This document shows positions 1-64,000 of a stretch of 64,000 nucleotides of DNA, in pieces. The notes beneath the pieces were generated by a model. That model did no database searches and was not told where the DNA came from. It saw only the letters and a list, made by a program, of their open reading frames with translations. This DNA comes from Paludibacteraceae bacterium (lineage in GTDB: Bacteria; Bacteroidota; Bacteroidia; Bacteroidales; Paludibacteraceae). Each line of letters starts with the position of its first letter. Position 1 is the first letter of the stretch. The stretch spans positions 12,946 through 76,945 of the forward strand of contig JAFYMG010000004.1 of assembly GCA_017556705.1 (NCBI GenBank). Direction: 5' to 3'. A program made the translations under genes and the position numbers.

Positions 1-317
1 AGCAAAGCGACCTGTCGTCATCCGTGGATGACGACTCCGGCTGCTGCGGAGAGCACTTGGTATGCGAACGCGAGACATTGTTGCAAACCAATGCCAAGGT
101 GGAGTATTACGATGATGAGGAATTAGATACGCTCAGTGGTATCCGTGCGGAAGAATATACTCAGGAGCAATACCAGATGATACGCGAAGTGTTTGATACT
201 TTGCAGGCGAAAGATGTGCCTGGCTGGGTACGAAGCATTCAATTGCGCAATATTCAGTTACCACTCGACATCCGCGAAGAAGCATTGCTCATCGTTGTCG
301 AACGACGAAAAGCATAA
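1..317 (+). CDS. C-terminal fragment of a hypothetical protein (open to the left window edge)
   Basis: The frame of ORF 24..317 has no stop back to nt 3. Cys-rich CCGEHLVCE motif followed by an acidic tail. No family recognised. Confidence 0.45.
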   Translation, partial: QSDLSSSVDDDSGCCGEHLVCERETLLQTNAKVEYYDDEELDTLSGIRAEEYTQEQYQMIREVFDTLQAKDVPGWVRSIQLRNIQLPLDIREEALLIVVERRKA

Positions 318-1222
318 ATTCCAATAATTGTTATCACTATACTGACGATACCCAACCACAGGGTGTCGTTTGTGCCTATAGTATCCATTTCTTCTATATT
401 CCAACCCGCGCGCAGTGCCACGAAATAGAGGATTACTGCCATGGCGTTGTTGGTGAAGTGCATCAGTATAGGTACCCACAGACTGCCTGTCCAAACCAAC
501 ATATAGCCAAACAGCGCACCCATCAGCATGCGAGGAACAAACCCATAGAACTGCATATGTATCGCTGAAAAAAGTATCGCACTGCACCAGATTGCGAGGT
601 GGATGCCCCTTTGCGTAGGTTGTGTCGCTTCGCGAGGTGGTGTGCTCTCTGGGCAGGTTGTGTTGCTTCGCGAGGTTGATGGCTGAAAGAGTCGTTGCAG
701 TACTCCTCGGAAGGTCAGTTCCTCTGCTACTGCAGGCAGTAGCGCCATCAATAGCAGATTGATAATCAATCCTCCGAAGGTGGTTACATTCAGAAACTGC
801 TCGGTCAGTATTTTTGCACTCTCCTCTGATGTCTTCATCCATTGTTCCAATGGCTCTAAAAATGCAGGCAAAGTCATTTGCTGATTGAGATCACTTAGCA
901 GATTGATTGCAGGCAACGCTACCAACATCAGAATTATCGCCCATAGTCCATGGCCTTTTGCCTTTTGCCTATCGCCTTCTTGCCTGATTTTCAACCACTC
1001 CAATGGTTTGTCGCTCCACAGATACGCCACGCAGAGCGGTGGAAGTAGAAAGATAGCAGCAGTTTGGATGAATTGTACCCACTTTAGTGCGGCTACGGAT
1101 AGGGGCTGTGCTAACAAGAAGAAACTTCCCATTGCGGGTATGCTTAGTAAGAATATACATCCAAGCCATTGGATGACTTTCACAATCACATGTGATTGTT
1201 CATATTTTCCTTTTAGTGCCAT
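254..1222 (-). CDS. CPBP family intramembrane metalloprotease (CAAX/Abi type)
   Basis: Multi-TM protein with motifs EELTFRG, FSAIH and HFTNN. Start moved to ATG 1222 (MALKGK) because a TAnnTTTG box at 1241-1248 lies inside the longer ORF. Confidence 0.8.
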   Translation of the reverse strand: MALKGKYEQSHVIVKVIQWLGCIFLLSIPAMGSFFLLAQPLSVAALKWVQFIQTAAIFLLPPLCVAYLWSDKPLEWLKIRQEGDRQKAKGHGLWAIILMLVALPAINLLSDLNQQMTLPAFLEPLEQWMKTSEESAKILTEQFLNVTTFGGLIINLLLMALLPAVAEELTFRGVLQRLFQPSTSRSNTTCPESTPPREATQPTQRGIHLAIWCSAILFSAIHMQFYGFVPRMLMGALFGYMLVWTGSLWVPILMHFTNNAMAVILYFVALRAGWNIEEMDTIGTNDTLWLGIVSIVITIIGIYAFRRSTTMSNASSRMSSGN

Positions 1223-1240
1223 AACTGATCTTATTTCGTG

Positions 1241-1248
1241 CAAAGGTA
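1241..1248 (-). promoter_or_regulatory. Bacteroidetes -7 promoter box TACCTTTG (CPBP gene)
   Basis: The reverse complement of caaaggta matches TAnnTTTG, 19 nt upstream of ATG 1222. Confidence 0.55.
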
Positions 1249-1550
1249 CAGAAAAATACACACAAATACAAAAAAAATCGTAGAAAGTTCACTTTTAGTG
1301 CGATTTTTCTTGTATTAGCCCGCATTTGGGCTACGTAGGGTGGTAGTAGCTGCGGGGGAATCTGTGGCTTTCAGGTTATTTGTCAGTTCGCATACCACTC
1401 GGTTACCACTCCGATGTTTACGGGTGGTTGTTCGGTGAAGGTTTTTTATATGGTGAAAGAATTTCTATAATAATGCTGCAAAAATCTTCGGTACGGAAAG
1501 TGTTTTGTGTCGAAGATTGGAGAATTTGGAGAGAAAAGTGGTAGATATAG

Positions 1551-1600
1551 CATGCGGAAGTTGCTGTATTATAACAACTTCCGCATGGGTGTATTTTTTT
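1551..1600 (+). terminator. Strong hairpin plus T7 tract (terminator-like, plus orientation)
   Basis: 13-bp perfect stem catgcggaagttg/caacttccgcatg (1551-1563 and 1575-1587), then ggtgta and ttttttt. Confidence 0.5.
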
Positions 1601-2014
1601 AGGAAAGCCCAATCTTAATAAACAGCATTTTTGCGGGTTGGGAGTTGAGTCGGAGTTCTCTCGTTCGTCTCCCGCTCGTCGGTCGGTAAAATGAAGAAAG
1701 GTATAAGAGAGCTAAAAGAGAGGTGCAATCTTAATAAAAGTACTTTTACCAATACATTATACATTAGGCGGTCGTGCCTACCCTGTACGGCACTACCCTG
1801 TAGCCGTACGGCTGCGCGACCGCGAGGGTCACGCCATTCTATGTATTGCGCTCAATCCTCAAAGTGGGAACTTTTCGGGCGCAATACTCGGAGTGCGTTC
1901 CGTCGCACTCCTTCACCTTGGTCTTTAGCCCGAGGGAGATAGGGAAGGTACAAAGGAAAAGAATCTTAATATTCTTACAAGAATGTAGGGTAAATAGCAG
2001 AGCAAAAAGAAAAC

Positions 2015-2037
2015 AACCACCTCAAGAAGAAGTGGTT
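2015..2037. terminator. Bidirectional hairpin terminator next to the tRNA-Pro 3' end
   Basis: Stem aaccac/gtggtt, flanked by an A-rich tract upstream and a T-rich tract downstream. Confidence 0.5.
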
Positions 2038-2051
2038 ATTTCTTTATTTTG

Positions 2052-2125
2052 TCGGGATGACAAGATTTGAACTTGCGACCTCCGGTCCCCCAGACCGTTG
2101 CGCTACCGGGCTGCGCCACATCCCG
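2052..2125 (-). tRNA. tRNA-Pro (anticodon GGG)
   Basis: Reverse complement reads CGGGATG...GCGCAGCCCGGTAGCGC...ACGGT CTGGGGG ACCGG...GGTCGCAAGTTCAAATCTTGT CATCCCG A. Cloverleaf with T33 and G37. No encoded CCA. Confidence 0.9.
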
Positions 2126-2178
2126 AAGAAAAAGTTCAAAGCCCATGGTTAGGCCTTGAACTTTCCTTTTGCATGAAA

Positions 2179-2724
2179 TTACTCAGCAGCCTCAGTTGCC
2201 TCTGCTTCAGCGGCAGCAGCCTCTTGAGCAGCCTCTACTGCAGCAGCAGCGAGTGCATCAGCAGCCTCTTGGCGCTTCTTAGCTACCTCAGCAGCTTTTG
2301 CCTTGTTGGTCTCTACCTCTTGAGCGAACAATGCTTTTGCAGCAGCAGCCTTCTTGTCTGCCTCTGCTTGGCTGATCTTACCATTCTTAGCATCCTTTTG
2401 TGCTTTCCAAGCGTCGAAACGCTTTTGAGCCTCTTCAGCAGAGAATGCACCCTTAGCTACACCACCGTTCAAGTGCTTCATGAGCATAACGCCCTCACCA
2501 GAGAGGATGTTGCGAACAGTGTCAGTAGGTTGAGCACCTACGTTTACCCAGTACAAAGCGCGATCGAACTTGAGATCTACCTTAGCTGGGTTGTTGTTTG
2601 GGTTGTAAGAGCCAATACGCTCAATGTACTTGCCATCACGTGGCGAACGGCTGTCTGCTACTACGATGTGGTAGTAAGCGTAGTCCTTGTGACCATGACG
2701 AGCCAAACGAATTTTTGTTGCCAT
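2179..2724 (-). CDS. rpsP: 30S ribosomal protein S16 with Ala/Lys/Glu-rich C-terminal extension
   Basis: N-terminus [42 protein letters not shown] is a canonical S16 sequence. The long low-complexity tail is typical of Bacteroidetes. Confidence 0.95.
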
Positions 2725-2811
2725 TTGTTTGTTGTTATTTGTGGACTACAACTGCACGAGTTGCGTGTCCGGGTTAATATTAATGGTATGCTTTTTACAC
2801 GAAAAAGCGCG

Positions 2812-2819
2812 CAAAGGTA
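2812..2819 (-). promoter_or_regulatory. -7 promoter box TACCTTTG (rpsP)
   Basis: TAnnTTTG match about 88 nt upstream of the rpsP ATG. Confidence 0.5.
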
Positions 2820-2869
2820 CTGCTTTTTTTTTATATATGCAAGAAAATGGCAAAAAAAACGCCATTTTC

Positions 2870-2913
2870 GTTTAGAGGACGCGCCTTTGGCGCTACAGTT
2901 TAGAGTTTAGAGG
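2870..2913. repeat. GTTTAGAG octamer repeats flanking a GCGCC-TTT-GGCGC hairpin
   Basis: gtttagagg ac gcgcctttggcgc taca gtttagagtttagagg. Related copies at 46011-46054, 59216-59238 and 59281-59306. Confidence 0.7.
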
Positions 2914-2922
2914 TGGAGATTG

Positions 2923-4569
2923 CTATTCAACTAATACAAAATCAATTAGTTTGCGCTCGACATCCACTTTGGTGACTTTTACGCGTACTGGGTCGGATAG
3001 GGTATAGGTCTTGCCGCTTCGTGCCGCGATCAAGCAATAGTTCTCCTCATCAAACTGCATATAATCGTTCTTTTCAATGGTGCGAATGGGCACAAGTCCT
3101 TCGGTAAGGGTGTCGGTGAGTTGCACGAAGAGTCCAAACTCGGTAACTCCGCTGATGATGGCATCAAACTCCTCGCCGAGGTGGTTGTTGATCCATCGTG
3201 CGTGCATCTCCTTCACGGAATCGCGCTCCGCCATCTGTGCTGCTAATTCTGCTTCGGAGCAGTGTACACATGCTTCCTCCAGTTCCTCTCGCTCATGGCG
3301 GCATAGCGCCTTGGACTGTAGCAAGTAGCGCGATACGAGGCGGTGCACCATCATGTCGGGGTAACGACGAATAGGTGAGGTGAAATGCGTATAGTAGGGG
3401 AACGCTAGACCATAGTGACCGATATTGTCGGTGGAATAGACCGCCTTGGCCATTGCGCGGATGGTCAAGGTCTCCACCAACGATTGGCAAGCGCGACCTT
3501 GGCAATCATCAAGCAATGCGTTGATATGCTTGTGGGTAGTCTTGCTGTTGGAGGATGTCTTGAGGTGCAATCCAAAGCGCTTGATAAAGGTGCTGAGTCG
3601 TCCGATCTTCTCGGGATCAGGGTTATCGTGTACGCGGTAAACGAAGGGTTTGGAGGACTCCTTGGTTTCGCCGTCTTTGTCTTTCTTTTTCTTGCCGATC
3701 TCTGCTGCCACGATACGGTTAGCAAGGAGCATAAACTCCTCGATCAAGTGGTTGGTGTCGAGCGAGTTATGGAAGAAGATCTCAATTGGTTCGCCCTTGT
3801 CGTCAAGACGAAAATGCACCTCTGGTGACTCGAAGTTGATGGCTCCTTGACGGAAGCGATTGGCGCGCAGTTGTTTAGCCAATGTGTCCAATACGTGCAA
3901 GGCTTCAGATAGTTTGGGGCGGTTATCGGTTGTTGGATATCGGTTATCGGATATCGGGGATTGGGTGTCCAGCATATCTTGTGCTTGGCGATAGGTCAGG
4001 CGATAGTCCGAACAGATGACCGTTCTGCATATCTTGTGGCGAATCACTTTGGCGTTTGGATCCATTTCCACCACTACCGACATACATAGTTTGTCTTCGT
4101 GTGGGCGGAGGCTGCATAGTTCGTTGCTTAGTCGCTCGGGCAGCATGGGTATAACCCTATCAACCAGGTAGATACTGGAACCTCGTTGGTATGCCTCATC
4201 GTCTAATGCGGTTTGCTCTTGCACATAGTGTGTGACATCGGCGATATGGATGCCAATCTGATAATTGCCTGTGTCAAGGATTTGGAATGACAGCGCGTCA
4301 TCAAAATCCTTTGCCTCGTCGGGGTCGATGGTGAAGGTGAGTACGTCTCGCATGTCACGACGACGCAAAACCTCCATGGAGATGGCGTCTTGGGGCAATC
4401 GCTGTACATCCTCCATCACCTCGTCGGAGAAACCAGCGGGAAGGGTATATTCGGATTCTTTCTTTTCGATAACGTCATACGACTTCTTGGAGAACTGTTG
4501 GTTCTTGTTTTTGCGTTGTGTTGCTTTCTCTCGGCGGAGTCGTTTGGCTATGAGATCTTTTGTTTTCAT
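2923..4569 (-). CDS. rnr: RNase II/R family exoribonuclease (RNB plus S1 domains; lacks N-terminal cold-shock domains)
   Basis: Motifs TIDPDEAKDFDDALS, IHIADV, PMLP, HYGLA..YTHFTSPIRRYPD and a C-terminal S1-like GVTEFGLFV. Only about 70 aa precede the RNB domain. Confidence 0.85.
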   Translation of the reverse strand: MKTKDLIAKRLRREKATQRKNKNQQFSKKSYDVIEKKESEYTLPAGFSDEVMEDVQRLPQDAISMEVLRRRDMRDVLTFTIDPDEAKDFDDALSFQILDTGNYQIGIHIADVTHYVQEQTALDDEAYQRGSSIYLVDRVIPMLPERLSNELCSLRPHEDKLCMSVVVEMDPNAKVIRHKICRTVICSDYRLTYRQAQDMLDTQSPISDNRYPTTDNRPKLSEALHVLDTLAKQLRANRFRQGAINFESPEVHFRLDDKGEPIEIFFHNSLDTNHLIEEFMLLANRIVAAEIGKKKKDKDGETKESSKPFVYRVHDNPDPEKIGRLSTFIKRFGLHLKTSSNSKTTHKHINALLDDCQGRACQSLVETLTIRAMAKAVYSTDNIGHYGLAFPYYTHFTSPIRRYPDMMVHRLVSRYLLQSKALCRHEREELEEACVHCSEAELAAQMAERDSVKEMHARWINNHLGEEFDAIISGVTEFGLFVQLTDTLTEGLVPIRTIEKNDYMQFDEENYCLIAARSGKTYTLSDPVRVKVTKVDVERKLIDFVLVE

Positions 4570-4621
4570 TCTATAAGTTTGTTGCAGTCAAATATCGTTT
4601 TTTTTGTGTACAAAAACTATG

Positions 4622-4629
4622 CAAAATTA
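4622..4629 (-). promoter_or_regulatory. -7 promoter box TAATTTTG (rnr)
   Basis: TAnnTTTG match about 53 nt upstream of ATG 4569. Confidence 0.5.
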
Positions 4630-4712
4630 CGCAATTTTATGTTTTATGGCATAACATTGTGAAAACCTGCCAACTTTTTCACTGAAAATTTGCGTGTTTG
4701 CGATATTTATTG

Positions 4713-4720
4713 TACCTTTG
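4713..4720 (+). promoter_or_regulatory. -7 promoter box TACCTTTG (pyrE operon)
   Basis: TAnnTTTG match 56 nt upstream of ATG 4776. Confidence 0.5.
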
Positions 4721-4775
4721 TCCAAATTTTTAGTACTTTAGGTGGTTTGTTGTTTTTTATAAATTTAGTGACAGT

Positions 4776-5408
4776 ATGAGTGTACTACAAAATATGACTG
4801 CAATCAAGATGTTGCAACTGAAGGCGTTTAAGTTCCAGCTGAACAACCCATTTAAGTGGGCCAATGGTTGGTATTCTCCTTTGTACTGCGATGATCGAAA
4901 GATATTGTCTTATCCCAAGATTCGCGACTTTGTACGCATTGAATTGGCGCGTACCATCGCGGAGATGTATCCTGATGCAGATGTGATAGCTGGTGTGGCA
5001 ACCAATGCTATTGCGCATGGCGTGTTGGTGGCAGAGCAATTGGGTCTGCCTTTTGTGTACGTACATCCTACCCCTAAAGATCATGGATTGGAAAACCAGA
5101 TCGAAGGTGAGTTGCGCCCTAGACAAAGCGTGGTGATCGTTGAGAACCAAGTGAATGTAGGTAGCAACTGCTTGAAAGTGGCAAAAGCGCTGAAGGATAG
5201 CAGTTGCAAGGTGCTGGGTGTGGTGACTATATTCGACTATGGTTTTGCGAGCACCTATAAGAAACTGGAGAAAGAGGGTATTGATTTGATTGCACTGACC
5301 GATCTGGAGACTGTGTTGCACCATGCGGAGAATATGGGTGTTATCGATGGCGAGGATAGCAAAGCGATCCACGCATGGCAACGAAAACCATCTAAGTGGA
5401 CAAAATAG
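4776..5408 (+). CDS. pyrE: Orotate phosphoribosyltransferase
   Basis: FKWANGWYSPLYCDDRK plus the PRPP-binding loop VVIVENQVNVGSN. Confidence 0.9.
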   Translation: MSVLQNMTAIKMLQLKAFKFQLNNPFKWANGWYSPLYCDDRKILSYPKIRDFVRIELARTIAEMYPDADVIAGVATNAIAHGVLVAEQLGLPFVYVHPTPKDHGLENQIEGELRPRQSVVIVENQVNVGSNCLKVAKALKDSSCKVLGVVTIFDYGFASTYKKLEKEGIDLIALTDLETVLHHAENMGVIDGEDSKAIHAWQRKPSKWTK

Positions 5409-5411
5409 AAT

Positions 5412-5840
5412 ATGGCTGATATTAAATACGAAAGTAAAATAGGGCAGATTGCGGCGAATGATGCTGCAGTATTTGCTGTGCTGAGCAACTTGGAGAATAT
5501 CAATCACTTTCGTGATGTGATACCTCAAGATAAGATACAAGACTTAGAGATATCTTCGGATCGTATTCGCTTCAAGGTGGAAGGATTGGGACAAAAGATT
5601 GCGATTGCGATTCTGGAAAGAGAAGAATATAAAACGATTAAGTTTGGGGCAGAGAATTTGCCTATTCCATTTAATATTTGGATTCAACTCAAGCAAGTGG
5701 CCGAACTTGATACACGCATTCGCATTACCGTTAAAACGGATATGCCTGCGATGTTTAGGATGATGTTTGACAAGAAAATGCAACAAGGTCTTGACCAAGC
5801 TGTAGATATGCTTTGCCAAGTACCTTATAACAATATGTAA
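5412..5840 (+). CDS. SRPBCC/START-like small protein (hypothetical)
   Basis: 142 aa, soluble, alpha/beta pattern. Recalled synteny with pyrE in Bacteroidales. Family assignment is tentative. Confidence 0.5.
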   Translation: MADIKYESKIGQIAANDAAVFAVLSNLENINHFRDVIPQDKIQDLEISSDRIRFKVEGLGQKIAIAILEREEYKTIKFGAENLPIPFNIWIQLKQVAELDTRIRITVKTDMPAMFRMMFDKKMQQGLDQAVDMLCQVPYNNM

Positions 5841-5842
5841 TC

Positions 5843-6529
5843 ATGGGAAAAAAGAAACGTAATCTCCGTATTCACCGAGAAGGTCGCGGCATTATTGTTG
5901 GTCTGACATTCTTGATTTTTGCTATTAACGTACCCATCTATATGTTTGTTGAAGAATCTAGATGGGTCTTCGCTATCACGTTGCTGCTTTCGGCTGCATT
6001 GTTGGTGTTTGTGACTTATTTCTTCCGCAATCCACACCGAATGTTGGAGGTGGATGATCCTAATTTCTTGATCGCTCCTGCGGATGGACGTATCGTGGTG
6101 GTGGAGCCAACTATGGAAAACGAGTATTTCCATGAAGAGCGTTTGCAAGTAAGTATCTTTATGTCGCCATTCAATGTGCATGCCAATTGGTATCCAATTG
6201 AGGGTACTGTGTTGGTGTCAGAACACCAAAAGGGTAGTCACAAGGGGGCTTGGTTGCCAAAATCAAGTACGGAGAACGAGCGTTCGTTGGTGGTGATTGA
6301 AACGCCAAACAAAGTGCAGCTAGCTGTACGCCAGATCGCGGGTGCGATGGCGCGTCGTATCGTGACCTATGCTAAGCCTGGCAAACAGTCTCGTCGCAAT
6401 GAGCATTTTGGCTTTATCAAGTTTGGTTCGCGTGTGGATCTATACTTACCTCTTGATACCGAGATCTTTGTAGCCGTAGGTGAGAAAGTGACAGGTAATG
6501 AGACAATTATCGGAAGAATTAACTCGTAA
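5843..6529 (+). CDS. psd: Phosphatidylserine decarboxylase proenzyme
   Basis: N-terminal TM helices, FFRNPHR, PADGRIV, FMSPFNVH and the self-cleavage-type KFGSRVD motif. Confidence 0.9.
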   Translation: MGKKKRNLRIHREGRGIIVGLTFLIFAINVPIYMFVEESRWVFAITLLLSAALLVFVTYFFRNPHRMLEVDDPNFLIAPADGRIVVVEPTMENEYFHEERLQVSIFMSPFNVHANWYPIEGTVLVSEHQKGSHKGAWLPKSSTENERSLVVIETPNKVQLAVRQIAGAMARRIVTYAKPGKQSRRNEHFGFIKFGSRVDLYLPLDTEIFVAVGEKVTGNETIIGRINS

Positions 6530-6555
6530 TACTAATATTTAATATCTATACTAAT

Positions 6556-7434
6556 ATGAATAACTTTGAAGCTCTTTTTGCAGAATATTCTTGTGTACTT
6601 ACTGACGAATCAGTAAAAGCGGCTGTAGCAGATATATTGACCAAACATGTGGAGGAAAACAACAATGTAGAGGTGTGGAAGCAATGTTTGCACTCTATTG
6701 ACCTCACTACATTGAACGGTGATGATACCACAGAGAAAGTAGAAACCATGGCGCAACGCGTTAATGAGTTTGAAGATCATTTTCCAGGTGTGCCTAATGT
6801 AGCAGCGATGTGTGTATATCCTGCTTTGGTGCAAACGGCTGTTGATACGCTCACCGAGCCTATCGGTATTGCAGCGGTGGCTGCGGGTTTCCCTGCTTCA
6901 CAAACATTTATTGAGGTGAAAGTGGCTGAGGCTGCTATGGCAGTGGCTGCGGGAGCTACAGAGATTGATATCGTAATATCAATAGGCAAATTCCTTGAAG
7001 GCGACTATCAAGAGGTGTTCGATGAGATTTCTGAAATCAAGGCGGCTATCAAAGATGCTCATCTCAAGGTGATTCTTGAGACGGGTGCACTCAAAACCGC
7101 AGAGAATATCTACAAGGCCTCTATCCTTGCCATGGCTGCAGGAGCTGATTTTATCAAAACATCTACAGGTAAGATTGCTGTTAATGCTACTCCAGAAGCT
7201 ACGTATGTAATGTGTACGGCCATCAAAGATTGGCAAGCAAAAACTGGCAAGAAAGTATGCTATAAACCTGCTGGTGGCGTGAGTACTACCGATGAAGCAG
7301 TACAACACTACACCTTGGTAAAAGAGATCTTGGGACAAGATTGGTTGAACAACGAATCGTTCCGTTTTGGAGCAAGTCGTTTGGCTAATAACTTGTTAAC
7401 CAGCATCTTGGGGCAGGAGACTAAGTATTTCTAA
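6556..7434 (+). CDS. deoC: Deoxyribose-phosphate aldolase
   Basis: IDLTTL, TEIDIVI and the Schiff-base lysine context DFIKTSTGK. Confidence 0.85.
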   Translation: MNNFEALFAEYSCVLTDESVKAAVADILTKHVEENNNVEVWKQCLHSIDLTTLNGDDTTEKVETMAQRVNEFEDHFPGVPNVAAMCVYPALVQTAVDTLTEPIGIAAVAAGFPASQTFIEVKVAEAAMAVAAGATEIDIVISIGKFLEGDYQEVFDEISEIKAAIKDAHLKVILETGALKTAENIYKASILAMAAGADFIKTSTGKIAVNATPEATYVMCTAIKDWQAKTGKKVCYKPAGGVSTTDEAVQHYTLVKEILGQDWLNNESFRFGASRLANNLLTSILGQETKYF

Positions 7435-8110
7435 GGATAATACTAGCTATTTTGGATTGCCCTGCCAGATTGGGGTGGATGCCGTCGGCGCACAGGTAAC
7501 TTTTTCCGTTTCCTAATGTGGTTGTTATATCAACCAACATGCTGTTGGTCGCATCAGCGACCCGCTTGACTGCGTTGTTATATAGTTCGTGTCCTGCCCA
7601 GATGGTTTCTATGCTGCCCTTGAGCCATTTCATCACATTGGCTTTTTGCTCCTTGGTGAACGTAGATGTGAAGAAATCAAAATATCGTTGTGCATCCATT
7701 GGAGGTAAAGACATAATCAATGGGGTATATCCCATCTCACGTACCTTATTTATAACGCGCGCGTAGGTTTTTTCGAAGATGTGAAGCGGCGTTTTGGGGT
7801 GATGCTCTCCATCTGGATAGTTTGCTATGGCTTTCCAATCGTAGTCGCTATCATTGCCTCCGTAACACATCAATACATATTTTGTGCCATCTAAACTATT
7901 CATATGCCGCTCCAAAATGCGTTCGCCAGCTTCGATGGTACAACCCATTTTACCAAGGTTTACCACTTCGCAGTGTAAACTATCTGCTACACGATCTGCT
8001 ATATTGTGATCCGACAACGAATAATGTCCATGACCATTTTCTTCTTGTGTGAATAATACTCCTTTAATAATGGAGTCTCCTAATGCTGCTAATTTCATAA
8101 TCAAATCCAT
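7421..8110 (-). CDS. SGNH/GDSL family hydrolase
   Basis: Block I LGDSIIKG, block III GGND, block V DGIHPN. An alternative ATG lies at 8098. The 3' end overlaps deoC by 14 nt (convergent). Confidence 0.8.
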   Translation of the reverse strand: MDLIMKLAALGDSIIKGVLFTQEENGHGHYSLSDHNIADRVADSLHCEVVNLGKMGCTIEAGERILERHMNSLDGTKYVLMCYGGNDSDYDWKAIANYPDGEHHPKTPLHIFEKTYARVINKVREMGYTPLIMSLPPMDAQRYFDFFTSTFTKEQKANVMKWLKGSIETIWAGHELYNNAVKRVADATNSMLVDITTTLGNGKSYLCADGIHPNLAGQSKIASIILRNT

Positions 8111-8162
8111 GCTATTTCAATCTTTTGTGAGATTAATACCTGCATTTTCTTTAAATGCGGTG

Positions 8163-8170
8163 CAAAATTA
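8163..8170 (-). promoter_or_regulatory. -7 promoter box TAATTTTG (SGNH hydrolase)
   Basis: TAnnTTTG match upstream of the start at 8110. Confidence 0.5.
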
Positions 8171-8240
8171 CTGCCATTTTTGCATCTGGGAAAATATTTG
8201 TGATAATACGGCATGGTTTTTGTAGGAAAATAAGAATATA

Positions 8241-8293
8241 GTGACAAAATACTAAAATACGTGACAAAATATACAAGTATATGATTTTGTCAC
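8241..8293 (+). promoter_or_regulatory. Candidate LytTR operator: two direct GTGACAAAAT repeats plus one inverted copy
   Basis: gtgacaaaat at 8241-8250 and 8261-8270 (20-bp period). Inverted attttgtcac at 8284-8293. Sits immediately upstream of the LytTR gene ATG at 8315. Confidence 0.5.
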
Positions 8294-8314
8294 ACCTAAA
8301 AATGTGACGTAAAA

Positions 8315-9115
8315 ATGAGCAAATTAACTCCAGTTATGACTGCTTTGCGCAGTAATTTAGTCTTTATGTTGGTAATCCCAGTTTTTTGGTTGTCATTTGT
8401 CTTGCTTTATCAGCCGATGAACCTCGTCAACCTATTGAATATGGGTGGGGATAAGTTGAATTTCAACACCACAATTATCATGTGCATCCTATTGGGAGTA
8501 ATGATTATTTCTCGAGGGGTGTTTATGGCCATACATCGTACATTAAAGATGAATTGGTGGAAGATGGTTGTATGGGAATTGGTGGAGTTGCTCACAATGA
8601 GCTTGTTTACGGCGCTTTATCTCACGTTGATGTACCAAGGGGTTTTTACGTATTTTCAAATGGTTGGGCAAATGCTGTTTTACTTGTTTATTATCACAAT
8701 CTTTCCGTATGTTATATTCGATTTGGCATTTGCCTATAGGGGTGTGCTTGAGCAAGATACGATATATGATGAAAGTTTGATGCGTTTTGTGGATAGCACC
8801 CAAAAACTAAAATTAATGATTGCTTCTTCCGCAGTTTTGTATATCGAGGCGGATGAAAACTATGTGCATGTGCGATATATGGAAGGTGAGAGGCAGAAGG
8901 ATTATCCACTGCGTGCGTCTATGAAGTCCCTCGAGGAATTAATGCAGAAGCATGGGCTGATACGTTGTCAGCGTAGTTACTATATTAATCCGCAGCATAT
9001 CAAAGTGTTACGTCGAGATAAGGATGGTATGATATCGGCCGAATTGGATGTGCCAAATCAAAAGTCAATTCCAGTTTCTCCAAGATACTATGATTCTCTG
9101 GCTAAATGGCTGTAA
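8315..9115 (+). CDS. Membrane-anchored LytTR-domain DNA-binding protein
   Basis: Four N-terminal TM helices, then a LytTR signature LYIEADENYVHVRY...RSYYINPQHI. Confidence 0.8.
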   Translation: MSKLTPVMTALRSNLVFMLVIPVFWLSFVLLYQPMNLVNLLNMGGDKLNFNTTIIMCILLGVMIISRGVFMAIHRTLKMNWWKMVVWELVELLTMSLFTALYLTLMYQGVFTYFQMVGQMLFYLFIITIFPYVIFDLAFAYRGVLEQDTIYDESLMRFVDSTQKLKLMIASSAVLYIEADENYVHVRYMEGERQKDYPLRASMKSLEELMQKHGLIRCQRSYYINPQHIKVLRRDKDGMISAELDVPNQKSIPVSPRYYDSLAKWL

Positions 9116-9154
9116 TTAGTTAGTGATTCGGAAACTGTTGTACAAAAATAGTAA

Positions 9155-9203
9155 ATTGTAGATAGTAAATTTTGTAAATTGTAAATATTTTCGTACCTTT
9201 GCA
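9155..9203 (+). promoter_or_regulatory. 49-bp promoter cassette (TTGTAAAT repeats plus TACCTTTG at 9194-9201) driving miaB
   Basis: attgtagatagtaaattttgtaaattgtaaatattttcgtacctttgca. About 43 of 49 positions match the reverse complement of 45109-45157 by manual alignment. The -7 box ends 5 nt before ATG 9206. Confidence 0.6.
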
Positions 9204-9205
9204 GC

Positions 9206-10528
9206 ATGAAAAAGTTTTATATAGAAACATACGGCTGTCAGATGAACGTGGCAGACAGCGAAGTGGTTGCAGCAATCATGCAAACCACTGATTGTGAGCT
9301 GACTGAGGAACTCGCCAATGCTGATATTGTGATTCTTAACACTTGTTCCATTCGTGATAATGCAGAGCAAAAAGTACAACATCGCCTGCAAGAACTGAAT
9401 GGCAAAAGTGGAAAGGGAAAGATTATTGGCGTGATCGGTTGTATGGCAGAGCGTATGGGTGAAGAGTTGGTACGTGATTTGGGTGTGGATTTTGTGGCGG
9501 GGCCAGATGCGTATATGGATATACCTAACTTGTTGGCAATGTGTGAGAAAGGATTACCTGCAATCAATGTTGAGTTGAGTACTACAGAAACTTATCGCGA
9601 GGTGATGCCTGCACGTATAGGTAAGCAAATATCTGGTTTTGTGAGCATTATGCGTGGATGTAATAATTTCTGTTCGTATTGTATAGTGCCTTACACTCGT
9701 GGTAGAGAGCGCAGTCGTGATGTGGAGAGTATCTTGAATGAGGTGCGTGATTTGCAGGAGAAGGGATATAAGGAGGTGACATTGCTCGGTCAGAACGTTA
9801 ATAGTTATAAGTACGTGCGCGCACGCGAGAATGGTAGTGAAGAGGTGATAGGATTTGCACAATTGCTTGCACAGGTAGCAGAGACAGTGCCAGATATGCG
9901 TATCCGTTTCACTACATCCCATCCCAAAGACATGTCGGATGAAACATTGGAGGTGATTGCACGCTATAAAAACTTGTGTAAGTTTATTCATTTACCAGTA
10001 CAAAGTGGTTCAAACAAAATTCTAAAATCCATGAACCGCAAATATACTCGCGAGTGGTATTTAGATCGTATAGCTGCAATTCGCAGAATCATCCCCGACG
10101 CTGCAATCGGTACGGATGTGTTCTGCGGTTTCCATGACGAGAGTATAGAAGATCATCAAGAGACACTCTCGCTCATGCGAGAAGTAGGATTTGATACGGC
10201 TTTTATGTTCAAGTATAGCGAACGCCCAGGCACGCATGCGCAGAAATATCTACCTGATAATATTTCAGAAGAGGAAAAAGTGAGACGTCTTAATGAGATT
10301 ATTGCGCTGCAAAATCAATTGTCCCTGGAGAGTAACCAACGAGAGATTGGTAAGGTGGTGGAAGTGTTGGTGGAAGGGTATTCCAAACGCAGCCGTGAGG
10401 ATATGTATGGCAGAACATCGCAGTATAAGACAGTAGTTTTCCCTCGCCAAGGACGCAAGATAGGAGAGTTTGTACAAGTGAAAATAGAGGAAGCTAGTGC
10501 TGCTACTTTGAAGGGAAAACTTGTATAA
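9206..10528 (+). CDS. miaB: tRNA-i6A37 methylthiotransferase MiaB
   Basis: N-terminal YIETYGCQMN, radical-SAM CNNFCSYC and a C-terminal TRAM domain. Confidence 0.92.
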   Translation: MKKFYIETYGCQMNVADSEVVAAIMQTTDCELTEELANADIVILNTCSIRDNAEQKVQHRLQELNGKSGKGKIIGVIGCMAERMGEELVRDLGVDFVAGPDAYMDIPNLLAMCEKGLPAINVELSTTETYREVMPARIGKQISGFVSIMRGCNNFCSYCIVPYTRGRERSRDVESILNEVRDLQEKGYKEVTLLGQNVNSYKYVRARENGSEEVIGFAQLLAQVAETVPDMRIRFTTSHPKDMSDETLEVIARYKNLCKFIHLPVQSGSNKILKSMNRKYTREWYLDRIAAIRRIIPDAAIGTDVFCGFHDESIEDHQETLSLMREVGFDTAFMFKYSERPGTHAQKYLPDNISEEEKVRRLNEIIALQNQLSLESNQREIGKVVEVLVEGYSKRSREDMYGRTSQYKTVVFPRQGRKIGEFVQVKIEEASAATLKGKLV

Positions 10529-10616
10529 ATGGTTGATTTTAAGGTTAAATAATAGGTTTTTTAATCAAAAAAGGCATTTTTTTACTAAAAAATTTGCATG
10601 ATTGATAAAAATATAG

Positions 10617-10624
10617 TACCTTTG
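10617..10624 (+). promoter_or_regulatory. -7 box TACCTTTG with -33 TTTG (10593-10596) for the greA leader
   Basis: Canonical spacing of about 20 nt between TTTG and TAnnTTTG. Lies about 250 nt upstream of the greA ATG. Confidence 0.55.
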
Positions 10625-10754
10625 CACTCGAAAACAATAAATTTTCATAGTTAAGGTTTAGGTTTAATGGCAACGAGAGGCTGGGAAGTTTCTCGTTGTT
10701 TCTTAAACAATCGCAAAAAATGAAGATATTGTTTTCTTATTTTTTTGTGCAAAT

Positions 10755-10868
10755 ATGAACGAATTAGATAAAACTACACAAGAAAATCCATTACTCATTG
10801 ACATGAGTGATACAGAGGAAGCTCGCAAAGCATTTATTGCGAGCGAAATTTTTAATCGTAAATACTAA
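10755..10868 (+). CDS. Possible 37-aa leader/small protein (MNELDKTTQENPLLIDMSDTEEARKAFIASEIFNRKY)
   Basis: ATG-to-TAA ORF below the 60-aa track cutoff, ending 8 nt before greA. No family recognised. Coding status unproven. Confidence 0.3.
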   Translation: MNELDKTTQENPLLIDMSDTEEARKAFIASEIFNRKY

Positions 10869-10876
10869 AGAGAAAT

Positions 10877-11347
10877 ATGGCAACAACTTACATGACCGCA
10901 GAAGGTCTGCAAAAATTAAAAGATGAGCTCCAATTCTTGGAGTCAGTGGAGCGTCCTCGCGTGATTGCAGCTATTGCAGAAGCACGTGATAAAGGTGATT
11001 TGAGCGAAAATGCTGAATACGATGCAGCAAAAGAGGAGCAAGGTATCTTGGAGAGCAAGATATCGTTGATCAAATCAAAGATTGTGGATGCTCGTATTAT
11101 TGATGAGACTGATATCAATACAGATGAAGTACAAATCTTGACTAAGGTACGCGTATTGAACTTGAAAACCAATCAAGAGAAAGTATATCAATTGGTTACC
11201 GAGGGTGAGGCAAACGTAGCAGAAGGTAAATTGGCTACTACCACTCCTATTGCCAAAGGTCTGCTTGGCAAGAAAGTGGGCGATATCGCAGAGGTAGTAG
11301 TTCCTGCTGGTAAATTGCAATTTAAGGTATTGGAAATCAGTATCTAA
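10877..11347 (+). CDS. greA: Transcription elongation factor GreA
   Basis: MTAEGLQKLKDEL...GDLSENAEYDAAKEEQ coiled-coil with acidic tip, plus a C-terminal FKBP-like domain. Confidence 0.95.
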   Translation: MATTYMTAEGLQKLKDELQFLESVERPRVIAAIAEARDKGDLSENAEYDAAKEEQGILESKISLIKSKIVDARIIDETDINTDEVQILTKVRVLNLKTNQEKVYQLVTEGEANVAEGKLATTTPIAKGLLGKKVGDIAEVVVPAGKLQFKVLEISI

Positions 11348-11365
11348 TGATCAATAGGAAGAGCT

Positions 11366-11770
11366 ATGACTATTTTCACTAAGATTATCAAAGGAGAGAT
11401 TCCAAGCTACAAAGTAGCGGAGAATGACAAGTTTTATGCCTTTTTGGATATCAATCCATTGCAAAAAGGACATACATTAATTGTGCCTAAATTAGCAGAA
11501 CCAGAAGCTGACTATATCTTTGATTTAGACGATGATATCTTGAGCGAGATGTTGGTGTTCTCTAAGCAAGTAGCCCATGGTATCAAGGCTGCAACAGATT
11601 GCAAGCGTGTGGGTGTAGCTGTGATTGGTTTGGAAGTGCCACATGTGCATATGCATTTGATTCCAATCAATAAGGAGGGTGATATGTCATTCGCCAATCC
11701 AAAGATGACATTGCCTTCTGAAGAAATGGCGGAAATAGCCAAGTCAATCGTTGAAGCGATAGAATGTTAA
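11366..11770 (+). CDS. HIT family (histidine triad) protein
   Basis: Histidine triad HVHMHLIP and the N-terminal IFTKIIKGEIP motif. Confidence 0.9.
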   Translation: MTIFTKIIKGEIPSYKVAENDKFYAFLDINPLQKGHTLIVPKLAEPEADYIFDLDDDILSEMLVFSKQVAHGIKAATDCKRVGVAVIGLEVPHVHMHLIPINKEGDMSFANPKMTLPSEEMAEIAKSIVEAIEC

Positions 11771-11779
11771 GATAAAAAA

Positions 11780-11805
11780 ATGACTGCAATCGCAGTCATT
11801 TTTTA
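11780..11805. terminator. Bidirectional rho-independent terminator
   Basis: Stem atgactgc/gcagtcat with loop aatc, A-run before and T-run after. Lies between the convergent HIT and DUF2147 genes. Confidence 0.75.
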
Positions 11806-11826
11806 TTTCTTGTTTGTTGAAGCAGA

Positions 11827-12258
11827 TTACTTAGGCAACCATGTTTGGCTTCTTCCTAAGATTCCTGCTTTGTCTAAAGAGCCGCGAAGGATGAGCTTTC
11901 CGTTTTTTAAATATACTTTCGCGTAATAGAACTTGCCATTATCCGGATCTAGTACTTTACCTCCGCGCAGTTCACCATCTTTTAGTTGCATGTCACGAAT
12001 GATGGTCAGGCCAACGATAGGTTGGTTATGCTCTGCTCCCTCACATGCTTCGCAAACTGCGGTTTCAGCATTAGGACCAAATAATTGGATAATATCACCA
12101 TAATACTTTCCATTGTTAGCTTGATAAATAAGCACAACTGATTTTTGCTCCCCTGTAGCATCATCCACGGTAATCCACTCGCCCAAAATAGGTGTTTGAG
12201 CCAACATTGTAGTAGCAAAAAATAGTGCTACAACAAGAAAAAGATTTCGTTTTTTCAT
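11827..12258 (-). CDS. DUF2147 domain-containing secreted protein
   Basis: Signal peptide, then GEW...DDATGE and VLDPDNGKFYYAKVYLKNGKLILRG, as in DUF2147. Confidence 0.7.
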   Translation of the reverse strand: MKKRNLFLVVALFFATTMLAQTPILGEWITVDDATGEQKSVVLIYQANNGKYYGDIIQLFGPNAETAVCEACEGAEHNQPIVGLTIIRDMQLKDGELRGGKVLDPDNGKFYYAKVYLKNGKLILRGSLDKAGILGRSQTWLPK

Positions 12259-12303
12259 AATTTTGACTATTTGTTTATAGGGTTATTATTTGAAAACTTG
12301 CGG

Positions 12304-12311
12304 CAAAAATA
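12304..12311 (-). promoter_or_regulatory. -7 promoter box TATTTTTG (DUF2147 gene)
   Basis: TAnnTTTG match 46 nt upstream of ATG 12258. Confidence 0.45.
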
Positions 12312-12374
12312 CAAAAAAAAACTTGAATATACCAAATATATAGCGAAATATTTTGTTATTTGCCCAAAAATCAG

Positions 12375-12382
12375 TAATTTTG
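12375..12382 (+). promoter_or_regulatory. -7 promoter box TAATTTTG (rdgB)
   Basis: TAnnTTTG match 27 nt upstream of ATG 12409. Confidence 0.55.
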
Positions 12383-12408
12383 CGGGGTGATTAAGTGACT
12401 AAAAAAGT

Positions 12409-13011
12409 ATGAAATTAGTATTTGCTTCAAATAATAAACACAAATTGGAAGAGGTTCGTCAGATACTTCCTACCCATGTAGAAGTAATTAGTTTGCGAGA
12501 GATTGGTTTCGTGCAGGATATTGATGAAACTGGCACAACGTTAGAAGAGAATTCCGCATTAAAGGCTCGAGAAGTATGGAATTGGTTAACTGATAATTCC
12601 TTATTAGACAGCGTTGATGGCGTGTTTGCTGACGATACAGGTTTGGAAATAAGTGCGTTAGGTGGTGCTCCTGGTGTGCGTACTGCTCGTTGGGCGGGTG
12701 ATGAAGCATGCGATATGAACAACCGACAAAAAGCGTTACACGAATTGGCGGGTGTGAAGGATAGAGCTGCACGTTTTAGAACGGTTGTATCTTTGATTAT
12801 AAAGGGAGAGATGCAACAAGTAGAGGGTATTGTGAATGGAGAGATAGCAATAGAAGAAGAGGGGGATGGTGGTTTTGGATATGATCCTGTGTTTATTCCA
12901 GAGGGTTATAACAATACATTCGCATCTCTATCTTCTGAGGAAAAAAATGCTGTTAGCCATAGAGGTAGAGCGATGGAAGCATTGCGAAAATTGATTGATA
13001 ATATAGGGTAA
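12409..13011 (+). CDS. rdgB: RdgB/HAM1 non-canonical purine NTP pyrophosphatase
   Basis: FASNNKHKLEE, DDTGLE, FGYDPVF and SHRGRA motifs. Confidence 0.92.
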   Translation: MKLVFASNNKHKLEEVRQILPTHVEVISLREIGFVQDIDETGTTLEENSALKAREVWNWLTDNSLLDSVDGVFADDTGLEISALGGAPGVRTARWAGDEACDMNNRQKALHELAGVKDRAARFRTVVSLIIKGEMQQVEGIVNGEIAIEEEGDGGFGYDPVFIPEGYNNTFASLSSEEKNAVSHRGRAMEALRKLIDNIG

Positions 13012-13021
13012 TGGTTTGATC

Positions 13022-15460
13022 ATGAGGAGGATATTTTTTGTTTTTGGGTTACTCCTGCTTTGTGTGGGAAATATGTTTGCTGAAAAAGATCAGCGTACTG
13101 ATGTCGTGCCAAGTTGGGACATCTTTGATGAGGATGAAACATATGGTAATATGTATCGTTGGCGTTCTCATGCAGCATTTACTCAAATAAATGAAGTCGT
13201 TGTGATGGGAGATAAAGCATATGGTTTATCTTCAAATTCATTATTTTCAGTAAATAAACAGGACGGAGAGATAGAATATTATACCAAATTAAATGGGTTG
13301 AGTAGTTCAGTAATTGATCATATTGCATATAATGAAGAGTTAGATCGAATGTTGATTACTTATCGAAATGGACAAATTGATATTATGACATCCGATGAAA
13401 ATGTACACAATATATCTGATTTATTTTTAAAGCAAATAAGTGCATCTAAACAAGTAAATGATATTTGTATGTACCAAGATAAGGCCATCTTAGCCATGAG
13501 TTTTGGCCTGTTGGTCGTAGATATGAAAAAAGTAGAAATATCAGATACATACTATATTGGAAATAATGGTTCGGAAGTAGATGTTGATTATGTTACGGTG
13601 ACAACTGAAGCAATATATGCGGCTACGAATGAGTACATATATACGGCTGATTTAACGGACAATTTACTAGATTATGAGTATTGGAAAGTTCTTTCATTTC
13701 CAAAAGGAAAAGTAAATGGTATGCGAACCCACCAAAATGCAGTGCATTTATTGGTAAATCAAAAGTTGTATATTTTACAAGGAAATGATTGGTCACCAGT
13801 ATCGGTAGGCGCAAAAAATCCGCCACTTTTCCGTCATCTATGTGCAACTAAAAATAGTTTGTATGCTTTGCCAAATAATAGATATGGTGTTTGGAAAGTA
13901 GATTCAAATATGGTGAATTTACATTTGACCTACGCCTATAATTATGCTATACAAGAGGATGGTAATGCATATTGGCTGGGATCAAGTGATAATGGATTAA
14001 TTCATCTTTATGGGTCAAAAGCTCCTGAATATCAGACTGATATCCAAGAGTATTATCCTGATGGACCAATAAATAATTTTGCATATCGATTGCGTTTTTT
14101 TGATGATAAATTATATATGTTGCCCGGAGGAAGATGGGCCAGTGAGTATAAACGTCCAGGAGATATTATGATTTATGAAGATGGTATATGGACTAATATC
14201 AAGAATGCTGATTTGGTAAAGGCTGCAAATGGACATAAATTATATGATTTCATGAATGTGGCGCAGGATCCAAATGATGCAAGTCATTACTTTGTCACTA
14301 CATATGGTACCGGGTTGCTAGAGATGAGGGATACTAATGTGATAAAAATTCATTTACCGTCTAATAGTAAACTTGTTTCCGCAGCACCAGCTTATCCAGA
14401 TTACTACACTCGAACAGATGGTGCTATGTATGATGATCAAGGTAATCTGTGGTTGTTAAATATGGGTGCTCCTAATGCAGAAAATGGGAAAATACATGTG
14501 ATATCACCTGATGGCGAATGGCATTCGTTTGAATTGTTGCGTAATCATTCAAGTATTGTTTTAAATACTGCAGGAGAAATATTGGTAGATAAGAGAAATC
14601 CACAATGGAAATGGATCCCTGTATTACGAGCGGATGCTGGTTTGATTCTGTTGCAAGATAATGGTACACCTATTAATCCACACGATGATAAGGTTACGTA
14701 TCGTAATGAGTGGGTGGACCAAAATAATAAACTAATTCAGCCGAATAATATCTATGCAATCGCGCAAGATTATGTAAATACGATTTGGGTTGGAACATCT
14801 TCTGGTATATTCGCAATACCTATGTCCGTTGATTTTACGGCTTCTAATCAATGCAAGCGTGTTGTTATTCGACGTAATGATGGCAGTGGATTAGGAGATT
14901 ATTTATTGGATAACGAGCAAATCAATGCGATTGCTGTTGATGGCGCAAATCGTTTATGGGTAGGCACCTCAAATTCGGGTGTTTATTTATTAAATCCAAT
15001 AGGATCAGTAGAAGATGATGTCAACTATACAATGGAAACAGTTGCTCATTTTACAACAAACAACTCTATATTGCCAACTGATGAAATAATATCTATTGCG
15101 ATTCAAGAGTCTTCTGGAGAAGTGTTTATTGGCACTAGCGGCGGATTAGTTTCTTACATGAGTGATGCTACTAAACCAGAGGAAACATATGATGAATTAT
15201 ATGCATATCCAAATCCGGTACATCCAACTTATCAAGGGTATATAACAATCAAAGGCCTAATGGATGATTCAGAGGTTCGGATTGTTGATGCAAGTGGTAA
15301 TCTTGTAAAAATCCTATATGGAACAGGGGGAACTGTAGTGTGGGATGGAACAAACGCCCAAGGACAACGTGTTGGTGCTGGAGTCTATACTGGTTTATGC
15401 AACACGAAGTCTGGCAGTGGACATGGCACTATAAAAATATTGATACTAAATAAGAACTAA
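13022..15460 (+). CDS. Beta-propeller (two-component regulator propeller type) protein with T9SS C-terminal sorting domain; PorZ-like
   Basis: Signal peptide, repeated propeller blades (e.g. IWVGTSSGIF, LWVGTSNSGVYLL) and a C-terminal CTD YPNPVHP...VRIVDASGNLV...GVYTG...KILILNK. The ORF track starts at TTG 13016; the ATG is at 13022. Confidence 0.75.
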   Translation: MRRIFFVFGLLLLCVGNMFAEKDQRTDVVPSWDIFDEDETYGNMYRWRSHAAFTQINEVVVMGDKAYGLSSNSLFSVNKQDGEIEYYTKLNGLSSSVIDHIAYNEELDRMLITYRNGQIDIMTSDENVHNISDLFLKQISASKQVNDICMYQDKAILAMSFGLLVVDMKKVEISDTYYIGNNGSEVDVDYVTVTTEAIYAATNEYIYTADLTDNLLDYEYWKVLSFPKGKVNGMRTHQNAVHLLVNQKLYILQGNDWSPVSVGAKNPPLFRHLCATKNSLYALPNNRYGVWKVDSNMVNLHLTYAYNYAIQEDGNAYWLGSSDNGLIHLYGSKAPEYQTDIQEYYPDGPINNFAYRLRFFDDKLYMLPGGRWASEYKRPGDIMIYEDGIWTNIKNADLVKAANGHKLYDFMNVAQDPNDASHYFVTTYGTGLLEMRDTNVIKIHLPSNSKLVSAAPAYPDYYTRTDGAMYDDQGNLWLLNMGAPNAENGKIHVISPDGEWHSFELLRNHSSIVLNTAGEILVDKRNPQWKWIPVLRADAGLILLQDNGTPINPHDDKVTYRNEWVDQNNKLIQPNNIYAIAQDYVNTIWVGTSSGIFAIPMSVDFTASNQCKRVVIRRNDGSGLGDYLLDNEQINAIAVDGANRLWVGTSNSGVYLLNPIGSVEDDVNYTMETVAHFTTNNSILPTDEIISIAIQESSGEVFIGTSGGLVSYMSDATKPEETYDELYAYPNPVHPTYQGYITIKGLMDDSEVRIVDASGNLVKILYGTGGTVVWDGTNAQGQRVGAGVYTGLCNTKSGSGHGTIKILILNKN

Positions 15461-15470
15461 TTTTTAGCAA

Positions 15471-16052
15471 TTAGTTCCGTATTAAATTCATAAATTCTTC
15501 TCTGGTTTCTTGACGGTTGAAAGCACCAGTAAAGTCACTAGTAGTGGTAATTGAATGAGGTTTTTGTACTCCGCGCATTTGCATACATAAGTGTTCGGCC
15601 TCAATTACAACCATTACTCCAAGAGGGTTTAGTGTATTTTGTATACATTCTTTGATTTGCATAGTCATACGCTCTTGGACTTGTAAACGATGGGCAAAAA
15701 CATCCACTACGCGAGCGATTTTGCTTAATCCTGTAATTTTACCATTAGGAATATAAGCCACATGAGCTTTACCAAAGAATGGTAAAATATGGTGTTCGCA
15801 TAATGAATAAAAGGGGATATCTTTTACTACCACCATTTGACGATAATCTTCTTCAAATAAGGCACTACGCAAAATTTCTTCGGCATCTTGTTGATAGCCT
15901 TGAGTCAGAAATTGCATAGCATCTCCTACGCGTGTGGGAGTTTTAAGTAAACCATCGCGGCTTGTGTCTTCGCCAATTAAGTGAAGTATTTGTTCAATAT
16001 GATGAGAAATCTTTTGGGTTGTATTATCCGAAGGAATAAATGGTGCAGTCAT
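15471..16052 (-). CDS. folE: GTP cyclohydrolase I
   Basis: [18 protein letters not shown] and the QERMT motif. Confidence 0.95.
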
Positions 16053-16063
16053 AATTATAATCT

Positions 16064-16567
16064 CTAATTAAGAACAATGATTTGATCTGGTACAATGTAT
16101 GTACTACTTTGTAATTCAGGACACAAGTCAAGTAATGATTCTTTGTATTGATTGGCATCTTCGCGTGTTCGAAAATTACCAATACGTACTTTCCAAAATG
16201 GAGGCTCCGAAACTACATATACAGGTTGAGAAAGTTTTTTTTCTAATTCCTGTTGTAGCAATATAGATTCATTTTTAGCTCGTTGTTGTAGATTAGAAGA
16301 ATAGACTTGTACACGGAAACCACTTACCTCTTGTTGACCTCGTTCGATACCAAGATATTTATCCATCATGAGTCGATAGATAGAAGAATCTTGATGAACT
16401 ATAGCATGTTCCATTATGTCAGTTAGCAGAGTGATGGCTGTTGTATCATTCTCTGTGATACTATCCGATGTAATTAATTCTTCTTCGAGAAATAAACTAT
16501 CTAGATTTTGTGCGAATACATGCCCTCCAATGATTATGCATGCAATAAATAAAAAGATATGTTTCAT
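16064..16567 (-). CDS. SPOR domain-containing protein
   Basis: Signal peptide and a C-terminal SPOR-like GFRVQVYSS...[17 protein letters not shown]. Confidence 0.7.
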
Positions 16568-16570
16568 ATT

Positions 16571-18268
16571 TTAATATCTAAATGAACTACCGCCTACAAA
16601 TTCACGTAAGAATGAGGTAGGTGGAATTTCTTTTTCCGAGATGGATTCAAAGTAACTTAAATATTTTTTCAATCGGTGAGCCGTCGTATATTCATCGCAG
16701 TATTTAGGTACTTCATCCAAAATTGGTTCGGCATGGCGTTTTAATACTGCTAATTCGAACAACAATGCAGAGTTAAACATGACATCAGCTTCTTCTTGGA
16801 ATGGAGCTATCCAACGATCCTCACCACGTTGAACGCTACTTAGGCGCGCTATAGTTTCGCGAGCGGAATAGCCTCGATAGCGATAATCACGAACAATGCG
16901 GCGAATTAAACGTACATCGCTAGTCGGAATCCAATTGTGGTTGTCTAAATTAACAGTAGTAAGTGAACTAACATAAATCTTAAATGTCATTTCACGTGGA
17001 ATGTTAGGAATTAACTTGGGGTTGAGTGCATGTAATCCTTCCAAAATGACAACTGTATCATTTTCTAAATGCAGGGTATCGCCACGGTACTCACGCATAC
17101 CCGTTTCAAAGTTATAAAAAGGTAAAGATACTGTCTTACCTTCCAATAGATCAGATAATTGTTGACGGAAAAGGGCTAAATCAAGTGTTTGAAGATGTTC
17201 AAAATCCCATTCACCATTTTCATCACGAGGAGTGTCTTCACGATTGACAAAATAGTTGTCCATTGATATTACAACAGGACGTATTCCGTTAACCATCAGT
17301 TGAATGGTTAAACGTTTAGAGAATGTCGTTTTGCCAGAAGAACTTGGACCTGAAATCAGCACAAAACGTGGTACGCCTCCCTCATGATTGGCTATTTGGT
17401 CTGCAATTTGCGCAACTTTCTTTTCGTGCAATGCTTCTGAAAGTTTAATCATTTCAACACTTCGCTGATTTTTATGTGCCTTATTAAACTCTCCTACATT
17501 ACTGATATGCAGCAATTTATTCCAACCAACATATTCTTGAAATATTCCAAAACGCTTGTCTTGTTTGCAACGTTCTTCCAATTGATTTGGATCTTTACGG
17601 CAAGGAATACGCAGCAAGATATTGCCATGATACTCTTCTACGTCAAACAGATGAATGTACCCTGTTGAAGGCATCAACGCACCAGTGTAATAATCAATGT
17701 AATCTCCCATCCGATAGTAACGACAGTAAGGATTTCCTAGGGTCTCAAATAGAGTCGTTTCGCCATCATGACGATCTCCGAATAGACGAATAACTTCTTT
17801 AGTTTGTCTTTCTTCAGTGATTATTGGACGGTCTTCGGAAACAATCTGTTGCATGCGCTCCTTCAATTGTTTCACAACATCGTATGTGATTGTTTTGGCT
17901 ATTTCGCGAGATTCGCGAATGGTGCAGTAAAATCCTTTACTAATTGGGTGCTCAATACGTAAGTCGCAACTAGGCCATAACTCACGGACAGCACATGCCA
18001 TCAGCATGCTCAATGTACGAATATAACAACGTCTGCCACTATCGCTAGTCGCGTCAATGAATTCAATATCCTTAGGTTTGTATATCAAGAAGTTAAGGCT
18101 TTGTACTTTATAATTTACTCGTGCAGCAATCACTGGATGAGGCATTTCTAGTGCCAACATTTTATACAAATCTTTTAATGATGTTCCACAAGGAATATCA
18201 TGATATTGTTTTGTGTTTTTGCAATAGATTGTAATAAAATTCTGCATACTTCTTGAATTTTTAGACAC
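16571..18268 (-). CDS. Uridine/nucleoside kinase family protein with N-terminal TGS/ThrRS-like region
   Basis: P-loop ISGPSSSGKTTFSKRL in a Udk-like C-terminal half. GTG at 18268; an alternative ATG lies at 18247. Confidence 0.7.
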   Translation of the reverse strand: MSKNSRSMQNFITIYCKNTKQYHDIPCGTSLKDLYKMLALEMPHPVIAARVNYKVQSLNFLIYKPKDIEFIDATSDSGRRCYIRTLSMLMACAVRELWPSCDLRIEHPISKGFYCTIRESREIAKTITYDVVKQLKERMQQIVSEDRPIITEERQTKEVIRLFGDRHDGETTLFETLGNPYCRYYRMGDYIDYYTGALMPSTGYIHLFDVEEYHGNILLRIPCRKDPNQLEERCKQDKRFGIFQEYVGWNKLLHISNVGEFNKAHKNQRSVEMIKLSEALHEKKVAQIADQIANHEGGVPRFVLISGPSSSGKTTFSKRLTIQLMVNGIRPVVISMDNYFVNREDTPRDENGEWDFEHLQTLDLALFRQQLSDLLEGKTVSLPFYNFETGMREYRGDTLHLENDTVVILEGLHALNPKLIPNIPREMTFKIYVSSLTTVNLDNHNWIPTSDVRLIRRIVRDYRYRGYSARETIARLSSVQRGEDRWIAPFQEEADVMFNSALLFELAVLKRHAEPILDEVPKYCDEYTTAHRLKKYLSYFESISEKEIPPTSFLREFVGGSSFRY

Positions 18269-18278
18269 ACCTTGTTTG

Positions 18279-20354
18279 TTATCCGACTTGACTGCCGTTC
18301 TTTACTTGAGCGGTAACGGTGGTAACTACCAATTTACCATCTGCATCTACTGCAGAAAGAATCATACCTTGTGACTCAATGCCCATCATCTTACGAGGTG
18401 GGAAATTGGCAATGAACAATACTTGTTTGCCAATTAACACAGATGGATCAGGATAACTTTGTGCAATGCCAGAAAGAATTGTGCGACCACCCATGCCATC
18501 ATCCAAACGGAATTGTAATAGGCGATCTGATTTCTTAACGGGTTGACAATCAATCACTGTCGCTACACGAATATCCATCTTAACAAATTCATCAATATTA
18601 GTGTTTTCTTTAATTTCTACAGGTTTCCAGTTTTTAAGAGCTTCCTGTTTCTCAGCCTCTTCGTTGGCTGCTTTGATGTTAGCTAGGCGGTCAAGTTGGG
18701 CTTGAATTGTAGCATCCTCTATCTTTTCAAAAAGAAGCGATACCTCACCCAATTCTTGTCCCTCTTGGAGAAGATTGATATTACCGAGTTCTTCCCATTT
18801 GAGTTCAGACATTGAGAGCATTTTGCGGAGTTTTGCCGAAGAGAATGGCAAGAAGGGTTCGAATGCAACACTCAGATTAGCCGCAATTTGCAATGCGAGA
18901 TGGAGAATAGTTGCAGTACGATCCATATCGGTCTTTGCTATTTTCCAAGGCTCGGTATCTGCGAGGTATTTATTTCCAATACGTGCTAAGTTCATTGCTT
19001 CTTTTTGTGCATCACGGAAGCGGAAATCGTTTAGTAGTTTCTCAACTTCTGCTTTCACATTTTGGAACTCAGCAATAGTTGCTTGATCATATTCGTTGAA
19101 AGTACCCACCGCAGGAACTTTACCATCAAAATATTTCTTAGTAAGTACCAACGCACGATTAACGAAGTTACCATAAATAGCCACAAGCTCGTTATTATTA
19201 CGTGCTTGGAAGTCCGCCCATGTAAAGTCATTGTCCTTGGTTTCTGGTGCGTTAGCGGTTAGTACATAGCGCAGAACATCTTGTTTATCAGGAAAATCTA
19301 CGAGGTATTCATTCAGCCAAACAGCCCAGTTGCGGGAGGTAGAAATCTTATCACCTTCTAAGTTCAGGAATTCGTTAGATGGTACATTATCTGGCACAAT
19401 ATAACTACCCTCTGCTTTGAGCATAGTTGGGAAGACAATGCAGTGGAATACGATATTATCTTTTCCAATAAAGTGAATCAAACGAGTAGATGGATCTTTC
19501 CACCAAGTTTCCCAGTTGCCAAAATGCTCTGGTTTTGCGTCGCAAAGTTCCTTTGTATTAGATATATAGCCAATTGGTGCATCGAACCAAACGTAAAGTA
19601 CTTTGCCTTCTGCACCCTCTACTGGCACTGGGATTCCCCAATCCAAGTCACGGGTTACTGCGCGAGGACGCAAACCGCCATCTAACCAAGATTTGCATTG
19701 GCCATACACGTTTGGACGCCATTCTTTGTGTTCCTGCAAAATCCATTCCTCAAGCCATTGTTGGTATTGATCAAGAGGTAGGTACCAGTGTTTGGTCTCT
19801 TTTTTGGTCAATGGATTGCCATTGATAGCATTGTATGGATTAATCAATTCATCTGGCGAAAGGGTTGCACCACACTTCTCACATTGATCGCCATACGCCC
19901 CTGCGGCATGGCAACGTGGGCACTCACCACGGATATTGCGATCGGTCAAAAATTCCTGAGTCTCAGGATCATAGAATTGTTCAGAAGTCTGTTCTACAAA
20001 CTTACCCTCATCATATAATTTACGAAAAAAATCCGATGCCAATTGATGATGAATCTTGCTTGTAGTACGAGAATATACATCAAACGAGATACCAAAACCT
20101 TCAAAAGAATTTTTAATAATGTTGTGATAGCGATCCACTACCTCTTGAGTGGTAATACCCTCTTTGCGAGCGCGGATGGTAACAGGTACACCATGTTCAT
20201 CGCTTCCTCCTACAAAGAGTACATTTTCGCCCTTAAGACGCAGGTAGCGAACGTAGATGTCTGCGGGGACATACACGCCAGCCAAGTGTCCAATATGTAC
20301 GGGACCATTGGCATAAGGAAGGGCTGTCGTTACAAGTGTTCGTTGAAATGTCAT
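18279..20354 (-). CDS. metG: Methionine--tRNA ligase
   Basis: HIGH-type [12 protein letters not shown], zinc knuckles CPRC/CEKC, KMSKS-type KISTSR and a C-terminal tRNA-binding domain. Confidence 0.97.
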
Positions 20355-20360
20355 ATAGTT

Positions 20361-21155
20361 CTATTTTTTGTTGTTTCTTTTTTTATTTTCATCTATAATA
20401 TTGAAGGCTATTGCAAGTTGTTTCTCTAGTTCCTCTTTCGTAACTCGTTGGATAGTATCTTCTTTGGCAACAGAAATATTACCAGTCTCTTCTGATACAA
20501 CAATCGCAAGCGCATCTGTTTTTTCGGTTATTCCGAGGGCAGCGCGATGACGGAGACCATAGCGCTTAGGTAAATCAGTGCGTTTAGAAACGGGTAAAAT
20601 ACAACCTGCAGACCACACGCGTCCGTTACGAATAAGGAGTGCACCATCATGAAGTGGCGTGTTCTTGAAAAAGATATTTTCAATGAGTCGCATGGAAAGA
20701 GTCGCATCAATTATTTCTCCAGTGTCAGCATATACTTTGAGTTCTTGTTGGTTGGTTATGACAATTAATGCGCCAGTTTTGTTCGCCGACATATGTTCGC
20801 ACGCTTTCAAAATGGCATTTACTTGATTTTGAGCATTTTGTTGATGTCTAATCTTGGACCAACGATCTTTGAAATGCTCTACGTTGAACCGAGCGCCAAT
20901 TCGATAGAAAAAGCCACGGATCTCCTCTTGAAAAATAACAATCAATGCGATTGCACCCACACTAACGAAACGATCAAATAATGCGCTAGTTAATTCTAGT
21001 TGGAATACGTAACTCACTAATAACCAGGTGATAATGAATGCTAATATACCCCAGAACAGATTACTAGCTCCCGAGCGACGCAGGATGCGATAAATTGTAA
21101 ATAAAATAAACGCAACCAGCAGAATATCAATAATATCTTTTATTTCGAGTAACAT
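20361..21155 (-). CDS. cdaA: Diadenylate cyclase CdaA (c-di-AMP synthase)
   Basis: Three N-terminal TM helices and a DAC domain with TGALIVI, PLHDGALLI and RHRAALGITE..DALAIVVSEETG. Confidence 0.92.
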   Translation of the reverse strand: MLLEIKDIIDILLVAFILFTIYRILRRSGASNLFWGILAFIITWLLVSYVFQLELTSALFDRFVSVGAIALIVIFQEEIRGFFYRIGARFNVEHFKDRWSKIRHQQNAQNQVNAILKACEHMSANKTGALIVITNQQELKVYADTGEIIDATLSMRLIENIFFKNTPLHDGALLIRNGRVWSAGCILPVSKRTDLPKRYGLRHRAALGITEKTDALAIVVSEETGNISVAKEDTIQRVTKEELEKQLAIAFNIIDENKKRNNKK

Positions 21156-21160
21156 ATGAC

Positions 21161-21988
21161 TTAGTTTTCTTTATGCGTTAGTAAATGAATCGCAATAGCT
21201 TGTTTTGCAGCTGTCACATCATGCACACGCAGAATACATGCTCCGTGTTCTAATGCAATCGTATTAGCTGCCGTTGTAGCGGGCAACACATCCGATGGAT
21301 TCTCTCCTAATGGTTTGTATAACATCGACTTACGTGATATTCCAACCAATATTGGTGCTTGTAAGACGGACAACACTTTCATGTCGCGAAGAATAGCATA
21401 ATTTTGTTGTTCCGTTTTTGCAAATCCAAATCCGGGATCAATGATTACGTCTGCAACGCCCATTCGATGTAGTTTATCCAATTTTTCTTGAAAGAAGTCC
21501 ACGATATTACTCATTGTGTATTCATAACATGTTGAATATGTGGTCATTTCTCGTGCAAATGTCAAAATATAAGGTACGCGATATTTCGCGATTACTCCCC
21601 ACATTTTGCTATCTGCATCCCCTCCATACACATCATTAATCATATCCACTCCGGCTTGTATTGCTTTCTCTGCTATTTCTGCACGAAAAGTATCTACCGA
21701 TAGAATAGCATTGGGAAAATGGGTGCGAATTATTTTCAGTGCGGGGGCTAGACGATTCCACTCTTCTTCCGCTTCTACGGGTGTTGAGCCTGGGCGAGTG
21801 GAACATGCACCCATATCAATTATGTCTGCCCCTTGATCAAGAAAGCTCTGCACCTGTTCTAGCAACTCATCCTCATCTTTATTTCCCCATGAAGTATAAA
21901 AACTATCAGGGGTAATATTCACAATGGCCATCACGAGGGGTGATGACAAATCTATCAATTGATTGTGTATGTTCAAACTCAATTGCAT
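21161..21988 (-). CDS. folP: Dihydropteroate synthase
   Basis: MAIVNITPDSF, DIIDMGACSTRPG, INDV and DPGFGFAKT motifs. Confidence 0.95.
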   Translation of the reverse strand: MQLSLNIHNQLIDLSSPLVMAIVNITPDSFYTSWGNKDEDELLEQVQSFLDQGADIIDMGACSTRPGSTPVEAEEEWNRLAPALKIIRTHFPNAILSVDTFRAEIAEKAIQAGVDMINDVYGGDADSKMWGVIAKYRVPYILTFAREMTTYSTCYEYTMSNIVDFFQEKLDKLHRMGVADVIIDPGFGFAKTEQQNYAILRDMKVLSVLQAPILVGISRKSMLYKPLGENPSDVLPATTAANTIALEHGACILRVHDVTAAKQAIAIHLLTHKEN

Positions 21989-21996
21989 TTGACCTG

Positions 21997-22004
21997 CAAA
22001 AGTA
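21997..22004 (-). promoter_or_regulatory. -7 promoter box TACTTTTG (folP-cdaA-metG operon)
   Basis: The TAnnTTTG box ends 8 nt before ATG 21988, implying a very short or absent 5' UTR. Confidence 0.55.
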
Positions 22005-22342
22005 CTATTTTTTTTTCATATATACAATATTTTGAGTTATTTTTTTGTAATATTCTATTTCTTTGGCCATCTTTGTGCTTCTCCTTTAAAAACTTAATTG
22101 TACTTTTGATTATCAGTTTATAATTAGTTGTTAGTTATACTTGGTGATTAATTAGTTATTCGTTGTGTTCTATTTTAGTAAGGTTTTACGAGGAGAAAAG
22201 TGTGCCTCTTGAAATAAATCCAAATACTTGATAATGCAATATTTTTACGAATAGAACTACTAAAAAGATGTCATTTTTTATGAAAAAAATATTTTTTCAG
22301 TGCTTTTTTAATAAAAAATTAGTATATTTCGTTTTTTTTTTG

Positions 22343-22350
22343 TAACTTTG
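22343..22350 (+). promoter_or_regulatory. -7 promoter box TAACTTTG (GldJ-like gene)
   Basis: TAnnTTTG match 38 nt before ATG 22388. Confidence 0.5.
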
Positions 22351-22387
22351 CAGGCTGAAAGTGAATTTAATAAATAAACTTATAATT

Positions 22388-23986
22388 ATGAACATTAAAA
22401 CAAACGTATTGAAAGTATTAGTAGCCATCTTTGTAATCTTGGCTTTCGTTGCTTGCAAATCGTCACGCAATTCTGACCTTAACACCAATACATCTTTCCA
22501 AACAGGTTGGAAGTCTTCTGATGAATCAACTATTGATTTTCAGGCATATGAGGGTATTCTTTCCGATGCCCCTGTTGGTATGTTGCCTATTGAGGGGGGA
22601 GTGTTTACAATTGGCCAAGTAGATGAATTCATTACGGCTCCTCGCAACAACGAGCGCAGAACGCTGACTGTGAGTTCATTCTTTATGGATAAATATGAGG
22701 TGTCAAATATCGCTTGGAGAGAGTATATTGGCTGGAATGAAGCTGTTTTTGGCCATACTAAGCCAGAACTGCTCAAGAGCCTTTTGCCAGATACAACTGT
22801 TTGGCGTGATGAGATGGCGTACAACGAACCTTTTGTAGAATACTATTTCCGCCATCCTGCATATAGTTTCTATCCTGTTGTAGGTGTTTCTTGGGAGCAA
22901 GCTATGGCTTACAGCCAGTGGCGTACAGATCGTGTGAACGAACAGATTCTCGTTTTGAAGAAATTTATAGAGAAACCAAATTACAAGCTACTCCGAGCAA
23001 ATGCATATTTTACGAAAGAGGAAATTGAAAAATACGTAGATCCTTCTAAGTACACCTTGATACCAGTGGAGAGACCTGCCGCTAGTGGTGGTAGTGCGGA
23101 AATGTATCAAGTACCATATGAGTGGATTAAGGATCAATTCGTATTTAATACGGAGAAGTATCTTAAATCAACTGCTTATAATCCTTCTACAGGTGCAGCT
23201 GAGCGCAAGAGATTTGATCAAGGCCGTAAATTGAATGTTGCCGATGGTATTTTATTGGTCGGATATCGTCTTCCTACTGAGGCAGAATGGGAATATGCTG
23301 CGTTTGCTCCTAAGGCTGGCTCTGATGGATTATCTAAAGAAGGAAAAATATACCCATGGTCTGGATATCATCCTCGTGATATCAGTAGCAGAAATAAAGG
23401 CAAAATGCTTGCCAACTTTGTACGTGGCAGAGGTGACATGATGGGAGTTGCTGGTAACCATAACGACGGCTATGTGTTGACTGCTCCTGTAGATGCGTAT
23501 GAACCTAACGATTTTGGTTTGTACAATATGGCGGGTAACGTAAATGAGTGGGTATTAGATGTTTATCGTGAAACTACATTTGAAGAAATGACCGAATACA
23601 ACGCATTCCGTGGCAATGTCTATTCTTCTATTAAAAAGGATGACGATGGTAATCCTATTTTGAATGATTATGGTCAATTAGATATTGAATGGAAGAAAGA
23701 GGATGATAAACGTAACTACCGTGATGGTGATGCTGGCTCTTTGTTTGATACAGACTATCCTTTGAGTACTGTTGGGTTCACTCCAGAGCAAATGGAAAAG
23801 GTAAAATATGACCCATCAGACGTGTTGGCTCCTCGTATCAATGATAGTACCCGAGTTTACAAAGGTGGCTCATGGAATGACCGTATCTATTGGCTCAATC
23901 CTACTACCCGTCGTTATATGCAACAAAATCAATCCTCTAGCACAATAGGTTTCCGTTGTGCAATGAGTATCTTAGGTAAAGAATAA
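22388..23986 (+). CDS. FGE/SUMF1-domain lipoprotein, GldJ/PorK family (T9SS/gliding associated)
   Basis: Lipoprotein signal VILAFVAC|KSS and FGE-sulfatase-like blocks (GGVFTIG, YEVSN..W.EY, RLPTEAEWEYAA, NMAGNVNEWV, GGSW, GFRCA). At about 530 aa the size fits GldJ better than PorK. The ORF track starts at GTG 22361. Confidence 0.7.
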   Translation: MNIKTNVLKVLVAIFVILAFVACKSSRNSDLNTNTSFQTGWKSSDESTIDFQAYEGILSDAPVGMLPIEGGVFTIGQVDEFITAPRNNERRTLTVSSFFMDKYEVSNIAWREYIGWNEAVFGHTKPELLKSLLPDTTVWRDEMAYNEPFVEYYFRHPAYSFYPVVGVSWEQAMAYSQWRTDRVNEQILVLKKFIEKPNYKLLRANAYFTKEEIEKYVDPSKYTLIPVERPAASGGSAEMYQVPYEWIKDQFVFNTEKYLKSTAYNPSTGAAERKRFDQGRKLNVADGILLVGYRLPTEAEWEYAAFAPKAGSDGLSKEGKIYPWSGYHPRDISSRNKGKMLANFVRGRGDMMGVAGNHNDGYVLTAPVDAYEPNDFGLYNMAGNVNEWVLDVYRETTFEEMTEYNAFRGNVYSSIKKDDDGNPILNDYGQLDIEWKKEDDKRNYRDGDAGSLFDTDYPLSTVGFTPEQMEKVKYDPSDVLAPRINDSTRVYKGGSWNDRIYWLNPTTRRYMQQNQSSSTIGFRCAMSILGKE

Positions 23987-24003
23987 AATAAAATAATAAT
24001 AGT

Positions 24004-24381
24004 ATGAATATTCCATCTAATCTGTACTACACAAAGGAGCATGAGTGGATCCGTGTAGAAGGTAACGAGGCATTTGTCGGTATTACCGACTATGCACAGT
24101 CTGAACTTGGTGAGATCGTCTTTGTGGACATCAATACTGAAGGCGAAACATTAGGCCAAGGTGAGGTTTTTGGTTCTGTAGAGGCAGTGAAAACCGTTAG
24201 TGATCTCAATATGCCTGTTGAAGGTGAAGTGCTTGAGATTAATGAAACTATCAATGACCAGCCTGAATTGGTAAACAATGATCCTTACGGAGAAGGATGG
24301 ATGATTAAAATCTCTGTAGTTAATCCGGATGACTTGAATAATCTTTTGGACGCTGAGGGATATCAAGCTTTGATAGGTTAA
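24004..24381 (+). CDS. gcvH: Glycine cleavage system protein H
   Basis: YTKEHEWI and the lipoyl-lysine motif VEAVKTVSDL. Confidence 0.95.
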   Translation: MNIPSNLYYTKEHEWIRVEGNEAFVGITDYAQSELGEIVFVDINTEGETLGQGEVFGSVEAVKTVSDLNMPVEGEVLEINETINDQPELVNNDPYGEGWMIKISVVNPDDLNNLLDAEGYQALIG

Positions 24382-24401
24382 TCCAATCAATATCAGTATT
24401 A

Positions 24402-24443
24402 AACTAACAAACGACTACTCAAATGGGTAGTCGTTTGTTAGTT
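24402..24443 (+). terminator. Hairpin terminator after gcvH
   Basis: 17-bp stem aactaacaaacgactac/gtagtcgtttgttagtt with a 7-8 nt loop. Confidence 0.75.
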
Positions 24444-24496
24444 TTGGTTGTAATGTTTGAATATATGTCTTAATTACATTGTTCTTGATATTTCTC

Positions 24497-25957
24497 TTAA
24501 TGAGTACGATTGAAACTACAATATACCATCTCTATATCCATGGGGTTAATAGAGTTGTTTGCAGAGCGAATGCGTGTAGCTGATATCGTTTGTAATTGTC
24601 TAATGGATGTGATAGAACCTGTTGATGAGTTGGTCGTAACAGAAATAGGAATTAATACAAATTTCAATTCATCTACTTTGTTCTTTTCGTGCAGTTGCAA
24701 TGTTAAGAAGGTTGACAAATCATATGTGTAATTGTATGTTGTATTTCCTAGTGTATCCGTTGATGCAGATAAAGTACCAACTATGGCAACCGAATCCGAT
24801 GGCATAGTGTTTTGGGAGAAGAAATCTTCTAAACTGCTTTCTTTAATCAGCATCATGTAAGTTGCAGGTGAATCCCAATTATCTCTTGGGCGATCTGTCA
24901 CTGAATCTGAATACAATACATCTACGGTTAAATTCGCTTTATTCACATATACACTATACAATGTGGAATCATTGCCCAGTTGTTCATCTATGCGATTAAA
25001 AATAGAATCCATACGTACGGATAATTGTGTATAGATATTCGCTGGCGAAACAATATAATTGGTGTCTGTTACCTGAGAATATTTTTCTAAAATCTCTGGT
25101 CTGTTAGGATATACATAGCGATTGACTTGTCGTACTTCTTCATTTACATAGAATGACTTGGTATCATAGATGACAGAGTCGGTGGCACTCGGACGTGGCA
25201 TTGTAAAATGGTAGAAAACTGTCATGGCGATATCACTAATATACAATACATTACTACCTCCAAAGTCAGTACAGATATATAATCCCTTAAATTGTTGATT
25301 AAATGCTTGTTGTGTTGAAAAATCTTTTACTTCAAAAAAGCGTTTAGCAAACTTATTTGATAATTTTATACGAATTGTTGGGATGTATTGTTCTGTTTCA
25401 GAAGAATAGGAAGAGTCTGCAGGTGTCTGTGGTACTACAATTGTTGAATAGTTTGTAATACGTGTAGACTCATCCAAACTGCAATAATCCCCAATTTGCA
25501 AATTACTTGGATAGCGTTCGTTTTCTAATAATGTCTGGCGGTCCATTTCATATACATTGATACCGAGTGGACTGCTTCCGTCTCCGTACCATGTATTATA
25601 GTATAAGTACAAGCATACAGAATCCACAATGGGATCTATCTGAAGAGTATCACCAGGGGCTAAGGCAACTTGGTCTGGATATGTAAACCCTTCAGGACAA
25701 GCTAGTTGTGTTAAAATATCTGCTTTGATTGTACCAAAATGAGTCTCACATTCTCCTAGGAGAAAAGAGTCTGGTGTTAACGCGATAGCCATACAGGAAT
25801 CCAATGCAGATACAACACCAAAAGTATCAGACTTCACTTTTATTCTATCTTCCTCAGATAATATTGATTCGCCTGCGCTATGTGTATCGCCATTGCAACT
25901 ACTAAAGAGAGAAAGGCATGTCAATACCACTATTCCTACAACCCAATTATTCCTCAT
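24497..25957 (-). CDS. DUF4270 family lipoprotein
   Basis: Lipobox LFSSC. The size and the position downstream of the short glycogen synthase gene match the conserved Bacteroidetes arrangement as I recall it. Confidence 0.6.
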   Translation of the reverse strand: MRNNWVVGIVVLTCLSLFSSCNGDTHSAGESILSEEDRIKVKSDTFGVVSALDSCMAIALTPDSFLLGECETHFGTIKADILTQLACPEGFTYPDQVALAPGDTLQIDPIVDSVCLYLYYNTWYGDGSSPLGINVYEMDRQTLLENERYPSNLQIGDYCSLDESTRITNYSTIVVPQTPADSSYSSETEQYIPTIRIKLSNKFAKRFFEVKDFSTQQAFNQQFKGLYICTDFGGSNVLYISDIAMTVFYHFTMPRPSATDSVIYDTKSFYVNEEVRQVNRYVYPNRPEILEKYSQVTDTNYIVSPANIYTQLSVRMDSIFNRIDEQLGNDSTLYSVYVNKANLTVDVLYSDSVTDRPRDNWDSPATYMMLIKESSLEDFFSQNTMPSDSVAIVGTLSASTDTLGNTTYNYTYDLSTFLTLQLHEKNKVDELKFVLIPISVTTNSSTGSITSIRQLQTISATRIRSANNSINPMDIEMVYCSFNRTH

Positions 25958-26771
25958 TCTTATCCAATAAACTATTATAGAAATCTAAATATGCTTGTTT
26001 GTCTTCACCTACATAAGGCATGATAGGTTTTCCGCTATTTTGAGCATAGTTTAACAATCGTTGATTTACATTTTCTGATGCTAAAACAATAGCATCGGAA
26101 TAATCAATGGCTAGTCGCATCAAGTCCTCGTAACCTACTGGTAAACCTGCAATACCACGAATGTCGCTATTCAAAATGCCTCCGCCCAAAATCTTATTTG
26201 TGAATTTTGAACTGAATGGAGTGTTGTACTCCTCATTGTCCAACGATAGAATAATTTTGGTATTCTCGAAGAATGGTGTGTCGGCATACAATTTCTTCAA
26301 GAATAATGGAGTTAGTGCAGACATCCAGCCTGAGCAATGAACAAAGTTCGGTGTCCAACGAAGTTTTTTGACTGTCTCCAATACACCACGAGCAAAGAAG
26401 ATACAGCGCTCGTCATTGTCTTTATACTCTTCTCCATTGGCATCTACTAACCCTTTGCGACGATAGAAGTAATCATCATTATCAATAAAATAGATTTGAA
26501 TACGAGCCGATTGTATGCTGGCCACCTTAATGATTAGCGGATGGTCAGTTTCTGAAATAATAAGATTTATTCCAGACAAACGAATTACTTCGTGCAACTG
26601 ATTTCTACGCTCATTAATGTCGCCAAACTTAGGCATAAACGTGCGTGTCTCATAGCCATTAGCTTGGAACCACTCTGGCAACTTCCTATTCAGCGTGCGA
26701 ATAGGGGTTTCTTGATCTAAAAAAGGATAGATCTGCTGTGAGACAAATAGTATTCGATTGGGCTCTTTCAT
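25947..26771 (-). CDS. Glycogen/starch synthase-like protein (short GT5 N-domain type)
   Basis: ILFVSQQIYPF...E.P start typical of GT5. Start set at ATG 26771 (MKEPNRI), downstream of the -7 box at 26807-26814. Confidence 0.75.
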   Translation of the reverse strand: MKEPNRILFVSQQIYPFLDQETPIRTLNRKLPEWFQANGYETRTFMPKFGDINERRNQLHEVIRLSGINLIISETDHPLIIKVASIQSARIQIYFIDNDDYFYRRKGLVDANGEEYKDNDERCIFFARGVLETVKKLRWTPNFVHCSGWMSALTPLFLKKLYADTPFFENTKIILSLDNEEYNTPFSSKFTNKILGGGILNSDIRGIAGLPVGYEDLMRLAIDYSDAIVLASENVNQRLLNYAQNSGKPIMPYVGEDKQAYLDFYNSLLDKNEE

Positions 26772-26806
26772 TGGATATATTTTTATTAAGGTAAAATTTC
26801 CCGCTA

Positions 26807-26814
26807 CAAAGGTA
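26807..26814 (-). promoter_or_regulatory. -7 promoter box TACCTTTG (glycogen synthase-like gene)
   Basis: TAnnTTTG match 36 nt upstream of ATG 26771. Confidence 0.55.
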
Positions 26815-26877
26815 CGAAAAAAAAATGACATTACATAATTTTTAAGCAAAAAATTTTCTTTTTTCCTATATTTGTTG

Positions 26878-26885
26878 TACCTTTG
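26878..26885 (+). promoter_or_regulatory. -7 promoter box TACCTTTG (panC)
   Basis: TAnnTTTG match 43 nt upstream of ATG 26928. Divergent from the box at 26807. Confidence 0.55.
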
Positions 26886-26927
26886 CAAACTTTTTTAACG
26901 AAGAATGTTCATTTTTTATCAATACAT

Positions 26928-27782
26928 ATGCAAGTTTTAACTACAAAAGAAAATCTTGTTCGCCAGGTTGAAGCCTGCCTTCGTCAGAACAAAACAATAG
27001 GTCTCGTTCCTACTATGGGTGCGCTTCACGAAGGACACGCTGCTTTAGTGCGTCGCTCGGTTTCAGAGAATGATGTTTGTGTAGTAAGCGTGTTTGTGAA
27101 TCCTACGCAATTTAACAATAAAGAAGATTTGCAGAAATATCCTCGCACATTAGAAAAAGATGTAGAGTTATTAACGCAACTAGGGGCGCACTTTGTCTTC
27201 GCTCCTTCTGCTGAAGAGATGTACTCTGCTGAAGAGATGAATACGGAGTTTGCTTTCGATTTCAACGGATTAGACAAAGTCATGGAGGGGAAAATGCGAC
27301 CAGGGCACTTTAATGGTGTGGTGCAAGTGGTAAGTCGATTGTTCGAATTGGTGCGTCCTACTCGTGCATATTTTGGCGAGAAAGATTTCCAACAACTAGC
27401 GATTATTCACCATATGGTGGAACGTTCTTCCATGAAGGATAACTTTGGTGATCTCCAGATTATGGATTGTCCTATTGTGCGTGAAGCAAGCGGATTGGCG
27501 CTTAGTAGTCGTAATCAACGCCTTTCTGAAGAAGAAAAGACCATTGCTCTCAATATATCCAAAACTCTGTTTGCTTCGCTGGAATGGGCGAAAACGGCCA
27601 CTGTTGCAGAGGTGGAAAAGCGTGTGATTGATACAATCAATGCTGTAGATGGTTTGGAAGTGGAGTACTATGAGATTGTAGATCGTACTACCCTTCAGCC
27701 TACTACTACCTTCCAAAATGCTATTGGTTGCATCACTGTTTATTGTGGTCCTGTTCGCCTAATAGATAATATCCAATATTGA
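26928..27782 (+). CDS. panC: Pantoate--beta-alanine ligase
   Basis: VPTMGALHEGH, VSVFVNPTQF and GEKDFQQ motifs. ATG at 26928 is chosen over the TTG at 26883, which overlaps the promoter box. Confidence 0.93.
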   Translation: MQVLTTKENLVRQVEACLRQNKTIGLVPTMGALHEGHAALVRRSVSENDVCVVSVFVNPTQFNNKEDLQKYPRTLEKDVELLTQLGAHFVFAPSAEEMYSAEEMNTEFAFDFNGLDKVMEGKMRPGHFNGVVQVVSRLFELVRPTRAYFGEKDFQQLAIIHHMVERSSMKDNFGDLQIMDCPIVREASGLALSSRNQRLSEEEKTIALNISKTLFASLEWAKTATVAEVEKRVIDTINAVDGLEVEYYEIVDRTTLQPTTTFQNAIGCITVYCGPVRLIDNIQY

Positions 27783-28720
27783 TGCGCGTTATCATAGACA
27801 AGGACATACCTTTTTTGAATGAAGTATTCCCTCTTGATATAGAGGTGCTTCACCTTGCTCCCGAAGAAATCACTTCACAAACCGTTCGTGATGCAGATGC
27901 GCTCTTTGTGCGTACGCGCACGCGAATAGATAAGGAATTATTAGAAGGTAGCCGTGTGCGTTTCGTGGCTACTGCCACGATTGGTTTTGATCATATTGAC
28001 CAAAGCTACTGCCGCGAAGCAGGTGTCACTTGGGTTTCCTGCCCTGGTTGCAATGCACAAGCGGTTTGCGACTATGTGGAAGAAGCTATTTCCTCAGTCA
28101 AAACCAATCGTACCGACCTTATTGTTGGCGTCGTGGGTTATGGACATGTTGGCAAACTCGTGTCACAAATGGCTCAGAGCAAAGGATATAAGGTGCTCCT
28201 TTCTGATCCGCCTCTGGGTGTTGGGTTATCGCTTGCTGAATTAGCACCGCAATGCGATGTCTTGACTTTCCATACTCCTCTTACCAATAATGGTGACCAT
28301 CCAACGTATCATCTCTGTAATGCGGATATATTGCGCTTATGTAAGCCCAATACTTTGATTATCAATGCTGCACGAGGTGGGGTGGTGGACGAACAAGCCC
28401 TTGTCTCTTGCCTCTCTCGCCTATCTACCGCCATTGACTGCTGGGAGGGCGAACCACAACTCAATTATGAGTTGCTCCAACTCGTGGATTTGGCATCATT
28501 TCATATTGCGGGATACTCTATCGCGGGCAAAATGCGAGCAAGTGAGATGTGTTTGGAGGCTTTTTGCAAATTTTTCTCGCTTCCGATTTTGTCAATCAAT
28601 AAAAAAGTAGTACCTTTGCACGGTGATTCGGCGCCTGGGTGGCTGCGGCGTATTTCCAATGAACTTAAGGCACAGCCCGAGCACTTTGAACAATTACGTA
28701 AACAATATAAATTAAGATAA
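27782..28720 (+). CDS. pdxB: 4-phosphoerythronate dehydrogenase-like D-2-hydroxyacid dehydrogenase
   Basis: N-terminus [14 protein letters not shown] as in PdxB, Rossmann motif [10 protein letters not shown], and NAARGGVVD. The ATG overlaps the panC stop (ATTGATG). Confidence 0.7.
28611..28618 (+). promoter_or_regulatory. -7 promoter box TACCTTTG inside the pdxB 3' end (candidate proS promoter)
   Basis: Perfect TAnnTTTG about 100 nt upstream of the proS ATG at 28720. Confidence 0.45.
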
Positions 28721-30198
28721 TGGCAAGCTTTCAAAAACTCACCCCTCGAGCTACAGACTACTCGAAGTGGTACAACGAACTAGTAGTAAAAGCAGACTTG
28801 GCTGAACAATCAGCTGTGCGCGGATGTATGGTCATCAAACCATACGGTTATGCAATTTGGGAAACTATCCAAGCCGAATTAGATCGTCGTTTCAAAGAGA
28901 ACGGCGTGAAGAATGCCTATTTCCCATTGCTTATCCCTAAGTCTTTCCTTAGCCGCGAGGCAGAGCACGTAGAGGGTTTTGCCAAAGAGTGCGCTGTGGT
29001 TACCCACCACCGCCTCATGAACGACCCAGAGGGTAAGGGCGTTGTAGTGGATCCTAAAGCACGCCTCGAAGAGGAGCTTATCATTCGTCCTACTTCTGAG
29101 ACTATCATCTGGTCTACCTACAAGAACTGGATCTCGTCTTACCGCGACCTGCCTATCCTCTGCAACCAATGGTGCAACGTAATGCGTTGGGAGATGCGTA
29201 CTCGTCTTTTCTTGCGTACTGCTGAGTTCCTCTGGCAAGAGGGCCACACTGCACACGCTACCAAAGAGGAAGCAGAGAATTACGCCGCTACCATGCTTGA
29301 TGTATATGCTGACTTTGCAGAGAAAGTAATGGCTATTCCAGTTGTGAAAGGTGTGAAATCTCCAAACGAGCGTTTCGCAGGTGCCTTGAATACTTACTCT
29401 ATCGAGGCAATGATGCAAGATGGTAAGGCACTTCAAGCTGGTACAAGTCACTTCTTGGGTCAAAACTTCGCTAAGTCTTTTGATGTGACTTTCCTCAACA
29501 AGGAGAATAAATTTGAGTATGTTTGGGCTACTTCTTGGGGTGTTTCTACTCGTCTTATGGGTGCGCTCATCATGACTCACTCAGACGACAACGGTCTTGT
29601 TCTTCCTCCAAATCTTGCTCCTACTCAAGTGGTTATCGTGCCTATCTTTAAGAAGCAAGAGCAATTGGATGAGTTGATGGCCAAACTCAATCCATTGGCA
29701 GACGAGTTAAAGAAACTCGGTATCCGCGTACAAGTGGACGCAAGCGACAAGGCTACTCCTGGCTTTAAGTTTGCTGAGTACGAGCTCAAGGGTGTACCTT
29801 TGCGCATTGCGATGGGTGGTCGTGACTTGGAGAATGGTACTGTAGAGCTCGCTCGTCGTGATACCTTGACCAAGGAGACTGTTGCATTTGACGGTATTGT
29901 GGAGACTATCCAAAACTTGCTCAAGGAGATTCAAGATAATATCTACCAAAAAGCCCTTAACTTCCGTCTTGAGAACACCCGCGAGGTGGATACTTGGGAG
30001 GACTTCAAAGAGGAGATAAAGAAACCAGGCTTCTTGCTTTGCCACTGGGACGGTACTCCAGAGACTGAGGAGAAGATCAAGGCTGAGACCAAGGCTACTA
30101 TCCGCTGTATTCCTTTGGAGGGAGACAAAACCCCTGGCAAGTGTATCTATACAGGCAAACCAAGTAGCCAACGCGTCATCTTTGCTATTGCATATTGA
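28720..30198 (+). CDS. proS: Proline--tRNA ligase (archaeal/eukaryote-like type)
   Basis: [22 protein letters not shown] start, class II motifs, and a C-terminal zinc-binding-type domain ending in AY. Confidence 0.95.
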
Positions 30199-31007
30199 TG
30201 CGTATGCTCAACGCGTCCATCGTACTATATCACCCTGATTGGCAACAAGTAACTGATTTAACGGAGGTTATCTTGCAATCCAACTATGTACATCGCGTTT
30301 TTTGGATTGATAATTCTCCTTCTCCACAATCTCCTGAATCACTAGATTCACGCATAGAATATCGCCATAATCCATATAACATGGGTTATGGCGCTGCTCA
30401 TAATATAGCTATCCGCGAGAGTATTTATGATGATATTCCATATCATCTAGTGATCAATCCAGATATTATTCTGACCAAGGATGCCTTAGAAACTATGTTG
30501 CTATTCATCAAGCAACATCCTGAAGTAGGCTCTCTGATGCCTAAAGTAACATATCCTGATGGGCGACTACAACACCTTTGCAAACTCCTTCCAACCCCTT
30601 GGGATGTGTTTGGCAGAAGATTCTTGCCCAAAAGATGGATGGAGAAGAACAACCAAACCTACGAGATGCATCGCTCGGGCTACGACAAGCTGATGAACAT
30701 CCCTTATCTCAGCGGTTGCTTTATGCTGCTGCGCACACAAGCGGTGCAAAAAGCGCGTTTGTTCGATGAGCGATTCTTTATGTATCCAGAGGATATGGAT
30801 CTCACGCGCCGTATACATCGCGATTATTTGACTGTTTTCTTTCCGCATGCTACCATCATTCACAATCATGAAAAGGCGTCCTATAAATCGCTGAAGATGC
30901 TGTGGATTCACATGGTCAATATGTGTCGATATTTCAATAAATGGGGTTGGTTCTACGATCCAGAGCGTCAGCTATTCAACCAAACCGCCATCCGCGAATA
31001 CCTATAA
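30198..31007 (+). CDS. Glycosyltransferase family 2 protein
   Basis: SIVLYHPD...WIDNSP and the DED-type YPEDMDL motif. The ATG overlaps the proS stop. Confidence 0.75.
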   Translation: MRMLNASIVLYHPDWQQVTDLTEVILQSNYVHRVFWIDNSPSPQSPESLDSRIEYRHNPYNMGYGAAHNIAIRESIYDDIPYHLVINPDIILTKDALETMLLFIKQHPEVGSLMPKVTYPDGRLQHLCKLLPTPWDVFGRRFLPKRWMEKNNQTYEMHRSGYDKLMNIPYLSGCFMLLRTQAVQKARLFDERFFMYPEDMDLTRRIHRDYLTVFFPHATIIHNHEKASYKSLKMLWIHMVNMCRYFNKWGWFYDPERQLFNQTAIREYL

Positions 31008-31020
31008 TTCACTCAAAATA

Positions 31021-31073
31021 CCACAAAAGGGGCTACCTTTTGACAGGCAGCCCCACTATATTGTGGTTTTTTT
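31021..31073 (+). terminator. Hairpin terminator between the GT2 gene and rpsT
   Basis: Nested stems ccacaa/ttgtgg and ggggct/agcccc, followed by ttttttt. Confidence 0.65.
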
Positions 31074-31085
31074 AAAGTACGCTAA

Positions 31086-31337
31086 TTAGAGAGCGTTAGT
31101 GTGCAAAGCCAAGCTAGACTTCAAGTTAGCAGCTTTGTTGCGGTGGATGATGTTGCGTTTAGCCAACTTATCCAACATTGAGCTTACCTTTGGAAGGAGA
31201 GCCTCTGCAGCTGCTTTGTCAGTAGTAGCACGCAATACGCGAACGGCGTTGCGAGTAGTCTTTGCATAATAGTGGTTGTGAGCCTTACGAGTAGCCGTTT
31301 GGCGAATGCGCTTCAAAGATGATTTATGATTTGCCAT
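31086..31337 (-). CDS. rpsT: 30S ribosomal protein S20
   Basis: [13 protein letters not shown] start and a basic helical protein of 83 aa. Confidence 0.95.
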
Positions 31338-31383
31338 CTCTTAAATGTAATGTAATTTAGTTGTTATACTTTATCGTTATTTG

Positions 31384-31455
31384 TAGTGCCACGGGGAATC
31401 GAACCCCGCTTTAGAGAATGAAAATCTCTTGTCCTAACCGATAGACGATGGCACC
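31384..31455 (-). tRNA. tRNA-Glu (anticodon TTC)
   Basis: Reverse complement reads GGTGCCATCGTCTATCGGTTAGGAC AAGAGA TTTTCAT TCTCT...GCGGGGTTCGATTCCCCG TGGCACT A. Confidence 0.9.
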
Positions 31456-31485
31456 TTTTTCTCCACTATGGGCGAAAATCGGGTG

Positions 31486-31493
31486 CAAAATTA
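31486..31493 (-). promoter_or_regulatory. -7 promoter box TAATTTTG (tRNA-Glu/rpsT)
   Basis: TAnnTTTG match 31 nt upstream of the tRNA 5' end. Confidence 0.5.
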
Positions 31494-31576
31494 CTGCTTT
31501 TTTTTCATATGACCAAATATTTTCAAGGAAAAAGCATATTTTTTCCAAAAAAATTGCATATTTCGTCAGAAAGTAG

Positions 31577-31584
31577 TACCTTTG
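31577..31584 (+). promoter_or_regulatory. -7 promoter box TACCTTTG (OMP gene)
   Basis: TAnnTTTG match 25 nt upstream of ATG 31609. Confidence 0.55.
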
Positions 31585-31608
31585 TAGCCTAAAAATAACT
31601 ACAAAACA

Positions 31609-32379
31609 ATGAAGAAGCACATATTTTGTCTAATCCTTTTAGCAGCAATGACATCCGTCTATTGTTTGGCTCAAGATACGAAAAATACCTTACCTGATTT
31701 GCAGACATCTGAATCCATTTTCTTTGATCCTACTGCGGAAAAGAAAGTTGAGCCCTATCAGTTTGCCACTCCATGGCGATTGGAGGTGGGATATGCGCAG
31801 CTCAATCACCGTACTCAAGATACATCTGCGTTGTACCTGCATGGTTTGCGTGTAGGTGCTACCGTAGATTTCGTCTTGCCTCATAACTTTAGTATTCAGA
31901 CGGGTGCATTGGCCACGTTTACATATGGTCAAAACAACCAACATTATCCATTGATTTCTGCGGAAAATGCGCAAATAAATATCCTTCAGCACAATATCCT
32001 ACAACTCCAATTGACCGTTCCCGTGCGCGCGTATTATAATATTAAGTTGTGGAAGGAACTTCGCATGTTCTTCTTTGCCGGGCCACAATTGCAGATTGGT
32101 TTGACCAACTACGATATCATTAATAACAAAACCTCTGCCGATGTCACCGCTTGGCTCGAGCAGAATAATGTCCTCACCACCAATCACGACCGCTATATCA
32201 CTCGCGAACTCTACCGAACAAACATCCAATTTGGTTTAGGAGGCGGATTCGAGTGGGACCGCTATCGCCTCCAAGCTGGATACGACTTCGGACTAAACAA
32301 TATTCTTCGTACATCCCTTTTGCCAAAGCAAAAGACCAACGAGTGGGGATGGTTTTGCACCTTCTCTTACCGACTGTAA
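31609..32379 (+). CDS. Outer-membrane beta-barrel (porin-family) protein, hypothetical
   Basis: Signal peptide ending CLAQ, alternating amphipathic beta-strand pattern and an aromatic-rich C-terminus. Confidence 0.55.
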   Translation: MKKHIFCLILLAAMTSVYCLAQDTKNTLPDLQTSESIFFDPTAEKKVEPYQFATPWRLEVGYAQLNHRTQDTSALYLHGLRVGATVDFVLPHNFSIQTGALATFTYGQNNQHYPLISAENAQINILQHNILQLQLTVPVRAYYNIKLWKELRMFFFAGPQLQIGLTNYDIINNKTSADVTAWLEQNNVLTTNHDRYITRELYRTNIQFGLGGGFEWDRYRLQAGYDFGLNNILRTSLLPKQKTNEWGWFCTFSYRL

Positions 32380-32388
32380 TCCTATCAG

Positions 32389-32419
32389 GGTCCCCGAAAA
32401 TCTGTTGATTTTTGGGGAG
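32389..32419. repeat. Palindromic element GGTCCCCGAAAAT-N6-ATTTTTGGGGA
   Basis: 10-bp stem ccccgaaaat/atttttgggg. The 12-mer GGTCCCCGAAAA recurs at 33101-33112 inside the TonB receptor gene. Confidence 0.6.
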
Positions 32420-32539
32420 AGGAAGAACAACGGCAACCCCAACGAACAGAGTGAGTTTATAGTTGCAAGTCCGTTCTGACGAAGCATAATACACCCTAGG
32501 CACAAGCCGAGTGCTTATGGGATATTAGCTAACTATATT

Positions 32540-32612
32540 ATTAACAACGGGGGTGCCTCTCACGGCTGAGATTATACCCTTTGAACCTGGGCAGGTAATG
32601 CTGCTAAGGAAG
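32540..32612 (+). ncRNA. TPP (THI-box) riboswitch
   Basis: GGGGUGC...GGCUGAGA...ACCCUUUGAACCUGGGCAGGUAAUGCUGCUAAGGAAG matches the conserved THI-element cores. It ends 2 nt before the receptor ATG. Confidence 0.88.
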
Positions 32613-32613
32613 T

Positions 32614-34920
32614 ATGAAAAAATTCTCTTTCCTTGTGTCCGCCATCTTGGCGGTGAGTGTTGTTGCATTTGCCAACACCGACACTCTTACCTTCGTTCGC
32701 GAGTTGGACGAAGTAGTCGTTAACGCGCCTGTAGCGCAAGTCACTAACAACCACACCACGCTCAACAATGAGCAGCTCAACCAGAGCAACGCGGGGCAGA
32801 ACCTTCCCTTCTTGCTCGCCTCTACTCCCGCACTCGTGGCTACCAGCGACGACGGACTAGGCATTGGGTACACCTATTTCCGTATCCGAGGCACCGACCA
32901 CACACGCATCAACATGACCCTCAACGATGTGCCGCTCAATGATAGCGAGAGCCAAACCGTCTTCTGGGTCAATATGACCGACATGGCCAGCAGCATGTCC
33001 TCGCTCAATGTCCAGCGCGGCGTAGGCACCTCTACCAACGGCAGCGCCTCCTTCGGCGCCAGCATCAACATGTCCACCGCTTCGCCTCTCGCCCAAGCGG
33101 GGTCCCCGAAAACGCCCGTGGCGTTTGGGGGTGCTCTTCGCCTTTCGCCTGATAGCCTCATCGCCTCATCCGTAGGTATCTCCTTCAACGGCGGCATGTA
33201 CAACACTTTTCGTGAGATGGTAAGTGCGCATATCGCTCTGCCTAAGCAATGGCAAGCCAATGCCCGATTCTCCAAGGTCAACTCCGATGGTTTTCTCTAT
33301 CGTACCACCTCCGACCTTTATTCCTACTATGGCGACCTCGGTTGGTATGGCAACAAAACAGAGGTAGTTGGTCGCTTCTTTGGTGGTAGCGAGAAGACAG
33401 GCATGGGTTGGGATGGTGTAGACTATAATACAGCATATGGTATTGATGGAGCAGACCGCCGCTACAACCCAGCAGGAGAATATACAACGACTGCTGCTGA
33501 CGGATCAGACTCTACAGCCTACTATCCCAATCAAACGGATAACTATGCGCAACAACATGCGCAATTGGCTATAAACCACCGATTTACTTCTCAATGGTCG
33601 CTTTCTGCGACCGCGCACTACACCCATGGCGCAGGCTACTACGAGCAGTACAAACGCAAGAAACTATCCTACTGGGGATTGCCTTATTCGCACAAGGCGT
33701 ATGGTATGTATCGCAAACAGCTGGACAACCATTTCTTTGGCGGAGTCCTGGCAGCTAAATACATCTCCGAACCCGTAGATTTGCAGTTTGGCGGTGCAGC
33801 CAACTACTATCTGGGCGACCACTTCGGCACACTCCACTACCTCGAAGATTCACTTATCATACCTATCAACTACGAATACTATCGCAACAACGCGCGCAAG
33901 ACCGACGCAAATATCTATGCCAAAGCCAATTGGCGCATTATCAACTGCGCTCAGGAGAAACTTTCGCTCTATGCCGACCTCCAATACCGCTATGTGCGTT
34001 ACGAACGCAATGGTATGAACGACGAAGATATGACCGACCTCCCGCTCCAGGTGGATTTCCATTTCTTCAACCCCAAGGCGGGATTGACCTACCAAAACCG
34101 TGGTCACTTACTCGCTGCTTCCTTTGCCATCGCTAACCGCGAACCCAGTCGCAACAACTACAAGGAGAATGTGGTGTATGATGCTGCGACAGGCGAGTAT
34201 ACGGGTTTGCCCCATGCGGAACGACTATACGACTATGAATTGGGCTATACCTATTCCCATCCTCGCTTTGCTGTCGGCGCCAACCTCTACTTCATGGACT
34301 ATGACAACCAACTTGTGCTCACGGGCGAGTACAATGATGTGGGTGCCTATAAGACTAAGAATGTCAAAGACTCCTACCGCATGGGAGCCGAGATTACGGC
34401 GGGTGTGAAGATCACAGATTGGCTGCGTTGGGACGCTAACCTTGTGGCATCACGCAACAAGATCCTCAACTACCACCAGTACATCGATCTCTACGACGAC
34501 CAGGACAACTGGAATTGGGTAGGGCAAGATTCTGTGGTGGGTACTACTACTATCGCTTTCTCACCAACACTTACTGCTTCCTCGCTCTTCACTTTCGATG
34601 TGGCGGGCTTCACAGCTACCGTGCAGACGAATGTGGTAAGCAAGCAGTATTTGGACAATACCGAGGACGAGAACGCCATGCTCCGTGCATATTCCACCAC
34701 GAACCTCAATCTCCAATACCAATTGCCCATGCAACAATGGTGCAAGAAGGATAATGCCCCCGATATCCGCCTATTGTGTCAGATCAATAATATCTTCAAT
34801 GCCAAGTATGCGAATAACGGTGGTGCAGAAGCTAGCCGCTTTATGGACGGCAGCCGCTGTTGTTGGTACTATGCCCAAGCCGGCATCAATGTCCACGCTG
34901 GTTTTACGGTTACCTTCTAA
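32614..34920 (+). CDS. TonB-dependent receptor (thiamine/TPP-regulated outer-membrane transporter)
   Basis: Signal peptide, a plug domain with DEVVV and conserved RIRG/LNDVPLND blocks, and a barrel ending in HAGFTVTF. Preceded by the TPP riboswitch. Confidence 0.9.
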   Translation: MKKFSFLVSAILAVSVVAFANTDTLTFVRELDEVVVNAPVAQVTNNHTTLNNEQLNQSNAGQNLPFLLASTPALVATSDDGLGIGYTYFRIRGTDHTRINMTLNDVPLNDSESQTVFWVNMTDMASSMSSLNVQRGVGTSTNGSASFGASINMSTASPLAQAGSPKTPVAFGGALRLSPDSLIASSVGISFNGGMYNTFREMVSAHIALPKQWQANARFSKVNSDGFLYRTTSDLYSYYGDLGWYGNKTEVVGRFFGGSEKTGMGWDGVDYNTAYGIDGADRRYNPAGEYTTTAADGSDSTAYYPNQTDNYAQQHAQLAINHRFTSQWSLSATAHYTHGAGYYEQYKRKKLSYWGLPYSHKAYGMYRKQLDNHFFGGVLAAKYISEPVDLQFGGAANYYLGDHFGTLHYLEDSLIIPINYEYYRNNARKTDANIYAKANWRIINCAQEKLSLYADLQYRYVRYERNGMNDEDMTDLPLQVDFHFFNPKAGLTYQNRGHLLAASFAIANREPSRNNYKENVVYDAATGEYTGLPHAERLYDYELGYTYSHPRFAVGANLYFMDYDNQLVLTGEYNDVGAYKTKNVKDSYRMGAEITAGVKITDWLRWDANLVASRNKILNYHQYIDLYDDQDNWNWVGQDSVVGTTTIAFSPTLTASSLFTFDVAGFTATVQTNVVSKQYLDNTEDENAMLRAYSTTNLNLQYQLPMQQWCKKDNAPDIRLLCQINNIFNAKYANNGGAEASRFMDGSRCCWYYAQAGINVHAGFTVTF

Positions 34921-34926
34921 AACAAA

Positions 34927-34959
34927 ATCACCTGTGTCTTTCGGCACAGGTGATTTTTG
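34927..34959. terminator. Bidirectional terminator ATCACCTGTG-N-CACAGGTGAT plus T-run
   Basis: 12-bp stem atcacctgtgtc/ggcacaggtgat flanked by A-run and T-run. Lies between convergent genes. Confidence 0.8.
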
Positions 34960-34974
34960 TTAAGGCTATAATAA

Positions 34975-37900
34975 TTATTTCATTTCAATTCCCATGACGG
35001 TATATGTCTTCCCGTTGTGCAGTATCAATAATTGACCTTCGCGGAGGAACTTCTGATAAGAAGATGGGGATGTCGGATTCTCTACTGCTGTTGGGTCTTG
35101 GTTATAAATACAGCCGAAGGTGTCATATTCGGGGTGCGAAGTGGTGTAGAGGCAACTATCTTCGCGCCAAGCACAGAGCATGACGGAGGTTTGTGTTTCG
35201 CTGCCAGCACTTCTGCTTGGGGCAGCGTGAACATCGCTTGTTCGCTTGGCAGTATTGTGCACAATACCGTCAATAGATCCCAAGCCTGCTAACCATACTT
35301 TTTCTGCGTTTGTAGCTGTGGTGGTTTCATCAGGGAAGACAACCTCGAGGAACATTCTGCAAGCTCCATCTTCAGTGGTATCTTTATCAACCACAACATG
35401 GGTGTAGGTGGTTTCTTGAGGGTAGTTGTTGATACCCGCAAAGATTTCGATGGTGTCGCCAGGCTCCGCTGTGAAGTCATAGAGGACATACTCTACTCCG
35501 TCACGGAGGAAGTACACGCGGTTGTCTTCATCTTCGCCGAAATGCAATGCACCTACAAAAGATTTGGTGATAGCCGTATCTTTGGTAGATTGGCGAGCAA
35601 GTTGGTAGTAGGTTTTGTTGTTAGCTACTATGGAGTCGTTCTCCAAGGTATAGCTAAAGGTCTCTGCACGCAGGATAGTTGGGGTACCGTCCATCTCTTT
35701 GGTTTCTACTTCTAACATATTCCATTGAGTAGGCGTTGGTCTGCCACCTATCTTGCCATTCTTTGCATTGTCCTTGCGTGGTCCACGGTCATAATCGCAC
35801 AGGCACTCTGCACCCAAACGCTCCATTTCAGTATCGTCCATTTGGTAGAGAAGTTTATTGTTTTTGCTTACGCAGACGAGATAAGAACCTAAATAACTCA
35901 CAGGAACAGGTAAATGATCCGCAATGTGATGGAAGAATGTTTCGCTCATTGAACCGATACCTTCTACATACACCGTACCATCGCTAAATTTCCAGCGTGT
36001 ATATTCTTTTCCATCCAACAATGTCTCTTTTGATAACTCAGTAACAACCAATGTGTCAATAGGATATGTATAGTCATAATCTGACAGAGGATAGTCCACA
36101 ATTCCTACAATTCCTTCGTATTCGAGGAATTCAGGAGTTACCAAATTTAAAGTGGTCAATGTATCTCCTAACTCCAATGTGAAATCATACAACACCAAAT
36201 CTTTTTTCTGTATTTCGCTATAAACGAGGATTTTGTCATTCTCCTCTCGTAAGTACCAACTTCCCCATTGAAGATAAGGTTTGCCATCCATCATTGTTAT
36301 TTCTTGGCTTGGACCTGTCAGTCCTGATGCCCATTCATCACCTTCTTCGCCATAATAACCACTACAAATAGTCTGCTGCAAGCCCCAGAGTGTTGGGAAG
36401 AGGTCTTCAGGTTTTTGCTCTGCATTATACTCGCATAAGCACTCTGTTTCCAATTGCTCCATCTCGGCATCATCCATCTTGTAGAGGAGTTGACCGTTTT
36501 TGCTGGCGCAAACGAGATGAGAAGCAGTTAGATCTTCCGTAGTGCGTTTATTAGCGATTAACTCGTAGAAATCTCCAGACAAACTGCCTATGCCTTCAGC
36601 ATATTCCATTCCATTGTTGAATGTCCATTTTTTATACTCTTTGCCATCTAACAGGGTAATGGTAGAAACCTCTGTCACGACGAGTGTGTCTCCTGGATAT
36701 ATCGTTCCATCTGCCTCTTTGCGATAATTAACCACATTTAAGATCGAAAGAGGATAGATGGGACCCCAGTCACCTCTGCTAGAATAATCAATGTATAACA
36801 TAGGAAGAGAATCACCTACTTCTAGCGTGAAATCATATAAAACATATTCATAAAGTTCAGTTAAGTTTTTATATGTCCTACTTTCTACGAATATTTTGTT
36901 ATCCCTTTCACGCAAGTACATTTGTGAATGATATAGCGTTGGGAAACTTAAATCTAATACAACTTTTGTAAAGTCTTCTTTTCGTGTCGTATCATTAGTA
37001 CTTCTCTCCTCATGAATTGTTCTGCTTAGTCCTGCTAAAGTTGGAAAATGTTCGTACGTTACTTCACCTGCATTATAGCGACAACCGAGATCTTTATTGT
37101 CGGCATATTTTAATTCGTCATCACGATAAGCGCAGAGAAGGTAGAAGCTAGCACCTCCTACAGTACCATAGTCTTTGGCTAACAAAAAACCATCTGTAGA
37201 ACCAACTCCCTCAATCCATTTTACTGTCGCATATTCTATATATTTATCCTCATATCTATCATATGGATGGAAATATATCGTTTTTAGATTGGTTAGAGAA
37301 TCAACTTCAACATCATAGACTACACCTGGACCTAAGGTGTCACCCACTTGTGCGGTAAAATCATAGACTACACTCTCAGAATTACCAATGGCTCTATATA
37401 CTTTTCTGTCGTCGCCAAAACGAACAGCTCCCATATAATACTCTTGACTTGGATCTGAGGTTAAATAATAAATAACGGTAGAATATAATTTCCCATTAAT
37501 GATCGTATCTCTGTCTAATTTGTATTGCCATGTCTCTTCTGAATCTAATCTCGCCCCGCCAGAATGCTTAAACACATTCCATGTGTTGCACCATTGGGAT
37601 TTGTAGGAAGTTTCTACTTCGCACAGACACTCTGCGCCAAGGCGTTCCATTTCGGCTTCGTCCATTTGGTAGAGGAGTTGACCGTTACGGCTTGCACAGA
37701 CGAGGCGTGTGTCAATATATGTAGCTGGATGTGCTGTGTGTTGTATGCAAAAATAATTACCAAAACCTTCACCATTGATAGCACCTATGCCCTCTATATA
37801 TTCTATTCCACAAGCTAATGTCCATTTCTTATATTTTTTTCCATCCAATAGCGTGATAGTAGAAACATCTGTAACACGAAATACTGCTCCACGACTTTTA

Positions 37901-39522
37901 TCATCATCAAATGGACGTATTGTGAAAGGTAAAGTATCTCCTATCTCTAATGCCCAGTCATATAGTACAACATCCTCATATATTTCAAATTCGGGGCTAT
38001 AGAGTAGTACTTGATTATTTTCCTCTCGGAGATAATTTCTTCCATCATACAAATACCATTTTCCATTAACGAGAGTAGGTGTATATTCATTGAAAGACAC
38101 GAGAGAAGGGGCACCAGCTCCGTCTGTATGAAATTCTACCTCTGTTCGTTGCAAGCCCCAAAGCGTTGGGAAGAGGTCTTTAGGTTTTTGCTCTGCGTTA
38201 TACTCGCAGCCATATTCTATAAATGTATCATTATCTGTAAATGCGTCATTATCAACAGAATAGGCAAGCACATTATCTTTGTAAGCGCAAAGCAATTGAT
38301 AGTTGCTACTGCCAGGCACTAATAGTCCACCATGTAAGAATCCGCTGTATGAGCCAACAAACTCTTGCCAAATCAAGGCAGAAGGGATAGTGTCACCTGT
38401 TATAGGATGAATAATATCCATAACATATGTATCCTCTGCGATACCACCCGCCGTGGAGTAATTATCTGTTATTACGCATTTGTAGGTCTTGAAGTGTTCG
38501 TAGTTATTGATGCCAGAAAATACCTCAAGCGTATCGCCAAACTCATGATAGCCAAAGTCATACAATAAGTATTCGGCGTTGTCATAATAAATATATGCTT
38601 TCTGGTTTTCAGCAAATCGCACGGCTGCTACATACTCCGCAGCACTCTCATCGTATGCTGCCCAATGACGTGTAACAGCAGTGTATTCTTTACCGCCAAT
38701 GATAGTGTCGTGGGCTAATTTATATTGCCATGTTTGGGCAGTTTGCTCAAAAGCCATACCATCAAATTGCAACACATTCCAAGTATTAGTTCTCCATTGC
38801 CATTTATTAGACCACGAAGTGCAAGGGCAATCTATATTGAGTAGGTCTCTTTTTTCGTCATCCATGAGATAAACGAGTCTATCGTAAATGGAAGCACAAA
38901 CAAGGTCTTCTTCTACACAGCAAGTAGGAAGTTCTTCCCATGGATTTCTGATTATAGCGAAGAAATCTGCACCTAAATTGCCAATGTACTCCATATACTC
39001 CATACCGTTGCTGAATGTCCATTTCTTATACTGGTTGCTATCGCACATCATAACCATAGACACATCGGTTACGATTAAGGTATCAATAGGGAAAGATACA
39101 TATTCGTCAAGATGGATAGGATAATCCACCACAACAGGTTTAACTCCAGGTAGTATTGGGTCACCCTCTGTCATAGGAACAATATCAATATTTAGGGTTG
39201 TGAGGGTGTCGCCTACTTCAAGGGTAAAGTCATAAAGTACCAAATCCTTTTTTGCAGGTTCGCTATAAACAAATATTCTACCATCTTTGTCTTCGCGTAG
39301 CCACAAATCGTTGTATTCGATATAGTAGTTACCATCGATTTCGAACATATTATCTTCAAAGCTCAATCTATTGAGTGTCCTATTTTGCTCATTGCCTTCC
39401 ATGTAATGACAAGAAGTGCGTTCCAAGTATGCGAGCGTAGGAAACAAGTAACCGAATAATGTTTCTGAAAACATTTGTGTACTCATTAGCGCACAAAAGA
39501 GAAAAAGTAATGTTCGTTTCAT
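34975..39522 (-). CDS. Large secreted repeat protein (1515 aa; 7 copies of an unassigned module)
   Basis: Signal peptide. Four A modules (LVLYDFTLEVGDTL...TLLDGKEYKKWTF...LVCASKNGQLLYQMD.AEMERLGAECLCE) and three B modules (ETWQYKL..DTII.GK.Y...AVRF...LLCAY). Short C-terminal GQLLILHNGKTYTVMG tail. Confidence 0.85.
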   Translation of the reverse strand: MKRTLLFLFCALMSTQMFSETLFGYLFPTLAYLERTSCHYMEGNEQNRTLNRLSFEDNMFEIDGNYYIEYNDLWLREDKDGRIFVYSEPAKKDLVLYDFTLEVGDTLTTLNIDIVPMTEGDPILPGVKPVVVDYPIHLDEYVSFPIDTLIVTDVSMVMMCDSNQYKKWTFSNGMEYMEYIGNLGADFFAIIRNPWEELPTCCVEEDLVCASIYDRLVYLMDDEKRDLLNIDCPCTSWSNKWQWRTNTWNVLQFDGMAFEQTAQTWQYKLAHDTIIGGKEYTAVTRHWAAYDESAAEYVAAVRFAENQKAYIYYDNAEYLLYDFGYHEFGDTLEVFSGINNYEHFKTYKCVITDNYSTAGGIAEDTYVMDIIHPITGDTIPSALIWQEFVGSYSGFLHGGLLVPGSSNYQLLCAYKDNVLAYSVDNDAFTDNDTFIEYGCEYNAEQKPKDLFPTLWGLQRTEVEFHTDGAGAPSLVSFNEYTPTLVNGKWYLYDGRNYLREENNQVLLYSPEFEIYEDVVLYDWALEIGDTLPFTIRPFDDDKSRGAVFRVTDVSTITLLDGKKYKKWTLACGIEYIEGIGAINGEGFGNYFCIQHTAHPATYIDTRLVCASRNGQLLYQMDEAEMERLGAECLCEVETSYKSQWCNTWNVFKHSGGARLDSEETWQYKLDRDTIINGKLYSTVIYYLTSDPSQEYYMGAVRFGDDRKVYRAIGNSESVVYDFTAQVGDTLGPGVVYDVEVDSLTNLKTIYFHPYDRYEDKYIEYATVKWIEGVGSTDGFLLAKDYGTVGGASFYLLCAYRDDELKYADNKDLGCRYNAGEVTYEHFPTLAGLSRTIHEERSTNDTTRKEDFTKVVLDLSFPTLYHSQMYLRERDNKIFVESRTYKNLTELYEYVLYDFTLEVGDSLPMLYIDYSSRGDWGPIYPLSILNVVNYRKEADGTIYPGDTLVVTEVSTITLLDGKEYKKWTFNNGMEYAEGIGSLSGDFYELIANKRTTEDLTASHLVCASKNGQLLYKMDDAEMEQLETECLCEYNAEQKPEDLFPTLWGLQQTICSGYYGEEGDEWASGLTGPSQEITMMDGKPYLQWGSWYLREENDKILVYSEIQKKDLVLYDFTLELGDTLTTLNLVTPEFLEYEGIVGIVDYPLSDYDYTYPIDTLVVTELSKETLLDGKEYTRWKFSDGTVYVEGIGSMSETFFHHIADHLPVPVSYLGSYLVCVSKNNKLLYQMDDTEMERLGAECLCDYDRGPRKDNAKNGKIGGRPTPTQWNMLEVETKEMDGTPTILRAETFSYTLENDSIVANNKTYYQLARQSTKDTAITKSFVGALHFGEDEDNRVYFLRDGVEYVLYDFTAEPGDTIEIFAGINNYPQETTYTHVVVDKDTTEDGACRMFLEVVFPDETTTATNAEKVWLAGLGSIDGIVHNTAKRTSDVHAAPSRSAGSETQTSVMLCAWREDSCLYTTSHPEYDTFGCIYNQDPTAVENPTSPSSYQKFLREGQLLILHNGKTYTVMGIEMK

Positions 39523-39595
39523 AGGTATAAGTGCTTTTTATTTGTTATACATTTCGGGTCAGTACAATTGTTTCTACGATATTCCTATACTAATG

Positions 39596-39650
39596 TACCG
39601 TTTATCTACCGTTTATCTACCGTTTATCTACCGTATATCAACCGTAGTTG
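39596..39650. repeat. 11-bp tandem repeat TACCGTTTATC (3 perfect plus 2 degenerate units)
   Basis: Perfect units at 39596-39628, taccgtAtatc at 39629-39639 and aaccgtagttg at 39640-39650. Lies 74-128 nt upstream of the repeat-protein ATG. Confidence 0.9.
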
Positions 39651-39678
39651 ACAGCGGAAAGAATGGGTTCTTTATTTT

Positions 39679-40461
39679 CTATTTTTTTATCAAGTAATAC
39701 ATTGCTGTTGTATAAAAATCAGATAGAAACGGAATTTGTAAGTATTTGGGTATTATACGAGGTTGCAAACCGAATTTTATATCGTAGTTGGGGTTAATTA
39801 AATAATGTGTATGTATTACTATTTGATATTGCTCTTTGTCTAAAATGTTTTCAAAGCGGTGCAAACTGATGCCTGTGTCTTTTATACTGATAAGGGCATT
39901 GATTGTGTTTATACTCTCTCCTCCAAATTGTAGTACCGTTTTATATAAATATGTAGGCAATAGATGCAACCAAGGTGTATGTGATAGCACTTTGTTACGA
40001 CATATTTGCTGATGCCCTCCAAAAGGATTACACCAAACAGGAAAACCAAAGAACACTAATGTATCTACATGCATAAAACATTTAAGTTTGTGCATAAACG
40101 CCTCTTGGTTCGCTATGTGTTCAATTACATCCCTAAGTATAATTAAGTCAAATGTTCCTATTTCTTTAGAGGATACTTCATTTATATCATTCGCTATAAA
40201 ACGCAGTTTTTCGTGGTAAGGATGATCCATGAAAAATGTTTTAGCTCTTTCCAATTGAGCAGTATCTATATCAACCCCTACGCAATGACATCCTAAATCC
40301 AAAAAAGGTTTTAAGTTGCCTCCTTCTCCACATCCAATTTCCAGGATACGAAGGTGGGGTGTGATAGGTAGTACTTGCTCAATGTATGGAATGACATACT
40401 TTTGCGTGCATTTATTCTGTTCTTTGAAGTAAATTTCTCTGTTTCTGTGTCGGTTTTGCAT
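39679..40461 (-). CDS. Class I SAM-dependent methyltransferase
   Basis: Motif I ILEIGCGEGGN and motif II-like FDLIILRDVIEH. Confidence 0.8.
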   Translation of the reverse strand: MQNRHRNREIYFKEQNKCTQKYVIPYIEQVLPITPHLRILEIGCGEGGNLKPFLDLGCHCVGVDIDTAQLERAKTFFMDHPYHEKLRFIANDINEVSSKEIGTFDLIILRDVIEHIANQEAFMHKLKCFMHVDTLVFFGFPVWCNPFGGHQQICRNKVLSHTPWLHLLPTYLYKTVLQFGGESINTINALISIKDTGISLHRFENILDKEQYQIVIHTHYLINPNYDIKFGLQPRIIPKYLQIPFLSDFYTTAMYYLIKK

Positions 40462-40485
40462 ATTTGCGGTGGATTAAATTCACTG

Positions 40486-40493
40486 CAAAATTA
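40486..40493 (-). promoter_or_regulatory. -7 promoter box TAATTTTG (methyltransferase)
   Basis: TAnnTTTG match 25 nt upstream of ATG 40461. Confidence 0.55.
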
Positions 40494-40588
40494 GTGCGAT
40501 GATCCGAAACGTGCAATAACAATGGGCTTTTGTACTGATTAGTAAAATATAAATTATTAATTACCTGTAAGTTGTGTGTGAAATTGTA

Positions 40589-42001
40589 TCACTTTGTTTC
40601 CTGTAGAATATTGTACAGATGCTTGTACAGATCTCGTGTTGGTATGCCTATTTTCTGTGCGACACGGCGTTTGAAGGTGCTGATGCCTGTAGGCGAATAA
40701 TGCATCCAATCCGCCAGTTCCTCTAGTGAGGCGTTAGGATAAAGGAGCATATAGGTGCAAAAAATATTCTCGCGATTGGAGAGGTGGTAGGTCTCCAACT
40801 GAGATAGCCAGTCGTGGAGTAGAGTGTCTAAGTCTTTCTTAAGTTCGTTGTAATCATTCCACTGTTTGCGAGGACGTGGATATGTGGCACGGATATTAGA
40901 GAGTTGGGCCGTGACAGACAAGTCTTCTATCTGATGATGAGCAACTTGTAGGCGGTGGGTAGCATATCGGCGGTGTAGCACGATGGTGATGAGTAACAGC
41001 AAACAGGCTACAACTAAACATAGGAGCGCAATCCATGCCCAACGATAAGGATAGGGGTTTGCCAAATGTTTTTCAAGTTTGGTTAGTGCGCTTTTATACT
41101 TGCCTACACTCTCCATCAGTAGGTCGTTAGCGTCTTGTCGCGCGTGCGCATACGCGCTCAGTTTATTTATATCTCCACGTGCTTTGGCGTCCTGCATCAA
41201 GCAGTAATAAGCATTAACCAAATCGTTGGGGTCGCTAGATAGGTCTACAATAATTTTTGCAAAGGGAAGGGCCTGCGCAAAATTGTCCATATCTAGATAA
41301 ACTTGCATGAGTTTCTTGTAGGTAAAGAATTTGTATTCTTCATACTGCCAGAAGTCTAGACTCTGGTGAAAATAGTAAAGAGCAGAGTCGTATTGGAGTT
41401 GCTCGTAGAAATAGAGCCCTTTGGTCTCGTAGAAGCGTGCGAGGTAGTAGTCGTCTAAGTTGTAAGAGGCTGCGATACGGAGTACGCTATCAGCTTCAGC
41501 GAAATGGTGAAGGTAGGTGTGGAATTCGCTGACGTCTAGCAAGGTGTGTGCGTAATACCAATTTTTGCCACTAGTTTTGAACGCGTCATTGGCATGAATG
41601 AAGAAGATGAGGGCAAGGCTATCGCTCTCGTTTTGTTTGCTGATATGTGCTAAGCAAGAATTGATTCGTCCACGATAGATAGGATCGTCTATCTGTGCAC
41701 GGTCGGCAGCGATATAATGCTCTGCTGCTTGGGTGATTTGGTCATCAAGACTGAGATGGCGCCCGAGGTAGTAGTGGGCTTTTCCGAGTTGGTTGTGTGC
41801 AAAGAGACGACCGAAAGGGTTATCGAGCATGCGGATAGCTTGCTGCAGCGCTGCGGTATCGTCGTAGAGGATGTGTTCGGTTTGGTCGAGACTATCAGCG
41901 ATGGAGATAGTAGCATGTGCTTCTTGGTAGCGAGTGCAGTAGTCGCAGGAAACCAAGAGTAGGCAGAGAAGCAGGTATGTAAGATGACGAACAGGTTGCA
42001 T
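40589..42001 (-). CDS. Membrane-spanning TPR-like sensor with C-terminal LuxR/sigma-70-region-4-like HTH
   Basis: Signal/lipobox LLLVSC, about 320 aa of helical TPR-like repeats, TM helix WAWIALLCLVVACLLLLITIVL, and C-terminal LSNRE...SLEELADWMHYSPTGISTFKRRVAQKIGI. Start set at ATG 42001 because the -7 box at 42032-42039 lies inside the longer ORF. Confidence 0.7.
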   Translation of the reverse strand: MQPVRHLTYLLLCLLLVSCDYCTRYQEAHATISIADSLDQTEHILYDDTAALQQAIRMLDNPFGRLFAHNQLGKAHYYLGRHLSLDDQITQAAEHYIAADRAQIDDPIYRGRINSCLAHISKQNESDSLALIFFIHANDAFKTSGKNWYYAHTLLDVSEFHTYLHHFAEADSVLRIAASYNLDDYYLARFYETKGLYFYEQLQYDSALYYFHQSLDFWQYEEYKFFTYKKLMQVYLDMDNFAQALPFAKIIVDLSSDPNDLVNAYYCLMQDAKARGDINKLSAYAHARQDANDLLMESVGKYKSALTKLEKHLANPYPYRWAWIALLCLVVACLLLLITIVLHRRYATHRLQVAHHQIEDLSVTAQLSNIRATYPRPRKQWNDYNELKKDLDTLLHDWLSQLETYHLSNRENIFCTYMLLYPNASLEELADWMHYSPTGISTFKRRVAQKIGIPTRDLYKHLYNILQETK

Positions 42002-42031
42002 AATAAGCGGTATTGATTTGGATTGCGTTTG

Positions 42032-42039
42032 CAAAGGTA
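42032..42039 (-). promoter_or_regulatory. -7 promoter box TACCTTTG (TPR-HTH regulator)
   Basis: TAnnTTTG match 31 nt upstream of ATG 42001. Confidence 0.55.
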
Positions 42040-42145
42040 GTGAAAATATTCAAGTTAAGCAAGTGTTTTGGTAAATGTACTCGTTTTTATTATGATGAGT
42101 GTTGATAATGTGGTGCTTATAACGATTTTGTACACTTATAAAAAA

Positions 42146-42170
42146 ATCACCTACGCATTGCGCAGGTGAT
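42146..42170. terminator. Bidirectional terminator ATCACCT-N-AGGTGAT after the exbD operon
   Basis: Arms atcacct/aggtgat plus inner cgc/gcg, with A6 before and T4 after. The arms are identical to those of the terminator at 34927-34959. Confidence 0.7.
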
Positions 42171-42194
42171 TTTTGTTGAGATCAATCTATTAGA

Positions 42195-42665
42195 TTAGTA
42201 GGATGTACGTTGGGTAGCAGCATAGCTGATCTTCAGTGCGTACGCACGGCGAAGCTCTTGCTTGATATCAGCGATGATACCCATCTTAGTCTCCTTGTCA
42301 GCCTTGATAGACACGGTCATCAAACCTTGGTCAGACTCTTTCATTGAAGAACGCTCGTTGATGATGAAATCACCAATCTCTTTTGCGTCAGCGAAAGCAT
42401 CGTCCAATTGGATACGTGTTTCAGCACCGTATTGTTTGCGGAACTCAGCAGTAGGAGTACCTACATAGATGTAACGAACCAATGATTTTTTCTCCAACTT
42501 AGTCAACTCAGTAGCTTGAGGGTTGGTGAAGTGAACCTTGAAGTTAACCTCCTTCATAGAAGTTACAGACATGAAGAAGAACAAGAGCATGAAGATGATA
42601 TCTGGCAATGAACTGGTGTTCAATGCTGGCATCTCACGTTTATCGTTTCTACGAATTTTTGCCAT
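42195..42665 (-). CDS. exbD: ExbD/TolR family biopolymer transport protein
   Basis: N-terminal basic segment plus TM helix LPDIIFMLLFFFM, then a periplasmic domain. Confidence 0.85.
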   Translation of the reverse strand: MAKIRRNDKREMPALNTSSLPDIIFMLLFFFMSVTSMKEVNFKVHFTNPQATELTKLEKKSLVRYIYVGTPTAEFRKQYGAETRIQLDDAFADAKEIGDFIINERSSMKESDQGLMTVSIKADKETKMGIIADIKQELRRAYALKISYAATQRTSY

Positions 42666-42667
42666 AC

Positions 42668-43249
42668 TTATTTTCCTCCATAATTTTTAGGTTCAGCCTC
42701 TGAAATCTTTTGAGGGTAGATCTTAGAAATCTTCTTTTGCCACTCCTCATCGAGTTCGTTATAAGACTTGTTGAAGTACTTTTTAGCGCACTCTTCGCGC
42801 AATTCATTGTAGGCGGCAACGAGTTCGTTTTGCACATCCAAATATGCTTGGTACTGTGTTTCCATGTCGTTTTGCACAGAAATCACGTGCTCTTTGGTGT
42901 ATTTGAGCGTACCGAAAGGTTGTCCAAAGTCCTCTTCGAAAAGCTTTGGCATATCAGCCTTATCCTCTGGGTTTGCAATAAACTCCTTCGCCTTCGCGCG
43001 CAGTTGCTTAATATCAAGTTCTTGACCTTGCACAAGGAGTTTGTTCTCCCAGTTAATCTTCACAACAAACAAGTTGCGTTTGTTGATATCGGTGTCCTCA
43101 ACCTTTTGATCGGGTGGAATAGGAGGAGGCAAACGACGTGCCAAACCTTGATTCACATCCATGGAGGTGGTCACCAAGAAGAAGATGAGCAGCAAGAACG
43201 AGATATCAGCCATAGAACTGGCGTTAATCTCTGGAATTTTCTTTGCCAT
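42668..43249 (-). CDS. exbD: ExbD/TolR family biopolymer transport protein (long form)
   Basis: INASSMADISFLLLIFFLVTT anchor and an ExbD-like periplasmic domain. Confidence 0.85.
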   Translation of the reverse strand: MAKKIPEINASSMADISFLLLIFFLVTTSMDVNQGLARRLPPPIPPDQKVEDTDINKRNLFVVKINWENKLLVQGQELDIKQLRAKAKEFIANPEDKADMPKLFEEDFGQPFGTLKYTKEHVISVQNDMETQYQAYLDVQNELVAAYNELREECAKKYFNKSYNELDEEWQKKISKIYPQKISEAEPKNYGGK

Positions 43250-43257
43250 AACTACAA

Positions 43258-43734
43258 TTACTTTTTAACTTTTGTATAAATAACACCCCAAACCAATGCT
43301 ACAATTGTAGAAGCAGTAAGGATGTAAACAAGATACATAATAGCATCACTCATACGAGCCATGTTACCTACGTTATCGGTACCTTCGTAACCGAGGATTT
43401 CGATTTTCTCAGGGCTACCCAAGAACCAGCATAGAGCGCAAAGACCTACAGCTGCAAGAACTACACCTACAGAAGCAAATGCAGATTTCTTGTTCACTTT
43501 AAGTGTGTCAAACCATTTCCAGATAACAAAACCGAAAGTAACGAGGATAACAAGAACTACGAGCGCATAAATCCAATAGAGGAGTACGTTGGTGAACTTT
43601 GGAATATCCAAGAAGTCACCTGCTACCTCCAACGAACCTTCAGAACCTCCAAGGAAGAACATCGCAGTAGCGACGATACCCACTATCATGAGGATCCAGA
43701 GGGTTACTTTTGGGAATAATTTATAATTCTTCAT
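43258..43734 (-). CDS. Hypothetical 4-TM membrane protein within the exbB-exbD operon
   Basis: Four hydrophobic helices, tightly packed between exbB and exbD. No family recognised. Confidence 0.6.
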   Translation of the reverse strand: MKNYKLFPKVTLWILMIVGIVATAMFFLGGSEGSLEVAGDFLDIPKFTNVLLYWIYALVVLVILVTFGFVIWKWFDTLKVNKKSAFASVGVVLAAVGLCALCWFLGSPEKIEILGYEGTDNVGNMARMSDAIMYLVYILTASTIVALVWGVIYTKVKK

Positions 43735-43790
43735 AATAATCTATAATTTTGCAAGTTTAACAATTCACGTTCTGCACAATGCAAAATAGA

Positions 43791-44618
43791 TTATTTCTTT
43801 TGTGCTGCGTCGTATTCAACCACGAGGTCGAGGAGGCTGATAGAGCTATCCTCCATCTCATTAACGAGACCCTCGATCAAGCTAAGGATGTAGTTGTAGA
43901 ATACTTGAAGAATAATAGCGATGATCAAACCGAGGAGAGTTGTCAAAAGAGCAACCTTGATACCACCAGCCACAACAGTAGCAGAGATATCACCTACTTG
44001 TTGGATCTTATCGAACGCTTGGATCATACCGATAATGGTACCCAAGAATCCCAAAGATGGAGCGATAGAGATGAAAAGAGAAATCCAAGAGAGGTTCTTC
44101 TCCAAAAGACCGAGTTGAACACCACCGTAAGAAGCTACAGTCTTCTCAACTACGTCAACGCCTTCGTTGTAGCGGCTCAAACCTTGGTAGAAGATACTTG
44201 CTACAGGACCACGAGTGTTACGGCAAACCTCCAAAGCAGCCTCGATACCACCTTCTTTCAAAGCAGCCTCAACCTTAGCCAAGAGAGCTTTAGTGTTAGT
44301 TTTGCTCAAGCTCAAATAGATGATACGCTCAATACAAAGAGCCAAACCGAATACCAAGCAGATGAGAGTTGCAGCCATGAAGCCAGCACCACCTTCGATA
44401 AACTTAGTCTTAAGAGTCTTGTGAAGAGCTACAACAGCACCTTCCTCTGCCTCTACTACTTCTTCTGCTGCTTCAACTGCAGGAGCCTCAACAGCTGCAG
44501 AATCTACAGTTACTTCCTCAGCTACAGGAGCAGCCTCAGCTGCGTCTTGAGCCATTACTGCAACGCTTCCGAAAGAAAACATTGCCAACACCGTAAGGGT
44601 TGCAAAAATTTTTTTCAT
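43791..44618 (-). CDS. exbB: MotA/TolQ/ExbB proton channel family protein
   Basis: Signal peptide plus an acidic Ala/Glu-rich periplasmic extension, then an ExbB core (IAPSLGFLGTIIGMI). Confidence 0.9.
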   Translation of the reverse strand: MKKIFATLTVLAMFSFGSVAVMAQDAAEAAPVAEEVTVDSAAVEAPAVEAAEEVVEAEEGAVVALHKTLKTKFIEGGAGFMAATLICLVFGLALCIERIIYLSLSKTNTKALLAKVEAALKEGGIEAALEVCRNTRGPVASIFYQGLSRYNEGVDVVEKTVASYGGVQLGLLEKNLSWISLFISIAPSLGFLGTIIGMIQAFDKIQQVGDISATVVAGGIKVALLTTLLGLIIAIILQVFYNYILSLIEGLVNEMEDSSISLLDLVVEYDAAQKK

Positions 44619-44679
44619 ACGATTTTGTTTTTAGTATTAAGATTGTTTATAATAATTTTTAGTTCGTTTTACTCACGTT

Positions 44680-44951
44680 TGTGGCTCGCAAGCGAGCGTT
44701 GTTATCCGGATTCGAGGGCATCCTGGAGAGAGGAGGATTTCTTATCTCGGCTGCGCCTCGAACGATTATTTCTGCGTAATCCCCACAGTCTGCCACGGGC
44801 ATCCTGTGCAATCCTTTTCCGTTCCCCCTCTCTCAAGCAAGCTTGGACTCGAGAGGGGGATTTCTACGTAATCCCTCAATCTGCCGATGGCATCTTGTGC
44901 AAATCTTTTCTAAAATTCATTCGCTCAAGCAAGCTTGGACTCATTCATATT
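44680..44951. repeat. Degenerate tandem repeats (about 92-bp period) carrying copies of the tRNA-Ser 3' segment
   Basis: 19-mer ctcaagcaagcttggactc at 44832 and 44924. atttctgcgtaatcccc at 44768 versus atttctacgtaatccct at 44860. The tRNA 3' 15-mer ggagagagggggatt (44965-44979) recurs at 44725-44739 (14 of 15), and its 12-mer at 44851-44862. Confidence 0.8.
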
Positions 44952-44963
44952 AGAAAATCTTTG

Positions 44964-45051
44964 CGGAGAGAGGGGGATTCGAACCCCCGAAACCCTTTTG
45001 GAGTTTACACGCTTTCCAGGCGTGCCTCTTCAACCACTCGAGCATCTCTCC
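44964..45051 (-). tRNA. tRNA-Ser (anticodon GGA)
   Basis: Reverse complement reads GGAGAGA TG CTCGAGTGGTTGAAGAG G CACGC CTGGAAA GCGTG, a long variable arm, then GGGGGTTCGAATCCCCC TCTCTCC G. Confidence 0.92.
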
Positions 45052-45108
45052 TTCGCGCTAGCGACCTGTAACAGGACTATGCTTTTGGGCACAATACACC
45101 ATTTGACC

Positions 45109-45157
45109 CGCAAAGGTACAAAATTATTTACAAATTACAAAATTTACAATGTACAAT
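45109..45157 (-). promoter_or_regulatory. 49-bp promoter cassette (TTGTAAAT repeats plus TACCTTTG at 45111-45118) driving tRNA-Ser
   Basis: Reverse complement attgtacattgtaaattttgtaatttgtaaataattttgtacctttgcg. About 43 of 49 positions are identical to 9155-9203. Confidence 0.6.
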
Positions 45158-45188
45158 TTTTGTTTTTTTTGTTATTTTTCCCTCTTTT

Positions 45189-46010
45189 TTACAATTTTAT
45201 AACAAAAAGAGCCTTTGCGTTAGCAGTTGTGACCTCATCTACATGCTCTGGTGTGCAGTTGTATATCTCTGCAAGACGCTCTACTACATACCACATCCAA
45301 CGGCTTTCGTTGCGCTTGCCTCGGTAAGGCACAGGAGCCATATAAGGGGCATCGGTTTCCAATATCAACCGCTCTAGTGGAATCCCCACAAGATGCTCTG
45401 CCAGCTTGCAATTTTTAAAAGTTAAGACACCGCCAATGCCTAAATAATACCCCATGTCTATCACCTGCTTGGCCACCTCATGGCTGCCGCTAAAACAGTG
45501 CATTACGCCTTTTACGTTCGGGAACTCGCGCAAGATATTCAGTATGTCTTCTGTTGCATCACGGCTATGAATCATTACGGGCAAATCGTATTGTTCTGCC
45601 CAACGCATCTGTTCGCGCAATGCCTTGTGTTGCTGCTCCTTGAAGGTGGTATCCCAATGGTAGTCAAGGCCTATTTCGCCTATAGCGATGAGGCCTTTGT
45701 AGGGTATAGGACGCTCCGCTATTGGATATGGGACGCCCTTTGGGCTATTGGACATACGCTCGTCCACTGCGGCCTTGATAGTAGCCAATTGCTCGCGCCA
45801 GTCCTCTTTGACATTCTCAGGGTGCAAACCTAAAGCGGGATACAAATATCTTGGATACTTAGCACACACATCTAGCACATCCTGCGTGGTGGCTGCTTCA
45901 ACACCAGGTACCAAGATAGCTTCTACACCACCTTCTTGTTGTGCTGCAAGAAAAGCATCTAAATCCTCCGCATATTGCGGATCATCCATATGACAATGAG
46001 TGTCGATCAT
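45189..46010 (-). CDS. tatD: TatD family metal-dependent hydrolase
   Basis: MIDTHCHMD start, plus HSRDA and ETDAPY motifs. Confidence 0.9.
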   Translation of the reverse strand: MIDTHCHMDDPQYAEDLDAFLAAQQEGGVEAILVPGVEAATTQDVLDVCAKYPRYLYPALGLHPENVKEDWREQLATIKAAVDERMSNSPKGVPYPIAERPIPYKGLIAIGEIGLDYHWDTTFKEQQHKALREQMRWAEQYDLPVMIHSRDATEDILNILREFPNVKGVMHCFSGSHEVAKQVIDMGYYLGIGGVLTFKNCKLAEHLVGIPLERLILETDAPYMAPVPYRGKRNESRWMWYVVERLAEIYNCTPEHVDEVTTANAKALFVIKL

Positions 46011-46054
46011 TTTAGTTTAGAGTTTAAAGTTTAGAGGCGGGGTTCCTGCGGAAC
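46011..46054. repeat. GTTTAGAG/GTTTAAAG octamer run plus GTTCC-TGC-GGAAC hairpin
   Basis: tttagtttagagtttaaagtttagagg cggg gttcctgcggaac. Overlaps the queA stop and its last codons. Confidence 0.7.
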
Positions 46055-47310
46055 AATATACTACTATCGCCGTAGCTGAGGAAGCGGAAATCGTGGCTGA
46101 GGGCATAATCGTAAATCGTATGCCAGTCGCCACCAACGAATGCGCTTACTAGCAAAAGTAAGGTGGATTTGGGTTGGTGGAAGTTTGTAATCAGTTGATT
46201 TACGACGCGGAATATATATCCAGGTTTGATCATTATCTGTGTCTCTGCGTGCAGCACGTCTTGTCTTGTCGCCTCCAAATAATCCACTATGGCCTGCAAG
46301 GCATCGTGCGTGGTGAGTGTATGCTCGTGATTGTATGGTTCGAATTGAGAAACGGATAGCGTAGGGTGTAGGGGGTAGGGTGTAGAGTGTAGGGTGTGGA
46401 GTTGTTCGCCAAGGAAATAGAGACTCTCTAATGTTCGCATGCTGGTTGTTCCCACTGCTACGATATGCCCAAGATTATTGATAATTGTTTGGATAGTGGT
46501 CTTTGGCACAGCGATAATCTCTGTGTGCATCGTATGTTGGTTGGCATCTGCTACTTTCACGGGTTGGAAAGTGCCGGCACCTACGTGTAGCGTTACTTCA
46601 GCCGTTTGTATTCCTCGTTCGCGCAATCCATTCAGCAGATTATCCGTAAAGTGCAAACCGGCCGTTGGCGCAGCCACCGAACCTTTGATACGCGAGTAAA
46701 CCGTTTGGTACGTTGTCTTGTCGCTCTCTTCTGTCTTGCGATTCAGATAGGGTGGGATGGGCAACTCGCCCACAGCATCAAGAATCTCAGCAAAGCTGAT
46801 GTTTAGTGGATAGTTGACAGTTGACAGTTGACAGTTGAGAGACCACGAGAAATGCACTGCGAAGGTGTTGCCTGTTTGTTCGCCTTTCTCTGCTGATAGC
46901 ACTACTTCTTCTCCCGAAGGTAATACTACTGGTAACGCCAAAGCGCCTGATTTCCACTTCCTTGCATTACCAATCATGCACTTCCATGTGCAACCGTCTG
47001 TCGCGCCTAAAGATAATTGATAATCATGTGGGTCAAGGGGTTCGAGGCAAAATATCTCTATCCTAGCCCCTTGCTGACCATCTTCAGACTGCTTTCTAAA
47101 CTCCAACCTCGCTTGTATCACACGCGTATTATTATATATAAGGAGTGAGTTGGCGGGCAGATATTCTCCCACATGACAAAATCTATCTTCGCTCACTTTC
47201 CCTTCGCGATATACGAGCAGTTTGCTTTGATCACGTTCTGCCAAAGGATATTTGGCAATGCGCTCGTCGGGCAAAGGATAGTTGTATTCTTCTATAAGGA
47301 TTTCTTCCAT
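46024..47310 (-). CDS. queA: S-adenosylmethionine:tRNA ribosyltransferase-isomerase (with in-frame repeat insertions)
   Basis: YNYPLPDERIAKYPL start, plus PIPPYLNR, TAGLHFT, VGAGTF, VGTTSMRTLES and FRFLSYGDS motifs. Start set at ATG 47310; the longer ORF to 47442 runs into the upstream gene. Confidence 0.88.
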   Translation of the reverse strand: MEEILIEEYNYPLPDERIAKYPLAERDQSKLLVYREGKVSEDRFCHVGEYLPANSLLIYNNTRVIQARLEFRKQSEDGQQGARIEIFCLEPLDPHDYQLSLGATDGCTWKCMIGNARKWKSGALALPVVLPSGEEVVLSAEKGEQTGNTFAVHFSWSLNCQLSTVNYPLNISFAEILDAVGELPIPPYLNRKTEESDKTTYQTVYSRIKGSVAAPTAGLHFTDNLLNGLRERGIQTAEVTLHVGAGTFQPVKVADANQHTMHTEIIAVPKTTIQTIINNLGHIVAVGTTSMRTLESLYFLGEQLHTLHSTPYPLHPTLSVSQFEPYNHEHTLTTHDALQAIVDYLEATRQDVLHAETQIMIKPGYIFRVVNQLITNFHQPKSTLLLLVSAFVGGDWHTIYDYALSHDFRFLSYGDSSILFRRNPASKL

Positions 47311-48461
47311 GTCTTGCGGTCTCCTTTGAATAGCACATATTGGTTGAAAAGGCAATCTAAATCGCCATTTACCAAGTGAATCTTTTTTGCAGGACGCAGG
47401 CCAACGCACTTCAGCGCCCCTTCGTTGCTGGAGATGATCCATGCCGTTGCGCCACTAAACTGATGCTTCAATGCTGTGCCGATATCTTGGTATAAACGGA
47501 GTACATTCTTGTCCTGCGACAAACGTTCGCCGTAAGGGGGATTCATCATCACGAATGCTCCTTCGGTGTTCTTCTCTGCAAGGCGCAATTCCTCAATACG
47601 GATTTGCTTGATCTCTATATCTCGTTGCAGATTAGCCGATTGTACATTCTTTGTCGCGGCCTGCATGGCATAAAAACCGGCATCTGAACCATATATCTTG
47701 TGGTTGAAATCACGCTCACGACTATCGTCGCTATAGATATCCTCAAACAAATCCGCATCGAAGTTTGCCCATTTTTCGAATGCAAATCCTTTGCGGTAGA
47801 TGCCTGGTGCGATATTGCGTGCGATCAATGCTGCCTCTATTAGCAATGTGCCCGAGCCGCACATGGGGTCGTAGAAGTCGCTTTGCCCTTTCCATCCAGC
47901 CAATAGCAGCATGCCAGCTGCCAATGCCTCGTTGATAGGAGCTTGGGTGTTGGCTACACGATAGCCGCGTTTGTGCAAACTCTCGCCCGAACTATCCAAC
48001 GACACTGTTACCATATCACCACCGATATGCACGTTCAAATAGATATCTGGATGGGTGAGCTGCACACTTGGACGCACACCTCCATGCTCCATCCACCAAT
48101 CCACTATCGCATCTTTTACGCGATAGGTCACAAATTGTGAATGTCGAAAGAAGTCGGAATATACAGTGGAATCGATTAAAAACGTCGTTTGGGCAGTCAT
48201 GTACTGCGCCCAATCGATTTGCTTCACATGATTATAGATGTCATCGGTTGTTTTCGCTTTGAATGTAGCAATAGGAACCAATATGCGAGAAGCGGTGCGC
48301 AAACAGAAGTTTGCTGTGTACAGCATACGTTTATCACCGGTAAACGATACTGCTCGTCGTTCTATTTGTATATTGTTGGCACCAAGTTCAACCAATTCCC
48401 CTGCTAAAACTTCCTCCAGTCCCTTGAAGGTTTTGGCCAACATTTGAAATTCTTTGTTCAT
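47292..48461 (-). CDS. THUMP domain class I SAM-dependent RNA methyltransferase (RlmL/UPF0020-like)
   Basis: N-terminal ferredoxin-like/THUMP region, DPMCGSGT motif I and NPPYGERL motif IV. Confidence 0.85.
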   Translation of the reverse strand: MNKEFQMLAKTFKGLEEVLAGELVELGANNIQIERRAVSFTGDKRMLYTANFCLRTASRILVPIATFKAKTTDDIYNHVKQIDWAQYMTAQTTFLIDSTVYSDFFRHSQFVTYRVKDAIVDWWMEHGGVRPSVQLTHPDIYLNVHIGGDMVTVSLDSSGESLHKRGYRVANTQAPINEALAAGMLLLAGWKGQSDFYDPMCGSGTLLIEAALIARNIAPGIYRKGFAFEKWANFDADLFEDIYSDDSRERDFNHKIYGSDAGFYAMQAATKNVQSANLQRDIEIKQIRIEELRLAEKNTEGAFVMMNPPYGERLSQDKNVLRLYQDIGTALKHQFSGATAWIISSNEGALKCVGLRPAKKIHLVNGDLDCLFNQYVLFKGDRKTWKKSL

Positions 48462-48464
48462 GTC

Positions 48465-51074
48465 TTAAAACAAACTCAATTGTTCGTCTACAGGCTTGCT
48501 ATCTTCTGGCACTTCGTTTGTGATGGTAAATGGCACATCTACGACCATCTCTTCGCCTCTCACCTCTTCTCCTTCTTCGTTTTCTTCTTCCACTGGCTCT
48601 GGTTCGGGTTCCGGCTCGGGAGTGATATCCTCTATCTGTGCCACCTCCAATGTAGAGAAGCGTTTGCCTTTAGCCTTTGGCGACTTCACGTCGATAAACT
48701 CAGACATCAGCACCTCTAGTGCGGGCTTTGTCTCGTCCGTAAACGTAATACGAATTTGCGCCTCTTCGTGATCAGATAGTACCATGATCTTGCTATTGGT
48801 GTTCTCGCCTAGCATGTTTTGCAACTTCGCCTGAGCATCCAATTGGAAACGCTTGCCATAATAATATCCTAGATCTGCATTCCACATGGCCAGCGACCAC
48901 ACCTTCTCGCTATCAAACTTCTCGATACGCCAGATGTTTTGGTCAAAGTGCGCTGTCAACTCAAAGGTAGTCAAGTAGTAGCCACCTGTATTGGTGATCA
49001 CTAGTATACGATCATCTTCCACGAACTCACCCAAATACATACCTTGCCCATCGTAGTTCAAGCGCAGTACATCAGGATCAAACCATACCTTACGACCGCC
49101 CAAGGTAGAGTGACCTTTCTGCTTCAAAGTGATTGACTTAACCTCATATTTTGTCAGCACATTGCCACGTGCAGTACGACTCTTGATAGCCAATTCACTC
49201 AGGTCCTTAATCACATCCAATTTCTTGATGTGCAATGCGGGCTTCAATTGTATCTTGATTATCTCCGCCTCGCCGTTTGGATTGGCGGTGAAGTACATCA
49301 CGCGCGAGCCTGCTTTACCTTGAGTTAGATCATATTCTTTGTCGCGAGCCACACCTGTGACAGCAAAACGTTTCATATAGTAAATGCCCTTTTTACCATC
49401 ACGGTAGATGGCATTGTATATCGTGCGATGATCGTTTTTGCGGAAGATATCAATATGAATGATGTCGCTTCCGACAAATACCTTATCAGCCACACGCACA
49501 ATCTTGTATTTACCGTCCTTGTGGAAAATGATCACTTCATCAATATCCGAGCAATTGAATAGGTATTCATCCTTCTTTAGCCCCGTTCCAATAAAGCCTT
49601 CAGCACGGTTGATGTACAATTTCTCATTGGCTTCCACTACGGTCTTGATGTTGATATTCGCAAAATTGCGTACCTCAGTACGACGTGGATACAAGTGTCC
49701 GTATTTTGTTTTTAACGATTCAAACCAAGTAATCGTATAATCGTTTAGATTCTTCAGATTCTTTATCGTTGCTTTGATCTTCTTGTCCAGATCGCGCATC
49801 AGTTCATCTGCCTTCTTTGAGTCAAAGCGTGTGATACGAATCATGCGAATCTCAAACAATCGTTCTATGTCCTCGCGGCGAACTTCACGGATCAGTTTCT
49901 CTTTCCATGGCTCCAATGCTTTGTCTACAAAAGCAATCAACTTCTCCTTGTCAGGAGCATCTTCGTAACCTTTTTCCTTGTAGATACGATTCTCGATGAA
50001 GATCTTTTCCAGCGATGTGAAGAAATATTGCTCCTCTAACTCTGCCTTAGCGATCTCCAACTCCCATTTCAGCAGTGCTTTGGTATGCTCCACAGACAAT
50101 CGCAACAGTTCGCTCACGGTTGTGAAGATAGGTTTTTTATCTTGCACCACACAGCAGTTGGGTGAAATATTCACTTCGCAATCAGTAAAGGCGTAGAGTG
50201 CATCAATTGTCTTGTCAGACGAACTACCAGGAGCCAACTGTACTTCAATACGAGCGTCTTCTGCGGTGAAATCATCCACCTTACGCACCTTGATCTTGCC
50301 CTTTTGGATGGCGCGCATGATGGTCTCGATAATCTTTGTTGTGGTAGTGCCGAAAGGTATCTCTGTGATAATCAATGTGCGATTGTCGTCCGACTTCTGA
50401 ATTTTCGCACGAATACGCACTGCACCACCTCTTTCGCCATCATTATAGCGACTCACATCAATCTCGCCGCCTGTTGAGAAGTCGGGGTATAGCTGAAACT
50501 CCTCGCCACGTAGATATGCCAATGCTGCATCGCAAATCTCGCAGAAGTTATGAGGCAAGATCTTTGAGTTTAATCCCACTGCAATACCTTCTACGCCTTG
50601 CGCCAATAGCAACGGGAACTTAATCGGCAAATGAATCGGCTCCTTCTTTCTGCCGTCATATGACATCATCCATTGCGTGGTCTTTGGATTAAATACCGTT
50701 TCCAGTGCAAACTTACTCAGTCGAGCCTCAATATAACGAGGAGCTGCAGCACCATCGCCAGTCAGCGTGTTACCCCAGTTTCCTTGGCAATCAATCAGCA
50801 AATCTTTTTGCCCCAATTGCACGAGCGCGTCACCAATACTCGCATCACCATGCGGATGATACTGCATCGTCTGACCTACAATATTGGCTACCTTGTTAAA
50901 CTTACCGTCATCCACACATTTCATTGCATGCAGGATACGACGTTGCACAGGCTTTAGGCCATCCTCTATTGCGGGGACGGCACGCTCCAAAATCACATAC
51001 GAAGCATAGTCCAAGAACCAGTCTTGGTACATGCCCGTCAAATGTTGTTTGATTGCGTCTGTATGTTCAGCCAT
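48465..51074 (-). CDS. parC: DNA topoisomerase IV subunit A (GyrA/ParC family)
   Basis: DGLKPVQRRIL, the AAPRYIEARL active-site Tyr region, beta-pinwheel repeats and an acidic EPEPEPEP tail. Confidence 0.9.
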   Translation of the reverse strand: MAEHTDAIKQHLTGMYQDWFLDYASYVILERAVPAIEDGLKPVQRRILHAMKCVDDGKFNKVANIVGQTMQYHPHGDASIGDALVQLGQKDLLIDCQGNWGNTLTGDGAAAPRYIEARLSKFALETVFNPKTTQWMMSYDGRKKEPIHLPIKFPLLLAQGVEGIAVGLNSKILPHNFCEICDAALAYLRGEEFQLYPDFSTGGEIDVSRYNDGERGGAVRIRAKIQKSDDNRTLIITEIPFGTTTTKIIETIMRAIQKGKIKVRKVDDFTAEDARIEVQLAPGSSSDKTIDALYAFTDCEVNISPNCCVVQDKKPIFTTVSELLRLSVEHTKALLKWELEIAKAELEEQYFFTSLEKIFIENRIYKEKGYEDAPDKEKLIAFVDKALEPWKEKLIREVRREDIERLFEIRMIRITRFDSKKADELMRDLDKKIKATIKNLKNLNDYTITWFESLKTKYGHLYPRRTEVRNFANINIKTVVEANEKLYINRAEGFIGTGLKKDEYLFNCSDIDEVIIFHKDGKYKIVRVADKVFVGSDIIHIDIFRKNDHRTIYNAIYRDGKKGIYYMKRFAVTGVARDKEYDLTQGKAGSRVMYFTANPNGEAEIIKIQLKPALHIKKLDVIKDLSELAIKSRTARGNVLTKYEVKSITLKQKGHSTLGGRKVWFDPDVLRLNYDGQGMYLGEFVEDDRILVITNTGGYYLTTFELTAHFDQNIWRIEKFDSEKVWSLAMWNADLGYYYGKRFQLDAQAKLQNMLGENTNSKIMVLSDHEEAQIRITFTDETKPALEVLMSEFIDVKSPKAKGKRFSTLEVAQIEDITPEPEPEPEPVEEENEEGEEVRGEEMVVDVPFTITNEVPEDSKPVDEQLSLF

Positions 51075-51108
51075 AAATCGCTTGACGGCAATTATCTATT
51101 TCGGATGA

Positions 51109-51279
51109 TTAAGATAATTTTTTGTTGGTAAAAACGTAAGTGAATACACCTACAACCTCCAAACCTAAACCTGCTGCCAATAAGAGGTTAGGTTGGGTAG
51201 TGCTGAAGAAATATACTGCTAAACAAGCAACACCTAACAATACCAAAATAGTACCTAAGAATTTCAAAAAAGTGCTCAT
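51109..51279 (-). CDS. Small 2-TM membrane protein (56 aa), first gene of the parC operon
   Basis: ATG 51279 to TAA 51109: MSTFLKFLGTILVLLGVACLAVYFFSTTQPNLLLAAGLGLEVVGVFTYVFTNKKLS. A -7 box lies 40 nt upstream. Below the ORF-track cutoff. Confidence 0.5.
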   Translation of the reverse strand: MSTFLKFLGTILVLLGVACLAVYFFSTTQPNLLLAAGLGLEVVGVFTYVFTNKKLS

Positions 51280-51318
51280 ATATTTTTGTTATTTTTTGTG
51301 ATTTTACAAAATTCGCTG

Positions 51319-51326
51319 CAAAGATA
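51319..51326 (-). promoter_or_regulatory. -7 promoter box TATCTTTG (small ORF/parC operon)
   Basis: TAnnTTTG match upstream of ATG 51279. Confidence 0.5.
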
Positions 51327-51424
51327 CTAAACTTTTCTCACATATGCAAGAGAAACCGAAAAAAGTTCACTTTTTCCTCTATTCTCGCTTTCGTCTATAC
51401 CCTCATGTCGCTCCGCGGCATCCT

Positions 51425-52498
51425 CTACACTTTTACCACTCTCCACATACCCCCTGGCATTGATTTTACTACATCCTCTAACTCAAGCATCACCAACTCC
51501 GATGAAACGCTGCTATATGCCAATTGTGTTTCCATCACCAATTGATTAATGTGCAACCCGTTTTCGGCCTCTTGTAGCAAATCCACCAATTGCTTTTGTA
51601 TAGGAGTAAATTCCACTAGCAAATCCACCAATGTAGTCTGCAATCCTTCTTTGGATGCATCCTCCCATTGCATGCTTTGGATTAAATCGTCTGCACACTC
51701 AATCAATTGTGCTTTATTGCTCTTTATCAAACTGTTACATCCTGCACTGCACACGTCATTCGCTCTTCCTGGTAATGCAAATACATCTCGCCCATAATCG
51801 ATAGCCATATTAGCAGTAATCAATGAACCACCTTTCACTTTCGATTCTACCACTACCACGGCATCTGCCATGCCTGCCACAATCCTATTGCGTGCTACAA
51901 AATTATGCCGTTCTGGCTCGGTACCACACGTATATTCCGTCAATATACCCCCATTCTTCACCGCCTCTACGGCCACTTGCCGATGCACCGAAGGGTATAT
52001 CCTATCCAAACCATGTGCTGGCACGATAATCGTCGGTACACCTGCCTCTATTGCTGCTCTATGTGCTACCACATCTATTCCATATGCCAGTCCACTCACT
52101 ATCGTCAAATCGGGCACCCGCTCTGCTAAATCCAATACCAACCATCTACACCAGTCTTTCCCCCGTTCGCTCGGCATTCGTGTACCCACCACACTCACCA
52201 CATGTTTCGGATTTACATTCATCTCTCCCTTTGTGTACAACACCAACGGCGCATCTACGCATTGCTGCAAGCGGTAGGGATAATTCAGATCCTTGTAGTA
52301 GTACAGCCCAATAGCATGTTTTTCAACGAACTCCATCTCTTTTTGAGCATGTGAGAGCGCCTCCTTACTTATCAACTCCGGATGACAATCTGCTGCTTCA
52401 CGCGCACTATCATACCTATCCAACGCCTGCCGCACACTGCGCAAACGGGTCCGATTACCCCAGGTTAATGCTATTCTATGTATCCATTCTTCGCGCAT
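51425..52498 (-). CDS. dprA: DNA-processing protein DprA
   Basis: Rossmann-like core VVGTR..S..G, SGLAYGIDVVAHRAA and GGSLITA motifs, plus a C-terminal winged-helix-like region. Confidence 0.9.
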   Translation of the reverse strand: MREEWIHRIALTWGNRTRLRSVRQALDRYDSAREAADCHPELISKEALSHAQKEMEFVEKHAIGLYYYKDLNYPYRLQQCVDAPLVLYTKGEMNVNPKHVVSVVGTRMPSERGKDWCRWLVLDLAERVPDLTIVSGLAYGIDVVAHRAAIEAGVPTIIVPAHGLDRIYPSVHRQVAVEAVKNGGILTEYTCGTEPERHNFVARNRIVAGMADAVVVVESKVKGGSLITANMAIDYGRDVFALPGRANDVCSAGCNSLIKSNKAQLIECADDLIQSMQWEDASKEGLQTTLVDLLVEFTPIQKQLVDLLQEAENGLHINQLVMETQLAYSSVSSELVMLELEDVVKSMPGGMWRVVKV

Positions 52499-52862
52499 TC
52501 CATTGTTGACTAATCCACCATACTATAGCACCTACCAACACCCCTATACCATCTGCCAACCAATCACTCCACTCGCCCGTACGGGGATAGAAAAATAACT
52601 CCTGCAACACTTCTATTAAACCGCCATACGCCACGGGAAATACTATGCCTAACGTCCACATCTGCCATAACTTCTGTCCAGCCTTCTTAGTATCCCACAA
52701 CATTACTAGGGTCAATACCATGAAGGCCAACCAATGCACCCACTTGTCGCCATCTTGTATGGGAGGCAATTGGTACAATGGCTTACGAAGCAAACAACCA
52801 TAGGCTATTATGCCTATTGCTAAAATACTTTTCCAATATATCAAAGCTTTTCGCCAAAGCAT
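52476..52862 (-). CDS. VanZ-like family membrane protein
   Basis: 128 aa with four TM helices and a DKWVHWLAF motif typical of VanZ-like proteins. Confidence 0.6.
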   Translation of the reverse strand: MLWRKALIYWKSILAIGIIAYGCLLRKPLYQLPPIQDGDKWVHWLAFMVLTLVMLWDTKKAGQKLWQMWTLGIVFPVAYGGLIEVLQELFFYPRTGEWSDWLADGIGVLVGAIVWWISQQWNARRMDT

Positions 52863-53503
52863 AGGTCGCCAGCGTCGCCCAATCCAGGAACAATATATTT
52901 CTTCTCGTTCAGCATTGGATCAATCACAGCGCACCATAAGGTCGCATCCTCTGGCATCGTTGCTTCAAGATGTGCTATCGCCTGTGGCGTAGCAAATATA
53001 CATGCCAAATGCACACTCTTAGGCGTTCCGTGGCTCAACAATGCCTTATAGCCAACCTCCATCGACAATCCTGTGGCCAACATCGGGTCAACCAATAGCA
53101 AGGTCTTTCCCTCCGTGCAAGGCGCTGCCAAGTATTCGGATACAATATCGATATGTGTCTCGCCACGTCGGCAGATGGTCTCTTTGCGATAAGCACTGAT
53201 AAACGCATTCTCGGCACTGTCAAACATGTTCAGGAAACCCTGATGCATGGGCAGTCCAGCACGCAATAGCGTACCTAGCACGATCTGGTCATGAGGTACG
53301 GCCACCTTGGCTATGGCTAAGGGCGTCTGCACGTCTTCTATTACATAACTCAACTGCTTGCTGATCTCCACAGCCATTATCTCGCCGATACGCTCGATAT
53401 TGCGACGAAAACGCATACTATCCTTCTGCGTATCCACGCTACGCAATTCTTTCAGATACTGATTCAGCAACGATGGTTGCTCCGATAGATTAATTACTTT
53501 CAT
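52841..53503 (-). CDS. upp: Uracil phosphoribosyltransferase
   Basis: RAGLPM, the PRPP loop LLLVDPMLATGLS and YIVPGLGDAGD. Start set at ATG 53503 (MKVINL). Confidence 0.9.
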   Translation of the reverse strand: MKVINLSEQPSLLNQYLKELRSVDTQKDSMRFRRNIERIGEIMAVEISKQLSYVIEDVQTPLAIAKVAVPHDQIVLGTLLRAGLPMHQGFLNMFDSAENAFISAYRKETICRRGETHIDIVSEYLAAPCTEGKTLLLVDPMLATGLSMEVGYKALLSHGTPKSVHLACIFATPQAIAHLEATMPEDATLWCAVIDPMLNEKKYIVPGLGDAGDLCFGEKL

Positions 53504-53573
53504 GGTCAATAATGAATAAATTTCTGCAAAGGTACTACAAATAATGCACAAATGCAAATTCTTAATCAAATTT

Positions 53574-55400
53574 TTACATTTTCACCCTTACTAGTGCATG
53601 TATATCCGTGCGCGTGTCTTTTTTATGATGCTGTGCAGCCCATGCCCTCTGATACACCGTCTCGCTTACCCGCAGATACAATGAAAATGTATCATTGATC
53701 TTGTACCTCGCATTCAACAAGAATCTACCACCTATACCATATGCAAAAGGCATTGCGTGAGCATATAGCACATCGTGTTCGTATATATATACTCTATTTG
53801 CCCAGTCACGAGCATTGAACGCTTGTGCACGCAATTGTACCACAATAGGGACTCCCGAAAAACGATATTCCGCATCCTGCAACACTGACCAACCGTATGC
53901 CCGTTCTCCTTTCACCAGATTGCCATCTGCCTGTGTTTTCATCTTCCATCTACCCATCTGGTACGCCATGTTCCATCGTAGTGAATAGGTGCATGCTTCG
54001 TCTTTGTCTTTCACTCGAAAACGCATATGCATATGGTAGTTTTGCTTCGGTAACCAATCGCCTTGTGCCATTACTTCATATCCGTTTTTCCAAACATCTA
54101 CAAATGTAGATAATTGCCAGTTTTTCAGTTTGTTATATTCTAATCCGATATATCCTCCATGCTCATCACGCATCCTTGACCACGAGCACAATGCGTTTGC
54201 GTATGGATTACTATAATAGGGAGAATAATATCGATAAATCGCTAACAGATTTACATCCGATACAGGAGTATATCGCATGCCTGTAATACCCGCAATGCCC
54301 CATTTGGTGCCTTGACTAACGGCTACTTCGCCCCATAAATCAATCTTGCCATAATTATACCTTGCATTCGCACCTATCAACGCTTGTGTGTTTGCTTCTT
54401 GCCTTTGGCTTTGCTGCTTATTCTCCATATCCTCCCCCTCACGGAGAGATTGGGTAGGCTTTGAGATATTCTCTATTGCAGTCACTCCTACCTTAATTTT
54501 TTTCCATTTACTTGTTACGTTTACACCTACTACGTGATTCCAACTATTATTCTTCTCGTTTTGCAATGAATAAAAGGTACTTATATTCGCTTTTTTACCC
54601 ATGCTTGCCATCATGCCGATACCGTGAAAGCCATTGTAACCATCACCTATCGAACTTAATTTCTTTAATCCTTCATCAGTGGTTGCAGTGGATTGAATAT
54701 ATGCCGTTTTCCCCCGTTTAAACGGGCTGCCAACCACCAATCCATATCCATACGTTGCTTGATAATCACCAGCCACTAGGGTCTTAATCTTTCCAAGATC
54801 ATTCAACTGAATATATCCACCGTAGTCCCATTTTTTGCCGTTCAAGTTACTGCCTTCATGCCTCACAATACTTAGTCCTGCTTGTACTTTATTTTGATAA
54901 TTAAATCGATAACGCAACTTGCCATATAACGGATCTCCTTTATTGCTCTCGATATCTCGTGCATCAGTTCGTAAAGTGACCTCGTGTTTGGCGTAATGAA
55001 ACACCTCTCGGACATACAATTTCTCTTGCTCGTTTTCCTTTCCGATATATACAAATGGCAGTAAATTACGAATGTCATAATCCTTCAGGCAATCAATGAG
55101 TTGTAGTTCGTATATCTCCTTGAAACAATGTTCGTATTGATATAACAAAATAGCATCTATTTGCTCATCGCTCAAGAATCGTAACCGACTCAATTCATCT
55201 GCATTTGTATGATTTAAATTAATGGGGTTAGCTGCTATTTCTAATAATTCTTCTTGCACACTTTCCAAGACAATGTCATTATCTTCTTCCATTTGATTGT
55301 AAATGTCTTCCAATACATCATCCAAAGAAAAAGACTGAGCATACGTTGCTTGAGCAACGCATAGTATTAAACACCAAATGATATGCCTAGTCTTCTTCAT
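53574..55400 (-). CDS. Secreted helix-hairpin-helix (ComEA-like) domain protein fused to a large predicted beta-barrel
   Basis: Signal peptide MKKTRHIIWCLILCVAQATYAQ, HhH-like INLNHTNADELSRLRFLSDEQIDAILLY, then about 480 aa of alternating beta-strand pattern rich in Y/G/W. Confidence 0.65.
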   Translation of the reverse strand: MKKTRHIIWCLILCVAQATYAQSFSLDDVLEDIYNQMEEDNDIVLESVQEELLEIAANPINLNHTNADELSRLRFLSDEQIDAILLYQYEHCFKEIYELQLIDCLKDYDIRNLLPFVYIGKENEQEKLYVREVFHYAKHEVTLRTDARDIESNKGDPLYGKLRYRFNYQNKVQAGLSIVRHEGSNLNGKKWDYGGYIQLNDLGKIKTLVAGDYQATYGYGLVVGSPFKRGKTAYIQSTATTDEGLKKLSSIGDGYNGFHGIGMMASMGKKANISTFYSLQNEKNNSWNHVVGVNVTSKWKKIKVGVTAIENISKPTQSLREGEDMENKQQSQRQEANTQALIGANARYNYGKIDLWGEVAVSQGTKWGIAGITGMRYTPVSDVNLLAIYRYYSPYYSNPYANALCSWSRMRDEHGGYIGLEYNKLKNWQLSTFVDVWKNGYEVMAQGDWLPKQNYHMHMRFRVKDKDEACTYSLRWNMAYQMGRWKMKTQADGNLVKGERAYGWSVLQDAEYRFSGVPIVVQLRAQAFNARDWANRVYIYEHDVLYAHAMPFAYGIGGRFLLNARYKINDTFSLYLRVSETVYQRAWAAQHHKKDTRTDIHALVRVKM

Positions 55401-55408
55401 TTCGGGTA

Positions 55409-55416
55409 CAAAAGTA
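55409..55416 (-). promoter_or_regulatory. -7 promoter box TACTTTTG (HhH/beta-barrel gene)
   Basis: TAnnTTTG match 9 nt upstream of ATG 55400. Confidence 0.55.
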
Positions 55417-55479
55417 CTAAAAAATACCGAAATATCACACCAGATAAGCAAAAAATTTTGTGTTTACACAAATTTTTAG

Positions 55480-55487
55480 TATCTTTG
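55480..55487 (+). promoter_or_regulatory. -7 box TATCTTTG with -33 TTTG (55457-55460)
   Basis: Canonical spacing. The box ends 8 nt before ATG 55496. Confidence 0.55.
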
Positions 55488-55495
55488 CAGCCAAA

Positions 55496-56431
55496 ATGAA
55501 ACAAAACCGACCATATTTACGTATTTTCAATATTCTGCTCATCATAGCAGCATATGGTTATTTAGCATATCGTTTGATCATTTTCGACGACTATGCCTCT
55601 TTTTTCGAGGCTTTCCGTTCAGCGGATATCTGGCGATACCTTATCTTAGCAACTGTTGTGCTGCTTATGCCTCTTAATGTTTGGTGTGAAGCTGGTAAAT
55701 GGCGTTTGCTTTTGCGTGATATTGAGCCTATGACCATATGGGGTGCACAACGCCAAGTTTATTACGGCTATGTGGGTGCTTTTATTACCCCATATCATGC
55801 TGGCGACTATCCCGCACGAGCGATGTTGCTCAAGAATAAGAGTAATTGGTCTGCAGCTGTTGGTTTAGGCTTAGTGGGTACTGTTGCGTTACTCGTGGTA
55901 GAGTTGATTGTAGGTATTCCGTCTACATGGCTTTTCCTGAGTTATGATCAGTCGCTGCCAATGCAATATTTTGCAGCAGCGTTTATCATCATAGTTTTAT
56001 TAATAAGCTTCCTACCGCATATCGTGCGATATCTCTCGCGTCGTGAATGGAAATCTGCGCAAATGCAGCAATTAGCAATTGCATTGTCGCAACTTTCTTA
56101 TACTCGCTTTATGAAAGCCATAGGGTGGTCCTCTATGCGCTATATTGTATGGGCAATGCAATTGGCATTGACATTGCATTTCTGTGGTGTGGATATGTTA
56201 CCTGTAGAATACCTAATTGCTATTCCATTCTATTACATGGTGGTAGCAGTATTCCCTTCTGTACCTGCGTTAAATATAGCCATTCGTGGTACGTGGTCGC
56301 TTATTATCTTTGACACATTCTGCGATAATGCAGCAGGTATTGCGCTGGCTGTAGTCACCATTTGGGCTGTCAACACAGTATTGCCGATGATTATTGGCTC
56401 AATCTTATACCGCAATGGAAAAACAAAATGA
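55496..56431 (+). CDS. Flippase-like / lysylphosphatidylglycerol-synthase TM-domain (UPF0104) membrane protein
   Basis: About 8 TM helices, with a conserved GDYPARA-type loop. Family assignment is tentative. Confidence 0.55.
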   Translation: MKQNRPYLRIFNILLIIAAYGYLAYRLIIFDDYASFFEAFRSADIWRYLILATVVLLMPLNVWCEAGKWRLLLRDIEPMTIWGAQRQVYYGYVGAFITPYHAGDYPARAMLLKNKSNWSAAVGLGLVGTVALLVVELIVGIPSTWLFLSYDQSLPMQYFAAAFIIIVLLISFLPHIVRYLSRREWKSAQMQQLAIALSQLSYTRFMKAIGWSSMRYIVWAMQLALTLHFCGVDMLPVEYLIAIPFYYMVVAVFPSVPALNIAIRGTWSLIIFDTFCDNAAGIALAVVTIWAVNTVLPMIIGSILYRNGKTK

Positions 56432-56458
56432 TATTTCTAAATTTTAAATTAAAACAAT

Positions 56459-59065
56459 ATGAATCTCTCTTTTTCAATTAATTATCAAACGCAATGGGGG
56501 CAACACGTTGCGGTCCTTTATGCAGCAGATGCTGACCTTGCGACTGCTTCGCCTTTGCAACTTGATCTCGAGTGCCATGGTTCTGCAGAGTGGGCTGCAC
56601 AACTCACTCTTAGTGACATTCATAAGTACATCTCGTATTGCTATGTCATTGTGGACGAGCAAGGCAATATCCTCCGCCGCGAGTCTATGCCTCACTTCCT
56701 CGAGTGCCAACCTGGCAATATCGTGTTGCGCGACCTTTGGCAAGACAAATCTCAATCGCTCTTCGCTTCTAAGGTCTTCAGCCAAGTGCTCTTCGCTCAC
56801 CGTGCACCTGTTGCGGCTAAGAAAGCTACTGGTAACATCACCGTTAAGGTCAATGTACCTCGCCTCGAGCGTCATCAGGGTGTGGCTATCATGGGTAACA
56901 TCGCCGCCCTCGGCGAGTGGGATCGCACCAAAAAACTCCCTATGACCAATAGCCAATTGCCTATCGCCAATAGCCACAACTACAACCCCGAATGGACCGT
57001 CACTTTCCACGCTAAACTCGGTTCTGTAGTGGAGTACAAGTATGTCATCTACGACCTCAAGTCTGGCGACATCGTGGACATGGAGTGGGGCGAGAACCGC
57101 AAGATCTGGGATGTGCAACGCGCTAAGCACTATGTCATCTCCGACTCTCCTTTCCGCTACACCCAAGCCAACTGGAAGGGCGCTGGTGTGGCTGTTCCTG
57201 TCTTCTCTCTCCGCTCAGAGAACGGCTTCGGTATTGGTGAGTTCCAAGACCTCAAGCTCCTCGCTGATTGGGCTGTACTCACAGGTCAAAAGATGATCCA
57301 AACTCTCCCAATCAACGACACTACCCTCCGTCACAACAACCTCGACTCATATCCTTACAACGCAGTTAGCGTCTTTGCGCTCCACCCAATCTACCTCAAT
57401 ATCGAGAAGATGGGCACTCTCACTCCTACCCAACTCAAGAAGTATCGCAAGACACAGGAGGAGTTCAACGCCAAGACCATCGCGGACTACCAATGCGTTT
57501 ACGACGAGAAGATGAAGTACTTCAAGTCCCTCTACAAGGCCGACAAAGCTACTCTCTTCGCTTCCGACGAATATAAGACTTTCCTCGCTGCCAACGAGGG
57601 CTGGCTCTTGCCTTACGCAGAGTTCCTCTCTAAGCGCGACAAACAACCTAAGGACTTCTACTGCTACCTCCAGTTCCATGCGGACAAACAGCTCCGTGAG
57701 GCGGTGGACTACGCACACTCTGTAGGCGTGGCATTCAAGGGTGATATTCCTATCGGTATCTCTCCTGACTCTGTGGACGCTTCCACCGACCCACACCTCT
57801 TCAACCTCTCTGCTTCGGCAGGTGCGCCACCCGATGATTTCGACGCACGCGGTCAGAACTGGGGCTTCCCTACCTACAACTGGGATGTCATGGCTCAAGA
57901 CGACTACCAATGGTGGAAGTTCCGCTTCACCAAGATGGCGGACTACTTCGACGCATATCGTGTGGACCATATCCTTGGCTTCTTCCGTATCTGGCAAATG
58001 CGTAAGTCGGATGTTTGGGGCCTCTGCGGTCACTTCTCTCCTGCTATGCCTTATTCGCTCCAAGACCTCTGGAACATGGGCGTGAAACTCGACGAGGATC
58101 GCCTCACCAAACCATATATCCGCGCTAATTTCTTGGGTGATACTTTTGGTTATGATACCGAGTATGTGAAGAACAATTTCCTCCAAACCAACGACGGATA
58201 TATCTACTTCTTCCCTGAGCATTTGGATACCCAACGCAAGGTGCAACAGTTCTTCCTCAACCCTGAGAACCGTGCTGCTCACGAGAACAACTGCAATATC
58301 GACAATGTGATGAACGGACTCTTGTATCTGCATTGCGAGGTGCTCTTCGTGCGTGACCAGAAGAATCCATCGATGCTCCACCCACGCATCGCGCTCTACC
58401 AGTCACACAACTACCAAGAGCTCTATGCCGACCAACGCCAACTCTTGGCTGACATCCACAACGACTACTTCTACCACCGCCACACTTCTTTCTGGCGCGA
58501 GTCTGCGCTCAAGAAACTCCCTACCTTGATTGCTGCTACCGACATGCTCTGCTGTGGCGAGGACTTGGGTATGGTGCCTTCTTGTGTGCCTGATGTGATG
58601 AGCCAATTGCAGATCCTCTCGCTCGAGATCCAACGCATGCCTAAGGACCCAACCGTAGCTTTCGCTCACCCAGCGGACGCACCTTACCATAGCGTTTGTA
58701 CCATCGGTACCCACGACATGAACCCCGTTCGTGCTTGGTGGGAGGAGGACCGCCAAGTCACTCAGAAGTTCTACAACGAACAGATGGGCTGGTGGGGTGA
58801 AGCTCCACAAGAGATGACGCCAGAAATTGCCGAATTCATCGTTAATCAGCACATGTATAGTCCAGCTATGTGGGTGATTCTCCCATTGCAAGACTGGTTT
58901 GCTATCGATGGTGATATTCGTTTGGCTGACCAACACGCTGAGCGTATCAACTTGCCTTCTAACCCAGAGCATTTCTGGAACTACCGCATGCACCTCACCC
59001 TCGAGGACTTGCTCAAGAAGGACGCCTTCAACGCGCATGTGAAATCCCTCACCCAAGTGAGATAA
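56459..59065 (+). CDS. malQ: 4-alpha-glucanotransferase (GH77) with N-terminal starch-binding (CBM20-like) domains
   Basis: GH77 blocks SVFALHPIY, FKGDIPIG, YRVDHILGFFRIW, CGEDLGMVP and THDM. About 250-aa N-terminal beta-rich region. Confidence 0.9.
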   Translation: MNLSFSINYQTQWGQHVAVLYAADADLATASPLQLDLECHGSAEWAAQLTLSDIHKYISYCYVIVDEQGNILRRESMPHFLECQPGNIVLRDLWQDKSQSLFASKVFSQVLFAHRAPVAAKKATGNITVKVNVPRLERHQGVAIMGNIAALGEWDRTKKLPMTNSQLPIANSHNYNPEWTVTFHAKLGSVVEYKYVIYDLKSGDIVDMEWGENRKIWDVQRAKHYVISDSPFRYTQANWKGAGVAVPVFSLRSENGFGIGEFQDLKLLADWAVLTGQKMIQTLPINDTTLRHNNLDSYPYNAVSVFALHPIYLNIEKMGTLTPTQLKKYRKTQEEFNAKTIADYQCVYDEKMKYFKSLYKADKATLFASDEYKTFLAANEGWLLPYAEFLSKRDKQPKDFYCYLQFHADKQLREAVDYAHSVGVAFKGDIPIGISPDSVDASTDPHLFNLSASAGAPPDDFDARGQNWGFPTYNWDVMAQDDYQWWKFRFTKMADYFDAYRVDHILGFFRIWQMRKSDVWGLCGHFSPAMPYSLQDLWNMGVKLDEDRLTKPYIRANFLGDTFGYDTEYVKNNFLQTNDGYIYFFPEHLDTQRKVQQFFLNPENRAAHENNCNIDNVMNGLLYLHCEVLFVRDQKNPSMLHPRIALYQSHNYQELYADQRQLLADIHNDYFYHRHTSFWRESALKKLPTLIAATDMLCCGEDLGMVPSCVPDVMSQLQILSLEIQRMPKDPTVAFAHPADAPYHSVCTIGTHDMNPVRAWWEEDRQVTQKFYNEQMGWWGEAPQEMTPEIAEFIVNQHMYSPAMWVILPLQDWFAIDGDIRLADQHAERINLPSNPEHFWNYRMHLTLEDLLKKDAFNAHVKSLTQVR

Positions 59066-59142
59066 GATATTAGCTTTTACTTCTCCTCCCCTTCTTTTAG
59101 GAAGGGGTCGGGGGTAGGCTTAATAAGAATCAATAATCTTCC

Positions 59143-59177
59143 ACAAGCGCAGTCCCCAAGCTGCGCTTGTTCTTTTT
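59143..59177 (+). terminator. Rho-independent terminator after malQ
   Basis: 10-bp stem acaagcgcag/ctgcgcttgt with loop tccccaag, then tcttttt. Confidence 0.75.
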
Positions 59178-59215
59178 CTTTGTTCATTATCCCGAATACT
59201 ATTCGGGTACCCCTG

Positions 59216-59340
59216 CCTCTAAACTGCGCTGCCAGCGCTCGACGGTGTCCCGTCTCGCGTGTCCCGAATCCCTAATCTTTAAGCTTTAAACTGCAGCTTT
59301 GCTGCCCGCCTTTACACTCTACACCCTACACTTTTACACC
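59216..59340. repeat. Cluster of octamer/hairpin elements (CTCTAAAC-hairpin twice, then CTACACCC-type octamers)
   Basis: cctctaaact+gcgctgccagcgc (59216-59238), gctttaaact+gcagctttgctgc (59283-59305) and tttacactctacaccctacacttttacacc (59311-59340). Confidence 0.7.
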
Positions 59341-59370
59341 AAAAAATTTGCAAATCCGCAAATTTTATAG

Positions 59371-59378
59371 TAATTTTG
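59371..59378 (+). promoter_or_regulatory. -7 box TAATTTTG with -33 TTTG (59347-59350)
   Basis: Canonical spacing. Lies 27 nt upstream of ATG 59405. Confidence 0.55.
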
Positions 59379-59404
59379 CAGCAAATTTCAAATATTCAAT
59401 ACAT

Positions 59405-60199
59405 ATGAACACTATTCAATCTAAAAACAACACCAAGGCGCATATAGCCGGGGTGCTATTAATCCTAACTACGCTGAGCAGTTACTTGTATCATCCGCTC
59501 ATGGTACTAATCCAACCCTTTGATTCAATAGAACAATTTTACCTGTGGGGCTATTGTATCGTTCCAATAGGTACATTTCTGCTAGCCCTACTTAGTTATG
59601 CGCTTTTGCTAGGAACCAAACCTAACAAGCCTACACGCATAGCCCTATACCTCTTGATGGTATGCTGGTTGGTATCTACAATGATCCAAATGTATATCTT
59701 TCTTGACTATGTATATGAGATACCTACATGGTTAGGATATATAAGCTTTCTCGAACTCTTGTTAAATGTGTGCTCTGTTTACATATATTGCCTTATCTAT
59801 CGCAATAACGATATGGACAAACGCGACATCAGCTGGATCAATATCTACATCATCAGTAATCTAATTGGTCCGCTATTTTTTATTTGCTATAGGTTTAGCG
59901 ATATATGTGGATATCAAGATATTTGCAATAGATTCTTCGGCGATTTCGTCTTTTGGAACTCAACCGGCAGCTATAATATATTTAGATATTGCCTCATGGT
60001 GCTTATGCTGATTGCCCATTGGCGCTTTGCCCATTGTGCAGCGTTCACCGGAACAGACGAGCAAAGGACTCCAGCAGAGGAGAACTACAAGCCTATTGCT
60101 CGCTATGTAGTAGCAGCGCTAGTAGCATTGACACTAGGTTCAGGTATATTCTTCCTACTATACCACTACGCAGAACCTCTATTGAACGCTATCGGATAA
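59405..60199 (+). CDS. Hypothetical polytopic membrane protein (about 7 TM)
   Basis: 264 aa from ATG 59405 (MNTIQSK), Cys/Tyr-rich loops. No family recognised. Confidence 0.6.
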   Translation: MNTIQSKNNTKAHIAGVLLILTTLSSYLYHPLMVLIQPFDSIEQFYLWGYCIVPIGTFLLALLSYALLLGTKPNKPTRIALYLLMVCWLVSTMIQMYIFLDYVYEIPTWLGYISFLELLLNVCSVYIYCLIYRNNDMDKRDISWINIYIISNLIGPLFFICYRFSDICGYQDICNRFFGDFVFWNSTGSYNIFRYCLMVLMLIAHWRFAHCAAFTGTDEQRTPAEENYKPIARYVVAALVALTLGSGIFFLLYHYAEPLLNAIG

Positions 60200-60229
60200 T
60201 CATTGTAAAACACTATAATACACAGAATT

Positions 60230-60835
60230 ATGAAAAAGTCATTTCCAATCAAAAAAATAGTAACCTTCTTCCATAGTATCGAGAAGAACATCTGGGGTGA
60301 GGACATCAATGCCAACCCATGTTTTGCTACCATTAGTATCCTACTAGCTACCCTGGTAGCGGCTATCACTACCGGCGGAAACATCATCAACTCGTGGTTT
60401 GATACCGATTTACAATGCTCATGGTATATCACCATGACGATACTGCTATTCATCATGGTGCTCAATGTGCTAGAGTCTGTCCTTGCCGCTGAGAATGCCA
60501 AAGTAGCCACCTTGCGCTGCTTGCTCGTTATTGGTTGTATGATAGGTGGCGCTCTCGTAGGTGCTATCACATCGGTTGTAATTGCCATTATCCTAGCCAT
60601 AGTAGCTGTTGTACTATTTCTATACTTGCTTTTAGGCGCTCTATCTGGTGCTGCATCTGGCGGTAGCAAGAAAGGCGATGTAGAACTTCGTAGCTACGAT
60701 ATCATCGATGTTATGATGGGCCAAGATAAAATCAGCGGTACCATGTCTTCCGATGGCCTGACTTTCGATGGCAACAATGGCAAGACCTACGTACGCGATT
60801 CATGCAGCGGAGATTTTCGTGAGAAGATAGGGTAG
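60230..60835 (+). CDS. Hypothetical membrane protein (4 TM plus about 55-aa soluble C-terminal tail)
   Basis: 201 aa with a Gly/Ala-rich TM bundle and the tail GDVELRSYDIIDV...GLTFDGNNGKTYVRD. No family recognised. Confidence 0.6.
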   Translation: MKKSFPIKKIVTFFHSIEKNIWGEDINANPCFATISILLATLVAAITTGGNIINSWFDTDLQCSWYITMTILLFIMVLNVLESVLAAENAKVATLRCLLVIGCMIGGALVGAITSVVIAIILAIVAVVLFLYLLLGALSGAASGGSKKGDVELRSYDIIDVMMGQDKISGTMSSDGLTFDGNNGKTYVRDSCSGDFREKIG

Positions 60836-60856
60836 GCTCGCAGAACGAAAAAACAA

Positions 60857-60890
60857 AACACCTCGCCGAAAATGCGGGGTGTTTTATTTT
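60857..60890 (+). terminator. Rho-independent terminator
   Basis: 10-bp stem aacacctcgc/gcggggtgtt with loop cgaaaat, then ttatttttg. Confidence 0.75.
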
Positions 60891-61203
60891 TGTCGTTTTT
60901 GTCGGTTACGCGGTTAAACGAGAAGACAAGGGTGTTATTGTCCAACAACATAGACGTGGGGGCTTTTGTGTACAATGAGTATGAGCAAAATGATAGGAGA
61001 AAGGGATATTATTGCTACTTTTGTCAAAAATATTTGGTCGAATCAGAAAAAAAGCAGTACTTTTGTGGTATGTTTCGTTTGATTTTTGGTACAAAAAACG
61101 ATGTGTTAGTATGTATTACAGTCAGAAACAATTATAATTACTTAAATATTCACCCTAAAAGTAAACTTTTGCGCAAAATTTTGCAAATGTGCAAATTTTC
61201 CCC

Positions 61204-61211
61204 TACCTTTG
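61204..61211 (+). promoter_or_regulatory. -7 promoter box TACCTTTG (EFR1 ferredoxin gene)
   Basis: The box ends 4 nt before ATG 61216, suggesting a leaderless mRNA. Confidence 0.55.
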
Positions 61212-61215
61212 CACC

Positions 61216-61986
61216 ATGATTTTCTACTTCTCAGGTGTCGGTAACTCAGCATGGGTGGCTTCCCAATTAGCTGAAAAATTAGGAGACAAACTTGTCTTTA
61301 TCGTTGATTATGCAGGTCAAACAATCCATATAGAACCTGGCGAGCGCATCGGCTTTGTTTTCCCCATTTATTCATGGGCACCCCCTAAAATAATGCTCGA
61401 TTTCATCGCCCGTGTGCAAATTAGTTCACCTCCTTCTTATATCTATTTTGTTTGTACCTGCGGTTCCGATACGGGTAAAACTCCCGAACTCTTCTCTGCC
61501 CACATCCAAGCACGAGGATGGCATTGCCATTCTGGCTACTCCATCGCTATGCCCAACACCTATGTCGCGTTCCCTGGATTCGGTGTTGATAAAGACCGCA
61601 TCGCACAACAAAAAATCTCGGCAGCAAAAGATCGTATCACCCTTATTTCCAAACAAATACAATCTAATATTTCAACGCACTTCGACTGCAACGAAGGAGG
61701 AATGGCTCGTTTCAAAACCTATACCATCAACCCACTCTTCAACCAACACATGCTCTCAGCCAAACCTTTCTACACTACAGACGCATGTATCGGTTGCAAA
61801 AAATGCGAAAACACTTGCCCTGTGCACAACATTCATGTAGAAAACGGCCGGCCATCATGGGGAGAAAACTGTACACAATGTACCGCATGTTTCCACGCGT
61901 GCCCTCAAAATGCTATCCAATACGGGCATTTCACAAAAGGTAAAAAACAATATCGTTTAAGGCTAAATATTATTCAAAATTCTTAA
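61216..61986 (+). CDS. EFR1-family ferredoxin (flavodoxin-like domain plus 2x[4Fe-4S])
   Basis: MIFYFSGVGNS flavodoxin-like start, and CIGCKKCENTCP and CTQCTACFHACP cluster motifs. Confidence 0.8.
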   Translation: MIFYFSGVGNSAWVASQLAEKLGDKLVFIVDYAGQTIHIEPGERIGFVFPIYSWAPPKIMLDFIARVQISSPPSYIYFVCTCGSDTGKTPELFSAHIQARGWHCHSGYSIAMPNTYVAFPGFGVDKDRIAQQKISAAKDRITLISKQIQSNISTHFDCNEGGMARFKTYTINPLFNQHMLSAKPFYTTDACIGCKKCENTCPVHNIHVENGRPSWGENCTQCTACFHACPQNAIQYGHFTKGKKQYRLRLNIIQNS

Positions 61987-62010
61987 TTCTTAATTCAAAA
62001 TTACTTATCT

Positions 62011-62712
62011 ATGAGCAAGAAAATTGTTGTTTTTACAGGAGCGGGCGTTTCCGCCGAAAGTGGACTAGGTACCTTCCGTGACACCGACGGGCTATGGGAG
62101 CGCTATCGTCTAGAAGATGTATGTACTGCCGAAGCATGGAAAAAAAATCCCCAATTATGCGTAGATTTCTACAACATGCGTCGCCGCGAGACGCTAGCCG
62201 CTGAGCCTAACCTAGCACACAAAGCTATCGCACATTTGCAAGAAGTATTCCCAGACACACAGGTCATCACTCAGAACATCGACAACCTGCACGAACGTGC
62301 AGGCAGCCGCAATGTACTGCACCTGCATGGAGAGATCACCAAACTTCGTTCGCAGAAGAATGTGCACGACCTAGTAGATTTAGACGGATGGGAACAGCAT
62401 TACGGAGATCTTCACCCAGATGGTTCTATCCTACGTCCGCATATCGTGTTCTTTGGCGAAGATGTGCCTAACTTCCCATTGGCCTGCGAGATAGCTAGCC
62501 AAGCGGATATCATAATCGTCGTCGGTACATCACTCAATGTCTATCCCGCAGCATTTTTATTGCAATATGCACCATCTTCGGCAGAGATTTATGTGATAGA
62601 TCCCAACACGCCCGAACTCGGCATCTACCGCCACCGCGCCCACCATATCCAGAAAAACGCCACTATCGGCGTTCCCGAACTCGTGGATAAACTCATCCTT
62701 TCTCGTCCATAA
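62011..62712 (+). CDS. cobB: NAD-dependent protein deacylase (Sir2 family)
   Basis: GAGVSAESG, QNIDNLHERAG, HG and VVGTS motifs. Confidence 0.9.
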   Translation: MSKKIVVFTGAGVSAESGLGTFRDTDGLWERYRLEDVCTAEAWKKNPQLCVDFYNMRRRETLAAEPNLAHKAIAHLQEVFPDTQVITQNIDNLHERAGSRNVLHLHGEITKLRSQKNVHDLVDLDGWEQHYGDLHPDGSILRPHIVFFGEDVPNFPLACEIASQADIIIVVGTSLNVYPAAFLLQYAPSSAEIYVIDPNTPELGIYRHRAHHIQKNATIGVPELVDKLILSRP

Positions 62713-62860
62713 TACAACGGTAATATATCCATTTTCATGAAATTTTATGCCAAGCGAATAGTTTGGCACACTATTTGATACTACAATATATGCAATGTGG
62801 CAAGCAGCCTAATGAGAGGATGTTGCCATTAACCTAAACCTAACTATAAAATTTATTATT

Positions 62861-63298
62861 ATGTTACCTACAATCAAAAGGCAAAACAACTGGTTGCCAA
62901 GTGTCTTCACTGATTTTTTCACCGATGATTGGTTTCCTATGCGTGCTGTAGCCACCACTGCACCTGCCATCAATGTTAAGGAGAATGACAAGCAGTTTAC
63001 CGTGGAAATCGCTGCTCCAGGCATGACGAAAGATGATTTCCGAGTACAAGTCAACGACCAAGACCAACTGGTGATTTCCGTGGAGAAAAAAAACGAAAAC
63101 AAAGATGAGGATAAGAACTCCAAATATCTGCGTCGAGAGTTCAACTACATGCGCTTTGAGCAAACTCTTCAGCTACCTGATCATGTCAACAAAGAGGCTA
63201 TCACAGCTAAGGTTTGCAGTGGCGTACTCAAAATTGAGTTGCCTAAATTGGAGCATGTGTTAGAGAAACAACATGCGCGAGTAATTGAGATTCAATAA
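62861..63298 (+). CDS. Hsp20/alpha-crystallin small heat-shock protein
   Basis: PAINVKENDKQFTVEIAAPGMTKDDF... and GVLKIELPK of the alpha-crystallin domain. Confidence 0.9.
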   Translation: MLPTIKRQNNWLPSVFTDFFTDDWFPMRAVATTAPAINVKENDKQFTVEIAAPGMTKDDFRVQVNDQDQLVISVEKKNENKDEDKNSKYLRREFNYMRFEQTLQLPDHVNKEAITAKVCSGVLKIELPKLEHVLEKQHARVIEIQ

Positions 63299-63353
63299 TT
63301 CAACACATAGTTATGCGCGGCATAGCTAACAAGAGTATTTTCATTTAACGGAT

Positions 63354-63383
63354 AAGGCGCTGTTATGAGCGCCTTGTCTTTTT
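63354..63383 (+). terminator. Rho-independent terminator after hsp20
   Basis: Stem aaggcgct/agcgcctt with loop gttatg, then gtctttttt. Confidence 0.75.
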
Positions 63384-63449
63384 TGTCAAGCATACTTTTC
63401 AGATTAGTATTTATTTTTGTATTTTCTTGTGTATTCCAAAAAAAAGTAT

Positions 63450-63457
63450 TACCTTTG
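63450..63457 (+). promoter_or_regulatory. -7 promoter box TACCTTTG (glgP)
   Basis: TAnnTTTG match about 83 nt upstream of ATG 63540. The GC-rich palindrome gcgtgc..gcacgc lies in the 5' UTR. Confidence 0.5.
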
Positions 63458-63539
63458 CGCCGCTTTTTGCGCGTGCATGCGGTGCGCACGCGGAGCTCTA
63501 TGAGAAAGTAAGTACAAAAAAGAATAAAAATTAAGATTT

Positions 63540-64000
63540 ATGGTTATCAAAGTAAGTAACACCAATCAACCAAAATGGACAGATTTGAACATCCATGCAA
63601 ATCTGCCTAAGAACCTCAGCAAACTCCAAGAGATCGCTAATAACCTCTGGTGGGTTTGGAACTCTGAGGCTAAAAATCTCTTCCGTAAAATTGACATCGA
63701 TGCTTGGCATCAAGCGCAATCAAACCCTGTCGTATTGCTCAATACTATTAGTTATGATCGCATGTTGGAGCTCAGCAAGGACAAAGCGTTTATGAAGGAG
63801 CTCGACGCTGTATATGCAGAGTTCCGCGCATATATGGACGAGCCAAAAGATCCTAAGAAACCAAGCGTAGCATACTACTCTATGGAGTATGGTCTTACTC
63901 AAGTACTTAAGATCTATTCTGGTGGTCTTGGCGTATTGGCTGGTGACTACCTCAAAGAGGCTTCAGACTGCAACGTGGACATGACCGCTATCGGTTTCCT
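63540..64000 (+). CDS. glgP: Alpha-glucan phosphorylase (GT35), 5' fragment running off the window
   Basis: MVIKVSN...NLWWVWNSEAKNLFRKID...YYSMEYGL...SGGLGVLAGDYLKEASD is typical of the N-terminus of alpha-glucan family phosphorylases. Confidence 0.85.
   Translation, partial: MVIKVSNTNQPKWTDLNIHANLPKNLSKLQEIANNLWWVWNSEAKNLFRKIDIDAWHQAQSNPVVLLNTISYDRMLELSKDKAFMKELDAVYAEFRAYMDEPKDPKKPSVAYYSMEYGLTQVLKIYSGGLGVLAGDYLKEASDCNVDMTAIGF

Follow-up and report, generated by a model that had tools for sequence, protein, structure and literature searches.

The 64-kb stretch of DNA analysed here (the window) originates from an uncultured ruminant-gut Paludibacteraceae bacterium and contains, at 34975..39522 on the minus strand, an open reading frame with an ATG start that encodes a 1515-aa protein followed by a stop codon. 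The protein is 100% identical to IKT71_01935 of a Paludibacteraceae MAG, where it is annotated from Met59 only. A preliminary description of the window listed this reading frame without its strand and regarded its product as a secreted protein built only of repeats. The whole chain is indeed accounted for by a signal peptide, seven modules of ~200 aa, arranged A-B-A-B-A-A-B, plus a 41-aa tail. The HMM-defined module boundaries agree with those given earlier within a few residues, and the motifs listed earlier (LFPTL, YLRE, LYDF..GD, LVCAS/LLCAY, ECLCE and GCxYN) are all present in the alignments. The features of the gene are as follows.

34975..39522, minus strand: whole gene (ORF list and translation)
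39463..39522, minus strand: signal peptide, ~aa 1-20, MKRTLLFLFCALMSTQMFSE (read from the sequence; cleavage position inferred)
38818..39447, minus strand: module A1, aa 26-235 (HMM boundaries; inter-module BLASTP)
38197..38823, minus strand: module B1, aa 234-442 (HMM boundaries; inter-module BLASTP)
37618..38175, minus strand: module A2, aa 450-635 (HMM boundaries; BLASTP; alignment)
37072..37614, minus strand: module B2, aa 637-817 (HMM boundaries; inter-module BLASTP)
36430..37050, minus strand: module A3, aa 825-1031 (AlphaFold2 (AF2) model made)
35794..36402, minus strand: module A4, aa 1041-1243 (HMM boundaries; inter-module BLASTP)
35101..35748, minus strand: module B3, aa 1259-1474, the terminal module (HMM boundaries; AF2 model with the tail)
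34978..35100, minus strand: C-terminal tail, 41 aa (aa 1475-1515), QDPTAVENPTSPSSYQKFLREGQLLILHNGKTYTVMGIEMK, proposed minimal T9SS-type sorting signal
35080..35094, minus strand: PT/AVE, aa 1477-1481, putative PorU-type cleavage site (motif enrichment)
38150..38208, minus strand: linker DNA repeat copy 1, at the B1-A2 junction, encoding CEYNAEQKPKDLFPTLWGLQ
36377..36435, minus strand: linker DNA repeat copy 2, at the A3-A4 junction

The N-terminus, MKR followed by a hydrophobic stretch, is a signal peptide that has no good lipobox and is probably of type I. Homologues have a common MK(R/T)-hydrophobic N-terminus, which ends 26 aa ahead of the first A module. What kind of domain do the A and B modules represent? 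In module-versus-module BLASTP, the A modules are mutually 31-41% identical (E 5e-22 to 3e-44), the B modules are mutually 28-35% identical (E 1e-11 to 4e-24), and the match between A and B is weak (E ~1e-4); module A2 lacks ~25 aa of a variable loop. The A and B profiles align in hhalign with a probability of 97.8% and an E-value of 9e-13 over 145 columns, and the earlier guess that both types share one fold thus holds. Neither module type matches Pfam or NCBIfam, by sequence or by profile, or any PDB sequence in phmmer and hmmsearch searches. The AF2 model of A3 (pLDDT 89.4, pTM 0.84) is all-beta with one short C-terminal helix, and B3 was modelled together with the tail (pLDDT 79.4). Foldseek finds no fold match for the A and B models in PDB or BFVD (best E 0.05-0.09, TM <=0.32). 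The best Foldseek neighbours of the B module are LolA-like open beta-barrels (P. gingivalis LolA, 8cgm, and LolA3, 9tp6; probability <=0.6), which are all-beta meanders like the B module, but with TM <=0.32, E >=0.07 and no sequence similarity a relationship to LolA is not supported. The module is therefore an uncatalogued, all-beta unit of ~200 aa. The profile searches and structure predictions on single modules that the preliminary description had proposed leave its unassigned module unassigned, with two confident models and, in these searches, neither a characterised family nor a solved or annotated adhesin homologue.

The module is nevertheless widespread. A B-module profile search retrieves 4857 clusters (50% identity) at E <= 1e-3. 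Among 78 more distant family members that were scanned, 22 carry PF18962 (Por_Secre_tail) and two carry CHU_C, and some members, Paludibacteraceae included, are named 'T9SS type A sorting domain-containing protein' at NCBI. Given that distant members bear canonical T9SS C-terminal domains (CTDs), the module is a T9SS cargo module, and A and B are part of a large family of T9SS passenger modules of Bacteroidota that is in no catalogue. The C-termini of the family alternate between a GQLLI tail (89 of 147 family C-termini by regular expression), long type A CTDs and short 'YDLTGR..KGIYI.NGKKVLVK' CTDs. These short CTDs resemble those of Prevotella intermedia, which were validated experimentally (PMC11969387). 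T9SS type A CTD proteins (TIGR04183/PF18962; MBO5728208.1 of Paludibacteraceae) have the same passenger module family, a signal peptide combined with a C-terminal sorting element, and a T9SS genome context, whereas the 1515-aa protein has neither a 70-80-aa seven-stranded CTD nor a match to the corresponding HMMs.

The tail of the 1515-aa protein follows the consensus K-L-R-D/N-G-Q-L-L-I-x-R-D-G-K-x-Y-N-x-x-G-x-E-V-K and occupies the extreme C-terminus in 210 of the 285 module-family proteins collected. A genome scan yields 161 confirmed tail matches; the best 80 of these come nearly all from Paludibacteraceae/Bacteroidales ruminant-gut MAGs, several per genome, and 70 of the 80 ORFs contain no A or B module. 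At these 80 loci, the tail is always a few residues from the stop codon, and the tail motif of the 1515-aa protein ends 4 aa ahead of it. The last tail residues vary (K, E, Q, L or N), and the basic residue that closes motif E is not conserved. Dozens of unrelated proteins with a signal peptide, BspA-type LRR proteins among them, end in this tail. LRR_5 is found in 20 of the 59 non-module passengers scanned, and other passengers contain InlB B-repeat, Big_2, peptidase C10 with Spi inhibitor, S8, M6, pectinesterase or amidase_3, which together represent a typical T9SS cargo set. Judged by this distribution, the tail is not specific to the 1515-aa protein but is a C-terminal element found generally on typical T9SS cargo in the lineage. 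The C-terminus had been likened to a cut-down surface-protein CTD, and this likeness gains from the general occurrence of the tail on T9SS-type cargo and from a motif-B-like stretch in common with short CTDs.

Can such a short element direct T9SS export? The 1515-aa protein has the layout of T9SS cargo, with a signal peptide at the N-terminus and a candidate sorting element at the extreme C-terminus. A 70-80-aa seven-stranded CTD is absent, as no more than 41 aa remain after the last module and these form three short strands in the AF2 model. The TIGR04183, PF18962 and CHU_C models match neither the whole protein nor the isolated tail, even at E = 10; in a control, a long-CTD sequence is detected at E 1.4e-8 and the P. 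intermedia-like short type is also missed. Current annotation models thus recognise neither the module nor the tail. The predicted strands (YQKFLR, QLLILH and KTYT; pLDDT ~77-82) make up a three-stranded sheet, as in short CTDs. When the tail is aligned with a short-CTD profile, hhalign gives a score of 20.4, compared with 8.4 +/- 2.2 for column shuffles, none of which reaches 20.4 (0/200). The last 14 tail residues fall on motif B with nothing after, and 'ilrNGqLlI' aligns weakly to the D/E end of the profile, indicating a permuted motif order. The order B (Y..G[RK]), D (GxY/N-I), E (K/R) is not found in the tail, and a collinear B-D-E reading by eye is possible but unsupported.

In addition to the motif-B similarity, a cleavage-like motif precedes the tail. 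Among 65 unrelated tail proteins, the pattern [PT][TQ][GAST][IVL][ED] is present in 18 (28%) versus 0.27% of background windows, and a looser version in 40 (62%) versus 4%; at 36-42 aa from the C-terminus, PT/[GAS][VI]E is ~100-fold enriched. In the 1515-aa protein, PT/AVE, 37 aa before the C-terminus, falls in a flexible linker, with pLDDT < 50 at model residues 220-228 (aa 1478-1486). By sequence, PT/[GAS][VI]E resembles the PorU cleavage site of the P. intermedia short CTDs, whose consensus, PT/GI, likewise lies in a flexible linker (PMC11969387). The tail and the P. intermedia signals have further properties in common: a very short element after a PT/G-I-type motif, a single predicted three-stranded sheet, a Y-x-x-x-G-x-x-V motif-B-like stretch, occurrence on LRR proteins, proteases and putative adhesins, and a presence alongside long CTDs within one taxon. 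However, the stretch between the cleavage site and the C-terminus measures 36-42 aa here (37 in the 1515-aa protein), slightly under the published 40-55 aa (Ye et al. 2025; PMC11969387). Moreover, GxY-I (D) and K/R (E) are absent after the motif-B-like stretch, a K-L-R-[DN]-G-Q-L-L-I hairpin precedes it, and the tail occurs in another family, the Paludibacteraceae of the ruminant gut. On these sequence features, the tail looks like an undescribed, very short form of T9SS sorting signal, or 'mini-CTD'.

The window also encodes a component of the secretion system itself.

13016..15460, plus strand: PorZ, T9SS attachment complex component (NCBIfam NF052228 T9SS_PorZ)

This ORF matches NF052228 with E 3e-187 and 624 bits (cut-off 260). 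The preliminary description had taken it as a protein with a full T9SS CTD for comparison; it is PorZ rather than ordinary cargo. PorZ shows the presence, in this genome, of a T9SS with cell-surface anchoring. The score of a GldJ/PorK-like protein at 22361-23986 stays under the cut-off, and PorU, PorV and Sov are not seen within the 64-kb window.

We propose, with a rough probability of 0.6, that the 1515-aa protein is an adhesin-like surface protein, variable in length, which is exported by T9SS, anchored through its C-terminus and equipped with an undescribed mini-CTD. The Sec signal peptide would direct the protein to the periplasm, where the 41-residue tail would serve as a minimal T9SS sorting signal. 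Cutting at ~PT/AVE, 37 residues ahead of the C-terminal end, the PorU sortase would link the new C-terminus to surface lipopolysaccharide. The seven ~200-residue all-beta modules would then stand on the cell surface as a chain whose distal tip is the A1-B1 pair. We infer the T9SS dependence of the tail, as well as cleavage, anchoring and adhesive function, from these features. Alternatively, the tail may be an element for surface retention or outer-membrane association that has no link to T9SS, such as a beta-hairpin that docks onto an outer-membrane protein or LPS or directs proteins into vesicles, export then taking a different route. The missing CTD model match and the motif order other than B-D-E would suit such an element, as would a possible occurrence in Bacteroides uniformis, since one tail match (L078) is on a 3-kb contig binned as this species; mis-binning is possible, and to our knowledge the genus Bacteroides has no T9SS. 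We consider this alternative unlikely, given that canonical CTDs, of type A or type B, take the place of the tail in the same module family, its passengers are of kinds classic for T9SS cargo, the PorU-like cleavage motif is at a fixed distance, the motif-B similarity exceeds that of shuffles and PorZ is present. Lipoprotein surface export in particular is unlikely because a lipobox is absent.

Returning to the T9SS-exported surface protein, what would the modules do? Fibrillar adhesins combine a tip domain, tandem stalk domains and a cell anchor. The 1515-aa protein is similar in its tandem repeats of one domain type, in a copy number that varies between relatives, in an anchor at one end and in a more conserved distal unit, but its stalk domain is outside the known Ig-like stalk families, its anchor would be a T9SS/LPS linkage and its binding is putative. 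Large repetitive T9SS surface proteins also include the BspA-type LRR proteins (PF13306; Tannerella forsythia BspA), which are the commonest passengers on the same tail. LRR_5 (PF13306) is present in ~40% of the homologues listed, and in those with resolved LRR architecture the first module starts only after ~280-765 N-terminal residues; the 1515-aa protein has no LRR_5 match and consists of 200-aa all-beta modules rather than 23-aa LRRs. Most likely, the modules would form a variable-length stalk with binding surfaces, as in a fibrillar-adhesin-like protein, a role suggested only by architecture and fusion partners. The modules could instead be carbohydrate-binding or enzymatic units that act on plant or host glycans, in which case the protein would be secreted but unanchored and would work in the rumen or hindgut as a multivalent lectin or in glycan processing. 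The homologous genomes are ruminant-gut MAGs, the tail-bearing neighbours include pectinesterase and hyaluronate-lyase-type proteins, and the aromatic and acidic residues that are invariant across the family (W, Y-D-F, G-D and E-G-x-G) could form a sugar-binding site. However, these residues map to predicted strands and turns, where their role may be structural, no CBM, lectin or enzyme family is matched by sequence or fold, and the module is fused to LRR binding domains rather than to catalytic ones, which makes a glycan-directed role quite improbable.

The length of the proposed stalk appears to evolve by recombination. The linker YNAEQKP(K/E)DLFPTLWGLQ occurs twice, and its near-identical DNA, pointed out in the preliminary description as a trace of recent duplication or recombination, is 93% identical over 59 nt, compared with 60-79% for other module DNA in the gene. 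Nine homologues are 90-97% identical over residues 1-441/459 (the A1-B1 head), beyond which they fall to 55-72% identity or switch module order, and this break is located exactly at the B1-A2 linker, that is, at the 59-nt repeat. As the source is a MAG, the linker is repeated and the homologues are mosaic, the seven-module order might come from a chimera of paralogues joined at this linker during assembly, but such an artefact is very improbable because the repeat is below typical read length, the module DNA is divergent, the reading frame is intact across 4.5 kb, an identical protein exists in an NCBI record, the string ABABAAB occurs in eight analysed proteins (query and NCBI duplicate counted) and the gene is in a conserved syntenic slot. 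The related genes are thus mosaic, and recombination at conserved inter-module linkers is the best explanation for changes in module number. A comparison of module copy number among relatives, suggested at the outset, reveals that module strings vary among 120 homologues, and in most homologues the terminal B module is 67-80% identical to B3.

The study gene is a genuine open reading frame, as the preliminary description had claimed. It lies at 34975..39522 on the minus strand, starts with ATG and encodes 1515 residues, of which the first (MKR followed by a hydrophobic stretch) resemble a typical signal peptide. The database entry for an identical protein (IKT71_01935, 1457 aa) begins at Met59 and omits the signal peptide and the beginning of module A1 (window 39349-39522, aa 1-58); homologues favor the upstream ATG, 58 residues before Met59. 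The signal peptide is followed by seven modules of ~180-215 residues each, belonging to two types, A and B, and a C-terminal tail.

Modules and tail of the study protein (34975..39522, minus strand), as placed by module HMMs
aa 26-235, module A1
aa 234-442, module B1
aa 450-635, module A2
aa 637-817, module B2
aa 825-1031, module A3
aa 1041-1243, module A4
aa 1259-1474, module B3
41 aa after B3, tail (the remainder left by the module HMMs)

Self-BLASTP of the whole protein returned the identity hit alone, and the modules, cut at the boundaries first proposed for them, were therefore compared pairwise by BLASTP. Identity is 31-41% among the four A modules (best E 3e-44) and 28-35% among the three B modules (best E 4e-24), while A and B resemble each other weakly (E ~1e-4). 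Because the A and B alignments match in a profile-profile comparison (probability 97.8%, E 9e-13, 145 columns), A and B are two subtypes of one domain, and the earlier suggestion of a single fold holds. Landmarks of the wider family are W...DT-I-x-G-x-x-Y, (L/V)RE..n-k-VY, LLYDF...VGD, WIEG(I/V)G and LLCA(Y/S)...GC. Disulfides may link the invariant cysteines (LVCAS with ECLCE; LLCAY with GCxYN). The protein contains 18 copies of the Bacteroidota O-glycosylation sequon D[ST][AILVMT], compared with 5.9 +/- 2.3 in shuffled sequences, and they occupy conserved module positions (GD[TS]L, DTII and DTLVVT). The modules may be heavily O-glycosylated, or the sequon may simply be structural.

Does the module belong to a known family or fold? 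It had been described as unassigned, and every search agrees. The study protein matches nothing in Pfam-A or NCBIfam, and Pfam and NCBIfam scans of the whole protein, the tails and 78 distant relatives yielded no module family. Phmmer and A/B profile searches of all PDB sequences gave chance antibody and response-regulator matches alone (E >0.03). AlphaFold2 models built on the module alignments are confidently all-beta, both for A3 (pLDDT 89.4, pTM 0.84; ~15 strands and one short C-terminal helix) and for B3 with the tail (pLDDT 79.4). Foldseek found no match to the A and B models at E <=0.001 among 350,542 PDB chains (best E 0.05-0.07, TM 0.2-0.3) and no significant match to the A model in BFVD. 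The lipocalin/CRABP, trypsin-like and LolA-like hints were rejected at TM 0.32 or less; the LolA-like PDB matches of the B model were weak and not significant. Compared with PDB and BFVD, the modeled module is possibly a new fold. Its variable loops (A residues ~85-120 and 156-175, pLDDT minimum 54) could serve as binding or antigenic surfaces.

The module family is large. The whole protein has 607 relatives in a set of 5.8 billion proteins; the best is the same protein from a Paludibacteraceae MAG, annotated from Met59 and hence without its signal peptide. The 120 best of the 607 display 32 different module strings (ABAB, ABABAB, ABAAB, BABAB and others). With one exception their last module is a B module, and the tail comes after it in nearly all. 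Approximately 40% of the relatives listed have PF13306, with or without PF13855, and in those with resolved architecture the first module begins only after ~280-765 N-terminal residues. An exhaustive HMMER search of 1.84 billion cluster representatives with the B profile retrieved 4857 clusters at E <=1e-3 (943 at <=1e-10, 105 at <=1e-30), many with one to four modules. Among 78 more distant members, 22 carry PF18962 (the T9SS type A CTD) and two carry CHU_C (type B), and NCBI names several members, Paludibacteraceae ones included, 'T9SS type A sorting domain-containing protein'. Therefore, A/B is a passenger module that is widespread in T9SS cargo and has not been catalogued.

What is the function of the tail? 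T9SS cargo is normally predicted by searching for a CTD of 70-80 residues. Module-family proteins end in three forms: the tail found here (89 of 147 family representatives by regular expression), a long type A CTD, and a short 'YDLTGRxV...KGIYIxNGKKVLVK' that fits the description of the short CTDs of Prevotella intermedia. None of the CTD HMMs detects the tail, and they also miss the short B-D-E type, while the long-CTD control was detected. The preliminary description had likened the C-terminus to the last strands of surface-protein CTDs, and profile alignment lends weight to this resemblance. According to hhalign, short-CTD motif B (YDLTGRxV) is matched by the final 14 columns of the tail (GKTYNVxGxEV) at a score of 20.4; 200 column shuffles score 8.4 +/- 2.2, and all stay below 20.4. 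A second, weaker alignment places 'ilrNGqLlI' on the short-CTD D/E end 'YIxNGkKvlv'. Because of these two alignments, the tail has sequence elements in common with CTDs but in an order different from the published one.

Upstream of the K..GQLLI core, unrelated tail proteins share the motif [PT][TQ]-[GAST]-[IVL]-[ED]. Of 65 tails, 18 have its strict form, against 0.27% of background windows, and 40 have its loose form, against 4%; the PT/[GAS][VI]E-type motif is always 36-42 residues from the C-terminus. The copy in the study protein, PT/AVE (aa 1477-1481), falls in the sole low-confidence stretch between B3 and the tail hairpins (pLDDT <50, aa 1478-1486). AlphaFold2 predicts three short strands for the rest of the tail (YQKFLR, QLLILH and KTYT).

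The nearest described system is the short CTD of P. intermedia, which was validated by mass spectrometry and comprises 40-55 residues, three strands, motifs B-D-E and PT/GI cleavage (Ye et al., PMC11969387). The tail resembles it in concept, length class, cleavage motif, predicted three-strand sheet and cargo types, and the candidate site in a flexible linker parallels the P. intermedia cleavage sites. It differs in motif order and taxon, and is known here from sequence and prediction. Membership in the type A CTD family was rejected because no HMM match was found, and membership in the published short-CTD family because the B-D-E order is absent; the tail is accordingly filed in neither. We propose that the tail nevertheless works like a T9SS CTD. 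The combined finding would be T9SS cargo with a variant signal, bearing an uncatalogued domain family. A literature search found no description of the tail or the module, and short CTDs have been reported so far in P. intermedia alone, both papers that mention them in the library searched being on that species. Nine module-family proteins (P0210, P0225, P0226, P0236, P0244, P0248, P0259, P0260 and P0262) end in 'YDLTGR..KGIYI.NGKKVLVK'; all are metagenomic and from outside P. intermedia, one from a Bacteroidaceae MAG, and neither TIGR04183 nor PF18962 detects their B-D-E CTD. Short CTDs thus appear more widespread than the literature states.

The tail is not restricted to the module family. 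One genome per GTDB species was searched with K[IL]L[RHY][ND]GQLLI, which gave 161 tblastn-confirmed matches; a first alignment was too diverse for this purpose and a narrower one worked. With few exceptions the best 80 of the 161, several per genome, belong to MAGs (rumen, colon, caecum) of Paludibacteraceae or unclassified Bacteroidales, a taxonomic picture that the pattern itself skews toward Paludibacteraceae. In each of these 80 loci the ORF ends with the tail, and in 70 it lacks any A or B module. The 59 non-module passengers scanned against Pfam include BspA LRR (20), InlB B-repeat (12), Big_2 (7), peptidase C10 with Spi inhibitor (4), subtilase, M6 peptidase, pectinesterase, amidase_3 and hyaluronate-lyase N-domain proteins, which are the usual T9SS cargo types. 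A 42-residue tail profile retrieved from the 5.8-billion-protein set four tiny fragments from 19 candidates, which say nothing about tail distribution. One 3077-bp contig binned as Bacteroides uniformis (CAVFIY010000280.1) encodes a tail-bearing 375-aa ORF; Bacteroides is not known to have a T9SS, and the contig is either mis-binned or a counter-example to the T9SS dependence of the tail.

We propose, at slightly less than even odds (about 0.45), that the K-L-R-[DN]-G-Q-L-L-I-x-[RH]-x-G-K-x-Y-N-x-x-G-x-E-V tail after PT/[GAS][VI]E is an unrecognized class of T9SS sorting signal of ~38 residues, with a motif arrangement unlike every described CTD; that much of what Paludibacteraceae and related ruminant-gut Bacteroidales secrete bears it and so escapes current CTD models; and that A/B is a new fold widespread in Bacteroidota T9SS cargo. 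The tail could instead be a T9SS-independent retention element, with which the silence of the CTD HMMs would agree; given the motif B score and the cargo types, we consider this unlikely. Two genes of the window relate to the T9SS itself.

T9SS-related genes in the window
13016-15460, PorZ of the T9SS attachment complex (NF052228, E 3e-187)
22361-23986, GldJ/PorK-like lipoprotein (GldJ E 2e-106, GldK E 8e-69, both below curated cut-offs)

The former, which had been cited earlier for its full T9SS CTD, is PorZ, the anionic-LPS delivery protein of the T9SS, and so no ordinary cargo.

If the tail is a sorting signal, the study protein would be exported by Sec, its tail would be recognized by the T9SS shuttle and translocon, PorU would cleave near PT/A, and the new C-terminus would be joined to surface LPS. 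The chain would then be anchored C-terminally, with its most conserved unit, A1-B1, distal (in relatives, an LRR region lies ahead of the modules). A fibrillar-adhesin-like role is suggested by this geometry, by the variation in copy number and by the LRR partners. It is improbable that the protein is released and that its modules act as lectins or enzymes, against which stand the absence of any match in the family scans and the LRR partners. A working tail of 38-41 residues would mean that many LRR adhesins, proteases and polysaccharide-active proteins are overlooked when the secretomes of abundant ruminant-gut Bacteroidales are predicted, that the minimal recognition requirements of PorV and PorU are looser than thought, and that a very small tag is available for secretion engineering. 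The module, which spans thousands of clusters at 50% identity, is confidently modeled and has neither a catalogue entry nor a solved relative, is a clear target for curation and structure determination. What the analysis shows is how the protein is built, which families it is associated with, that the tail is general and that the gene is a mosaic; function and T9SS dependence are what we infer. The finding should moderately surprise T9SS specialists and leads to predictions that can be tested directly.

The study protein is also a mosaic. The linker YNAEQKP(K/E)DLFPTLWGLQ is present twice, as previously noticed, and its DNA (36377-36435 and 38150-38208) is 93% identical over 59 nt, compared with 60-79% for other module repeats. 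Nine homologues share 90-97% identity over residues 1-441/459 (signal peptide, A1, B1 and linker) and then drop to 55-72% or to other module orders; this break coincides with the 59-nt repeat, as the proposed recent duplication or recombination there would have it. The terminal B module and tail of most homologues are 67-80% identical to those of the study protein, compared with 27-39% for internal B modules. Two further Paludibacteraceae genomes carry the gene at the equivalent slot, downstream of a run of ExbD, ExbD and an unannotated protein (470-481 aa), with five (ABAAB) or six (ABABAB) modules versus seven here. Modules are gained, lost and exchanged in place by recombination at conserved junctions. 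An assembly chimera joined at the repeated linker is highly improbable as the source of the module order: the 59-nt repeat falls short of typical read length, and the frame stays open over 4.5 kb.

The syntenic block (39679-43734; 3694-7737 in L081 and 1-7666 in L082, the two compared loci) comprises ExbB, a 158-aa gene, ExbD, ExbD, the unannotated protein, an optional methyltransferase (at one compared locus) and the module gene; ExbB and the 158-aa gene are visible at whichever of the two loci has a long enough flank. L082 has an inserted LRR_5 gene and a second copy of the 470-aa gene, and the slot seems to collect surface-protein genes. The unannotated 481-aa ORF (40589-42034), conserved beside the ExbD genes (470 aa in L081 and L082), matches nothing in Pfam or NCBIfam. 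An operon role was rejected for the TonB-dependent receptor, methyltransferase and ExbBD cluster, which are syntenic but housekeeping-type genes, and the receptor gene is convergent. A promoter and terminator scan, whose models do not cover Bacteroidota promoters, found no terminator and sigma-70-like matches <=1.6 sd above shuffles. An 11-bp tandem repeat (4.5 copies, 39596-39645; unit GATAAACGGTA on the strand of the gene) precedes the start codon by 74-123 nt. It occurs nowhere else in the window, was not found upstream of homologues in the 80 loci, and might bind regulators as an array or be prone to slippage.
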